A DNA stretch of 64,000 bases, taken from the NCBI RefSeq assembly GCF_000143415.4, contig NW_003314290.1, forward strand, positions 1,328,536-1,392,535. The letters are read 5' to 3'. Below are positions 1 through 64,000 of this stretch, one piece after another. The notes beneath the pieces are model-generated. The model had not been told where the DNA came from. It worked only from the letters and a program-made list of their open reading frames with translations, and ran no database searches. Both the position numbers and the translations under genes were made by a program. Position 1 is the first letter of the stretch, and the number at the start of each line of letters is the position of its first letter. This stretch comes from Selaginella moellendorffii. Taxonomy: Eukaryota > Plantae > Lycopodiophyta.

Positions 1-1008
1 AGATCAGGAGGACAACTTGAACCATCATAATCCAGCTAAGCTGGGTTTAAGGCTAGTATTTCATAAGTCAATAATCAAAAAAGTTTGATTTTATTTTAAT
101 TAAAAACTCATTTATAGTTTAGATTTGATATAAATAAAATTTCAATTTTTAGTTATCTATTTGGTTTTACCTCAAATTTATAAAATTATTTTTTTAAAAA
201 TAAAAAAAGTTACTAAAGATTTTTGAATGCTTGGAAAATAATTTCTTATGATGTTATCAAAAGGATTTTCAACCTTTTTGGAGAAAATTAATCATAATAC
301 ACAAGATTTACAAAACTCTATTATGTTAACTATTTAAGACCTTATACAATTCAATATTCTAATTTATCATTTTGAGTATAATCAGCTTTCACCATTTTTA
401 GCCTTATTCATTAAATATTAAAGTATATCTAAATCAATTGATCCACTTAAATTATGAAGCAAAAATATTTTTTGAAAAGAGCTATGTCATTAATAGTTGC
501 TTCACTTTGAGCCCCATATAAAAATTTATGTCAAACAACCTGAAAATGAAGCAAGTTAAAGAATAAGAATATCAAACCATAAAAATTACTATGATAAACA
601 CTTTGGGATTCAAAATAAGCTAAGGTATCATCAAGGATTGACTAAGAAAAACCATAAACCATTGCTGAGCCCCTTGCCTATGCGTTTAACCATGTCAATT
701 ATTTGGTTTTATATAAAGGATGAAGGATTGAAGTACTGTTTTCTAATAATTATTTTAAAAATTTTTTTTTTTTTTATGATGCTCTTCTCTATGTAATCCT
801 TGCTGAATTGGAGATCTCCTCTTCATGGGTAAGAGGTTAGCATGAGAAAGCAAAACAAATCCTACATTTTGGTGAGGTCACATCACAATGTATAGTGGTG
901 GAGTGGGGTTGTTTGGGCCTTGGATGCCATGGTGTGGGGCCTGGAGGGGCATCAGGTTGAGCCTCTAGGGTGGGTAGGGAGCTAGCCTAGGCTGCACACC
1001 CTTGGCCT

Positions 1009-1178
1009 CAAGGTGGATGCCATGCTGGTGGGAGGGGGCTAAGGGGTGGACACTTATCTCCCACCTATGCTGGGGGAGACCAAGGCCAATAGGGTGGGCC
1101 CTCTCCTCTTATTTGACCTTAGATGGGAGACAAGTGTCCACCCCTTAGCCCCCTCCCACTAGCATGGCAGCCACCTTG
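1009..1178. repeat. GC-rich inverted repeat (two 59-bp arms, 52-nt spacer)
   Basis: 1009-1067 is the reverse complement of 1120-1178 with 4 mismatches; a partial third copy lies near 1187-1212. Confidence 0.85.
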
Positions 1179-1577
1179 GGTGATAAGAGGTGGACACTTG
1201 TCTCCTATCTATGTTGAAATTGTGCTAAACTTTGTTTAATAGTATTAGTTGTGTTGATTTATAATAGTTATCTAAATTTTGATTTGTGCTTAGAAGAGTT
1301 GGGCCTTCGGTTCTCTTTATATATCTAAGTAGGTAGAACTATATCATTCCTTTATAAGCTAAGTGGTACTCAAAGTAATAAGGGCGGTTAATTTTATTAG
1401 TCATTTCCTTATTGTGGAGGGTATTTGAGTCTTAGCATCTTTAGATATAAGTAGTTCCCCACTCATATAAGTCATTGTGTCTCCCATAAAATGTGCTTTC
1501 CATTAACTTTTGAAATTGTTTGATAGACTAGGGTATGCATTAACAAGGATGTTAATCTTCCCTAAGGGGGGGGAGAA

Positions 1578-2797
1578 TGTTGTGAATGTGACTTTGGATA
1601 TCAAAAAATATTTATTGGTCAATCCTTACAAACACTCTCTCCTTATTGTTATGACAATAGATGTCGTGAATGTGACTTTAAGTATCGAAAGTTATCTGTC
1701 AGTCAATCCTTACAAACACTATTTCCTTACTACCACGATGGCAAGAGGTTGGTATTGCTGGGTCCCTTTATCAACCCTTTTTGTTCAAGTGTTAGTAAAT
1801 TGGCCTTTGCATCTGTACTTGGCCGGACGAGCATAAAGAGGGAATTCCTAAGTGTCTATTGAACCAAGCATACTTGGCTCGGCTTGTTAGTTCCCTTTTG
1901 CTCTATCTTGCACTAGCTTGACAAAAACCCTTGTGTATTAAGATTAATCTCTTAATATCATCGGATGATAGCTTATCGTGTTTGCCAAACACCCTCGCTA
2001 TCATGTTCTTTGTGTTAGTTTTATTTCGGTCCCAAATGCTATTTATGGAAAGTGTCTAGATTTACTCATTTGACACATCTATGGAATGTAGAAATTGTCC
2101 TGAACACAATGGTGTTTGTCCCGTGTTTAAATTCACAATCTAAAGACATTCCATATTTAATAAGTTTTGAGCTTGTCTTAGAGATTAACTCCTGGTACTA
2201 AAGGAGGCTTGGGGTGAAAGCCCAAAACATGTGTTCCTCGGGGGGAGGGGTTCCAAATGTATAGTAGGGATAGTGAGGTACGTTGGGCATGGCCGACCAA
2301 CTTGAGGCATAGTCTAGCTCCCACTTGCATACCTGTCCTTGTTCTGCATCTGGCTTGGGTTTAAGCACAAGTTCCATTCCATGCTAGTTGGTGGAGTACT
2401 CATATCCTCACATTAACTCACTAATATACCAAAATAGCGCTAGATTTTGTTTGGCTCTGTTTTGCATGTTGGTTTTGGTTTTGGGATGTTAGTTGCTCTA
2501 GGACTGTTCCAAGTCATTCCGGGCTCCTATCCTTTCACTCCTTGGGCTATATGCTTGGGAGTTGCTCCATGGTTCAGTTCCGTCACTCCTTGGCTCCATG
2601 CTTGGGAGTTTGGCATCGTTCCTTCGTTCAGTGGCCGAAAGTCCTAAACCTCGAGTTCCATACCACTATCTTATGGACATATGATATGTGACACGTGGCA
2701 TATAACACGTGGCACATGGAAGGTTTAGGTTCCGCTTCGTGGTGTTATCCTATGGTAAATCACCATAGGATAAAGGGTGAAAACCACGTGCGTTACA
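1578..2797. mobile_element. LTR-like repeat (about 1.1 kb, TG...CA) with a duplicated first ~85 bp
   Basis: Starts TGTTGTGAAT (1578) and again TGTCGTGAAT (1662), ends GCGTTACA (2797). A purine tract AAGGGGGGGGAGAA precedes 1578. Colinear with 62518-63897 in reverse complement. Confidence 0.7.
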
Positions 2798-3078
2798 ATA
2801 GAAGATCAATACAATTAGTTCCCACTTAAGATAGTCGAGAAATTGGTCAATGAATATGTATGTAAATTGGATAAATATAAGATAGGAACCTTTATGTGTT
2901 TTTTTCTAAGCATACTTGGTCTAGTCTGAAAAACTTGTATTATTAGCCTGCACTTGCTTGTGGCCTTATATCATTCTAGGATGCAGTAAAAAAAAGAATA
3001 GATTGATGAAAATATCCTATAGCCCCATGTTATTTTAAATTGTATTAGAATGAAAGATATAAATGGTTTATGGCTTAA

Positions 3079-3700
3079 TGTTATAAATGTGACTTCAAGT
3101 ATCAAAAGATATTTATTAGCTAGTCCTTATGGACATTCTTTCCGTACTGCCATGACAACAAAAGGTCAATACTATTGATTCTCTTTATAATCTCCACCTA
3201 AGCTAGTTGAGAAATTCGCTAGCATATGCATTTAAACCAAAAGAGCACTAACGAAAGAAATCCTAAATTGTTATTAAGTTAAATATACTTGATATAGTGA
3301 TGAGAAAGTTATGTTGTTGGCTTATACTTGCTAGTGTTGGGAACTTCCATGATATTGAATCTAGTCCCTTATTATTGATACATAATAGCTTACTGTATCC
3401 ACTAAACACTCTCACTATCATGCTCTATGTGTTGGTTCTATTCTAGATTTATATGTTATTTATGATAAGTGTCTAAATTTCATATCTATAAAAATGTAAA
3501 GAGTGTCTTAAACCCTATGGTGTTATTCCCACATCCTAATTAACAATGTAGTGCCGTTTTATATTTCAAAGAATTTTCTAGTTTATCCCAGAGATTAACT
3601 TTTAAGACTGGGGTGAAAGCCAAAGCATGCATTCCTCAAGGGGGGACGGGGGGTGGGGGCTAAGGTTGTGGGAGCTTTCAAATATGTAGTAGGGAGTTAC
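3079..3700. mobile_element. Partial degenerate copy of the same LTR-like repeat
   Basis: TGTTATAAATGTGACTTCAAGTATCAAAAG... aligns with 1662-2280 through GGGGTGAAAGCC. Confidence 0.7.
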
Positions 3701-4399
3701 CGCTTGTAAGGGATATTAAGTGTATATTAGACTTTTGTTTTGTAATGCAATAAACTTAGAGTTCAGCTCTAAATTTAGATGCATTACACTTTATCTCATA
3801 ATGAAGATTTTTCTCCTAAAATAAGATTATAAATCCTCATCTTTGTTTCATTTTATAATGAAGATCTTGGATGCCTAAATCACAAAGGAATATCCCAGTG
3901 GCAATCCTCCTTTTCTTTGCCCTAGTGCTATGTAAATTAAAACATGTTTTTGACTATTTCTAGTATTTAGATGGTACATGCTTAACCCCAAGTACCCCAA
4001 ATATCCCAAGTCTTTTAACCGATTGGAAAAAAGGGGTATATATTTATATTATGAGTTTTGTCCCTTTATATTTAAATCCTAATGGATCATATTATCTTTT
4101 GTTGCTTACAAATATCCTATCCTACATAAAAGGATTAATATTTTTATTCATAGACCTTTATATGCACATTGCTAAAAATGCCAAAATCCTTTATCTTTAT
4201 CTACTTTTATATTATAATATATTTAACATTTGTTTTATCCCAACAAAAAATCTTAGGAAGTTAGCTTCTTTTTTTACTATTTCAATTAATTATATTAAGA
4301 TTATACTTAATTACCTTATAATTATCATATCATATAACTCATTATTAATCTTTTCACACTTCCATCCAAATTTGGTCAAAACACTTTGTTTCCAATGCT

Positions 4400-5500
4400 A
4401 ATCTTGATTTCTTTAGGCTTCCCTTAGTAATCATTTTACGAATTAACCACCTTGAGTTATTCAAAGTACCTTCCAATAAGATATTTAGTGTCTTCACACT
4501 ATCTGCTCTTTAAGTCTATCCCTATGGTATATTTCACTTGTGTCAATATTTTTTGCCAAGATCATACTTGCTATATTTTGTATGAAAAAATTCCATATTA
4601 GGTAACCCTTCACCATTATACTTGGATTAGTGTTTGCATTGACTACGAGAAAAGCTTGAGAAAAGTAATTTACCTCTTCTTTCTCATAATCCACATTAAC
4701 TAATTCACCAACCCTTCAACCTTACCACCACCATCTTCCCTCATGACATTGATATAAGACCTTGTTTTATGCTTGTTAGGACATTCTAAACACTTATATC
4801 CTACCTCTCCATAATGGAAGTAATGACCCACATTATATGTTCCTCTAGGAGTAGGTTTTGCTATTACTACTTGTACCCACTAAAAAGGAGGAATAAAGGG
4901 CATAGGACCAAAAGAAGCTACTAGTGGTTGCCAATTATCACCCTTATTAACTAATACTTATGAGCCTTTAAAGTGGAATTTCCCTTCCACCTTTTATTTT
5001 CAATCATCTTGTTTATTCCCAGAGTTTTTATTCTTGTTTAAAATACCAACATACGGCTATTGATATTATGTTATGAGCAAGTGACTGAAGGCAACTTGTT
5101 GTGTTGCCTTCTTACACTCCAGATATGTCTTCAACTTAAACTTCAAAATTTCATTACAAAAAAGTGAACATAAACATTTTAGGAAATAACTTCAAACATC
5201 TTTGTCATTTATATTTATAATCATAATGTGTTTCTACACAAACACATTAATATAATGCATAAGATCCTCATACTACTTTAACCAATGCAACTTTGCGCGA
5301 AGTTTTAAACTAAGATCATATGGCAAGTATTCTTTATGGTTACACGATTGCATTTTAGTCCAACTTCTAATTTGCCATTTTTTAGCGCACACCTAGTGCC
5401 ATCAAGTTTTAGCATGATCAGTGAGAAAGGATTGCACACATATAACTTTCATATGATTATCTATGTTTGCCACTATGAAATAGTTTTCGATAATATAAAC
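4400..5500 (-). mobile_element. Highly decayed retrotransposon gag-like remnant
   Basis: The minus strand near 4780-4840 reads YFHYGEVGYKCLECP, resembling a decayed zinc knuckle; many stops; boundaries approximate. Confidence 0.4.
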
Positions 5501-5764
5501 CTAATTTTCCAAAACCTAATAGTCCCACATACTTATGAAATTGGGTGGTTTTAGAGGTTTGAATTTTGAAACTTGTGCAATTGAGGGCATTTGTAAAACT
5601 TCATCATCCTTAGAACTTGAAGAAGAGTCTAGTTGCTTAAGTTTAATTGATTTAGCTGCCTTATTTTATTTTTTCCTTTTTTTATTTTCCTTCTTCAATT
5701 TGCAAACTTTCTTTTGCAAATTCTCGATCTCAATCTACATTTTATAAATATCCTTTTGAGCAGA

Positions 5765-6143
5765 TTTAGATACTTACCATAAATAGTATATAAATCCAAA
5801 ATGGATAAGGCATGATAACGAAGATATCTAGTGAATATAGTAAACTATCATGTAACGATATTAATGGACTAAACTCAATATCATGGGGGTTCTTGATACT
5901 CAAGATAATAACACGAGTTTATCAAATGAGGTTGAGTATGCTCAACAAGAAATACATAAAGGTTTTTACCTAATGTTTGTCTTATTTAAGTACACATGCA
6001 TTGACTAGTTTCTTAACTAGCCTAAATGGGAACTATAAAAGGAACCAATTGTACTGATCATTTGCCATTATGGCAATAAAGAGAGAATGTTCGTAAGGAC
6101 TGACTAAAAAATATCTTTGATATCTAAAATTATATTTGTGACA
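5765..6143. mobile_element. Partial copy of the LTR-like repeat, opposite orientation to 1578-2797
   Basis: Matches 63255-63897 directly (GCATGATA...GGACTAAACTCAATA) and ends TTATATTTGTGACA, like the terminus of the other copies. Confidence 0.65.
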
Positions 6144-7854
6144 CAAAGTGCAAATGAAGATTTATGTTCCAATTTTATAAGATTTGACTAGAAGCAGGAG
6201 ATATAAGAAGGAGTATAGTGCAAAAATTCTATATTCAAAATTTATTCAAAGTTAAAATGTATATATATAAAAGGTATATATATGAAATCATCCCCTCTAT
6301 ACCTCTACTATTACCACTTTACTATTCTACCACCACCTTTTCTCTATGACTTAATATTTGAAGTTAAAATAAAAAACAAGTCAAACCAAATCTTTTTCAT
6401 AATTAATTTTTCTTTTTATATTCATCCTATTACCCTTCCTCTCTACTTTATCACAAACTTTATTTTCCACCACTTTTATAAAATGATTTGTTCTTACATT
6501 AAAGCATACTCTCCAACCTTGCAAAGATTTCTATCACCATTTAAAAATATTTTCTTGTATAACATACACATTCAACAATGGTCATGTAAATTTGCCACCT
6601 TTAATACATCAATATTTTATTATATCAATAATAAAATATGATCCAATAACTATATAAGGAGGAGTCCCTCATGACAGAAGGCATTAGAGCATGGAATGTG
6701 GAGTGATTCTAGTTTAAGTTTTTTCTTTTAGTTTTGCAATGTTTTTTTTTTGAGTACTACCTTTTTTGAAAAAACATAAAAATTAGGAGTTAGTGGAAAT
6801 TCCTCTTTTCTTTTTTTCTCTCAAGGCATAAAGCATGCAAAGATGGGTGCATTACTAACTATCAATTTTGAATACAATGACTTCATAGCAGTGTGGAAAA
6901 AGGCTGAAAAATCAATGAAATTTTTATTGACTCCTTCATTAAAGATTTACTCTTGATCACATCATTACTTTGTAAAATCCTTCCAAAGAAGCACATGGTC
7001 AGAATTTTTATGAGTGGACAATGTTTGGTGATCATGCAAAAGGCACTAATGAATTTTAGAGAATATAAATAAGACATGGATTATAAAGGAAAACATTTGG
7101 AATCTTGCATTAAAGAAATGAAATCTAAAGTTCTTTTTTCTCCCTTATCATTTTTGGTGCGGTGAATGTCTGTTTTTCTTTTTCTTGAAAGTTATGAAAA
7201 ATAAGTAATCAAGTAAAGTAGAAAGTTTAGTTGTTTATAGTAATTTATCCCTTCTAAAAAGAGTTGACTACAAATTTTATATATTTTAAAAATATAAAAT
7301 AAAACCAATAAAATTTTAACTTTAGCTATATACTTTAAGTGCTCAAAATTGATTTTAATAAATATAAATACATTTTCATTCTCATATTTTACTTATTGAT
7401 TGGGATCAATATAATTTTTTATTTCTGTAGTAATGATAAAAAATAACCTAATTAATTCAAGATAATGACTGGATTAATGAGAAAATTTTTTTAAAATTTT
7501 AAAAATTCTATAAAATTTAAACTTTGACTGAAATGATCAAGAATCATAGCACATTTTTAGCTTCATGTTCATGCTAAATCAGGTAGTTAAGTGGTGAGTT
7601 TATTTAAGACTAACTTCCTTTTTAAAAATGCTTAACAAAAGAAATATGATTCATTTAGAAATATGTATTTAAGTAACTATTATATAGTTTACTAATAAAA
7701 TTATTTAGCTAAAAATATGTATATCATATATAAAAATATAGTAATTGTAGGTTTGTGAATTCATATACATATACATATATACACACATAAAAACATATAT
7801 ATGTCACATGACGATGACATATATGACACATTTTTCTATTGGCTGGAAATATAG

Positions 7855-8950
7855 TATGATGTTATTCAGTACGTAGCTACATTTGGTGCCAAACTCGTAA
7901 TACTCCCCTTCGTGGTGCAAAAGAACGGTTAGAGTTAATTGCAATTTCCCGTCCATTTTAGTTGGTGGTGTTTTGATCTATGGGACTTTTTCCATAATTA
8001 ATTATTAGCAATAAATATGTTATTATTGCTTCTGAATACTTGATTTGCTGGGTGGAAGTAGTGCTTTTGCTAGACGCTTATGTAACTCTTATTTGGATAC
8101 TTCCCTCCTCCAATAAGGTGGAGTTCTACAATTTTTTTTCGGAGTTGATTCTTTTCGGATAATTGTACTACATTTAGGGCTAAAACATTTCATGTTTTGA
8201 TGTCTCCGTTGAGGATACGCCACATTTTCAGGAGTGTTTATCATCCACAGTTAAACGGTTTGGTGGAATGGCTCATTTCAGACATTCAAAGGGATGATTG
8301 TGAAGTACATAAAACTTTTAGCATTTGAAATTGAAATAGTTATTTGCCATCTCTTCAGTATGCATATGTCACAAGAGTGTAAAGTTTTATTAGTGCTTCA
8401 CCATATAAATTATTATATGGTTATGATCCAATATTACCTATGAAGTTGGGTTTACCTTTGCGATTGCCACGAACTACCGATATTAGGTCATGAGATCAAT
8501 ATTTGATGAGCATTCTTCCACTTGTCCAAGTAGAGTCTACCAAACACTTAGACCACATACAAGTGAGACCACATACAAGTGAGATAACAACAACACTACA
8601 ACTCTTATCATCATACATCTGTGGAGTATAAAATGGATGACTTAGTGTTAGTCCATTTTCCCCATCTTACGGTACATGATTTATCAAAGGGGATTCCTTG
8701 CTCAGTGGAAAGGACTATATCTGGTGTTGAGGCAAATTGAACAGCAAGTTTATGAGGTTCGGCATAACGTCCAGTAGGCCAATCTTCCAAAAATTGTACA
8801 TGTGTAGCAATTAAAACACTTTATACAAAGGGATCAAGAACAACTAATACCATCTATAAATCCATTGATGCTTCCTCCTGATATTCCTCCAAATCCTGGC
8901 CCATCTATGAGAGAACTTTGATGGTCTTCTATTATTTTGAGAGGAGGGGA
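7855..8950 (+). mobile_element. Decayed Ty3/gypsy integrase 3' region plus polypurine tract (upstream unit of a tandem)
   Basis: Colinear with 12760-13804 (TGGTGCCAA..TAATACTCCCC; TTTACCTTTGCGATTGCCACGAACTA) and ends in PPT GAGAGGAGGGGA. Confidence 0.85.
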
Positions 8951-11900
8951 TGATATAGAGTCCAAGTGTACAACTATAATGCCGTATATTAATATTAGTG
9001 TAGTGAGATTTTGGTAACTATTGGATTGGTTTCAATCTGGACCACTCACTCCTATATATAAGTTAGGGTTTTTGGACTAATTGATATACACATTTTTTGT
9101 ATTCCTTTTCCATATTTCATGCACTCACATTGGTGGAGATGAGGGGCACCTTTAATTGTCCCTAAGGAATGCTTGGATTTGGGATTTTGGTTTAAATCTA
9201 ATTTTTGCATTGTCTAAATCTAGCTTTTTCCTTTTCCTTTCTTTTGTTCTTTCCTTTCAGGATTTTGGTTTAAATCTAACTTTTCTATTGTCTAGATCCT
9301 CCTTTTCTTCTAGCTTTTTTTTTCATTTCTCTTCTTTTGTTTTTTCCTTTTTATTCATCTTTATGGCAGAGCAACAATTTCCTCCTCCTTTGACTATAGA
9401 GTAGCAATTGGTGCAATTGCTTGATACTATGCGATTGTAATTGAACAACCAAACTTAGTTGATGGCAGCATTCATGACACGTGGTACAGCTCTGATGTGT
9501 ACAATTAGTTTAATCACTTCACGGTGATTGCCACATATCATTCTTGGGATGATATTTGACATTTGCGTGAGTTTCCCACATGTCTCTAAGGGATGGTGCT
9601 GTAGTGGTACAATGGTTTGAGCACAGCCACTCGTGGGGATTAGAGTGTTCTCTAGGACGTCTTCAAACGTGCATTTGGACATGTCGATGATTGTGATGAT
9701 GTCTTCCAACAATTGCATCATCTTCGTCAAGGGCCATCTAAGTCAATGATGCAATTTGGCATTCGTTTTTAAGCCTCTTGCTTCGTGTAGAGCCAAATAT
9801 GTCAGAGTGGATCAAGCTAGGAATGTTGTAGCCAGCACTTCATCAAGATCTTGTCTGACTTGTGCATGCATTTGCTCCAGCCACCCTTGATGATGCTCTT
9901 CGCTTGACACAACATTATGAGACATCACCTGTTCCACTTCTTGCTGCACGTCCTTCAAGTCCACTTCCTATAGGTGATGGTCCTATTCTAGTGGAGGTTG
10001 ATGCTGCTGCTGTTGCTCGAGTCCAAGGATAAGGGCGAAGACGTGGTTGTGGCCGTGATGTTCACTGTTGGGCGTGCGATGAAGTTAGTCACACTTATTA
10101 GAGTTGTCAGCGTTTTCTGGATTGGCAACCTCCATTTCTTAGGTGCAGACCGTGGCATCAACGATGTTCTGTTGGTGCTGTTGCAGTGGAAGATCTAGAC
10201 ACCGAGATGCATTTGGGAAATGAGGAGTCGCACAAATGACAGAGGGACCTTGCGCGAATAAGTTAGTGACCGCTCCATCTTTCTTTCGGGAGTATCATCA
10301 AGGGGTTCACTCAGCACCAGTTCATCTAGTGTTTACTTTCCAAACTCGTTTTTATAATAAAAGGTCTCCTATAATTCTTTTCATATTGGTTGATACAAAT
10401 TTGAGTTTATCTTCTATTACTCAACCTGTTGCCACACGTTGCCTTCTACACTTGCATCGTGCGGCAGAGCCAATTTTCATTCTTTATGGCAACGACTGTA
10501 CATATGCATGTGCTCGGGATGAGGTAGACCTAGTTATGCATGTAGGTGATCTTGAGTTTGAGTTGCAGTCATTGTGGGTGGTGCCGAGTCAAACTTTTGA
10601 CCTCATCCGTGGTATGGATTAGTTGTAGCGCAATCATGTTAAGTGTGACTTTGAGGCTTCTCCCCCTTGTCTCATATTTTCTTATATTTTCCCATGAATA
10701 AGAGTGCACCCCCTTTTCCAATCGGTTAAGGGTCTTGGGATATTTGGGGTTAAGCATCCTTGGGTTTGAATAGTACTGGGCTAGGTGACCTCCCGGGAAG
10801 TCCAAACTCAGGAGTTTACAATATTTCATCCATTCCTTTCACTTTCGTACCTTTTCATCCCTCTACTTCTACCTTTGCTTCCATTACTTTTGTTTCCCCA
10901 TTACTTGCTTCTATGTTTTTGTCTTGTTCTGCTCTTCCCTTTTCTGATCCCTTTGACGGTTTTTGTGTTGTGGTGGTTGACCGACTTATGAAGGAGTATG
11001 CCGATCTCTTTGAATTTGACCTATTGTTTGGGGCCAAAGTTGCCACATATCATCCAATTCCAACTGGGGATGCTTGTCTAATCAAGGTTTTTGCTCGTTG
11101 TCGATCACCTAAAGAGATCAAGATTTTATATGCAAACGTCAAAGAGATGTTGGAAAAGGATGTTATTTGAAAGTTACGGAGTTCTTGGGCATGTGAACCT
11201 CATTTTGTGACGAAACCTGATGGGAGTATTCATTTCTACATCGACTATTGTCCATTAAATGAAGTGACAATCCCAGATGTGTACCCTCTTCCTCACACTA
11301 TTAATCTCTTGAATCGTCTAGGGAAAAGCCATTGGTTCACCAAGCTAGATCTTGCTTCTAGGTACTGGCAAGTACTGATTGCCAAAAAAGATATTCCTAA
11401 GACTGTTTTTCATACATCATTTAGTTTGTACGAGTTCTTGGTAATACCTTTGGTTTGAACAATGCTCTAGTGACTTTCTCCTTTGAGTGGATCAAGACAT
11501 CATTAATAGTCATCTTCGGCATATCACAAAGAACCTCGTCCATTGAGAGGAACACATTTATGATGTTTGTAAAGTGTTGGATTGGCTACAGGATATTGGT
11601 CTAAAGTTGAAACGGTCGAAGTGCGTGTTTAGGTCCAAGAACACGACTTATCTTGAGTACCATATTTCTCATGAGAGTTTGCAAGTTGATCATAACAAAC
11701 TTATGGCTGTTCTAAAGTTTCCTACTCTGAAGTGTGTGAATGATGTGCAGTGCTTTTTGCATAAGGTGCAGTATTTCGATTGTTTTATGGATCATATTTC
11801 TGATTGCACTGCACTATTGCAAGTGTTGCTGAAGTCATCAATGTCATCTTTTATTTGGTTTGTAGACTGTGAGTGGGCGTTCATGGATCTCAAAGAGCTA

Positions 11901-13985
11901 TTAACAACTCCTCTAGTTTTGGCATATCTTGACTACACTTGACTTTTCATCTTGCATAAGGATAATTTTGATATTGGTTTTAGAGATGTGTTGATGCAAA
12001 AAAGCCCAAGTGTGCCTAGTCAGCGCCATCCCATTGCATACATTAGCCATACATTACAACCGGCGAAGGTAAACAACTCCACAACAAAAAATGAGTGTTT
12101 AGTAGCAGTCTGGGGTTTCAAGAAACTTCATACATATCTACATAGTTCTTGGATGTTATTAGAAGGTGATTATGCTGCCATTACTTTATTATTAAAACGG
12201 AAGAACTTGGTTGGTCATACTACTCGATGGGCTTTGAAGCTTTAGATATATAATTTTGATGTTGTTCATCGCCTTGGGAGTTCTATAGCTGACGATGATG
12301 CCCTTTCTCAAGTTCTTCTTCCTTCTTCATTTTCTTCTCATGTTTTTGATGAGCTTGTTGTTTCAACATTTATGGATTTTCTAGACGAGGATTCTATGCT
12401 ATCGGCGGTTGCTATACTTGACATTCAGTATCCACAAAGTACAGAGCAAGATCTACCTTTTCTTAATGAGGGACTTACCCAGCTTCTTGGTCATACAACG
12501 ATGTCCCATATGCCCACCTAAAATAAGAGAATCATGGTAGGCATGGAGATACTGTAGAATAAAGACAAAAGGCACCACTAACCATAAATAATCATCAGGA
12601 TCCATCCCCAAAAAATAAAGAAGGCCATTTTCAAGGCAATATTAAAAATGTAAATGCCGAAATGGCAAGTCATCAATAAGTGATGTAAGATTCTCAAACC
12701 CTTCTTGAAGCTGTCGAATCCATGGCTTAATCTTTATTGGCCAAAGATGCAACATGATGTTATTTGGTATGTGTGTAGTTGTGTTTGGTGCCAAGTTTGT
12801 AATACTCCCCCTCGTGCTGTGGAAGGATAGTTGGAGTCAATTGTAATTTCTCGTTTATTTGAGTTGGTGGCATTTAATTTTATGGGACCTTTTCCACGAT
12901 CGGTTGTTGGCAATGAGTATGCTATTATTGCTTCTGACTACTTAACTCGTTGGATGGAAGTTGGTGTTCTTGCTAACGCCTTTGCAACTGCTATTGGATA
13001 CTTCCCCCTTAATCGAGTGGTGTTCTAACATTCTTGTCTAGAGCGGATTCTTTCAGATAATGGTCTTACATTTCATGTTTTGACATCTCACTTAGGGATA
13101 CACCACACTTTCATGAGTGCTTATCATCCATAGTTAGATGGTTTGGTGAAATGGCTCATTTGGACATTCAAAGAGATATCGTGAATTATGTGAACTTTCA
13201 GCATTTAGATTGGGATGGTTATTTTCTCGTCTTCTTGGTATACATATGTCACAGGGGTGTAGAGTTCTGTTGGTGTTTCACTATATAAACTCCTATATGG
13301 TCATGATCCAATATTACCAACAGAGCTAGGTTTACCTTTGCGATTGCCACGAACTATCGATGCTAGGTTGTAGGATTAATATTTGATGAGCATTTTTCCA
13401 CTTGTCCGAGTAGAGTTTGCTAAACACCTAGACTATATACAAGTGGGACAACAATGATGCTACAACTCCCATCATCGTTCACCTGCAAAGTACAAAGTGG
13501 ATGACTTAATGTTAGTTTATTTTCCCCATTTTACGGTACGTGGTTTATCTAAGAAGCACCTTGCTTAGTGGAAAGGATCATATCGGGTGTTGCAACAAGT
13601 TAGACCACAAGTTTATGAGGTTCGACATAACATACAGCAAGCTGACCCCTAGAAAGTGTAGCTGTTGAAAAGCTTTTTACAAAAGGATCAAGAATAACTA
13701 ATACCACCTACAAATCCATTGGTGCCTCCTCCTAATGTTCCACCAAATCTCAGCCCATCTACAAGAAAACCTTGATGGTCTTCCATTATTCTGAGAGGAG
13801 GGGATGATGTGAGGTCCAAGTGTACAGATATAATGCTGTATACTAATATTAGCATAGTGGAATTTAGTAACTGTTGGATTATTTTCAATCTGAACCACTT
13901 GCTTTTGTATATAAATTAGGGTTTTTGGGCTAATTGATATGCACATTTTCTGTATTCCCTTTCTATATTCCATGCACTCTCTCAC
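8951..13985 (+). mobile_element. Degenerate Ty3/gypsy LTR retrotransposon with short (~180 bp) LTRs
   Basis: 5' LTR 8951-9129 (TG..CA); PBS 9131-9147; gag zinc knuckle CWACDEVSHTY*SC at 10066-10107; protease LVDTN; RT KPDGSIHFYIDYCPLN..YPLP..KLDLASRYWQ; RNase H HPIAYISH..NECLVAVWG; integrase FMGPFPRS..DYLTRW; PPT 13793-13804; 3' LTR 13805-~13985. Many stops and frameshifts. Confidence 0.92.
9131..9147 (+). other. Primer-binding site complementary to the tRNA-Ala 3' end
   Basis: TGGTGGAGATGAGGGGC directly after the LTR end (TCACA-T) resembles the complement of the tRNA-Ala 3' end (..CATCTCCACCA). Confidence 0.7.
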
Positions 13986-14117
13986 ACACACACATGTATA
14001 TGTATACATATATATATATATATACATACATACATATATACATACATATATACATATATATACATATGTATATGTATATATGTGTGTATATGTATGTATA
14101 TATGTATAGATGTATGT
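13981..14117. repeat. Compound (CA)/(TA)/(TG) microsatellite
   Basis: Directly visible at the end of the 3' LTR. Confidence 0.95.
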
Positions 14118-15362
14118 ATTACCCTACTTTCATAATACATTAATGTAGTGTAACATATAGACTGTTCAATTGGGATTAATCCCTAAACAATAATTCTTAT
14201 ATCCCAAACACTCACATTAGTGGAGTGGAGGGGCACTACAAATTATCACTAAAGAGTAAAGCTTTTTGGCAAAGTGTTTGCAATTGTTCCACTTTGTTTA
14301 TTCCCTCATTCTTCCATTAAATTTAGCTTCTCCATTGTCTAGATCATTATTGCTTTTGGAACTAACTTGATATCATAAATATTCTAAGAATCTCAAATGG
14401 TATAAGGCCAAAAGTCATTTGCATAGGTCATCTTTCAATCTTACTACATCTAGAATGGCATTAAATGTAACACACATGAATTTGGAGCCAAAATCTAAAC
14501 TTATTATGTTACAAAATAAGTTTAGTACACTTTCAATCTTATGAGCATCAACTCCATATCCAGCATCTACATGCAAAATGGTGTCAGACATGGTTTAGCA
14601 CAATTTTGGCATATTAATAGCCTAAAACAAGGAGATGGGTACCCTATTAACTAACAGAGCATGGAATTTGGGATTAGACCTATGTTAAATATAGAATAGA
14701 GAGCAATATAACTTAGAAAAAGCTAAACTAATAATGTCTCAAATGTTCAACTATGTAATTTAACCATTATCCCCACTATACATTTGAAACCCTTTATAAC
14801 CCCTACCCACCCATCTCAGTGATGTTTTAAATGAGTTTTTCCAACTAAATATTATCAACAAGGAAAGTTAAAACTGGGCTAACTATTGTTTGACTAACTA
14901 AGAATTTTTTTTTTTTATTAATAGAATCCTTGATCAGTTTCGGTTTTGAGCATTCCTATATTCCACAATTTTCCAAAGTTTTAAGTTGAATGTATTTTCC
15001 TCAATATGAATAGTATTAAAAAAATTATTTTACTGTTGTTACTAAAAAAATTATATATTTTTTTGAGAGTGGAGTTTTCCATTGATTTCTTTGTCTTCTT
15101 TATCTCCTTAAGGCATTTTATAACAAGATGTCAGGTCTAATCCTTAATTAAGATATCTATTTAAATATCCCAACCACTCACAATGTTTACTTTATAAATA
15201 TTTTCTAAATGTGAAAGTTTATTTAAAATTGTTTTCTAGTAAATTCAAGACCGGATTAAAAGCTTTAAGTTACAACAGCTAATTTGTAAAGTTAAATATG
15301 GATATACTAACTTCAAAAACTAGAATATTCACATTTGATGCCAGCACTAGGGTTTCTTTTGG

Positions 15363-16286
15363 ATGTGGGGGAGTGGCAAGGCGATGCTCCAGGGCTGGTT
15401 CAATGGTGGCCCCAGCGGCGATGGAGCTGCCGGCGATGGAGCTCCTAGCCTTCTATCGCAGTGGAATTCCTACGCGGAGGTATCGCGCCAGGAGGCCGGG
15501 GGTCTGGATGTGGAAGCCGGCGCGCTCTTCAAATCCGCCAACGACACAATCTCCGGCGCATTCAGCACGTAAGATCTCGTTTCCTCTCCAGATCCTGGTT
15601 TCTAGAGCCCGATCCGTGCTATGCTCGCACACAATTCTGTGTTTAGTTTCATGTTTTCTTTGTCAGGTTGTCTAAGGGCGTGAGAGAGCTTCCTGGAAGC
15701 GTACAATCGGCGACGAGCGGGATTCCTTCTGGAAAGGCGATCACATACTTTGCTCTGCTGCTGGGATCCGGGGTCTTCTTCCTCTTCATCTCCTTCACTA
15801 TGTTCTTGCCGGTGATCGTTCTCGTGCCTCAAAAGTTTGCGTCGTGCTTCACGATCGGATGTCTGCTCGTCATGGGATCTTTCTTCGCGCTGAAAGGTCC
15901 TCGCGCGCAGTTTGCTCACATGATCTCGCAGGAGGTGAGAAGTTCTTAGATTTGTTCCATGGATTGGTGGTCTCACGCTTTCGTTCTTTCTTTCTTTTTT
16001 GGATTTGTAGAGGTTGCCTTTCACTGCGGCCTTCGTTGGAAGCATTGTGGCGACGATCTACGCGTCGATGGTGTTGCACAGCTACTTGTTCTCAGTTCTT
16101 TTCTCTGTAGTTCAGGTAAGCTCGAGCTACTTCGAAAAAATCAAGTTTGCTTCTTTTCTTTTTGCGTGTTTGCAGCTTCTGGCATTGCTCTACTATGTCA
16201 TATCCTACTTCCCAGGTGGCTCCTCGGGCCTCACCTTTATATCCTCCATGGCCAAATCGTCTGCCTCAAGAGTTTTTGGTGGCTAA
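15363..16286 (+). CDS. Got1/SFT2-like vesicle transport protein (4 exons)
   Basis: Exons about 15363-15568, 15667-15934, 16011-16116 and 16176-16286. Motifs FLPVIVLVPQKFA..FTIG, GP..Q..HM, RLPFT and YYVISYFPGG. The start could be 15384. Confidence 0.92.
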
Positions 16287-16511
16287 AAAGTTTGTAAGTT
16301 TTCGTGCTTTCAATGTAGACATTCATTGTTGTAGTTCTTGCCACTTGAAGAAATCGATTGGTGATACTTGGAAGATGAGTAAGCTTCTAGCAAAAAAATG
16401 TTGGAAGACTTGGGAAGAATGTATGGATTCATATTAAGAGAGACAATGACAATGACAATGAAACTAACAATGAGACAATGACAATGAAATACTTAATACA
16501 TAGCTTAAGGC

Positions 16512-17759
16512 TTACGCTTCGTCTCCTTCCTCGTTCATGGCCGCAAAGTCCAGTGGATAGCGAAGAATCCCTCCAATCCCTCCATATCCCGAGCAAAAGC
16601 TAGACCCTTCCTCCGTGTGATTCGTGATTATGTGCAGCTCGCACCCAAATCCTTTGTACTCCTCCGCAAGCCACTCCACCAGAGCCTTCTCTTCCACCTC
16701 CCTGTTCCTTGGAACCTCTTCCTTCGCTTCCTCCTTGCTCAAAACCTTGGTCACCTTGTTCCCGGTCTGGGGATCGTCGTAGACATACCTCCTCGTTTCC
16801 AAATCCTCGTAAACAATCAAGCTCTTCACCGCTCCCATTTCCAACGCCTGGAGCGTGTCCCTGATCCCCGATACGTGCTTGTTGGAGCAGACTCCGACCT
16901 CCTCGAAGAACTCCCCCAGCAGCTTCTTCTCCTGGACGAACTTCACGCTGGCTAGAACATCCTCCGAGAGCTCGATCGCCTGATTAAACCCCCGTTCTCC
17001 TCCATGGGATATAGTCACCACCTTGAGAACTTTGGCCCTCAGCCGGGGATCCAGCAAGGGCTCCAGCTCCGTCTTGAGATCGGCGCTCCCCGCGAGGATC
17101 AATCCCGCAACGTTGGCCTGGCTGCTGCTGGGATCGATGAAGTGCTTCACGGCAGCTTCGGATGCCTGGACGAGATAGTTGTGGCGGCACCCGGTTCTTA
17201 GTCTATCGAATCGCAAGGCCGACTGCCCTCCCCGGCCGTGCTTCTTCGGCAAGTCCACGCTGGACTTGTCGAGGATTAACCGTCAAGCCCCACTGAGCGT
17301 CCCAAACAAGGTCCCGTTACCGTCCATGACGATGAATCCATACTTGGTCTCGGACTCCTCGAGCAGGAAGTCCAAAAGCTCCGTGTGGAACCTCTTGTCG
17401 CAGAGATACGCAAACCGGCTCAAGGGCTTGGCGGGCTCAAAGCTCACGGCAATCATCCTGTCCTTGTTGCCCCCTAGAGCAATCGTCCCCACGAAGATCG
17501 CCAGGCCCCTGGGCGGCACCTTGGAGTAGAGCTTCAGCCGCTGCTGGGCCGATTTGATGGCGCCCTGGACCGACTGGCGATTGGTCCGGCTCTTGATGTT
17601 CGCCGCCGCCCCCATCTCCTCCACCAGGAGCTTCTGGACCCTAGCCACTTGATCTCGCGGCGGCACCATGAGCGTGATCATGCTCGTCCCGTTACCTTGC
17701 ATCTCGCTCAGATCGCCGAGAAGCCTGCGCGTGCGCCATAGCTCCACGCCGACCTCCAT
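16512..17759 (-). CDS. eRF1-like peptide chain release factor interrupted by one in-frame TGA (readthrough candidate or pseudogene)
   Basis: ORFs 17283-17759 and 16512-17258 are in the same frame, joined by TGA plus 8 sense codons ([31 protein letters not shown]). Motifs GNGTSM, NIKS, YLCDKRF, GGQ and GYGGIGGILRY are present; the terminal stop is TAA; no introns. Confidence 0.9.
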
Positions 17760-17809
17760 CGCTTCTTTCTCGCCCTAAAATCTCCTCAAGCCCTACGCGC
17801 AGGGCACGA

Positions 17810-17816
17810 TTATATA
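17810..17816 (-). promoter_or_regulatory. Candidate TATA box of the eRF1-like gene
   Basis: TATATAA on the minus strand about 50 nt upstream of the ATG. Confidence 0.5.
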
Positions 17817-18382
17817 CCCCCAGCTTTTCAATCCTGCCCGTCCGATATAACTCAAATTTAACCTCGGAGATCCACGGCTGGCGTTTGAAAAGAATTTACC
17901 GACGCGAGAATCTTCCTTTTTTACACTAGGGTTCTTCCTGTTTGCATGGTTTTGTTGAACGAGGGCCGCTCAAGCGTGGGCGGAGCCTTCCAAGTGAAAT
18001 CTATGGTCGCTTCTTCCTTTTCCTCGCACATTTAGCGTGTCTAGTGTGTGCGCTCTACCTCGTTCAACGCTCTTTCTCTCACCTACCATTCTTCCACAAA
18101 GGCTGCCGCGCGTGCGCTCTACATTTGAGAGATTTCTCCTCGCCTTGGGGACGAGATTTTGGATTCGCGGTTCGCAGATCTGGGAGGAATCGCTCGGCAA
18201 GTTCAGGTAGCTTTTCTTTGAGGAATTCGCCCAAATTTGTTTTTTTTTTCTTCGGTCTGTGTTCTTCGAATTTTTTTCTGGGCTTTCGGCCTGTGCATGC
18301 TTTGCTCGATTAATGTGGGTGTGTTTCGCGTGATCCAAGTTCTTACAAACTTGTGGTGCTTGTCTCCAAATTCTAGAGAGCT

Positions 18383-19860
18383 ATGGCCTCGGCGACTTCC
18401 ATCGGTGCTAGATCCGTGTGCTGGTCCTCGGAGGAACTACTTGCTGGGAGATCGTCATGGAGCCTTGGAAGCACCAGTAGAGTGAGCTTTCTCAGCAGAA
18501 ATCCTCCAAAGGCTATGGCTCTCAACCTCAAGAAGAAGAACGCAAAGTTCTTCCTCCAAATTCGAGCTGTGTCTTCCACTCCAACCATAGCTGAGGACAC
18601 TCCCTCGTCTCCAGCATCGACAAGTAAGACGACAACTTTTGCTCTCTTTTTTTTCTAGATATTTTTCCAGTTCACTGTTCATGGAGGTCTTAAACAACAA
18701 CTCTTCCGACTTAACTTACGGTGTGTGTTGTGGTCAGGCGAATCTGCATTGATCCTCATCCGACATGGTGAATCGCTGTGGAACCAGAAGAATCTTTTCA
18801 CGGGATGTGTAGACGTTCCACTTTCTCGTGAAGGTGTCGAAGAGGCAATTGAAGCAGGCAAGAGAATTTCCAATTTGCCAGTTGATGTGATCTTTACGTC
18901 CGCTTTGATTCGAGCTCAAATGACCGCCATGCTTGCCATGACTCAGCACCGCATGAAGAAGGTAAAAAAAAAAAAGAAAGAGTTCTTGAGTTTTGTTTTT
19001 TGTTTTTCTCTTTTCTCAAAAAATATTTCTTTTCTTTTGTTTTAGGTGCCCGTGATTTTGCACAATGAAAGCAGCCGAGCAAAATCCTGGAGCACCGTAT
19101 TCAGCTCGAAGACGAAGAACGAAACGATTCCAGTTTTTACTGCCTGGGAGCTCAACGAAAGAATGTGAGTACTTGTCTCTTTTTTCAAGCCGATAGTTCT
19201 CATTGAAGCAAAGCGTCCAGGTATGGCGAGCTCCAGGGACTAAACAAGAAAGAGACCGCCGAGAAGTATGGCGTCCAAAAGGTCCAGGAATGGAGACGGA
19301 GCTACGACATTCCTCCTCCAAACGGAGAGAGTTTGGCTATGTGCGCTGAGAGAGCCGTGGACTATTTTTGCAGAGAGGTATTTCTAAAACTTTCCCAGCG
19401 AAAAATTCAATCTTTTTTCTTTTCTCTCTCGCAGATCGAACCACAGCTTTCCAGTGGCAAGAACGTTTTGATCGCTGCGCATGGAAATTCTCTACGATCG
19501 ATCATCATGTATCTCGACAGCCTTACACCACAAGAGGTAGAAAGTTTTAATCCGTTTGGCTAGAAAATTCTCAGGCATTTTTTTACTCAAGGTGATTGAA
19601 CTTGAGCTTTCGACTGGAGTCCCAATGCTCTACGTGTTCAAGGACGGCAAATTTTTGCGGCGTGGAAGTCCCATAAGCCCCGATTCCACTGGTCCATACG
19701 CATTTACTCCAGTAAGTAATTCTGTTTCTCATTTTCTGCGATGGAAGTTGGTAATTGCCAATTTTGTTTCCAGGATTTGGCACTGTATCGTGAGAGGCTG
19801 GACAAAATGCTAGAGCAAGAGACGAAAACCATGGAAGAGATCGCAGAGTCAGAAAATTGA
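18383..19860 (+). CDS. 2,3-BPG-dependent phosphoglycerate mutase family protein, probable plastid transit peptide
   Basis: LILIRHGESLWN..FTGCVDVPL, LNERMYGELQG, WRRSYD, AAHGNSLRSI and LELSTGVP across about 7 exons; Ser-rich N-terminus; TGA at 19858-19860. Confidence 0.92.
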
Positions 19861-20241
19861 GCTACTGTGTAAAAAGATTTCATCCAATTTTCAATGGTAG
19901 CTTCCCGTTTGATCAAATAAAAATTAAGGGTTCGTGGTTATTAATCCCTCTGCCGCAAAACTTTAAAAAGATATTTATTTGCTTGACAGCAAACCAAAAT
20001 CGAATAAAACAGTTTTTTCTTAGAAAAAAATTGTATATTCCAAGAAGAAAATACATTTCTACACCCTAGAAAGAATATTCGAGAGACTGTCAAGGGTCAA
20101 AGCGGTGCCCTTGGTGTGATCCTCTTGCGATCATTTCTCTAACATCTACCACCTCCGGGAAAAAGAATGAAAAAATCGATCAAGCTCCCTGCTTGCAAGC
20201 CTGACCGTCTCGATCAATCAAAAATCTCTCCACCATCTGGA

Positions 20242-20589
20242 TCAGTCGAAACACTCCGCCAGTTCCACATCGTTGCTTTCCACCATCCCGGCCAAATCCT
20301 GGAAAGATCCAGCATTTGTCCTCAAGCCCGCGAAACTCCTGTGCTTGCAAAGCCTGGGAGCCGGATCCACCGGAAGGCTCGCCGCTGGGATGCAAGACAT
20401 GGAAGCGCTCCTCCTGATCGTCTCCTTGGCGGCGCTGGCGCTGGAGCACCGCGCCTCCTTGTGTGGGCTGGTCACGCTCTTCCAGGTAGGGGGTTTGTGG
20501 AGGCCACAGCTACAATTAGAGTGATAGCGCTTCTTCTCGCACTGGCATGGATCGATGCAAGCCAACGCCGTTGGAAGATACCCCTCCAT
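20242..20589 (-). CDS. Hypothetical small Cys/Ser-rich protein
   Basis: 115-aa ORF in a GC-rich patch with a good start context (AGG ATG G); no recognised homology. Confidence 0.3.
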   Translation of the reverse strand: MEGYLPTALACIDPCQCEKKRYHSNCSCGLHKPPTWKSVTSPHKEARCSSASAAKETIRRSASMSCIPAASLPVDPAPRLCKHRSFAGLRTNAGSFQDLAGMVESNDVELAECFD

Positions 20590-23039
20590 CCTTGATCGAT
20601 CGACTATCTATCTATTCGATCTTTCTATCCCTTGCAAGTGACGTGATGCTGAGCTACCTGCGACTCGAATTGCATGGATTGAAAGATCGCGGGCCATTAA
20701 ATCCTCACATCCTGGAGCCTCGACACCACAGGAAAGGATTTGCCTCGGCGAGAGAAATCGCCTCGCTACCGCGGCCTCTGCCTCGTCCAAGAATGCGTTG
20801 TGGAGGCCGCCTTTAAGACTCGTGTTAAAAGACACTTATTTTACTTTGGTAGTGTAAACTACCGCAAATAGGGAGGGAACTCGTTTACCACGAATTGAAC
20901 GCCTTTTCCTCGTCGAGGTCTGGGAGAACAGTGTTCGTTGGTTAAATTGGTTTATTTATTTATTTTTCCTTTAAAAAATTAGGTTTTTCATTTTTGCTGT
21001 TACCTTTCTCAAGGCATGGAAGTTTATCTTATTGACACAAAACTGTAGCTAACATTTTGCTATCTCCAACTTGTTCTCCAAACAGGAAATTGCATAACTA
21101 CAACACAACTAAAACACAACTGTTTAGGTGGCTTGATCCGGATTTGATTCTATTTGATTTTTTGAGGAGTTTGCCCCCAAATTCCATCCAAGGAGCAAGA
21201 AAACCCAACCCTTCCATGATCTCTTTTGCTTGTTTTCTTCGATCTTGGCTTTCTTGGCCACAAAGGAAGAGAGATTCTTACTTAGAGCCCCCAACATTTT
21301 AAGTTTCTCTTGGGCCCCCAGTCGCATCTTCAACTTGACCCGTTTGTCCTGTTAGTATGAGACGTGCATGAAGACGAGCAGCGGGACCATCTCCTTTGTT
21401 TTTCTAATTGTAAGCTCTTTTTTTTTGGGAAGATGTGTCATTAACTTAGACATTGTTAACTGTGGGAAGGAAAGATAAACTCTTCTGTTTGTTTAATAAC
21501 CTTTAAACATTTTTTGGGGCATTATTTATCTAGTTTTTTCCCGCTGAGTTGACTTGATTGAGAGTGGCTCAAACACCAAATTTAAACAAAAAACTTTGAA
21601 TTGCGATGCCATGCACATGGATGACTATGCATGCCCATGCATGCTGCAACACGCACTTTTGTTGATCTTGTGCTGCTACGTCATTATGATCCCACGGAAG
21701 CATCTTGTACGGCGGTGGGCAACCCGAGCCCTAACAACAACACTTGGTTGACGAGAGCGTCGACAATCTGGCCGACAAGGCTAGGCTGGTTTTTTTTTTT
21801 TGCCTGGAACCCTAAAATCTACCTCGGCGGCGTGGGATTCTGAATGGCGGAGAATCTGATCGGCAGCCAGCTTCTAGATTTTAATCCCCACTTTGGTGGT
21901 TAGGCTTGTGCAATCCCCAAACAGATATAGATAGATTAGATATGTATGTGTGTGAGTGTGATTTCATTCAAGAAATGCCATGCAAGAAATATCAGGGTTT
22001 CTAGATTGTTTGTGACTGATGGCACTTTGGATTGGATGGATCACCTCAAAGGGTTTCTTTCCCCTCCAAACAATCCTTCCTCTCCAGTGCCCACATTCTT
22101 TGTCGTGGCTTGCTTGCTTTTGTCGAAGATCTCTTCTTTTTATTTTACTTTTTATAAAAGTTTTTCATCGCGCTACTTTCTTATCCTTGTCCTTCCGTTT
22201 TCGACACAGGCAAGCATCCATTATTTCTGTGGCCACAATTTTCAGCATTAGGGTTTGCATTGAATGCCACCAAACCTTGTATTCCCTATGATTGATGCCA
22301 CTTTTCCTCCAACCTTTGCTACACTCTCTATCCGTTCATTCCCTGGCTTACTCACGATCAATCAATTGCAACTTTTTGCCCGCCGACGTGTCAGGTGACG
22401 TCATCATACTACCTATACAAATTGCTAACCTAGGGCCTAAGGAGCAAATGCCCCGTGTGTGAATCTTCCAAATATAAGAAGCAGCGAAGAATAGGACAAG
22501 GTGACGTGGGGTCACACATTGAAATTGTATAAGCAACGATCTTTTCTAGTACACAAAATTTCCCATTTGATATTGATTTGATCATGTAGTGCGTCTATAG
22601 TTGGGGAACAAAGTTAGGCCTTGGAAGGTTGGCAAGGAGAAAAACCTCTCTTTCTTGCCCTATCTCAATTCCATCTCTCCTTTTTTTTGTCAAGTGATGT
22701 GTCTAGAAGCCCGTGCGACTCGCTAAAATCGAATAACAAGACTTGTTCCGGGAAAGTGATACCTCTGGTTTTACAATGTCAATCCCTATGATTTTGGAGA
22801 GAAGAAATCTTAATTTTTTAAGACATTAAAATCCCAACAACAATGCTTCGAAAGATCAAACACTCTGATCAATCTAATACATTTTTTCTTTTTAAGATAG
22901 AAATTTCCCCCGAGGAAGCGAAGATTCTCCCTACCTTGATAACGACACCGCAAGGCACTGGGATTCCGGCTTAAGTAATCCTGCTTTGACCAGGTCGCCC
23001 TTGTGTTAGGTGGAAGCCTAGACCTAGGGCGCGCGGATG

Positions 23040-23200
23040 GCCACGTGGCAGATAACTGACACGTGACGTGGCCCACCTCCGCGCGATGTGGCGGCGAGTC
23101 AAACGTGATGGCGTATTCAAACCCTCCACGTATGCATGCCATGCGTCGGCTATCATGAGGTCATAATGGTATGGGAATGGGCATCGATGGCCATGCATGG
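23040..23200. promoter_or_regulatory. G-box/ABRE and RY-like motif cluster upstream of the TGA gene
   Basis: GCCACGTGGC (23040), GACACGTGACGTGGC (23058-23072), further ACGT cores and CATGCA-type motifs. Confidence 0.55.
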
Positions 23201-23645
23201 CCATCCCAAGGCATTATAATGAATGTATCACACAGTCTTTGACCACTCTTCTCCTTCTTCTTCCTCGGTCTATAGCGGGCGCTCACTAGCGCTTTCAATC
23301 CACTTGCTCTTTCTTCTCGAGTTCATCGACTCTTTCGACTCGTGAATCGATGAATCGATCGGTTTCGATCGATCAACTAGCTCGTGTCGATCTCTTCCTG
23401 TAAATCTTCTCCAGGCTATAGAAATCTTCCGTGTAGATTTACTTACAGCGACAGGAAAGGAGAAACCGCGAGTGGTGGAAAGCTCGTTTCTCAGATTTTG
23501 GGTGTGGGTCTAGAGCTCTCCAGAAGCATTAGCTTGAGATTGGAACCTTGGAAAGGAAGGATTTGTAGAGTCACACAGGGATTTGGAACGGAGAATGAGG
23601 CCGCGGCAACACCAGCACCAGCAAGAGCAAAGTTCCCAGGATTGA

Positions 23646-26394
23646 ATGGCAGCTGCGAATCGAGAAGTGGAGGCCGTGCCTTTGCTCCACTTGCCTGGCT
23701 CGCTCGCAAGCGATCATCACCAGGGCATGCAAGGCCTTTCAGTCGCTGCTCCTCCGCATTACATGTAAATCGTTTCTACAGTTGCTTGTCTCTCCTTGTT
23801 CTAGTTCTTCCTTGCAAGAGGGTCATGGATTCTTGCTTGTTTTTGCTTTGCATCGCATTCCGATCATTCGTTTTCGTTTTCTCGTTCTCTTTCTCTCTCT
23901 CTCTCCGTAGCTAGCTTTGCCTAAAGTTGCTTGTTTGCTTCTTCTTGGCTATGGCGAAACACTACTAATGGTTTAATGGTTTCCTTCTTTTCTTTTCTTT
24001 GTGAGCGTAGAGGATCGTTCGTGGCGGATCCTCTGAGAGATCAGAGCGGCGCTTACGATCTGGGAGAGCTGGAGCAGCCTCTGAGCTTCGGGATCGACGG
24101 TGGCAGCGAGCACAGCTTCGAAAGACGAAGTAAGTTCTACAGAACTTTCGAAAAAGAAAAGAGAAAAGAAATCCTTCCATCTCCTTTAAGTTCCATAGTT
24201 CCGTTTCCTGACCCCGTTAGTGGATTTATACTACATGAGAGTTTGAAAAGTTCTTCCCATATCTCTCTCTCTCTCCAGAGCAGCCTTTCTCCTCATGATT
24301 GACGAAGCAATTCCTCCGCGATTAAATGCCTCTCAACATTTCTCTTTGTTTTCTCCTCCTTTCCGTGTCGCCAGGCGCGATCGCCCAAGCAAGAAACACG
24401 TTGAACATTCTTCCCGCCGGTCCTGTGCGCTTCGACAACACCCCTCCAAACAACAAGGTGTGTGCGCGCGTGTGTGTGAGTGTGTGATTTCTAGAACTCA
24501 AACAAGCACAAACTTTTGCTAACTCCGCTTTGATCTCTCTGCAAATTTCTCGCCACCACCATTACAATCCAGCAGCAGCACCCAGGCTCGTCGCAAGTCA
24601 CCTCACCGTCTGCGGCGAGCACAGACTCTCGGTTCTCGCAATACACGTCCTCGGGACGAGGCGGCATTCAACCTGGCTTTGAGTCGCCAACTAGCCGCTT
24701 GGACAATTGGGGGGACTCGAGAACCACGGACAACAACAGCCCCAGGACCGACACCTCCACGGACATGGAAACTAATGTTATCAAGGTAGTACAGCAAAAA
24801 AGGGTGAAAGTTCTTTCTCGGTTTTCGCAAATTGCAACCTTTTCTCTTGTGTTTCTTACAGTGTTTTGTTGTTGGTGTAGTCAGAACAAAACCAGCAGCA
24901 AGCAGCAGGGGCAGCAGGATCAAACCACCACCATCGCCGCGAGCATAAAAATCTGGATGCAAAGGTTTGAATTCTCCTTTCTTCTTCTTGGAATAACTGT
25001 AGGAAAGAAAACCTTCCAGGCACTGCGGAGGCTGGCCCAGAATCGAGAGGCCGCTCGCAAGAGTCGATTACGAAAAAAGGTATAATTCCCATCTTCTTTT
25101 CTTTGAAGAACATATTACTAAGTAGAAACTTATAAACAGGCATACGTTCAGCAGCTTGAATCGAGCCGGATGAAACTAAACCAGCTCGAGCAAGAGCTTC
25201 AGCGCGCTCGTCAACAGGTTTCTTAAATCCCTTGAGTTTCCTTCTAGTGTTTGAGTTCCAAACAAGACACTAACTTTCTCTCGTTTTCTTCCGTTTCTTT
25301 AGCAGGGCTTCTACGTCGGTGCCGGGGGCTATGGAGAGCACCTCGCCGGAGCTAATGCACCATTAAATCCAGGTATCAAGAAAAAACCAACCAGAGAAAA
25401 CTGGAAAACCATTTGATTGAATGAATGACTCGAGCGTTTTTTTAGGTGCCGCTGCCTTTGACATGGACTACGCACGGTGGCTGGAAGAGCAACACAGGCA
25501 GCTATGCGAGCTCCGGAGCGCTCTCCAGTCTCACGTCGCGGACAACGAGCTGAGAGTTTTGGTGGACAACGGCCTGGCGCACTACGACGAGATCTTCCGG
25601 ATGAAGAGCGTCGCGGCCAAGGCCGACGTCTTCCACCTCGTCTCCGGGATGTGGAAGTCTCCCGCCGAGCGCTGCTTCATGTGGATGGGAGGATTCAGAC
25701 CCTCGGAGCTTCTCAAGGTAAGCTGTATCGTATCGATCTTAAGTTGGCTGACGAGAAGATGAAAAAATTTGTTTTTTTCTGTTAGATCTTGATTCCACAG
25801 CTGGAGCCCCTCACCGAGCAGCAGCTGATGGGGATTTGCAACCTCCAGCAATCCTCGCAGCAGGCCGAGGACGCTTTGTCGCAGGGAATGGAGGCTCTCC
25901 AGCAGTCCCTCTCCGACACTCTGGCCTCGGGATCGCTGGGGGCCTCGTCCAACGTCGCAAACTACATGGGACAGATGGCTATGGCCATGGGGAAGCTCGG
26001 CACTCTGGAAAACTTTGTTCGTCAGGTAAAGCCAAACTCTTTCTTCTTCTTTTTTCATTTCCAGCAGTTTTTCTTGGTCTTGCTCTCCATAATGAAAGTT
26101 CTGCCTTAGTTTTCCACAGCTTTTTCTATGGGGCATTATTGTTTTTCTTTCTTCTTTGTTCGTTTTTTTCGTTGGTGCTTTTTGGATTCGATATCAATGT
26201 CCTTGTTTTGATTCGTTTTTTCTTTGTTTCTACTGGACATGACTCAGGCTGACAACCTTCGCCAGCAAACGCTCCAGCAAATGCACAGGATTCTCACCAC
26301 GAGACAAGCCGCCAGGGGACTTTTGGCGATGGGCGACTACTTTGCAAGGCTCCGAGCCTTGAGCTCTCTGTGGTCAGCCCGTCCCAGGGAATGA
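23646..26394 (+). CDS. TGA-class bZIP transcription factor with DOG1 domain (TGA9/10-like N-terminus)
   Basis: AYDLGELEQ, TLNI, DNSPRTDTSTD, bZIP RRLAQNREAARKSRLRKKAYVQQLE, AAAFDMDYARWLEE and SPAERCFMWMGGFRPSELLK; ends RLRALSSLWSARPRE-TGA. The start codon is inferred. Confidence 0.93.
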
Positions 26395-27027
26395 AGAACG
26401 AGCAATCCATCAACCACAAATCTCCATTCCATCCTAACTCTTCGTTCCACCATGATCATCAATCAGCTTTGATCCAGTCGACGGCGCTTCGATGTGCCTT
26501 GAAGGTCGAAAACTCCTGCCGGCCAACGAGATGATCTCGCAAACTGTGGATGATCCAATCCAGGGGACAGACGTACTACGATTTCTAACGAACACGGAGC
26601 TGCACGCACGAATCCGAGACGACAGCAATCGAACAAGTACTGTGAATACATTTGAAAGAGGCCAAAGCCGACGTGATTTTTGTACAAGGAGGTGGCGGAC
26701 ACCGTTTGGCCTGTGTAACATCCCTAATGTGAATTTGATTTTGAATAAACATTAATGATCATGCAAAAGAACTGAACTTTGTCTAACATGAAAGTTTAAA
26801 TTTATAAATTATAACCGTTAAACTATTGCGCTTATACTTGGAATATCCTTTTTTTAATTAAAGACTGGGAGATACTTCCCAACTGCTGGACTATACCCAC
26901 CACGAAAATATATATTCAGTATTATCGGGTGTCTCTGAACCAAACATGGAAGAGACAAACGAAGAACAGAGCTCAGGAAACCAAAATCATTGTAGCTATT
27001 GGAAAGGAGGAAGAGGAGGAGAGAAAA

Positions 27028-28479
27028 ATGGGGGCCAGGAAGCCTCACCTTGTGGCGCTGGCACTCACGGGTGAAGGTCACGTCACTCCAATGATGCATC
27101 TTTGCGCTTTCCTCTCAAAAGTCCACAAATTCTCCATCACTTTCGCGCTCCTCAGCTCCCTCGACTCGATTCTTCGCAAGAAATCCTGGCCACCACCAGG
27201 CACGGACATAACTCTGGTGGAAGTCCAAGGCACCCCGTACGTCCACCGCGAGCGTCCCCCCGCGTCGAAAAGGTTCGATATTACTCCCATTCACGAGCAC
27301 TGGAAGGAGAAGTTTCCAGAGCCCCTCAAGAGATTCTTGGAGGAGCTCCAGTTTGTGGATTGCCTGGTTTGCGACTATCAACTAAGCTGGGCGATTGATG
27401 TTGCGAGCAAGCTCGGCATTTCAGGAGCGATCTTGTTCACTGGGTGCGTCACTTGGAGCTGGTTTGAATCCAACATGGCTCAGCTGGTATCGACCGGAGT
27501 TGTTCCAATGGAAGATCCGGGTAAGCTAGCTCTAGATCAAAGTCCCAGGTTCTTCCAATCCATTCTCTTCCGTACAGAGCTTGCCGAAGACGAGGACTAT
27601 CCAGTCTTGGAGAAACCAGTCAAGCTGCGAAGGTCCGACATACCTTGGCACTTTTGGAACAATCGACCTTGGCAGGAGCATACGATCAATAGCAATGCCG
27701 ATGCTTTCGTCAGAGCCCGATGGACCCTCGTTTCGTCCTGCGAGGAACTCGAGCCGGAGATCACGGGGGCCATGAAACAAGCCATAGGTGGCGACAAGTT
27801 CCTGCCGGTTGGTCCGCTGTTCCTCCTTGGCGATCGTCCAGAGGACACCGGGTTCACGAGCTTTGATCCAAAGTGCCTCGGCTGGCTCGACCAGCAGCCG
27901 GACAAATCCGTCCTCTACATCGCGTTTGGCAGCGTCGCCGAGCTCTCGATCGAAGAACTCGTCGAGTTTGGCGAGGGGCTTGTCGCGAGCAAGCAAAAGT
28001 TCCTGTGGGTGACGAGGCCGAGCAAGGATGAAAACACCAACGAGTTCTACGAGAGCTTTGGCGACAAGAATAGGGAGCAAGGATTCGTCACGTCTTGGGC
28101 TCCGCAAGCTCGGGTTCTCTCGCACTCGTCGGTGGGAGCCTTCCTTTCTCACTGTGGATGGAACTCGACTATAGAGGGTGTCTCGAGCGGTAAGGTGATT
28201 CTATGCTGGCCTTGTCTGTTCGATCAGAATCTAAACCGGAGGCTCGTTGTGGAGAACTGGAGAGTTGGATTTGGATTTGACAAGACCCAAGGAAAAGTTC
28301 GTAGAGAAGAGGTGGAGAGGGTGATACGTCTGGCTATGAAGGAAGACCAAGGCAGGGAAGCACGGCGAAGAGTTGAAGAGCTCAGCGGCAAGATGAAACG
28401 GGCAGTCACAGTACCTGGCGGTGTCTCCCTGCAAAATCTCGAGAAATTCGTCTGGGAGATTGTGAGCTCCAGAGTTTGA
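27028..28479 (+). CDS. Family 1 UDP-glycosyltransferase
   Basis: GHVTPM catalytic His; PSPG box WAPQARVLSHSSVGAFLSHCGWNSTIEG...DQ; probable 57-nt intron at 27521-27577. Confidence 0.95.
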   Translation: MGARKPHLVALALTGEGHVTPMMHLCAFLSKVHKFSITFALLSSLDSILRKKSWPPPGTDITLVEVQGTPYVHRERPPASKRFDITPIHEHWKEKFPEPLKRFLEELQFVDCLVCDYQLSWAIDVASKLGISGAILFTGCVTWSWFESNMAQLVSTGVVPMEDPGKLALDQSPRFFQSILFRTELAEDEDYPVLEKPVKLRRSDIPWHFWNNRPWQEHTINSNADAFVRARWTLVSSCEELEPEITGAMKQAIGGDKFLPVGPLFLLGDRPEDTGFTSFDPKCLGWLDQQPDKSVLYIAFGSVAELSIEELVEFGEGLVASKQKFLWVTRPSKDENTNEFYESFGDKNREQGFVTSWAPQARVLSHSSVGAFLSHCGWNSTIEGVSSGKVILCWPCLFDQNLNRRLVVENWRVGFGFDKTQGKVRREEVERVIRLAMKEDQGREARRRVEELSGKMKRAVTVPGGVSLQNLEKFVWEIVSSRV

Positions 28480-28581
28480 AGCTGTAATAACATTCCTTAG
28501 CTTCGTATAATAAGATAAGAACCAAGAACCTTGGGAACAATATTTGCTACCCGGTCAAGTAGCGGTTCAATTTTGGATACA

Positions 28582-30716
<2,135 letters not shown>

Positions 30717-31315
30717 CGGCCGTGTAAGGGGGGAACGAGAAACAGGCAAAAGAACTTCGATCGAAGCTCACAGAAGCCTGCAGAAGGAAAGGAGGAGGAT
30801 TTAAATAAGAACCAAGTGAAAGAAGAATTCAAATGGCTTACTTCCTCAAGAAAACAAGAGCCATCCTCGCCAAGCCACAGAAAAAAGAGAAAAAGAGAAG
30901 TACAAATAAGAAGAGCTCACACACAACTTGACCAAATAATCTTTGTGCATGGACTACCACACAAAAAATTGGAGGACACACCGAGCCTAGCCGCCCTCCA
31001 GGTCCGGGACTCCCAGGCTCGGTAATAGATTCTTAAGCGAAGCTCACCATTGATGAGCCAGTTTTCTTTCTTCTTCCAAGTTTTCCTGTCAACGGGACAA
31101 GTTCTTGAATTAGTTTACATCTCCAGCTAAATTTCTCATGAAACGGAATGACTTCTCCCAGAAAATATAATCAAATTCATGATCATGGATCGTCGCGCAA
31201 TACTCTACATATACCTGGAAGAGAGAACAAAAAAATATGCAGGAGATATATGAAAGCACTGGAAAGAAGAATGGATTGGCTTGGAGCGGCAAACTCACAC
31301 GCATAGAGGTTGTCG

Positions 31316-32546
31316 CTACCTTGCGCTCTTGTGGATTTTAAAGCCATATATCCGGGGTACATAGCTTTGAACTGGCTTGGCGGGCTTGAGATAGGCGTTG
31401 GTCATCAACAGGAGATGAGCAAACGTAGTTCCAAAATATGCTCCATCAATGTCTTGAGGAGAAACAATAAAAATCAAGGCCTTAGTTCATGGAAACACTA
31501 GATATCGAGCAAGTCCACTTACTGCCTTGGTACTTTGATCGCGGGTAGTAAAGATCCTCGCATTTCGGACAATACATCTTGACGGTCCCGTTCCTGGGGA
31601 TGTCGGACTGTCCGACTGGGAGGCACTGCTGTCCGGAGCAATGGAACCGCGGACAGCGTCCAAAATCTGCTTTCTTGTACTTTTCAAGCTGCGGGAAGGC
31701 AAAGGGAGAAAACACTGAGAACTAAGTAACGAGAAAGGTAGCACATACCATAGCAGCCATTCCTTTGCTCGTCAGAATGTAGCGGACATGGATCAGCCCG
31801 TAGAGCATCTCGGCAGCCGACTCCACCATTTCGTTTTGCTCTTCGGTGAGAATGTCTTCTGCAGGAAGACAAACACAGTGTTTAGAGCTCTCTTAGACAA
31901 ACAGGGGCTCACCGTTTGGAGACTCGACGTCTAGAATGAGGTCCAGCGCGTAGTCATAGTAAGGAACTTGGGCGCAGAGGCCACTCAGGTTAAAATCATC
32001 CTGTATGTACTCTTCGTCCACCTCGCAAAAGAACTCGTTCCCTTTGAGCCCGCAAAACCAAGAGATCCACGACACATCCTCTTCCTCCGAGACGCTGGCG
32101 TCGGCTTCCTCGCTATCGGTCTCGAAATCCTCCTCTAGAAGCAAAGCAAAGACAAAAAGAAAGTGAAAACCACAATGCAAGAGCAAGAAAGAAAAAAGAA
32201 TGAGACTCAGATTCAAAGGAAACAACAATGCAAGAGCAAGAAAGAAAAACGAATGAGCAACCAAAAAAGAGGAGAAGCAGCAGCACTCACCCTCGTCTGG
32301 AAACTTGCTCTTGTCGAATCCTTCCGACTTTACATGGCGGCGGCCGGAAGAAGTAGAAGGATTCTCCTGCCCATTAGCTCCACCGCCGCCGACGCCTCCC
32401 ACTCCACCGCCCTTGGAAGTGGATTGCGACTGAGAAGACACATCCTCTGTGAAGGGCTCCAGCTTGCCATAGCTCCTGCTACTCCCTGCTACTGCCGCCG
32501 CCGACGCCGCTGCTATTGCTGGAGGGCGCCCGCGGTCCTTGTACAT
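31316..32546 (-). CDS. CKB: Casein kinase II regulatory beta subunit
   Basis: [50 protein letters not shown] and [11 protein letters not shown]; TAG at 31316-31318. Confidence 0.95.
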
Positions 32547-33069
32547 GTCTGCTGCCGCGCCCACCCCACATCTAATCCCTGGCACCGATCTAAGCTCCTC
32601 TCCTCCTCCGCGGCGCTTACCTCAGTCAGATCCTCCGCCGCGCCATCGCCATCGCCATCGCCAATCGCGCACTCTCTACAATAAACCCTAAACAGCCCTA
32701 CATTCACTTGGCTTTTCGGAAATTACGCAAACCCACTTTAATTTTCTTTAAGCCCTTCTTTTTCATCGATTTTTCTTCTTTTTTTGTTTTCTTTTTTTTT
32801 TCTTTTTGCCGAGTAGTGAAATCGTCCTCACAAACTTTCGCCTAAAACAAGCACTGTCACCTCCCCAAAAAACACAAAGCCACCACCAAATTTCTTTCTT
32901 CTTTGTTCTTTCTTCTTCTTCGCCGCCGCGATTTTATTCCAGAGAATCAGACGAACTCCAATGACGAAGACGAAGACGAAGACGATCGATCTTTTCTCTG
33001 CCTGGTGATGGATTGCTGCTTCTCTCTTGATTTGAGCTCTTCCAAAGAGGAGATGGACCTTCGTTTTGC

Positions 33070-36000
33070 TTACCAGCCATTCGCGTTGGCCACCACTCCA
33101 TACTTCTCCACCGACGGTGCCGGAGGAGGCACCGCCACACCCTTTGCTCGCTGGAAATCTTCCAGCGTCCGAAACTCGGTGCTCAACAGCCGCTCTAGCT
33201 CCGGATGCTTGCTCAACGTTTCGACTCCGCAGCTAGCGTTCTTACTGCTCTTCTCGCGATAGAAATGGAAAGCCCTGCACATTTGATCCATCAAAACTCG
33301 CTTCTCTAAACTCAAATCGTATTTACCAGTATTTCTCGAGGCCGTAAAGGCTACCCTGCTTGTAAGTCTGCAGCGTCAGCTGCTCAAAATCTTCGTACAG
33401 GTCTTGCTTGAACTTCTGCTCCAGCCCATAACTGAAATCACAAAGCTTTTAGTTCAGAAACTTGAGAACGAGCATCGAACCTGTAGAATCTGAAAAGGCA
33501 CTCCATGCCGTAACTAAAGCCTGCTTGAAACTCTTCCTCAGCCAAACTACGAAAATGTTTGTACATTACACGATTGAAATTCGTGCGCAGAAAATAGCAC
33601 CAAAATCTGAAGAGGGTGTTCATTTCCTACAGCCACCACACGGGCATTGTGATGAACGCAAAATCATAGAAACAGGTGCCTTACCTCACTGCAACCCATG
33701 CCGACTCGCTTGCGGTCCGCCATGCAACGCTTGAAAAACTTGATGTACCTGGAATTGTAGATTAAGATAGATAAGCTAACTGCAAGACACTTACTTTTGC
33801 TGCTTGAAGCCATTGTCCTCAAGCAGAGCATGACTCGGATGTTGGAAACGTGGAAAAGGCTTCGGTATCGACCCCACAGGTGGGCTAGCAGCGGACAAAG
33901 TAGCAATCGACGCCGAGACACTGAAGCCCACGAGTTAAACGCCTCAGCTGACATGAAAAGTACAGAAATAAAAATAATCGAACCTTTGAACGTCTGCTGG
34001 TGTCGTACCGAAAAAGAACCCAACAGAATCACTTGGAGGACTCTCTGCATAGTGCTTTCGTTCCTTCGAAGGAAACAATCGCTGCCGACCAGGACGCGAG
34101 CTCGTTCGCAATTTGCCATTCGCCTCCGCTGTGGGAATTGATCCTACACTTGCTTCCTCCTTCGATAGCTTCTGAATTCCAATCTCCAGGAGATTACAAC
34201 ACACACATGGAAATGAACAACAGACCTGTTCGTAGTAGTACAGCCCGTCATTAATAAGTTCAGCTAAATCATCTGGAAGTCCTTCCTTCCACTGTCCGCT
34301 CTCAGAACTTCTGATGTTCTTGCCTTTCTGTCAACGAGAATTAAAAAAATAAATATCATACAACAACGGACATAAACAAATGCCTACCTGAGTCACAATA
34401 AATAATCGTTGAACATCGTGATCTTTCACATCCGAATCATCTTCCTCGCCGTCATCGTGGCTGAATATCAAACTGGGCATAAACAAGTTTATAAAAAAGA
34501 AGTACTACCTGTACGTATCCGAGTGGTCAAACTCCTCGTCCATCTTGAAGGTCTGATCCATGTTGTTAGCAGAGCTACTGCCTGCAAACGCGTTTGTTAG
34601 ACCACCAGCCTTCGGTTTCGGGGCGTGGTTTGGGATCTGTTCAATGTCGCCGTTTCTCACGCCCTGAAATGTGTGTTCTTCCGCTCCAGTTGCCACGGCT
34701 TCGTACACATATCGAGTGGGTACCATATGCGAATTGTCTGCAGGGAGCGCCCAGGACGCTCCATCGTGTCTCTTCCGAAGTCTATCCCCCTGACGCAACA
34801 TAGTCAGAGACTTGAATGCAGCGGATAGCACGTACCTGGACTTCGACCACCGCGGAATTCCGTAGAGCATCCAGAATAATGCTCGTGTCCGACGTCAAGG
34901 ACCGCACCTGAGCATCATCAAAGTTAGCTTTGATCCCGTAGCACGAAAAACAAACTCACTCTATTGAAAGATGCGATCGTTGAAACTGGTATAAAGCCTT
35001 GATGATCCATATTCGAGCGAAGAAATATGTCACGGCACAAGTTCTCAACACTGAAAAGAAAGGCGAAAAGTTGGTTTACGGAAAGAGAGATAAGTCCTGA
35101 GCACCTAAAGTAGTATTCGATCTGTTTGACCAGCATTTGTCTGAGAGACGCATGGTCGGGGACGGGTACAAGTGGAGTTGGAGCGGCATAAAATCCAGGA
35201 CCGTGCATGGGATTTGCAGCGGTTGGCGAAAGATAATACATCGCTCCTGCGTGAAAGAACAGAACACCACCTCAGAGATGCGAAAACAAAGTGAGAGCTT
35301 CAAACCTGTAGGAGGAAATCCAGGATTCACATTCACGTAGGTAGCTTGAGGAGGCGGATAATGCCTCGGACCCAGACGATTATATCCATAGTTGTTTCGT
35401 TGAGGATTCCAGTTGTTGTTCGGTCTGGGTTCCCTTGGGTTCCGCCGATTCCCCTGATAGCTTCCACTGTTTCCTTGCTGATGAAAAGTCCTAGGAGTAA
35501 CTCTCTCGGTCCCAAGACCTCCTCCTCCTCCTCCAGCACTGGGCTTCGAATACTCCGTATTAAACTTCGAAGCCCGCTCCACACTCGGAACGAAAGAATT
35601 CGTCTCGGAGTTCAAAGGCGTCGATTGAGCTGCAAGCTTCTTTCCCTTCAGCTTGCTCGCATCGGCGGCAGCAGCGGCAACGGTAGGCGATGTTGGGAGC
35701 TGCCATGCAAGCGAGAAAACCGAATCAGCTCAACCATGCACTACCGTAGCTAGCTCGATAAAAATACGAAGGAAACAAGGAAACACTACCTGGTAATCGC
35801 TTTGAGCCTCTGGAGTAGCAGCCAGAGATGACTTCTGCTCCGCGGTATCGCCCAGCGCTGGCCAAGACACAGCTCCCATAACTGGCCCTGCGGGAGAATC
35901 CTTGGGACTCGTAGGCTTCTTCCACGCTTGCTTCACAGGCTTGGTCGGGGTGGTGGCAGCGCTGCTAGCTTCCACCCCAGTGCCCGGCGATTCCTGGCCA

Positions 36001-36212
36001 CCCTGAGGACTAGTGACGGTGGCGGCGGCGGCGCTCGTGTTCTCGCCCTCCATGTTGCTTGTATGGCTCCCGCGGACCACCTGAGACCATGCGCCCTTTG
36101 GGGTGCTAATGCTAAGCCCTGGCGGCGCTTTGGACGAACCCTTGCCCCCAGACTCCACCATCTTTGCTGATTCTGCCGAAGAGCCAGCGGACGCTTCCAC
36201 GGCCGCCGCCAT
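33070..36212 (-). CDS. LARP1: La-related protein 1 (La motif plus DM15 repeats)
   Basis: [42 protein letters not shown] and [20 protein letters not shown]. Confidence 0.92.
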
Positions 36213-37531
36213 CAAATTCTTCTTCGTCTCGGGCCTTGGCACCCCCTCACATTGGAGGCGCGGCTCCAGAGCCAGATCGAGGGAGATTTCTCAAGGGAAA
36301 GGAAAAAGGCGAGCGCAACAGGGAGGGTGGGGACGAATCAAAGCTTGGGGGTGGAGAAATATCGCGAGAGAAAGAGAGAGAGGAAGAAATCCAAGAACAA
36401 GGGGGAAGATCAAGCTACCTCCTTCTCCCCGGCGCGCAAGGGGACCGATTCGAGCGAATGCAGATTGGAAGCGTCGAAAAAAGGGCAAAAGCAGCTGAGA
36501 GAGCCGCCGGTGAGCTCACGAATCCGCCATCGCTGCCAGCAAGTGGAGGCGCTCACCTGCGACGACGCCCTGGAGCTCGCCATCCCCCGATTGAGCCACT
36601 GCGTTCGATACACCAAACCCTAGCCTTGGCCCAAAGCCTCTCCCCGACTACTATGTGTGCGGCGTGGGCTAACACATACATGGATGCCTAAACATCATAC
36701 ATTATGCTTAATAAAATCCCCTAACTAAGGTAAATCTTAATAATTTTATCGCGTTGGATCTGTACGGCTAGTTTTGCCTTAATTTTTTACCAATGGTGGC
36801 GAGCTAACAACACAGGGTAAAAAATCAAGACAAAACTCTCTCTGGAAAGGAAAGATTCCAGGAGAGATTCGTTGAAAATTCAAGCAAAGGAGATCTTATT
36901 TGCTCAACTTTCCAAACTACACGTAACTTTCGAAAAGACATCCTGGCAAATTCTTGTAACACATACATTCTAACCAATCGTCTTGATCAAATTCAAATTT
37001 AGTGAGAAAAATAAAACAGGCATATTCACAACTAATAGAAAAACTATCATACGCAAATATGTGCTATGCATTCTAAGATGCAAGGTGTATAAATTTGGAA
37101 CAGTGTTTGAGCAATTGTAGACTTTTGGCTGGCAAGAAAAAAACAATAGCACGTTAGACGAAGAGGACACACATACGTATGGGATGCCACGCCTAAATCC
37201 ATCAAAAAAAAAAAAAACACACACACACACACACACCTGGAATTATAAACAAAGACACGAGCTTTACCTCCTTTTGGTTCTTCGAATTTCCAGTACCGAT
37301 CATATAGGCGGGATTGGAGGAATTATATCGGCCGTGGTAGTCTCTCTCAGCACGTCACGCAACGCATTCTTTCATTCTTTATGCGCATCTGCAAGAGAAG
37401 TATGAGCTCTGATACTTAGACAAAACGAAGAACTTGGTACCTTTTCCATGGATCAATCAAGCCTGGAAGAAGCAGCAAAGCTTAGAACAAATGCATGAAA
37501 GAGACGAGGAAAAGAGTTCCTCACCTTCACG

Positions 37532-39688
37532 TCAGCTTTGTAGATCTCTTCCAGTCTCGCGCTGCTTCTCTCCAACATTCCAGCGCTCATACAAGTTGGC
37601 CATCAAAGCGTAAGCAGCACCACGCTGCTCGTCCAGCTCCAGCAGCGAGTTAAACGCCGCTCGGCCAATCTCCACATTCTTCCACTTCTCGCAGGCACCC
37701 AGCACCGTCGTCCAGGTGATCACATTCGCTTCGTAAGGCATGCCTTTCACCATAGCCAGAGCTTCTTCCAGATGGCTCGCACGCCCCAGCAAGTCGATCA
37801 TGCACTGGTAGTGTTCTATCCCTGGCTTGACCCCGTATTCCAGATCCATGCTTTTGAAGCACTTCTTCCCTTTTTCGACAAGCCCAGCGTGGCTGCATGC
37901 CGACAACACCGATTGGAAAGTCACAGCGTTTGCTTGAACTCCTGCTTCACGCATCTCCGAGAAGAGCTGGAAAACTCTGGTAGCATCTCCCAGGCGACTA
38001 AATCCTGCTAGCAGTGAACTCCACGACACCAAGTCCTTGTTTGGCATCGAATCAAAGACCTGCTCAGCTTTGTCGACACGGCCGTTCCTACCGTAGAAAT
38101 CCACCAGAGAATTCCCTACAAACTCGTTGCTTTCGTGTCCCTGCTTGCAAATTTCTGCGTGGAGAGTTTTCCCTGTGTCGAAGCCTGCCGCATTACTACA
38201 TGCCACAAGCACAGCGACGTAAACTTGAGCATCCGGCAAGCAGCCACCCGAGTTCTTCATTGACGCAAACATCCCAAAAGCCAGCTGGCTTTCATGCTCG
38301 TCTTGTGCATAGCCATGGATGAGAGCACTCCAGGAAACCACGTTGTGACACTTCATCATGTCAAAGACTTTCCGGGCGTCGAGCATGTTTCCACACTTGG
38401 CGTAAAGATCCAGGAGCCCATTCTCCACAAAGATATCGGTTTGGAGTGCTCGAGAGTGGATCCCCATAGCTTTCTCCAGACACTCAAATTTGAGGAGCTT
38501 CATCTCGGCATCACTTCGTTTTTCTGTGCTGGAGACTATAGTTGTACAAGCCAGCAGCGCCGCAAGATAAGTCTGGGTGTTTGGTGAGCACCCTCTAGCT
38601 TGCATCAGCTCGAAGAGCTCCAAAGCTCTTTTCCCATCGCCATTCTCTGCGTATCCCAGAATCATTGTCGTCCACGAAACCACGTCGTGCCTCTTGATAC
38701 CGCTGAAAGCCTTCCAAGCCTCCCCCACGCTCCCACACTTGGAGTACATATCTATCAAGCTGCTAGCCACGAAAAGCTCCGAGTCCAATTCCCTTCTCGC
38801 AGCCTGAGAATGGAGATGTTTCCCAATTTCCAAGCACTTCGCCTTCACCACCTTTTCTCCCTGCTTCCCTCTGTGTTTCAGCGTCATTTCCACACAAGCA
38901 ACCAATGCCGCCACGAAAGTTCGAGCATTTGGTTCATAGCCTTCTCGTTGCATGCGCTGGAAAAATTCGAGCGCTACCTCGGGTTGCCCGTTCTCTGAAA
39001 AGCCCAGAATCAGAGCTGTCCAAAGAACTACGTCTGGATTTACCATGCTCTCGAACACACTGACAGCGTTCTCCATGCTTCCACACTTGGAGTACATATC
39101 CACCAGCGTTCCAGCAACGTAGATATCTGCGTCACAACCCAAGTCGCGAGCGTGAGAGTGAACAGCCAAGCCCAAGCGGAGAGACTTCACCTTTAAAAAC
39201 CTTCCATCGATGAAAGTGAACTCCTCTTTCTCGGCCATGGCGGAGCAGGCCATGAGAGTAAAGACGTGAGTCCGAGAATCCACTAAACCACTGCCCCGAG
39301 CCTGGAAAAAAAGCTGTAACGCTTGATCATCCTCACCACTTGTAGCGTATCCCTGGATGAGAGCGTTCCACGAGACAGTGTCGGGCGCCTCCATTCCATC
39401 GAAGACGCGCTTGGCTTCCACAATGCTTCCACACCTCGCGTACATAGAAATCAGCGTATTTGCCACGCGAATCGCCGAGCCAAGGCCGCTCCTGGCCGAG
39501 TCCCAGTGGATTTTCCTCCCGGATTGAACCTCCCTTGCGACGCCGCAGGCCTTGAGAGCGATCAGGAGCGCTGGGATGCTCGCCGCGGCGGGATTTCCAT
39601 GCTGAAACCACGAGAAACGATCTAGTTCTACCCTGCGCTCAACGATTGTGCTGGGGCGGCACCGGATCCGGCATTGTAGAAGGCGCAT
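37532..39688 (-). CDS. PLS-class pentatricopeptide repeat protein with E domain (no DYW), intronless
   Basis: Repeated P-L-S motifs (LVDMYSKCGS, DVVSWT, VLSACSHAGLV, EHYQCMIDLLGRA) and an E-domain C-terminus. Confidence 0.93.
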   Translation of the reverse strand: MRLLQCRIRCRPSTIVERRVELDRFSWFQHGNPAAASIPALLIALKACGVAREVQSGRKIHWDSARSGLGSAIRVANTLISMYARCGSIVEAKRVFDGMEAPDTVSWNALIQGYATSGEDDQALQLFFQARGSGLVDSRTHVFTLMACSAMAEKEEFTFIDGRFLKVKSLRLGLAVHSHARDLGCDADIYVAGTLVDMYSKCGSMENAVSVFESMVNPDVVLWTALILGFSENGQPEVALEFFQRMQREGYEPNARTFVAALVACVEMTLKHRGKQGEKVVKAKCLEIGKHLHSQAARRELDSELFVASSLIDMYSKCGSVGEAWKAFSGIKRHDVVSWTTMILGYAENGDGKRALELFELMQARGCSPNTQTYLAALLACTTIVSSTEKRSDAEMKLLKFECLEKAMGIHSRALQTDIFVENGLLDLYAKCGNMLDARKVFDMMKCHNVVSWSALIHGYAQDEHESQLAFGMFASMKNSGGCLPDAQVYVAVLVACSNAAGFDTGKTLHAEICKQGHESNEFVGNSLVDFYGRNGRVDKAEQVFDSMPNKDLVSWSSLLAGFSRLGDATRVFQLFSEMREAGVQANAVTFQSVLSACSHAGLVEKGKKCFKSMDLEYGVKPGIEHYQCMIDLLGRASHLEEALAMVKGMPYEANVITWTTVLGACEKWKNVEIGRAAFNSLLELDEQRGAAYALMANLYERWNVGEKQRETGRDLQS

Positions 39689-39856
39689 TCACGCCATTCC
39701 GCTAGCCAGGAACCCTAAATTTCAAAACCCCATCTGGAAAGTCTTTTGAGAAATAGCAACGAAGGTCAGGCACGGGATATTCCACCACGTGTCGTGAATA
39801 TGCTTCCGTGCAGAGAGGAATATAATCTAGGGTTTACTGGGCATTAAACCCTTTCG

Positions 39857-41189
39857 ATGGAGAATGTGGATCACTGTTCGAAGAACCACAGATGGATCGT
39901 CCTGCTGCTCATCGTCATCAGCCTCCTCGTCGCGCCCTACGCGCTCTTCCGGTCCAATCCGGCCTATGCGCTGCTCTCGGAGTCGTCCTGGTCGGGATCC
40001 TTCCACCGCGTCTTTGGATGGGGCAACACGGTCGAGAATCTCAATCACACCTTTGTAAGTGGCCGCTCTCTCGCCGCGCGCTCTCTAGATCACGCGCGCT
40101 CCCTCTAAATTACTCGATTCTCGCGAAATCTCTCGAGATTTCGCTCGAAATATCCTCGCCATAGCTAGAGTCCTCGCGATCTTTGGGGCTGAGAATTTCG
40201 GTGTTTGTTTCCAGAGCAGCGATGAGCTGCGGGAGCTCCGGCAGCTGCTCAATGCGACCGCGTTCCGGAACAAGACGGTGATCCTCACCACGCTCAACGA
40301 GGCGTGGTCGCGGGACCAGAGCATGATCGATCTCTTCCTCAAGAGCTTCCGCATCGGCACCGGGACCCGGCCGCTGCTGGATCACTTGCTCATCGTGGCG
40401 CTGGACGAGGTCGCGTACCGGCGCTGCCGCGACATCCACAGCTTTTGCTTCGTGCTCAAGACACCCGGGGTGGATTTCCGCGGCGAGAAATTCTTCCGCT
40501 CCTCGGACTATCTCAAGATGATGTGGAGCCGGATCGATTTCCTCCGCCGCGTGCTCGAGCTCGGCTACAACTTCGTCTTCTCCGTAAGTCGTCGCTTTAT
40601 TATTTTTTTCTTTCTTCTTCTTCTCGTTGTTTTGTACGGCAGCGTTTTTCCTTGACTTATATGTGGTTTTTCGACGTTCCAGGACGCGGACATCCTGTGG
40701 TTCCGCGATCCCTTCGACCACTTCTCTCGAAACACCGACTTTGAGATCGCCTGCGACCACTACAATGGCAACGCCACCGATCTCTCCAACAGTCCCAACG
40801 GGGGCTTCGTCCACGTAAAGTCCAATCCCCGCACCATCGCCTTCTACAAGCTCTGGTACCAGTCGCGGCTCGCGTTCCTGGGCAAGCACGACCAGGAAGT
40901 CCTGGACAAGATCAAGCTCACGCCCCGGTTCGCCAGCCTCGGCCTCCGCATCCGGTTCCTGAGCACCGAGGTGTTTGCAAACTTCTGCGAGATCGGGACG
41001 AGCAGGCCGGCGACGGTGTGCACGATCCACTCGAATTGCTGCAAGGGGCTGGACAAGAAGCTCGAGGACTTGCGCGGGGTGATGAGCGATTGGAGCTCGT
41101 TTAAGTTCTTGAGCCCGGAGGAGCGCGCCGAGAAGACGGTGGAGTGGAGGCAGCTAAAGTGGTGCCCAAAGAAGCGAGGCTGGCTGTGA
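39857..41189 (+). CDS. Nucleotide-diphospho-sugar transferase (GT77-like), type II membrane protein
   Basis: N-terminal transmembrane segment; KTVILTTLN.AW, MIDLFL.SF, YLKMMWSRIDFL and D.DILWFRDPF, NGGF, HDQ; 3 exons. Confidence 0.9.
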
Positions 41190-41424
41190 GCACCATCCGT
41201 ACGGTAACTGTACATACAAAACACTGGAGTACGGAGTGATTATGCATGGAATATATCTCCCAAGTTTCTGACGATTCCTAGTGTACGAAACTTTAACTTT
41301 TCATTCGAACTGTTTGACGAACCCTAGGTGAATTTGTACGAAAGTGTTGACTTTTTGTACGAACATACTAGTTTGGAAAACCCTGGCTGTACGGTAGAAA
41401 TTATCGGATAGATCTTTCATCGCC

Positions 41425-42283
41425 ATGGAGGAGACAATCCCGGGGTTCGTCCCCGCGCAACTGTCGATTGCTTCGATTCTCGCGGTGTATGGATCGGCGT
41501 CGGCGCTGGTCATTGCCTCGATCTGGATTCTTTCGAGTTAAGTTTTGTGAGAAAGATTGATTGACCGATCTAGCGCGCGCTTCTCTGCAGGGAAATATCG
41601 CTACCTCGGCGCCACGGATCGATTGCTTATGTGCTGGTTCGCATTCTCGGGCCTCACGCACATCATCCTCGAGGGCTACTTCGTCTTCACCCCGGATTTC
41701 TACAAGCAAAAGGAGATTTGCTTCCTCTCCGAAGTCTGTAAGTCCATAGATCTCGCCAGATCCGTCGCCAGATCCGTCGCCTATCGATTGATTCGCTTCA
41801 CTTTGATCGATTTCCAGGGAAGGAATACCACAATGGCGATTCGCGCTATGGCGCTCGTGATCCCACCGTTGTTATCGTGGAAGGAATCACGTCTGTTCTA
41901 GCAGGGCCGGCGTGTCTACTCGCAGTGTGAGCTTCCTCTCGATCAAAACTTTGTTTTTTTCACTCTTGGATCTCTCTCTTTCTTCCAGATACGCTATCGC
42001 GAAGAGAAAGTCCTACCAATACACGCTCCAGCTCGCGGTCTCACTGGGCCAGCTCTATGGGGACATCGTCTACTTTGGCCAACCAATCCTGGCCGGGAAA
42101 GAGTTCTCCAAGGGTGGGCTTCTCTACTATTGGTTCTACTATATCTTCATGAATGGCATTTGGGTCGTCATTCCACTCCCAATCGTCGTGAGGAGCTGGA
42201 GGAAGATCAGCCAGGGATTGGAAGCTCCCAGCAAAAAAGAGAGGAAGAGCAAAGCCTCTTTTGATCGACACAAAGCAGCTTGA
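41425..42283 (+). CDS. EBP-family sterol delta8-delta7 isomerase (HYD1-like)
   Basis: RLLMCWFAFSGLTHIILEGYF, WKEY..GDSRY, LQLAVSLGQLYG.IVYF and YYWFYYIFMNGIWVVIP; 4 exons. Confidence 0.9.
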
Positions 42284-42752
42284 GAAAAGCTTTGAGAAAT
42301 TTTTTTGGACAACTGGAACACACTGATATTACATATGGAAAATAACAATGGCATACCCCGATATGAAGTATAACATCACAACAATATGGTGGTATCTGAA
42401 AGACAAGAAACCAAAACTTTAATCCTTTCTTAGACTTGGAAAAACTTGATAGCTTACTGAATACCATGTCGATTCTAGATGGAAGCAAGCACCTGGGAAA
42501 AAAATCAGCGGAACAGGCACTTAGAACTCTTGATAAAAGAGTATAGAAACTTACTGTCTACCAGGAAACTTGATGATATACGGCACCTGGAAGAAACAAA
42601 GAGAAACTTGAGATCTCTTTCCTTGAAACTCGAAACTTTTCAGGCTTACTCGAAACTTATAGATGGTCTCATAGTACCTGGACAAGAAAACGAAAAGCAC
42701 TCTTGAAATCTCAAAGAAACATGAAAGTTCTTACTCGGAGACCGCCGAATCT

Positions 42753-43590
42753 TCACCGCTCCAATCCCACATCCACGTTGATCGCCAGATCTTCCACCGC
42801 AACCTTGACAACGTCGTTCCTAATCCCAACATCCGCCGCGTACTTGCTCGCGTAGTAGACCCCGACTGTGGAGAGAGCAAATCCCCACGGGCTGGACATG
42901 AGGAACCGGAATGGCGACGAGAGGATGGCGGCAACCGGGGGCCCGATGAAAGAAATCGCCTGTCCACTGCGACCAATCGCAGTTCTATCCTTGACGAGAA
43001 GCCCCGTCTTGCAGTAGATCGCATAGTCCTCGCAGTTGTTCCGGAAGATATGGTAGCACCCAAAACCATTCTCTAGCAGATAGTTCGCGCGGTGGAGAAC
43101 CAGCTCGGGATCATCGGCAATGGCGAGACTACACGTACCACCACGGATTTTGACGAAGAACGTTGCGAGAGAGGTGCTATACTCGAATCTGTAGAGCGGG
43201 CAGCCGGCGAGGAAGCACGAAAGGCACGATTTGATCACGCCATGGCTGTTTGGCTCGTTGCCGCAGATTTCGCAAGTAGCCGTGGATGGAGCCGGGCCAG
43301 AGCTGGAGATTATCGTGTCCAGGAAGGTATTCGTGCCGATCTCTTGATCCCGGCCCCTGGTGAAGTGGATCACGCGCGATTCGCCGATGTAGATGCCTGG
43401 AAATTGGGAGAGAGTTGAGAGAGCGACGATCGCGAGTTCTAAGCTAGGAATCGTGGCAATGCGGTGGAAATACCCTAGATTTTCGAGAGCACTTACCGTG
43501 ATGCGCGTAGGCGTAGCCGGATCGCCAGGAGTAGATGTGATCGCCGGGCTGGAGCGACGCCTCATCGACGCGATTGGAGAGATAGCCCAT
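42753..43590 (-). CDS. NC-domain / LRAT-like (permuted NlpC/P60) protein
   Basis: MGYLSNRV..LQPGDHIYSWR..YAHHGIYIG..VIHFT and YHIFRNNCEDYAIYCKTG; one intron at about 43398-43496. Confidence 0.9.
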
Positions 43591-43898
43591 CGTCGCTCCA
43601 GGGCAAGCAAACGATCACCGACAATGCCCTAGAATTTTTTTTTTCAAAGGAGTTTCTAGTGCAACGTGGCAGGATCTCGGCCGTGGTCATCCAACGGTTA
43701 ACGATTACTAAAATTCAAATGTAAAATCAGGGTTCTCCAAGAGAGGGAATGGGAATTTTAGGTTTCCTTGTGGAGTGGAGGGTAGCGATGGCGGCAGAGA
43801 GTGCGATCTAAGGTAATCTTCCTCACAGCAGCTTAAGGACAGCCGACCGGCCGGATTTAAACGGATTAGCAGGGGATTTGTTTTTACCTCGATTGACA

Positions 43899-45300
43899 AT
43901 GAGCGCTCCATTGGATGCTCCAGCGGAAGAAGATACCACTGGCGAGAAGGAAATCGCAATGACCCAATTCAAGGATGGGGACAAAGTGCTTGCTTACCAC
44001 GGGCCTCTCATTTACGAAGCCAAGGTAGCGTTTTTTCTTGGTTTTCTCGATTTTCTTTCATTGTGTTTTTTTTTTTTCTACTCGTAGATTCAAAAGGCAG
44101 AGCTTCGAAAGAACGAATGGAAATACTTCGTGCATTACCTGGTAAGATTTGTTTTGCTTGTTCGCGTTTTTCAAAGGTTGAAACTCTGGGTTGTATGTTA
44201 CAGGGATGGAGTAAGAAGTGAGTTGTCGTGATGTTCTTCGTGATTTTGCAGCTGAGAGTTTCTTTTTTTGTTTTTCGAAGCTGGGACGAATGGATTGGGG
44301 AGGAGCGTCTGCTGCCTCTGAACGAAGAGAATTTGGAGAAACAAAAGCATCTGGTCAATACGCAAGCTGCGGACAAGCGTGGGAAAGGACGGATGGGTCA
44401 GGGAAAGCCAAAGGGAGCCACAAGCACTGGTAAGATTCACGGCAGTAGTTTACCTCGTTTACGTACCAGGTTGATGCGAGGCAGCTACAAAAGGAAGGAA
44501 ACGCAAGTCTGAGGTTGTTTTCTTTGCTCTTTTAAGACTTGTGTATTGAGGGGCCTTCGCAGGAAAAAGATGGTGAGGATAACTCACTAAAGTTTTCACT
44601 GCCAGCTGCTTTGAAAAAGCTTCTTATAGAGGACTGCGAGCTTGTTACGCAAGGCAGCAAGGTAAGAGAGCCGCAAAGTTAATTTTTTCCTGGCGATATA
44701 ACAATTTACGTGTTTCCTTTTTCTTGCTTGCTTCAGCTAGCCAAGCTACCAAAAAGTCCCTCCGTCGAAGAGATATTGCAAAAATATCTAGAAACTAAGA
44801 CAAAACCGTAAGCTCGTCACTTCGCTTTCTATGGTGGATGAGTCCACACTAATCGTTTTATAGGGGAGACTCTCTGGTTGAGATACTTAATGGCCTTCGC
44901 TCTTATTTCGACAAGGCTCTTCCTCTGATGTTGTTATACAAGGAGGAACGTAAGCAACATGTAGAAGTCTTTGCTAATAACACATCCACGCCATCCGCTG
45001 TGTATGGAGCTGAACACTTTCTCCGTTTGTTTGGTACTTTTCTACGTGTCTTGCTATGGTTCATTCAACCAAATCTTGTGTGTGTTGCAGTGAAACTTCC
45101 GGAGCTCCTTCAATATGTAAATATGGAAGAGGAGGCAGCTTCTCAGCTACAACAAAAGCTGATGGACCTTTTGAAGTATATCTCCAGTTCATCCGCTCAT
45201 TTGACTGACAGTGCTCTTGTCTTTACGCAGATTTATTCAGAAAAACCAGAGTACCTTCTTCCATGCCAATGCGGACGGCTTGAAGTTCGAAAACAAATGA
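43899..45300 (+). CDS. MRG/EAF3 chromodomain protein
   Basis: KVLAYHGPLIYEAK, YFVHYLGWSK.WDEW, GLRSYFDKALPLMLLY and YGAEHFLRLFVKLPELL; TGA at 45298-45300. Confidence 0.93.
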
Positions 45301-48151
45301 GATTGGTATGGATAGGCTTGCGCGTAAAGGTATGCGAGGGTTTAATTCCTCTGGCTTTTTTGAGTGTCGCAAAAGTGGTGCAGCCAGCCAGAGGGTTTAT
45401 AGAGCCTTGTTGTTGTTTTTTTTTTTCTGTTTTCTTGTGTAATATATGAATCTCTTACAAAGATTTGCTGCTGTGCACATCCGAATAGCAGGGACATCGT
45501 AAATCGTGATTGGCTAGTCATTGCGGACAAGGACGAAGAAGTTTCTTTGAACCTGATCCTCCAAAAGCTGATACTGATGGCGATTGAATCCCATCCTTCC
45601 TACTCCAGTGGTAAGCTCAAACAAGCTACGCTAGCGGAAACTTTCCTCTTTTTTCTCTTTTTTTGTCTGTAGGTGAGGCTTCGCTCCAAGTGTTTTCCTC
45701 GCTACATTCCGTGTTCCCCAGCCAAGTTGCGATTAGTTTTTGGAAGAGTGCAATGTATCGACGCGAAAGCGGCCGCCTCGGTAAGATTTGTTTTTGTTTT
45801 GTTTGAGGAATTCAGGTATTGGGGGTCCAGTCCAGTCCAGTGTAGCTGCACTGGACGCGCTAGGCGACAAGTTTTCGCGACGCGAAAAGGAGAAAGAGAG
45901 CTCTATCTAGCTCGCTCGCTCGGGACCGGGTCGGGCCTCTCGTTTTCCTTCACTTTTTTTCCGCTGTTTTCCTTTGTTTTGCTCTCTTTTTTTGCCCTTT
46001 CAGCTCGGCTGGCGCTCCAATCACGTACAAGCGACAAACGGTCTACGCAGGTATTTTAATTCGCAGCTCGCCTCTCGTTCTCACCAAGTTCGTTGAATTG
46101 CAAGGCTGGCCAGGGACACCATCCAACCTGATACAGAACTTTTCCAACGAGAAAGCTTTGGCACGCACGCTGGCGAGCGATTAAAAAAAGCCCAAGTTGA
46201 GTTCCACACCCAGTGGAAAGCGCGAGGGGCCAAGATTCAGTGGAGCAGTGTTCTTGAGGACCATGACGTTGGTGTTGGTTGGCAAACACACTCTAGAACA
46301 GTGACGTGATTCCATCGTAAGTTGAGGTCTGGTTGTCAAAGGTGATGAGATCTTATCATATAGATGTCGTGTGTGATTTTTTATACGTGTGTATGTGGTG
46401 CCTCGCTTGCCTGGATTGAATCGATGGAATTCTCTCATTTCATGATTGGAGGGGCCACTGTGCTTTTTATTTAAGCGTTTTATTTTTCTTTTCCAGTGAC
46501 ATCACACACGCTGCTACACATTGAAGTTGAATTTTCTCTCCAGCATAAAAGCAGATATGATACTATGATATACGGTGTTTTTGTGTTTCCAAAACAGAGG
46601 AAAACGATGCGATCACAAGATTTGGATGGTCTATGGACTAACAACACCTTAAGCACAATGATTGGAACTTCTGGAAGGTGGCGAAGGAAATCATAATGGA
46701 CTTGAGGATGTTTACGCATGGTGTCCTGGAGAAGTGATCATGGCAGACATCCACCAGCACTTTCATTGGATATCCCAAATCCCCCTTTCTCAGGGCGAGA
46801 ATCTGAATTTCTTGGTTTCCACATGAGCTCCTTTGGGGGAGGATTTGTACAGTGCGCACAGGTGCAAATAACTCCACCAGTATTTGATTCCTGTGAGATT
46901 GTGATCAGCCAGCAGCCAGAGGCTCATATGGAAAAAAGAAAAAAACAGAGTAGAAAAGTAAAGGAAAAGAGGGTTTTGTGCATGGCAGAGGTTGCTTGCA
47001 CCTTCAATCTGAGGCCAAGTTCCTGTCACAAAGGTTGAATGTGTTTGGGTGGAACAAGCAAAGAAATGCTGCTTGCTGTTAAGCATTTCCAAGTTGATTC
47101 TGTGATCCACCCAAGAAGTGGTGTCAAAGCAAAACAAATCTTATTGTTAAGTCATGGGGATATTCCCTTTCTTATGTGTTTGTGTGTTGTTTGTGGTGTG
47201 TTCCATGCAATACAGAAAAGTTATGTGGCTTGTGATGGTTGCTCCTGATGTAAGTGTACAAGAATAAGATTTTTCTTTGATTCACAGGCAAGATCTCTTT
47301 GTAGTATGTTGGGATGATTGGTACTAATCGCCTTTCTCTTTTTTTTCCCCTCTCCTCCTGGCTGGGCCACTGTGTCAGAAAAATCTCCCATTATTTTCAG
47401 AATCCAGAATCAACCTTTTCTTTTTCACACTGGTGTAAAGTCAACGAGAAATGAAAAAGGTGTCAACCTTCGATAAGGAGGAATTAGGGCAGGCAGGAAA
47501 ACAGGGATTCCGTTTTTTCCGGAAAGGTGGCGGAAGAATATTCCTATGCCGGGATTGAAGGAATATCCATGCTGATTATTGTAAGAGATTGTGGGGGTGT
47601 GGATAAGAAAGTAGAGGGTGAAGCGATTCGCGAGCTATACACGTACCCAGTTTTGCCAGGTGGGCGCTGTGACCCGCCATATGGACCCCGCTGTGGTGGC
47701 GCCCTATAAATTCCTCCCATTTCCACCCTTCACACAAACTCGCAAGAGAGAGCGCGGTCGAGCCAAAGAAAAGAAGGAATTTATTCTTTTCTTTTTTCAA
47801 TTTTTTTCTTTTTCTAATCCGTCCATTTGAATCCATTCTTGAACTTGAATCCGTTTGTTGAAGAATTTGGCTCCGGGAAGAAGCGATTGATCTCTCTCCA
47901 CCGATTTGGAGTTTTTGGATGTGATTACTGCCTGGTGCTCTGTTTTTGGCCTTTCCTCTGTTATTCTTTGCTTCGATTGCTCGCTCGCTCGCTATCGCTC
48001 CCGCCGCTCTCTCCCTCTCGCTCTCTCCCTCGCTGACAGTGGGAAGAAAGAGTGATCAATCCCACGGGTTTTTCGAGCGTCCGAAAAGAGAAAAGAAACA
48101 AGACAAAGCAAAAATATTTCTCTCCTATTTTTTTTTTGCGCCTCCTCGGCC

Positions 48152-51100
48152 ATGGCTGATCTTGCGCTGCTCGTCCTTGGCTCCGCGATGCTACTCCTGC
48201 TCGCTCTGCTCAAGCTCGCCCGCCGCTCCTATGCCCTGGGCCGATTGCCACTGCCGCCGGGCACCATGGGATGGCCCTACCTGGGCGAGACTCTCCAGCT
48301 CTACTCGCAGAATCCCAATGCCTTCTTCAGCTCCAAGCAAAAGAGGTGAGTGAGACCAATTCCACAATCCACCGATCGACCAATCAATCCATTCACCCGA
48401 TTGCCCGATCTAGAAACTCGGGGAGAGATTTTCTCTTGCCTCCCTACTCACAAACTACTCGTTTCCAATGCAGGTATGGCGACATCTTCAAGACTCACAT
48501 TCTGGGCTGCCCATCGGTGATGATCGCGAGCCCCGAGGCTGCCAAATTCATCCTGGTCAGCCACGCTCACCTCTTCAAGACCACCTTTCCATCGAGCAAG
48601 GAAGGGATAATTGGGCCGCACGCCCTCTTCTTCCACGAGGGAGAGTACCACCGCCGCCTCCGCCGCCTCGTCCAAGGATGCTTTGGCCCGGATGTGATCC
48701 GCGATCTGGTCCCCGAGCTGGAAACCATCTCAATCCAGGCACTGGATTCATTGGATCGCGCCGGAGGCATCATCAACACATTCCAGGAGATGAAAAAAGT
48801 AAGCAAGCTCCTCAAGCGCCTCTCTCTCTCTCTCTCTCCCTCTCTCTCTAGAATATGCTCTAGATTCGATCTTCGTCTACCTCTTGCCGCTTGGTTGTTT
48901 TCGATCGCGTTTCTTCTGCCCTGATCGACACGATCCTCCCTTGTCCTTGGCACCATGGATTGGCTGGGCTGATCAAAGCGGTTTTGTTTTTTTGTTTGTT
49001 TTGTGCGGCTCGCGCTACTGGCTGGTTCTCGATCGGTGCTCAGTACGCATTCGATGTTGGCGTGCTCAAGATCTTTGGCGGTTCCCTGGACGAGCTGGAC
49101 AAGGAGGACCTCAAGCGCGCCTACCAGACGCTAGAACGCGGCTACAACTCATTCCCGATTGACATCGCTGGCACCCCTTACAATGCCGCCATGAAGGTAC
49201 GTACATCACAGCCCTGGCTCATCTCTTTTGGATGGATCGATGCTTCTCGGCGGATTTCTTTTTTCCCTCGCCTTTTCTTCTTCCATTGGCTCCTGCGCTC
49301 CTCCTGTCCTTGCAATTTGCCCATTTATTCGCGCTCGCGTCTTATCTCCCCGAGGTAGCGCGTCGCACCCGGATCGTTGGGAGAGGCGTGTCTTGAGTTT
49401 TTTTTTTTCTGTGGTTTTTTCCTTTTTTTTTTTCTTTCTTTCTCCAGCCTTTCCTGGTCCCAACTTTTGTTTCCTGGCACAAAAATCTCGCCGCTGAGCA
49501 GATTTTTCTTGGTTTCGTTTGGTTTTTCCTGCGCTGCCAGCGCGCTGCCAGCCACACGCTCGAAACAAAGACGAGTGTGGCTGTGGGATCTGTGAGCGCG
49601 AGAAAACGATTTCGAGCCTCCCCTCGTCTCGCGGCGGCCGCTGCGGCTACTGCTGCTGGTGCTGGTCTTTGCTTGATTGATTGAGTGGGACTTTAAAAAA
49701 TACTGTGCTTTGGTCGTGTGGCTTCACGAGTGGCTTGTGCCATTCTCCGTGCGTCGGCCCACGATTGGCGAGAGAAATATCTTCTCCGCCTCAACATGTC
49801 CATGAAGAACACCTTTGTTCGTCGCTTTGTTTTCCGTGTGGTGTGCTCGCTTTTTTTGTTTTCATTTCTCGAGGTTTACTGGTCGCAGTCGTGTGGAACT
49901 CGCGTAGGGAATCGTCAAATGTGTTTGTTTGCTTGCTCCACCTCTTCATTTTCCTTTCTTTTTTTTGTGTGGTTTTCGTTTTCGGGTTTGCGATGCGTGT
50001 CTAAAGATCCCGCTTTGGTTCGTGTCCTTGTTTCCAGGCCAGGAAGCGCTTGAGCTCCATCGTCAGCCGCATCATCTTGGACCGTAGGCGGCAGCAGAAG
50101 CAAGCAGACAATGGGCGCTGCAAGGATTTCCTGTCAACTCTCATGGAATCCCAGGACGACAGCTGCAAGAACCTGACCGACGATCAGATCGCCGACAACG
50201 TGATCGGTGTCATCTTCGCGGCCCAGGACACCACCGCCAGCGTCCTCACTTGGCTCCTCAAGTATCTCAAGGAGAACCCCGCGCTCCTCGACTCTGTCAC
50301 GGTACAAACTCTCGTTAGAAAAACGAAGAACTTCTCGTGGACTGACCGCGTTTTCGTGTTCGTCGCTGGCAGGCCGAGCATGAGAACATAAGGCGAAGCA
50401 AGCCCGAGGGTGCCAAAGGCTTGACGTGGGCTGACACCAAAAACATGCCCTTGACTTCGAGAGTAAGTCGTCGAGCTTGTAGTAGTGATCGTTTTTGCTT
50501 GCGGTTCTCTTGGTCGCTTACACGTTTCCCTTTGACACCGCAGGTAATTCAAGAGACAATGCGGCTGGCGACGATCCTCTCGTTTACTTTCAGAGAGGCG
50601 GTACAAGACGTGGAATACAACGGTAAGAAGTTGTAGCCCAGCCCCTCCCTCTGTAACATCACGGTTGGCAAAAGAAAAGGAAGCTAACCGTTTTACCCGG
50701 AACTTGCTTTGGCAGGATACGTGATTCCCAAGGGCTGGAAAGTGATGCCTCTGTTCAGAAACATCCATCACAGCCCCGAGTTTTTCCTGGAGCCGCAGAA
50801 GTTCGACCCCTCCAGATTCGAGGAGCATCCCAAGCCCAATACGTTCATGCCTTTCGGCAATGGAATCCACTCATGCCCCGGACGGGAGCTGGCGAAGCTG
50901 GAAATGCTCGTCCTGGTGCACAACATTACCACACAGTTCAGGTACTAAAACAGAAACCAGCTTACCTTCTTTTCTTTCTTGCTGCTTTGTCTTTCGTATT
51001 TTCTTCTCCTCTGCCAAGATTCCTCATGCTTTGTTTTTCTCTCCCTTCGTGAAACACGCAGATGGGAGTTTGCAGGGCCAACAGAGGGCGTACAATACGG

Positions 51101-51161
51101 TCCCTTCCCTGTACCGAAGGCAGGACTTCCAATATCCATTACACGCAAGAGCGAGAGCTGA
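48152..51161 (+). CDS. CYP707A: Cytochrome P450 CYP707A-like (ABA 8'-hydroxylase family)
   Basis: LPPGTMGWPYLGETLQLYSQNPN, FKTHILGCP, DQIADNVIGVIFAAQDTTASVLTW, ILSFTFREAV and heme motif PFGNGIHSCPG. Confidence 0.93.
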
Positions 51162-52267
51162 GAAGAAACAAACTTTAGCTGACTTTTACCTCTCCCATCG
51201 CGCGGTTGACACCCACAACGGAGACAGCTGACACTAAATATATATTCCCGCGGTCCAAGTCACGGTGCTGTGGTGTTCCTGCCTGGACGGAAACGAATCT
51301 CGCGTCTCCCTCCTCCCATGGGCAGCACAGCAGAGGGGGGCCTTCTCAGAAACCGGAAAAAACGAAAAAAAGTTAGAGAGCAACCACCAGGCCGATTGAT
51401 TGATTGACACTTACAAAAGCTTGAAAGCTGCCGATGCTTGGCTGCTGCTTGCGGGGATGAAAGGAGAGGTTGAACAGCTCGAATTGTTCTTGTACCAAAC
51501 GCTTCTTGGGGAATATGAAAAATTCTTTTTTGACATTGCGCCTTTACAGTTTACGCTCTGGCCGCTCTCTCGGTCTGTCTGGAGGCATTAACACCACCCC
51601 ACCTGTGAGAAGCGTCCACAAATGTTTGAAGAGAGATGTATATAGGCACTAGGCAGGAGACTAGAGTGTACCTTGCTTGTCCTACCTGGCTGCTCCAACT
51701 CCGCGTCTTCGGTTTCCAGCCGTGCGAGAGTGAGTTGAGCAGTGCGTGAGTGGATCCGAGTCCAGCTAGCCGTGCAGCGGAAGGCAGTACCACCACCAGC
51801 TGTGTCCGCACTGTTTGTGAAATTTTTTGATTCCAAGCAAGATATGTGATGGCTGTTGATCCTCTGCTGCTGTTGCTGCCTTTCCTTCATTGGAGTTATC
51901 TTTTATTTGTCGCTCCACATTTCCCACGAGGTTTGTCAATCGGACGCCTGCTTGCTTGATTGCTTGCCTGCTTGACTGATCCCTTGCTTGTGCTAGCTCG
52001 CTTGCGTTCTTCTCACATGCACTCGCATGCAGAATCGTAGTACTCGGCATTGTCGGAGATTGTGGAGAAGGTCTCCATCACTCGGGAGGAATCATGTTCT
52101 TGTCTGTCTGTCGGATCGAGATCTCGTTGCAGGGTTTGCATCCAGTCTGTTAAAAAACACGTAGATTTTATTGTTAGATCTCACGAGTAAGCAAGGACTC
52201 CTTAACTCACTGTATGGTCACGCGTTTAAAGTCAGGGAAAAGAGAGTCAAAAGATGATTTCAATTGC

Positions 52268-54661
52268 TTAACTCTGCCGCTTGCTCAGCTTGCACCACAA
52301 TCCATTCTTGGTGTGCAAGGTCGCTCCCGTGACAAGCTCAACTTCTTGAGGGGAGCCTCTCAACTCAACACTGAACTTTCGGAGAAGTACGGCCAAGCCG
52401 ATTGTAGCCTCCATAAACGCAAACTGATCACCAACACATTTACGAGGGCCCCCACCGAAAGGCAGGAAAGCAAAGTCCGCCATTATCTGCCAGCCAGAAA
52501 AAGAACGTGTCCATTTACATGGAAAGCGTCTGTTAGGAACTTTTCACCCACCTCATTTGGATAGAGACCTTGAAGTTTAGTCGGGTCAATGCCAGCCCAC
52601 CCCGGAATGCTCGAATCGACTCTTCGTCTTAGGAAACGCTCGGGATCAAATGACTCTGGATTCTCCCAGAAGTATGGCGATCTGTGAAGGTTGAAAACCT
52701 GAATTTAAGCAAAGGTGGTCAGCCAGCCGAGTGTGTTTACACGGGCTTACAGATATGAAAATGTCGGTCCCCTTGGGAATGGAGTATCCATCTGGATCGC
52801 CCTTGTGGCCTCCTGAAAGTCGAACGTATCCAAGTTATTCATGATTTCGAAAGATTTGTACCTGGGAGCTTATCTGGCTGCAATGACCTCCTTATAAGTA
52901 GAGGTGGTTGTGGATATAAACGAAGTGCTTCTGCAATGACGAGTTTTGTGTATCTGAACAAAAACGCAAGCTCAGAATCAAAAGCCACAATCCTTCTCAC
53001 CTACTTCAGATTTTTCAGGTCTTCTAACGTTGGCCTTCTGTCCCCCAGAACTGTGTCAATTTCTTGTTGCACTTTCGTGACTATTGTGGGATTCTGTTTT
53101 AATGCATAAGACAAATTGGAAATCAAAAGCACAGCTGTAGAGAGATCTAACCTGTGCTAATAGGAAGGTTGACCAAGTTAGGACGGCTGCAGTTGTCTCG
53201 TGACCAGCAATGAGCATTGTCATCAAATCATCCCGAAGCTATGCATTTTACAAAATAAATTAGATTTCCAGAATTTAAGAAATGCACCTGTTTGTTATCG
53301 ACATCTTCCCCTCGCATATCTACTAGAAATCGCAATAAACTCGCATCCTAGTCGAATGCAGCTGTCAGCGTTTCGCAACAGAGATAGTTTACATACTCTG
53401 ACTTTGGAATAATCCCGCTGTTGAAGCGCTTCAATATCATCCTCCTGCTCAACAGTGAAAAAATTAAGTTTTTGTCGGAATAACAGCACCAGACCTGTCT
53501 TGTTTCTTGGGCCCTTCCAATGAGATCATCCAGGCATTCGTTTATGACGCCCAAATCCGCATGAAACTTTCTCTGTCTTGGAACGAGCCAGCGTGACAAA
53601 GGAAACTTCCAGTAAGGAATGTAAAATGTTGATCTGTGCTCCGCTTCAGCCAAAGTCCCGTAAACTGCCTGTGCAACTTGTTATCATGCACGAAAGTCTG
53701 ATATTTTACAGCTTACTGCAATAACTGGAGATTCCTTTGTCACCGAGCCAAAATCGTAGTTGAAGACGCTCAATCCAATAATGTCAAGAGCGAGGCTTGA
53801 GTACTCCGCCTCCATTTCCACGTCCACGACGTTGGAACCTTTCGACTCTGCATCTTTAATCAATGCGTCGAGCTTGGAGACGGTCCGTTCAGCACAGTCA
53901 TTGAACACACGGACCATAGCTTCCAAATAAGCCGAGTGGAAACCGGGAACCAATGCTGCACAAATCACACACTTGTCAAACACCTGCATCAAAAGTACAG
54001 ACTAACCTCGTCTTCTCGACTTCCATGTATTCAAATCAGCTGGAATCAAACCTTTCCCCATAATTGGTTCTAAAATATCTGCAAGAACACCCTGAGACCA
54101 TGAAAATACAATAACCAGCTCACAACTGAGTAAAACACTCGCACCTTATCATAGCCGAAAGCATTTTCTCGAAGAATGTAGCGTGAAACAATGGGGTCTG
54201 AAACGACCACAAAAACTTTCGGTCCGAAAGCAAGCTTATAAACTGGCCCATGCTGCAAAGAAAGTGAAACATGTAAGTAAATTCCAGCAAGTGTCACCCG
54301 GATTTACCTCAAGAAACCAGTCATACAATGCAAAGAACAGCGGTCTGGAGAAGAGGTCCGAGATCGCACCGTCCGCGACAGGCATGTTTTGGATCCCTCC
54401 ACCGCTCAGAAAATTCGTGAGCGCATTGCTTGCATTGTCCAGGAACGTCCGCTGCGGCTTCAAAGGTGACGGTTGTATGGACGGATCGTCCAATTTCACG
54501 CTGAAATATCGAAATTCCATACGATCAAGCCCAGAACAAGAGTTTTAGCTGCGATCTCGCACTTACCACGCGATTCTTAGCCGCCGCCGCGAGAATCCTC
54601 GATCCCTAGCTTGGAGCGCCACCGCATTGTGATGCAAACACGCCGGCGCAGCCATCGCCAT
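52268..54661 (-). CDS. CYP97B: Cytochrome P450 CYP97B (plastid carotenoid-hydroxylase clan)
   Basis: [56 protein letters not shown] and [21 protein letters not shown]; many short introns. Confidence 0.92.
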
Positions 54662-54839
54662 TGCCCTTGGCGCTCGTTCACCTCGCCATTACCACTAACA
54701 CCTGACCCTGCCACGTGGTCCACTTAGGGCGGGATTGCGCAAGAGCATATGCTTTAAGCTTGCATTTATCTCGTGGGCAGCCACGTCACGGCATATCACG
54801 GCCACGTCGGTGCCACGTGGCATATAGCCGCCAGAAGCG
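54662..54839. promoter_or_regulatory. Compact divergent promoter with four GCCACGT (G-box-type) motifs
   Basis: GCCACGT at 54710, 54780, 54801 and 54812 between two head-to-head ATGs 178 bp apart. Confidence 0.7.
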
Positions 54840-56296
54840 ATGGCGCATTGCAGTAGCTGTTCTATGGAGCTCCGCGGGAGGATTTCGTCAACGTCGATTC
54901 TCTGCAAGAACCCTAGCGCGCCATGGTGCCGCGGCCAGGTATGTGGATTTCGATGACCCAGAGGCCGCATTCGCGACTCCTCTGATCAAAATTTCCAGGC
55001 AAGACCGAAATATTTCCGGATTCAAGCCTCGAATCTGGCGACCGAGAGAAAATCGGGATCGCCTAGCGTGTCGATTCAGCCGGAGCCAAGGAAAATCCCA
55101 TACGGTTTGATTACATCACTCTCCGGGCTAGGAGCGATCGAAACAGCGTATCTTTCCTGGATTAAAATTTTTGGAGGCTCGGCCATTTGTCCGGCTAGTG
55201 GCCCGGGCCATGGATGCAACGATGTCTTGAACAGCGCTTATTCCACCCTTTTTGGTATGTAATGCTTTTCCTTGCTAAGATCTTCTTTGGTTCTTTTTAG
55301 TTTACTCACTTTCATAGCTCTATCTCTTCCAGGTACTCCATTGTCACTTATCGGCTTTGTTGCGTACTCCAGTATATCTCTGCTTGGTTTCTCGATGATC
55401 CAATCTCTTTTCCCGGAAGATGATGTGAGATGGCTGCTTCTCGGAGGCACGACGGCTCTAGTCTCTGCGAGCAGCTATTTCTTATATCTCTTGACCTTCA
55501 AGCTCGAGAATGCATCGTGCGCTTATTGCGTGGCGTCAGTACTTTTATCCTTTGGCTTGTTTATCTCTACACTCAAGGTTCGCGATCTTAGGAGTCTTTG
55601 GTTTTATTTTCTCTTCTTTAAAACGTTGTGCTTACGCCAGCTTCTTTGCTAGACAGGGATTCAAGTGGAAGGATGTGCCTCGAATGGCTGGCTTGCAGCT
55701 CGTGGTTGGAGCTGCGGTCATCTTTACGTTATCTACGGGATTTGCAGCTGCTGGTCCTGCTCTTGCGGGGTAAATGAAAGAATTTATATTCAAGAGATTT
55801 GAAAGGCAGATGTTGCCGATTGCATACAGGTCGTCTGAAGATATCGACTTACCACCGATTGAACCGGAGGTAACAACGTCTTCCGATGCAACAAAGATGG
55901 CGCTTGCGAAACATCTCAAGTCGATCGGTGCAAAGATGTACGGTGCGTTTTGGTGTTCTCATTGTCACGAGCAGAAACAGGTAGCCTGTTGTCTATCCAT
56001 ACTTCTATTGGTTTTTCATCGCTATCACTTCTAGGAGCTAGGCAAGGAAGCGATGAAGATCTTGGAGTACGTTGAGTGCTTTCCAGATGGGTATAGGAAG
56101 AACGTCAAGACGGCGAAGGCTTGCGAGGCTGCAAAGATCGAAGGCTTTCCTACCTGGATCATAAAGGGCGAGGTATGTGTACTTCTTCCATTGATTTTCA
56201 TGTCAAGATATGAGCTCGCTTGCGTTCCAGAAATATTCGGGCGAATTAAGTTTAGAGGAGCTAGCAGACGCAGCGGGATTTAGCCTTGAGAAGTAA
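54840..56296 (+). CDS. LTO1: Thylakoid VKOR-thioredoxin fusion thiol-disulfide oxidoreductase
   Basis: VKOR domain (ETAYLS, C..VLNS.Y..LFG.PL, CAYC) plus Trx-like domain (YGAFWCSHCHEQK, YVECFPDG, GFPTWII); TAA at 56294-56296. Confidence 0.92.
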
Positions 56297-58614
56297 ACTT
56301 TAACGTGATAGTTCTAAATCTAAAAAAACAAAAAAAGCTTTAAAGTTGAACATCTTTAGTAACAATTGTTGCTACATTTTAGTATAGTTTGAACAATCCA
56401 TTATATGTAATTCCCTTCATTGACCAGTTAGGCTAAGTCTTTAACTACATCCCTTGTTTTTCCTTAATACTTACTCAATAGGCACCCATGGCAAGGGGAG
56501 TGGTTCTTGAGAGATAAGGTTCTTGATATGAGGATGGTAGGGGGTGTTCACACTTGATCATAGATTAAGTTAGCTCCATAATAGGTATTGGATTGCCTAT
56601 TAAAGTGATTTGGTAGTTGGTAATTGTTGGATTGAGATTTGTTATATGCAAGAGCTGTATATATTTTTCAGAACATATATTACCCACCCATATAACAATC
56701 ATGTTCTTGAGAATATATATTACTGATCATACTCCAAAATACAATACTTTATTTTTTAGGAAGAGGAAAACAAAAATATGGCCAATAAAAAGATGGAGAA
56801 AACCTTATTGGCTGTAATCAAAAATATTATATAATACATCTTCTATATAATATATAAAAGTATATTCCTAGAATTTGTCATAGTTGAAGCATAATATATA
56901 CAACCAAAGAGAACAATTTAATCCATAAAGTTTAAATATAAAAAAATGCCTATAAATAATAAATTGCTACGCATTGCATGTAGCAACGCTTGGTTTGCTT
57001 AATGGTAGTTTTATTATTACTTATTAATCTAATTGGTCTATAATTATAAGCATGTTTGTAATTTATAAACACAAGATTAATCTTATTGCATATCAACCAT
57101 TAGATGATAGAATAAAAAAGAATATACTAAAAAGGGTTTAGGAAAGTTTATAAATTATAAACATGTTTATAAATTATAAATACCAGATTAATCTAAATGA
57201 ATACCAACCGTTAGATGGTAGAATATCCTAGAATATCCAAGCATATTCTAGGTATATTCACTACCATCCTAGTCCCCCTATAGGTTTGCTTAAGCAAACC
57301 AAAAATACACCTCCTTTTCCAATTAAAAGTCTTAGAATATTTAGAATTAAATATCCTTAGATTTAAGTAGCATTAAGTTGGATGATCTATTAGGAAGTCT
57401 AAAGCCAATAAATTTTTAATTTGGCTTTGGCTTAGCTCAACTCAAGGGGTAGTAAGTAGGGCTCTTAAGAGAGTTATAATTGTTTACAAAGATGTGAATG
57501 TAAATAACTAAAAAGAACAACTTGAGAGACAATATAAAGGGAAATGGCCCATGAATAAAAATGCACTTTCTTTTTTAATCAATTAAGGGTCTTAGGGTTA
57601 AATATTTTTAAGTTTAAATAGTGTTAGGCTAAAAAGTCCCATTTCAAGAGTTCACATTTGGCATCAAAAGGGTCTTAAATCCAACTCATTTAATTGGCTA
57701 GGGGAATCATATCATATGTTAAGATTGCCTTCAGCTACACTTAACCTAAAGAGTAGGGTAGATTGATATTTAGTAAGCTCCAACTAATTTGACTATTTTA
57801 TGACTGACTAATTTTTCTATTTTATATTAGTCACTTAACCATACCTTTAACCACTTGAAGGAATCTCAATTACAACCTCCATAAATCCCATTTTGGATAT
57901 AAAACATGCTAGCCTTGTGAATGACATTCTTGTTACTTACCCTTTGCACTTGGTCCAAGTGTTCAATATGTCTGATCTCATGACAAACACCCCAAAAGTA
58001 CTATTGACCTATCAGCCCATTATATTAAACTCATATCTATTTACCCTTATCTCATTGATAGTCCAAAACCACCCATATCATAGTCCTGTCTCTCAAAGAT
58101 TGCATCATCTATCCATAGGTGGTCATCTTAGAACCATACCTTAAAATGCCTAGAGATAAGGGGAACACCCTTTCCCAATGTCCTTTCTTCAGTTCCCACT
58201 AAGTCCCTTTGATATTTTGAAACACTATGGCCTTACTCAAGCTTTGGGGGTACTCTCCCCACCTTCTGCCCTTAGGTGCTTTAGCCATAAAGGTCCTGAT
58301 GAGCCACGTCAAGTATCCAAGTAAGTAATGCTATTCACATTTGGATTGAGAACATCGATTATTTGATTTCTTGGGAAGCTAAAGTTACCTCTTGAACACT
58401 TCACTAAGTTACCCTACTTGTCTGTCTATGTTCACTCTAACTTTGGACTCTTTAGTGGTTATATCATTACCCACCATATGGATATAACCTTTTTTGGTCA
58501 CACTACCTTTTTCTAGCCAAACTGACTCCACTAGAATCCTTCCCCCTACTATCCTTTTAGAGCTAACCAAACCCCTAGGGTCTAAAAGACAATTGCTTTC
58601 AACTTTCACTCTTG

Positions 58615-59520
58615 GATTGAGACATAGACTCAAACTCAAACTTAGATTTGGACGTAGACTCAGAGGTAGACACAGACCCAGACTCGGTCTTGGTCTTAGT
58701 CTCGGTCTTAGTCTCAGCCTTGACCTTGGTCTCAGTCTTGGTCTCGGTCTTGGTCCCCATCTCAGACTCCTTCTTAGACTCCTTCGTGGACTCCATCTCA
58801 AATTCCTTCTCAGACTCTATCTCGAATTCCTTCTCAGACTCCATGTCAAATTCCTTCTCAGACTCCATCTTGGATTCCTTCTGGGACTCTATCTTGAATT
58901 CTTTCTTAGACTTCATTTTGGATTCCTTTTCGAATTTCATCTCAGATTCCTTCTTGGACTCCATCTCAGATTCCTTCTTGGACTCTATCTCGAATACCAT
59001 CTTAGAGTCTATCTTGGAATCCATCTTAGATTCTTTCTCATACTCCATCTCAAACTTTATCTCGGATTTCTTCTCAAACTCCATTTCAAATTCCTTCTCG
59101 AATTCCATCTCAGATTCCATCTCGAATTCCATCTTAGACTCTATCTTGGATTCCTTCTCCAACTCCATCTCAGATTCCTTCTTAGACTATATCTTGGATT
59201 CCTTCTTGGACTCCATCTCAAACTCCATCTTGGATTCCATCTCAGAATCCATCTCAGATTCCTTCTCAGACTCCATCTTGGATTTCATCACAAACTCCAT
59301 CTCGAACTCTATCTCAGATTCCTTTTTGAACTTCATTTTAGATTCTTTCTTGGACTCCATCTTAGACTCTATCTCAGATTTCGTCACGAACTCCATCTCG
59401 AACTCCATCTCAAATTCCTTTTTGAACTCCATTTTAGATTCCTTCTCGGACTCCATTTTAGACTCTATCTCGAATTCCATTATAAACTCCATCTCAGACT
59501 CTTTCTTGGACTCGGTTTTG
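58615..59520. repeat. Degenerate 12-bp minisatellite (consensus about CTCAGACTCCAT) within TE-derived DNA
   Basis: Visible 12-nt period that yields long low-complexity ORFs in several frames. Confidence 0.9.
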
Positions 59521-60674
59521 ACATTGCCATATGTCAGTCCTTTTTATTTCCCTTTTAAAAGACTCATTCACCAATTGCTTCATGTTTATTCCTCAAACAC
59601 CTTGTTCAGAGTTCCACTCCCACTCTCGACTTTCCAAATTAAAGTTTTTGGTCCAAATATACTCCACTTTAACCATTGTCATATGTCATCCTTTCAGCTC
59701 CACTTTGGGGCTTAGGGATTTATGTCTCACACTAAACTCAACCCAAAGGGTAGGGTGTCAAGAGAGTGGGGTTATGGCTTTCAACTCAACCCAAGAGATA
59801 TGGTGTCAAAGAAATAAAGTTCTTAGGAGAGTTGTGGCTTTTAATTTTTGTTCATAAAGGTGTGAACTTACAAGGAGGCATGGTGGATTATAACTCTTTA
59901 TCAATTTTCTTTCAATGAGAATTCTCCATAATTTAGCCTTTACTTTAATGTTATCTCAAACTGACTTGATTAAATCTCATTTTGGATAATGTTTGGTGAA
60001 CTCTTTAAAAGTGAAAGTGTTCTTGAGCACCTATTTCATCATAGTGCATAGTCTACTCTAATCAAATTTCTTTTATTTCTCTTCTAATCCTTTTGAAAGT
60101 CTCCATTAATCCCTTTTATATGTATCAATAACTCTATCCTATTCCTCAGTTGAGAGGGGAGAAAGGAGAATACTCTTTCATACTTTGAAAGCTAACTCAA
60201 ACATATCTTTTATGCACTAAAAAATGGGGAAGAAAGGAAATATACCCTTGCATCATGCCCTAGAATATTCCAGCAATAGAATGTTCTAGGGAATTTTGCT
60301 CAAAGCTCTAGGCCATTTCCTAATAGAGAACACACTAGCTCCATTGCATGCAACAACCTATAGCCAAAGTGCTATTGTAGACTCTAAGGTGATTTAATGT
60401 ATTAGCAACTATTGCAAAAAGAGACCAAAGAAGACTAAAGAAAATAGTAAAAGGAGAAAGTGTAAGCCACAAATTTTTCCTTTTCAATTTGCCAACTTAT
60501 CTCGTCTATCCGACTAACACTGCCTTGGCTTTAGCTAAGTTCCCTTGCTAAGGTTCCCGCCTATGGTACCCGTTTCTACTTGGTCCTACTTGGTTTCAGC
60601 TACTCACTACACGAGCAACAAAGCGTTAGCATCCATCCACGGATTCCCAAAGTCTCCCAATCCCCCCCCCAGGT

Positions 60675-60850
60675 NNNNNNNNNNNNNNNNNNNNNNNNNN
60701 NNNNNNNNNNNNNNNNNNNNNNNNNNNNNNNNNNNNNNNNNNNNNNNNNNNNNNNNNNNNNNNNNNNNNNNNNNNNNNNNNNNNNNNNNNNNNNNNNNNN
60801 NNNNNNNNNNNNNNNNNNNNNNNNNNNNNNNNNNNNNNNNNNNNNNNNNN
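60675..60850. other. Assembly gap (N run)
   Basis: 176 N characters. Confidence 1.
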
Positions 60851-61106
60851 GGTTTCGGGAGTGGGAGCTGCTCTTGAGCACTTTCTTGTGGTGGCCCTTT
60901 TGGCACCACCTGAGTCCATGCTCACTCCCACCCAAGGCCCCTCGGCCCCAATCTCAACCTCAAGCAGTTTGGAAGCACCACTGGAGAGTTCTTTCAAGAC
61001 TGGTTCCTAGACCTCACTATCCCTACTATACTTTTGGAACCCCCTGCATCCCCCCCCCCCCTTGGGAGACGCACGCTTTGGGCTTTCACCCCTTGATCTG
61101 TATTAG

Positions 61107-61395
61107 TACTCGGACTCGGTCTCAGACTCGATCTCGGACTCGATCTCGGACCCGACTTCAGACTCAGTCTCGGACTCGGTCTCGGACTCGGTCTCAGACT
61201 CAATCTTGGACCCGATCTTGGACTTGACTTCGGACTCGATCTCGGACTCGGTCTTGAACCCAATTTCAGATCCCAAACTTTGTCTCGAGCTCAATCTTGA
61301 ACTCAATCTCCGAGTCGGCCTCGGACTCGATCCTGGACTCTATCTCGAACTCGGTCTCAGAGTCGGTCTTGGACTCGATCTCAGACTTGGTCCCA
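61107..61395. repeat. 12-bp minisatellite (CTCGGACTCGAT), CpG-rich version
   Basis: Follows GCTTTGGGCTTTCACCCC..GATCTGTATTAGTA; a similar flank and array recur at 62320-62517. Confidence 0.85.
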
Positions 61396-62517
61396 TCCGA
61401 TGAACTCTTTGTCATTTCGGTCATGTTTTCGGGGATCCTTTAGCCTACGACACTTCGGGGAGTTGGTTCCTTACAGAAAGAAAGTGGAGTTCTAAAGTAA
61501 AGGGGAAATTATGTGGGAAACTTGACAAAACAATTAAACATAGAACAAGAGGAGACAAAAGTGGAATAAAGAAAAGTAAAAAATGAAATAAAGAGAAGAG
61601 AAGAAAAAAATAAAAAATAAAGGAAAAATTAAAAAAAGATGGAAACAAGTAATAGAACCATTTACCTAGACTCTAACTTAAAGCATCCTTACCTCTAGAA
61701 AGTACCTCAAATATAACCTAATTGCTCTTAAAGTTCAAAGGGAATGAAGTGATAGAATTAAATGTGTTACTCGAGAATGGGAACTGTAATAATAATGGAA
61801 GATAGTGGCCTAACAAGTGAATGGTGAAAGATATTAATAGCTGACTATAATGGATTATTAGTGGAGGAGATCTAACAGCTTATGAATATTATCAAAGTGG
61901 TTAGTAGTGAAAAAGGCTTGTAACCTTCACAAGCATTTACTAGAATCACTATATTCTATGGCATAAGTACATATATGATGACTAATTTCCCAACTAAGTT
62001 GAGTAGAGATTGATAAAGAATTCAACAATACCAACCTCCTATAATGCACTCTATCTATCTCCCCTTAAACCAATTAAAAAGGGGTAATTTCTTGATGAGA
62101 GAGCTACCCTTATTTATCCTTTAGGGTTCCAAAGATTTATGGTGATAGTATATTTAAATCTTATCCCATAATCATATGTGCTGCACCTTCTGTTTTTATG
62201 GCAGTAAGGAAAAAATATCTAAAAGGATTAGCTAATAAATAACTTTCAATACCCCCAATCACATTTATGACACTACTATAGTTTTAGAACCTCCCACAAC
62301 CCTTGTTAGGGATGATTGCTTTGGGCTTTCACCCCATGATCTGTATTAGTATTTGAACTTAGTCTCAGACTCGAGTTTGGACTTGATCTCAAACATAGTC
62401 TTGGACCTGATCTCGGATCTCAAACTCAGTCTCGAACTTGATTTCGGAATCTATCTCGAACTTGATCTTGGACTCTATCTTGAACTTTATCTCGGACTTT
62501 ATCTCAAACTCAGTCTC

Positions 62518-63897
62518 TGTAGCATATGTAGTTTTTACCCTTTATCCTATGGTGATTTACTATAGGATAACCATGAAGCGAAACCTAAACCCTTCATATA
62601 TCACGTGTTATATGCCATGTGCCACATGCCACATGTCTAAAGGACAATGGAGTGGAACATGACTTTCAAGGCCTTGGGCCACTGAATGAAGGAATATAGT
62701 CAAACTTTTAAGCATGGAGCCAAGGAGTGAAGGAACCAATATATAGAGTGACTCTTAAGTGTACAATCCAAGGAGTGAAAGGACAGGAGCACGGAGTAAT
62801 TTGGAATAGTCTTAGAGCATCCAGCATCCCAATGCTAGAACCAACATGCAAAACAGAGCTAAACATAATTTAGCACTATATTAACATACTAATAGCTTAA
62901 TGCAAGGATATGGGTACTCCACCAACTATCATGGTATGAAATTTAGGCTTAAACCCAAATTGGATATAGAACAAAGATAAACATGCAAATGAGAGCGAAA
63001 CTATACCTCAAGTTAGTCAACCATGCCCAACCTACCCACTATCTCTACTATACATTTGGAACCCTTTACAGCCCTTGCTCCCCCCCCCCTTGCCCTGAGG
63101 AATATATGCTTTGGGCTTTCACCCTTAGCCATCCTTAGTACCAAAAACTCAAAGTTTATTAAATATGGAATAGTGCTAAGTTGAGAGTTTGGACACAAGA
63201 CGAACACTATTGTGTTCAAAACAATCTTTACATTCCATAAATATGCCAAATTAGTAAATCTAGCCACTTTCCATAAATAGCAATTAAGAATAAATGCAAC
63301 TAATACAAAAAGTGCATGATAGTGAGGGTGTTTGGCAGATATAGTAAGCTATCATTTAGCGAATATTGAGGGACTAAACTCAATACGCAAGGACTTAGCT
63401 ATCATTTAGCGAATATTGAGGGACTAAACTCAATACGCAAGGACTTTTGCAAGGTAGTACAAGACAGAGCAAAAGAGAACTAAGAGTTAGGCCGAGTATC
63501 CTCAGCAAGAAATACATAGGAGTTCCTACCTTATATTCATCTAGCTAATACAAAGTGTATGATAGCAAGGGTGTTTGGCAGACATGGTAAACTATCATTT
63601 AATGAATATTGAGGGACCAAGTTCAATATGCGAGGGTTTTTGTCAAGGTAGTATAAGATATAGCAAAAGAGGACTAAGAGCTAAATTGAGTATCCTTAGC
63701 AAAAATATATAGGAGTTCCTACCTTATGTTCATTTAATTAAGTATAGATGTTAAGCCCACTTTACTAACACTTGAACAAAAGGGACTGATAAAGGGCTTA
63801 GCAATACCAACCTTTTGCCGTCGTAGTAGTAACGAAAGAATATTCAAAAGAACTAACCAACAAATAACTTTTGATACCTATAGTCATATTCATGATA
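62518..63897. mobile_element. LTR-like repeat, reverse-complement homolog of 1662-2797, with internal tandem duplications
   Basis: Starts TGTAGCA and is colinear with the reverse complement of 1662-2797; it carries a ~50-bp near-exact duplication near 63345-63445 and a ~250-bp duplication across 63300-63760. Confidence 0.75.
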
Positions 63898-64000
63898 GGT
63901 GTGCCATAGGATGGATAATGGTGAAACTCTAAATTAATTTTCTTAGGCATGTTATCTAAAGGTTTGAGTTGCAATGCTCATGTGAGATATAAAATCCCTA

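Follow-up and report, generated by a model that had tools for sequence, protein, structure and literature searches.

An eRF1 paralog of Selaginella moellendorffii with an in-frame UGA-CGG stop codon that is probably read through

The window analysed here, a stretch of 64,000 nucleotides from Selaginella moellendorffii, was found to carry on its minus strand (17759..16512) a frame of 416 codons that, on translation, resembles the release factor eRF1 and has a single internal stop. A first-pass annotation of this DNA had described two eRF1 open reading frames forming one colinear 416-codon frame with the TGA at 17285-17283 as its sole lesion, and the translation agrees. The features of the locus are as follows.

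17816-17810, minus strand: TATA-like box (TATATAA), about 25-50 nt upstream of the RNA contig ends
16173..17787, minus strand: transcribed unspliced span over the whole gene, covered without joints by contigs of RNA runs X2, X10 and X15
17286..17759, minus strand: codons 1-158, the eRF1 N domain and the start of the M domain (Pfam eRF1_1, E 2e-18)
17690-17682, minus strand: GTS motif of the N domain
17600-17589, minus strand: NIKS motif of the N domain
17408-17388, minus strand: YxCxxxF motif of the N domain (here YLCDKRF)
17343-17260, minus strand: 84-nt GT..AG 'intron' of the public gene models, judged to be an annotation artefact
17285-17283, minus strand: internal UGA (TGA), codon 159, aligned to the near-invariant Thr of canonical ...SGNTREV...
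17280..17282, minus strand: CGG directly 3' of the internal stop, giving the type II UGA-CGG readthrough context
17268-17250, minus strand: local hairpin (8 bp, 3-nt loop) that begins 14 nt 3' of the internal stop, weakly supported
17231-17223, minus strand: GGQ motif of the M domain, downstream of the stop in the stretch of codons 174-184
16515..17282, minus strand: codons 160-415, the remaining M domain and the C domain (Pfam eRF1_2 and eRF1_3)
16571-16557, minus strand: GILRY (in GGIGGILRY) of the C domain, near the C terminus
16514-16512, minus strand: terminal stop UAA (TAA), followed by G

The three-domain architecture of eRF1 is present, the 158-aa piece matching PF03463 (eRF1_1) and the 256-aa piece, which is translated only on passage of the internal stop, matching PF03464 and PF03465 (eRF1_2 and eRF1_3), all above the curated Pfam cut-offs. 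Both pieces are colinear with the solved eRF1 chains 8ip8 and 1dt9, the best match being wheat 8ip8 (E 5e-58 for the N piece and 1.5e-86 for the C piece). The decoding motifs GTS, NIKS and YxCxxxF are all intact, the equivalents of E55 and S70 (in EEMG and RQSV) are kept, and the GGQ motif and the conserved core of the C domain are likewise retained. The open reading frame is not the uninterrupted one of an ordinary eRF1 gene, TGA being found at codon 159 in every sequence examined. In the alignment the column of the stop is occupied by Thr in 86 of the 90 canonical plant (green-lineage) eRF1s, so that its earlier alignment to the canonical T holds; the GGQ motif and C-terminal region after the stop, the terminal UAA, the CGG as next codon and the TATA-like box, all listed in the first-pass annotation, were found as well. 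On the downstream piece the eRF1_2 match starts at profile position 24. Judged by this profile, the stop sits within the M-domain homology region and off any domain boundary, which is a poor fit with a designed stand-alone N-domain protein. An exact look-up of the 158-aa product among contigs returned no record, and a scan for bacterial-type promoters and terminators, irrelevant to a plant gene, gave no match.

A separate, canonical eRF1 gene of S. moellendorffii was found at another locus (SELMODRAFT_442186 and 442941); it encodes a protein of 437 aa, 89% identical to Marchantia eRF1, in an intronless coding sequence that ends UAG-GAA. As this gene exists elsewhere in the genome, the window gene is by sequence an eRF1 paralog, as had been proposed. 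The absence of introns is not diagnostic of a pseudogene, the canonical coding sequence being intronless too. Identity of the paralog to the canonical eRF1 of its own species is 58.5%, while canonical plant eRF1s share 85% on average with one another, and every gap in the alignment comprises whole codons, which bears out the claim of heavy divergence without other lesions. The dN/dS between paralog and canonical gene (0.375, NG86) is uninterpretable, since dS is saturated (pS 0.53 at a GC3 of 0.77-0.92).

The terminal branch of the paralog measures 2.77 substitutions per site, the median being 0.05, and is thus about 50 times longer. A branch of this length is also expected under relaxed constraint and counts against the readthrough reading developed below. 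It further obscures the placement of the paralog: the AU test does not reject grouping with the Selaginella canonical gene in one clade (p-AU 0.21), and the sister relation to a divergent wheat sequence given by FastTree is probably long-branch attraction. The paralog and the Selaginella canonical protein share 3 of 12 rare residues, which does not exceed the score of other divergent sequences. Nearest to the paralog among database proteins are SELMODRAFT_416122 and SELMODRAFT_440399 of S. moellendorffii itself, and no ortholog from outside this species was present in the protein collection searched, the best identities being 58% for the C piece and 64% for the N piece. A lineage-specific paralog is the best explanation of these comparisons.

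Divergence is unevenly distributed along the protein. Among the columns invariant in canonical eRF1s, 98 of 112 are kept downstream of the stop versus 58 of 82 upstream, where the remaining 24 otherwise invariant columns are changed and TASNIKS has become AAANIKS. By this count the N domain is the most remodelled part of the paralog, and an altered preference for stop codon or context is a possible consequence. The Selaginella paralog retains S70; in Euplotes eRF1, replacement of this residue by Ala confers UAR-only specificity (PMC3632111). When neutral drift of the canonical coding sequence to 58.5% identity was simulated, a mean of 6.9 stops arose, and one stop or none was left in 0.7% of the runs; the actual paralog has one internal stop.

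The internal stop was confirmed in the other haplotype, in an independent DNA contig and in unspliced RNA, checks of the kind that had been suggested for it. TGA CGG is present in both haplotype scaffolds of GCA_000143415.2, GL377594.1 (L001) and GL377575.1 (L002), which are two haplotypes of one locus because the gene is flanked in both by a His_Phos_1 and a Got1 gene; the L001 coding sequence is identical to the window. A contig of an independent DNA run (X12, record 10; 16805-17329) carries the TGA, its only two differences from the window being at 16888 and 16983, and a contig of an RNA run (X10, record 3; 16984-17787) carries it with a sole difference at 17181. These four sequences, in each of which the TGA was verified individually, represent at least four different haplotype patterns, and none of the four has an allele without it; the contigs of the RNA runs X2 and X15 differ at a few unlisted sites. 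Sequencing or assembly error is thus ruled out by the occurrence of the TGA in two scaffolds, an independent DNA run and an RNA run, and a private allele by its presence in all haplotypes that could be checked. No second lesion was detected in any haplotype examined.

Transcription of the locus, on which the first-pass reading depended, was established from three RNA runs (X2, X10 and X15), one from each of three studies, whose contigs span the paralog unspliced. That the contigs derive from RNA follows from the GT..AG joints which they show in the neighbouring genes; they are strandless, so the strand of the transcript is not read from them. Their ends lie 4-28 nt upstream of the ATG, at 17787 (X10), 17778 (X15) and 17763 (X2). 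Word depth in X10 is 501-790 for the contigs of eRF1 only and 294-462 for the neighbours. The 3' end of the paralog overlaps that of the convergent Got1 gene, and the contigs therefore fuse both. No 3'UTR joint was found in the RNA contigs between 16512 and 16173.

Selection on the two sides of the stop was evaluated by the NG86 method between L001 and L002, two haplotypes that have 13 coding differences, nine of them downstream of the stop. The counts were as follows.

Whole coding sequence: 11 synonymous and 2 non-synonymous differences (V288I, E357D), omega 0.054
Upstream of the stop: 4 synonymous and 0 non-synonymous differences, omega 0
Downstream of the stop: 7 synonymous and 2 non-synonymous differences, omega 0.084

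Over the whole coding sequence pS was 0.038 and pN 0.0021, and both amino acid replacements are conservative. Two or fewer non-synonymous changes among the nine downstream have a probability of 0.0017-0.0069 in a transition-aware binomial (50-85% transitions). Against 8.7-22.8 non-synonymous differences expected downstream at neutral rates, taken either from the divergence of the 5' intergenic DNA (1.47%) or from pS, the two observed give a Poisson P of 8e-3 to 4e-8. Eight of the nine downstream differences are at third codon positions (P 1e-3). Codons 160-308, which include GGQ and lie beyond the reach of downstream AUGs, as the first in-frame AUG after the stop is codon 309, show one non-synonymous difference against 5.0-13.1 expected. 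The 1248 nt of coding sequence contain no indel between the two haplotypes, while the flanks have indels and a divergence of 1.1-1.7%. In the third haplotype (X12) two further changes are present, one synonymous (V349) and one radical (C291F), the latter downstream of the stop.

By these counts purifying selection acts at present on the coding frame both before and after the stop, and on the downstream side such selection is what a readthrough-dependent gene predicts. A dN/dS near 1 past the stop had been named in advance as an outcome that would tell against readthrough; the value between haplotypes, 0.084, is not near 1, and coding constraint past the stop was found also in the third-position bias (8/9) and the lack of indels, in a small sample in which recombination is possible. 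The haplotype differences nearest to the stop lie 91 nt before and 102 nt after it, a closeness that speaks against a new nonsense allele having swept recently. With recombination, some of the differences may nevertheless be older than the TGA and stem from selection on the gene while it was still intact.

The stop is real and is carried by the RNA and by every haplotype that can be checked; the motifs on both sides of it are intact, and splicing that removes it was not seen. We infer that the stop is bypassed by readthrough and that the full protein is probably made in this way. It seems somewhat likelier than even, on the sequence evidence, that the locus is a transcribed and selectively maintained eRF1-like paralog whose full-length product depends on readthrough of UGA-CGG.

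The main rival of this reading, to which we give roughly one chance in five, is a recently disabled gene, that is, a young unitary pseudogene in which a nonsense mutation drifted to fixation in a functional, divergent paralog; the selection signal would then be standing variation from before the lesion, recombined onto the TGA haplotypes. The premature stop removes GGQ and the eRF3-binding domain, and the extremely long branch and the lack of a known ortholog in the collection searched also favour this rival. The selection sample is small, and the third haplotype has the radical C291F. Given recombination, sites at 91-102 nt from the stop and beyond may have a genealogy other than that of the stop; this would apply to the differences at 91-102 nt if linkage decays over a few hundred bases, as is assumed here. 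Against this, neutral fixation is expected on population-genetic grounds to be older on average than most pairwise coalescences, so that most of the 13 differences should be neutral, yet 11 of them are synonymous and indels number zero; a fast and recent sweep, by the same kind of reasoning, would have erased the 3.8% synonymous diversity of the locus. The transcript, moreover, is still abundant, and the examined haplotypes are free of a second lesion. In place of the neutral substitutions and accumulating lesions of a pseudogene, the locus presents an omega of 0.054, one lesion, no indels and transcription.

A function of the 158-aa N-terminal fragment in its own right, for instance as a stop-codon-binding decoy or modulator, with the downstream part dispensable or made separately, e.g. 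from the in-frame AUG at codon 309, is improbable. The N-terminal frame is complete, with its own AUG and all decoding motifs, and the four upstream haplotype differences are all synonymous, as a functional fragment would have it. The stop, however, falls within M-domain homology and not at the end of the N domain; codons 160-308 have a single non-synonymous difference where 5-13 are expected, no indel and an intact GGQ; and invariant residues are better kept downstream than upstream.

The public models of the locus, SELMODRAFT_416122 and 440399, predict proteins of 387 aa, and 28 residues around the stop are missing from the model protein (P0001), the 84-nt segment at 17343-17260 being treated as an intron. 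Removal of the stop by splicing of this segment would have in its favour the GT and AG ends, an in-frame length and a size within the local intron range of 55-170 nt. It is nonetheless very improbable. The contigs of the three RNA runs pass straight through and show no joint inside the segment, although contigs can miss a rare spliced isoform. Its composition is exon-like (GC 0.54, T 0.26) in comparison with nine RNA-verified local introns (GC 0.33-0.45, T 0.34-0.49). Its first 20 codons, up to the stop, match the canonical protein at 17 positions, far above the average of the gene; as one of the best-conserved stretches of the family, with 17/20 residues kept before the stop, the segment has been under constraint at the protein level. 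The annotated intron was rejected as the main form.

As the frame is continuous across the stop, frameshifting is unneeded. UGA-C is the weakest stop tetranucleotide (PMC4748822, PMC3521657), and leakiness depends more on C at +4 than on any other single determinant (PMC4748822, PMC5397192, PMC3521657). UGA-CGG is the type II readthrough motif of the tobra-, peclu-, furo- and pomoviruses of plants, and type II signals of the form UGA-CGG/CUA occur also in alphaviruses and coltiviruses (PMC3159437, PMC3542737). In the viral consensus, xxA-stop-CGx-xxx-xxG, A at -1 and G at +9 are conserved (PMC3159437). The paralog has U at -1 and C at +9 and matches the consensus only in part; of the leaky context ascribed to this stop in the first-pass annotation, the type II UGA-CGG is present, but the viral A and G are absent.

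The hairpin downstream of the stop has a predicted energy of -15.0 kcal/mol versus -6.0 for the corresponding position of the canonical gene. With 40 nt of sequence the z-score of the hairpin is -2.3, but in wider windows of 60 and 115 nt it is -1.1 and -0.1, not significant, and 16 of 403 windows of the coding sequence are as stable (top 4%). The hairpin is therefore given as a lead only, a weakly supported candidate for a 3' stimulatory structure. By the rule that about 1 kb after the first stop should make a plant transcript a target of NMD (PMC5397192), the paralog transcript should be such a target, which counts against the readthrough reading.

A dedicated route of UGA decoding, by selenocysteine (UGA being the Sec codon), a suppressor tRNA or RNA editing, was found to have no support and is the least probable of the alternatives, as no SECIS element or other Rfam family matched within 15800-18200 at E up to 5, no tRNA gene is present in the window, and the X10 RNA contig reads TGA unchanged. 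Neither Sec machinery nor ADAR-type editing is known in land plants.

If readthrough is the route of expression, most ribosomes would terminate at codon 159 and leave the 158-aa fragment as the main product, while a minority would insert a near-cognate amino acid there (Trp, Cys or Arg, by analogy) and continue to a 415-aa eRF1-like protein with predicted decoding N, GGQ peptide-release M and eRF3-binding C domains. Readthrough would compete with the action of eRF1 at the internal stop, so full-length output should rise as termination activity falls, and this rise would constitute negative feedback, prfB-like or mimivirus-like, provided that the product is an active release factor. Feedback regulation by readthrough of its own stop is a plausible role for the gene, put forward tentatively. 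A prfB-like termination sensor, that is, a specialised eRF1 paralog made only when UGA termination fails, is an equally speculative role.

If this is true, no earlier release-factor gene of a cellular eukaryote would be known to be expressed by recoding, and a third, convergent solution would be added to those of bacteria and giant viruses. Recoding-based sensing of termination efficiency has been reported for bacteria (prfB) and suggested for giant viruses (PMC3521657), and the only described autoregulation of eRF1 in eukaryotic cells, that of seed plants, relies on the terminal stop and NMD (PMC5397192). A selected internal stop in a nuclear eRF1 paralog would show that the same logic is usable by cellular eukaryotes. 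The literature, searched with incomplete coverage, yielded neither a release-factor gene of a cellular eukaryote in which an internal stop is maintained nor a Selaginella eRF1 with an internal stop. Such a gene would serve as a compact natural reporter for the efficiency of UGA termination in a plant and would raise the question of the role of its strongly remodelled decoding domain. The public 387-aa models hide the stop behind an invented intron, and the case is consequently invisible in protein databases.

Type II viral signals share with the paralog the stop and the next codon (UGA-CGG) and are active in plant cells (PMC3159437, PMC3542737); in the viruses an extended stem-loop follows after about 8 nt, whereas the paralog has its compact 8-bp hairpin, with weak support, after 14 nt. 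Seed-plant eRF1-1 (Nyiko et al. 2017, PMC5397192) is likewise a plant eRF1 gene with a leaky stop (C at +4), and the frequency of its readthrough depends on the eRF1 level (PMC5397192). In that gene it is the terminal stop (UGA-CAAUCA) that is leaky; normal termination yields the functional protein, and a 3'UTR intron triggers NMD (PMC5397192). In the Selaginella paralog, by contrast, the putatively leaky stop is internal. The features of the seed-plant readthrough-NMD circuit were not found in it, the terminal stop being UAA-G and the RNA having no joint from 16512 down to 16173.

In bacterial prfB, which encodes RF2, a +1 frameshift takes place at an internal UGA at codon 26 with a Shine-Dalgarno stimulator. 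The two genes have in common an early in-frame stop of the kind recognised by their own product family, and in both weak termination should raise full-length synthesis. They differ in that the Selaginella stop is at codon 159 of 415 and the downstream frame is the same as the upstream one, so that readthrough and not frameshifting would be required.

The closest known case is the class-I release factor of Mimivirus and Megavirus (R726/mg280; Jeudy et al. 2012, PMC3521657). The viral gene needs a frameshift in addition to readthrough, whereas the Selaginella gene has a single in-frame stop, is nuclear and exists alongside a normal eRF1; readthrough of the viral gene was demonstrated experimentally in E. 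coli, while that of the plant gene is inferred. Both are eRF1/aRF1-type genes with a strong UAA as terminal stop and an internal UGA-C that needs readthrough in the virus and would need it in the plant, and for the viral gene an autoregulation has been proposed in which bypass of the stop competes with termination (PMC3521657).

The two public gene models of the divergent eRF1 copy, SELMODRAFT_416122 and SELMODRAFT_440399, both predict a protein of 387 aa, in which the in-frame stop is masked by an 84-nt intron. This intron is invented, and therefore the eRF1 entered in protein databases seems intact, yet carries an internal deletion. The features considered here are:

window 17260-17343 (3417-3500 in both haplotype sequences of the paralog locus, L001 and L002), 84-nt invented intron of the public models
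window about 15363-16286, + strand, CDS of a Got1-family gene convergent with the paralog
L003 2501-3814 and L004 2501-3814, canonical S. moellendorffii eRF1 gene in its two haplotypes

No more than about 225 nt separates the 3' end of the paralog (- strand) from that of the Got1-family gene (+ strand), and RNA contigs connect both genes across window 16173-16512; thus, the two probably form a natural antisense pair with overlapping 3'UTRs. Adjoining the Got1-family gene, window 14500-14870 is a high-copy repeat, with a word depth of about 20,000 in the independent DNA run X12, against about 250 elsewhere, and many diverged pieces.

Between haplotypes, synonymous divergence of the paralog (16512-17759) was 3.8%, exceeding the 1.5% of the adjoining intergenic DNA (Fisher P 0.03), an excess that may derive from GC-rich third positions or from an old balanced polymorphism. 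The canonical gene displayed only 2 coding differences between L003 and L004, with pS (0.0034) some ten times lower than at the paralog locus (0.038).

FastTree placed the paralog as sister to a divergent wheat sequence, a position that is probably spurious and caused by overlap in rare residue states: the annotated eRF1 proteins P0056 (Triticum turgidum), P0106 (Camelina sativa) and P0059 (Cardamine amara) have 54-63 such states apiece, and each has 11-13 in common with the paralog. These proteins may be further divergent flowering-plant eRF1 copies, or else poor gene models.

The canonical S. moellendorffii eRF1 carries NIKN in place of NIKS, a state found in 23 of the 122 full-length green-lineage eRF1s in our alignment. 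Its terminal stop context is UAG-GAA, whereas seed-plant eRF1-1 has the CARYYA readthrough context, which the S. moellendorffii gene lacks.

Follow-up and report, generated by a model that had tools for sequence, protein, structure and literature searches.

The window analysed here, a stretch of 64,000 nucleotides on Selaginella moellendorffii scaffold GL377594.1, carries on its minus strand an intronless coding sequence (16512-17759, gene SELMODRAFT_416122) with 414 sense codons, interrupted at codon 159 by one in-frame UGA and closed by a UAA. All three Pfam domains of the eukaryotic class-I release factor eRF1 were recognized in its translation (eRF1_1, eRF1_2 and eRF1_3, with E-values of 2e-18, 5e-25 and 1e-25), and translation and alignment revealed intact NIKS, YxCxxxF, GGQ and C-terminal GILRY motifs; by its three domains and its motifs the gene is thus a member of the eRF1 family. 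The second assembled haplotype carries it on GL377575.1 (SELMODRAFT_440399), and its neighbours, a Got1-like gene and a His_Phos_1 gene, are alike in both haplotypes.

The encoded protein is a very divergent paralogue, showing 58% identity to its best match in another species and likewise 58% to the plant eRF1 consensus (42% amino-acid divergence), and its branch in the tree is approximately 100 times as long as the median terminal branch, so that its origin cannot be placed in the tree. Word-based protein searches with the C-terminal piece and with the N-terminal 158 residues, conducted among proteins of 0.55-1.75 times the query length so that fragments could be missed, yielded no orthologue closer than the canonical eRF1s (58-64% identity). 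Organisms B, C and D among the sequencing runs considered below were examined as possible carriers of diverged orthologues and set aside, their copies being near-identical alleles. The canonical S. moellendorffii eRF1 was itself encountered only as contigs that cross-match the locus, differing from it at 11 of the 67 nt of 17207-17273, and we found no paper on a Selaginella eRF1 paralogue in the literature. A retrocopy, which the lack of introns might suggest, was rejected, since the canonical Marchantia eRF1 coding sequence (locus L005, 301-1614) is likewise uninterrupted in the genome and the Ceratopteris eRF1 gene call is of equal uninterrupted length. Judging from these sequences, the eRF1 coding region of land plants seems to have been intronless ancestrally.

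The in-frame UGA and its context

The UGA (17283-17285) occupies the position of the threonine in the canonical ...SGNTREVL... segment and is embedded in the sequence GCU-UGA-CGG-UUA-AUC. It is present in both assembled haplotypes, is older than their divergence and is unchanged in the contigs of three sequencing runs (X1, X8 and X11) that cross it. Readthrough contexts of Type II consist of UGA followed by CGG or CUA (PMC3159437), and the UGA-CGG found at 17285-17280 on the minus strand places this stop in a known leaky class. The two codons that follow the stop, CGG-UUA, agree with the plant CAR-YYA readthrough motif at five of six positions. The second of them (17277-17279, minus strand) is the only UUA among the 47 leucine codons of the gene; it replaces a canonical glutamate codon (GAG or GAA), all three codon positions being changed. 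An Rfam search over 15500-18000, with E-values up to 1, gave no match to a SECIS or to any other Rfam element, and a selenoprotein gene was consequently rejected; to our knowledge, land plants do not possess the selenocysteine machinery.

Transcription and selection across the UGA

At least half of the sampled 31-letter words of the locus were retrieved in 16 runs from several studies, and in X1, X8 and X11 single contigs extended unbroken through the gene up to 17763-17787. These runs were taken for RNA by guess only, and their contigs are hence termed transcript-like. The guess is supported by the fact that none of them covers 17839-17895 on the promoter side, that one contig stops at 17763 straight into Illumina adapter sequence and that the canonical eRF1 has its own contig, which cross-matches in the most conserved segments only.

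Since the contigs end 4-28 nt upstream of the AUG, the 5' untranslated region seems very short. On the 3' side, the X1 and X11 contigs run approximately 700 nt further 3' (below 16300; 4474-5447 in L001/L002) toward the convergent Got1-like gene, and the 3' ends of the two genes may overlap. In the region 3' of the terminal UAA (16440-16492 and 16356-16412), a short (GACAAT)-like repeat of the 3' untranslated region follows directly on the stop, and run X11 displays small indels (7 missing, 2 inserted, 1 missing) and substitutions further downstream.

The public models EFJ23040 and EFJ30499 (387 aa) contain an 84-nt GT..AG "intron" (17260-17343, minus strand) which removes the UGA and 28 codons. 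This segment codes for YGFIVMDGNGTLFGTLSG, which is almost identical to canonical eRF1 (18 residues). In the contigs of X1, X8 and X11 we detected neither a joint at 17343/17260, a rare spliced form being beyond what contigs can exclude, nor a base difference at 17283-17285. The near-canonical 18 residues and the unspliced contigs together indicate that the intron is most likely an annotation device and that the public gene models are probably wrong.

The two haplotypes differ at 13 of 1251 nt within the gene, 11 of these differences being synonymous and the remaining two conservative (V288I and E357D). The pN/pS ratio is 0.054 for the whole gene (binomial P against neutrality 5e-6) and stands at 0.084 over the 256 codons past the UGA (binomial P 7e-4). 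A third allele set, taken from contigs of other runs, added four further synonymous changes and K278R. When the variants downstream of the UGA were pooled, 10 synonymous were counted against 3 conservative changes (P = 5e-5), indicating that the frame past the UGA is still translated. Since no in-frame AUG occurs for approximately 140 codons past the UGA, ordinary reinitiation cannot explain the selection acting on that stretch. We conclude that the paralogue is expressed and under purifying selection.

The hairpin downstream of the UGA

A hairpin on the minus strand (17272-17246) starts 10 nt 3' of the UGA. The intervening spacer CGGUUAAUCC (17273-17282) includes the CGG of UGA-CGG and the unusual UUA codon. 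The 5' arm UCGACAAGUCCA (17261-17272) codes for part of L-D-K-S-S, corresponding to L-H-K-F-T/S in canonical eRF1, and is followed by a 3-nt loop, GCG (17258-17260), and by the 3' arm UGGACUUGCCGA (17246-17257), which codes for part of V-D-L-P-K, an invariant segment leading into the GGQ loop. Of the 12 positions of the stem, 11 are Watson-Crick pairs and the fourth is an A·C mismatch. The sequence and its ViennaRNA fold thus agree exactly, in spacing, stem and loop alike, with the stem-loop described in the first-pass annotation, and the stretch 17246-17285 is the same in the second haplotype.

Over the 46 nt starting from the UGA, the hairpin is both the minimum-free-energy and the centroid structure predicted by ViennaRNA (-15.0 kcal/mol; z = -2.65). 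Equally good folds were obtained from 3 of 200 dinucleotide shuffles, and the 27-nt hairpin alone reaches -13.0 kcal/mol. In the partition function of the whole mRNA, seven of the inner eight stem pairs have probabilities of 0.99-1.0, as compared to 0.66 for the eighth, the loop-closing pair, and 0.71-0.78 for the three outer pairs past the mismatch. No other hairpin of the coding sequence combines at least 9 Watson-Crick pairs with at most one mismatch and a loop of 3-8 nt; 27-nt hairpins of -13 kcal/mol or lower exist at two places only in the 1.36 kb mRNA, and an equally stable 27-nt hairpin is found 6-12 nt downstream of 1.2% of the mRNA codons. Synonymous recoding, in which the peptide was kept and codons were drawn from the gene's own usage (GC3 = 0.78), reached -13.0 kcal/mol over 27 nt in 0.5% of the recodings and -15.0 kcal/mol over 46 nt in 2.1%. 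Single synonymous changes within the 3' arm cost 2.3-6.9 kcal/mol.

These values are to be read against the remainder of the mRNA. A second, stronger local RNA structure, used as an internal control, is located at 17025-17069 on the minus strand (nt 691-735), in codons for ELEPLLDPRLRAKVL with no stop codon adjoining; at -24.2 kcal/mol over 45 nt it is the strongest local structure of the mRNA. Several 40-nt windows of the mRNA also fold better than the one containing the hairpin. The fold of about 150 nt proposed in the first-pass annotation brought no support, as the 153 nt past the UGA are not unusually structured (z = -0.65). An extended 3' structure of 100-150 nt was accordingly rejected, and in this respect the hairpin differs from the viral UGA-CGG signals, whose elements extend over 100-150 nt.

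For comparison with canonical eRF1, that of S. moellendorffii was stood in for by recoding simulations and by five other plant cDNAs. An equally stable hairpin in stop-free eRF1 genes, which would have spoken against a particular role of this one, was absent from the homologous stretch in all five stop-free plant cDNAs (Arabidopsis, Sphagnum, Marchantia, Zea and one further transcriptome). Among all synonymous versions of canonical HKF(T/S)VDL, the best attained -7.4 to -7.6 kcal/mol over 27 nt versus -13.0 kcal/mol for the paralogue, and 9-11% of the canonical-peptide recodings reached -15 kcal/mol over 46 nt via other pairings. A return from D to H (GAC to CAC) weakens the hairpin by 2.7 kcal/mol through loss of the three outer pairs, and one from S to F (UCC to UUC) by 2.9 kcal/mol, as a C-G pair turns into U·G; a change at the S/T position, which lies within the loop, costs nothing. 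The substitution of HKF by DKS therefore does strengthen the stem, as had been proposed. The accompanying caveat that canonical KFTVDL codons are partly self-complementary was equally right: with the canonical residues in this gene's codons an 8-bp stem is already formed at -7.4 kcal/mol, and the site is thus predisposed to pairing. We conclude that the hairpin is real, well placed, specific to the paralogue and dependent on derived residues and codon choices.

The proposal that these changes reflect selection on RNA structure stands in one part only. The DKS residues and their codons favour pairing, whereas selection for the structure is an inference. The substitutions at the stop are not denser than elsewhere in this fast-evolved protein: their clustering is not significant, and other 10-residue windows are changed more densely. 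Of the positions with 95% or higher conservation among canonical plant eRF1s, the paralogue as a whole has changed 29%, and the H of HKF is itself only 70-95% conserved in these proteins. The hairpin is invariant in all haplotypes seen; with approximately 0.4 differences expected there (pS about 0.04), this invariance carries no information.

Readthrough, rival explanations and related systems

For a full-length protein to be made, the in-frame UGA at codon 159 would have to be decoded by the ribosome. We tentatively propose that the hairpin contributes to readthrough of this UGA and was shaped for it, which we regard as quite possible if short of probable, and we consider it a plausible, if unproven, enhancer of readthrough. 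Once the UGA has entered the A site, the ribosome would be faced with the poorly terminating UGA-CGG, and the base of the hairpin, about 10-14 nt downstream, would then be positioned at the mRNA entry channel or immediately outside it. There the hairpin could slow the ribosome or otherwise disfavour release-factor action, a near-cognate tRNA would then be inserted more often, and translation would go on through the M and C domains; in plants, the near-cognate tRNAs at UGA are those for Trp, Cys or Arg. As to its origin, the 3' arm would have been fixed by the invariant VDLPK codons, and the 5' arm may have been turned complementary to it, possibly under selection for the hairpin, via the H to D and F to S replacements together with suitable synonymous codons.

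It is conceivable, although in our view somewhat doubtful, that UGA-CGG gives readthrough by its context alone and that the hairpin is incidental, being a product of GC-rich codons, of the AAG...GAC-UUG self-complementarity built into K-F-x-V-D-L and of the residue changes that come with fast divergence. The pairing already obtained with canonical residues at -7.4 kcal/mol fits such an origin, as do the GC3 of 0.78, the stronger structure at nt 691-735, the recodings of the canonical peptide that reach -15 kcal/mol over 46 nt (9-11%) and the alteration of 29% of the highly conserved positions, with the stop window not the most changed. The spacer moreover exceeds that of proven stimulators, and many cellular readthrough sites are thought to need their immediate context only. 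An incidental hairpin, however, accounts less readily for the rarity with which position and stability occur together (1.2% by position and 0.5% by synonymous recoding), or for the two non-conservative changes and several synonymous choices that all favour pairing.

The UGA could also be bypassed by other means, through minor splicing of the 84-nt segment, non-AUG reinitiation or RNA editing of the U, in which case the hairpin might act on splicing or on nothing. The segment does have GT..AG ends and a length divisible by three, its acceptor falls where the 5' arm of the hairpin meets the loop, contigs drop rare variants and might thus have missed a minor spliced form, and Selaginella edits its organellar RNA heavily. 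We nonetheless judge such a bypass quite improbable, given that neither the 17343/17260 joint nor a base difference at 17283-17285 was seen in three runs, that no SECIS or other Rfam element was detected and that the "intron" codes for 18 near-canonical eRF1 residues, which argues that the segment is kept as coding sequence; its splicing would delete the first strand of the M domain. We also know of no nuclear U-to-C editing in plants. Finally, the gene might be a young pseudogene in which the UGA is a fixed disabling mutation, yielding a 158-residue N-terminal fragment or nothing and leaving the hairpin without a role. Pseudogenization classically begins with a single premature stop, no orthologue with a like arrangement is known, and public annotation had to invent an intron around the stop. 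Pseudogenes are nevertheless expected to show a pN/pS near 1, several lesions and often no expression, whereas here a single stop and no frameshift occur in 415 codons despite the 42% amino-acid divergence, the NIKS, GGQ, YxCxxxF and GILRY motifs are intact, and transcript-like contigs were recovered from runs of several studies. Decay since before the haplotype split was rejected on the basis of the pN/pS values (0.054 for the gene and, since that split, 0.084 downstream of the UGA) and of the pooled 10 synonymous to 3 conservative changes (P = 5e-5), and a young pseudogene appears very improbable indeed.

Readthrough assisted by the hairpin would have its closest parallels in viruses. Type II contexts are used by genes for the alphavirus, tobravirus, pecluvirus, furovirus and pomovirus replicases and by coltivirus VP9 (Firth et al. 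2011, PMC3159437), their 3' stems being typically of at least 12 bp, with a spacer of 7-8 nt, within elements of about 100-150 nt, for which raised conservation at synonymous sites and compensatory substitutions between species are the expected marks; in alphaviruses the 3' structure raises readthrough 3- to 14-fold (PMC3159437). The candidate signal of Selaginella resembles them in its UGA followed by CGG, in its stem of about 12 bp after a short spacer and in its proposed action on the ribosome at the mRNA entry channel. In contrast to them it belongs to a cellular plant gene and is a compact hairpin of 27 nt instead of an extended element of 100-150 nt, no such structure having been found over the 153 nt past the UGA, and its spacer, at 10 nt if counted to the outer pairs or 14 nt if counted to the firmly paired inner stem, is longer than their 7-8 nt. 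The final letters of its -1 and +3 codons, U and C respectively, depart from the plant-virus motif. A structure at a fixed short distance 3' of the stop is also known from the Type III signal of MuLV gag-pol, where this distance is 8 nt (PMC3159437), although MuLV combines UAG-G with a pseudoknot of a kind that the 3-nt-loop hairpin of Selaginella cannot form.

Plant eRF1-1 is autoregulated by readthrough of its terminal stop and nonsense-mediated decay (Nyikó et al. 2017, PMC5397192). The Arabidopsis eRF1-1 locus (L003, 1609-1620) ends with UGA-CAA-UCA, a leaky context of the tobamovirus type (Nyikó et al. 2017, PMC5397192). Both cases involve a release-factor gene whose expression hangs, or in Selaginella would hang, on termination efficiency at a leaky UGA. 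In Arabidopsis, however, it is the regular terminal stop that is leaky and an intron in the 3'UTR that acts as the sensor, whereas in Selaginella the stop lies inside the open reading frame at the border of the N and M domains, there is no intron, and readthrough would be needed for the full protein. The Selaginella paralogue falls outside the eRF1-1 circuit because its leaky stop is internal and it has no intron; its terminal stop is UAA-G and the contigs contain no splice joint. By analogy, it could work by a related logic.

Since the product is a release-factor homologue, the efficiency of readthrough could couple its synthesis to the termination activity of the cell. The bacterial prfB gene, encoding RF2, is autoregulated by +1 frameshifting at an in-frame UGA, and the likeness lies in a release-factor gene interrupted by a stop of the kind read by its own family, whereby a fall in termination could raise synthesis. 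prfB relies on a frameshift and a Shine-Dalgarno-like stimulator, whereas Selaginella would employ in-frame readthrough with the hairpin as a possible stimulator. Extending the proposal, the UGA and its hairpin might serve S. moellendorffii as a sensor of termination efficiency, which we think rather unlikely. Under high canonical eRF1 activity, ribosomes would stop at codon 159, the stop-codon-binding N domain would be the only product released, and the transcript might become liable to decay; ribosomes terminating this early would leave a very long 3' region behind the stop, a feature expected to bring about decay of plant mRNAs. Under low eRF1 activity, the hairpin-assisted UGA-CGG would be read through and the full-length divergent release factor would be made. 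Such a sensor, if true, would parallel in a eukaryote the autoregulation of bacterial RF2 and would give two products from one gene, one of them possibly modulating termination itself.

Programmed readthrough is poorly documented in cellular plant genes, and structure-assisted readthrough is known almost exclusively in viruses. The hairpin is a new candidate of a known class of elements, and the more unusual part is the release-factor paralogue that would depend on readthrough: a natural plant mRNA in which readthrough appears to be needed for the full length of a release-factor homologue, and in which a leaky context is joined to a well-placed hairpin. Should the hairpin not work, the locus would still show that UGA-CGG alone can sustain a selected gene. 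If it does work, it would provide a compact 27-nt readthrough enhancer from a plant gene, and termination-sensing control of a release-factor paralogue would become directly testable.
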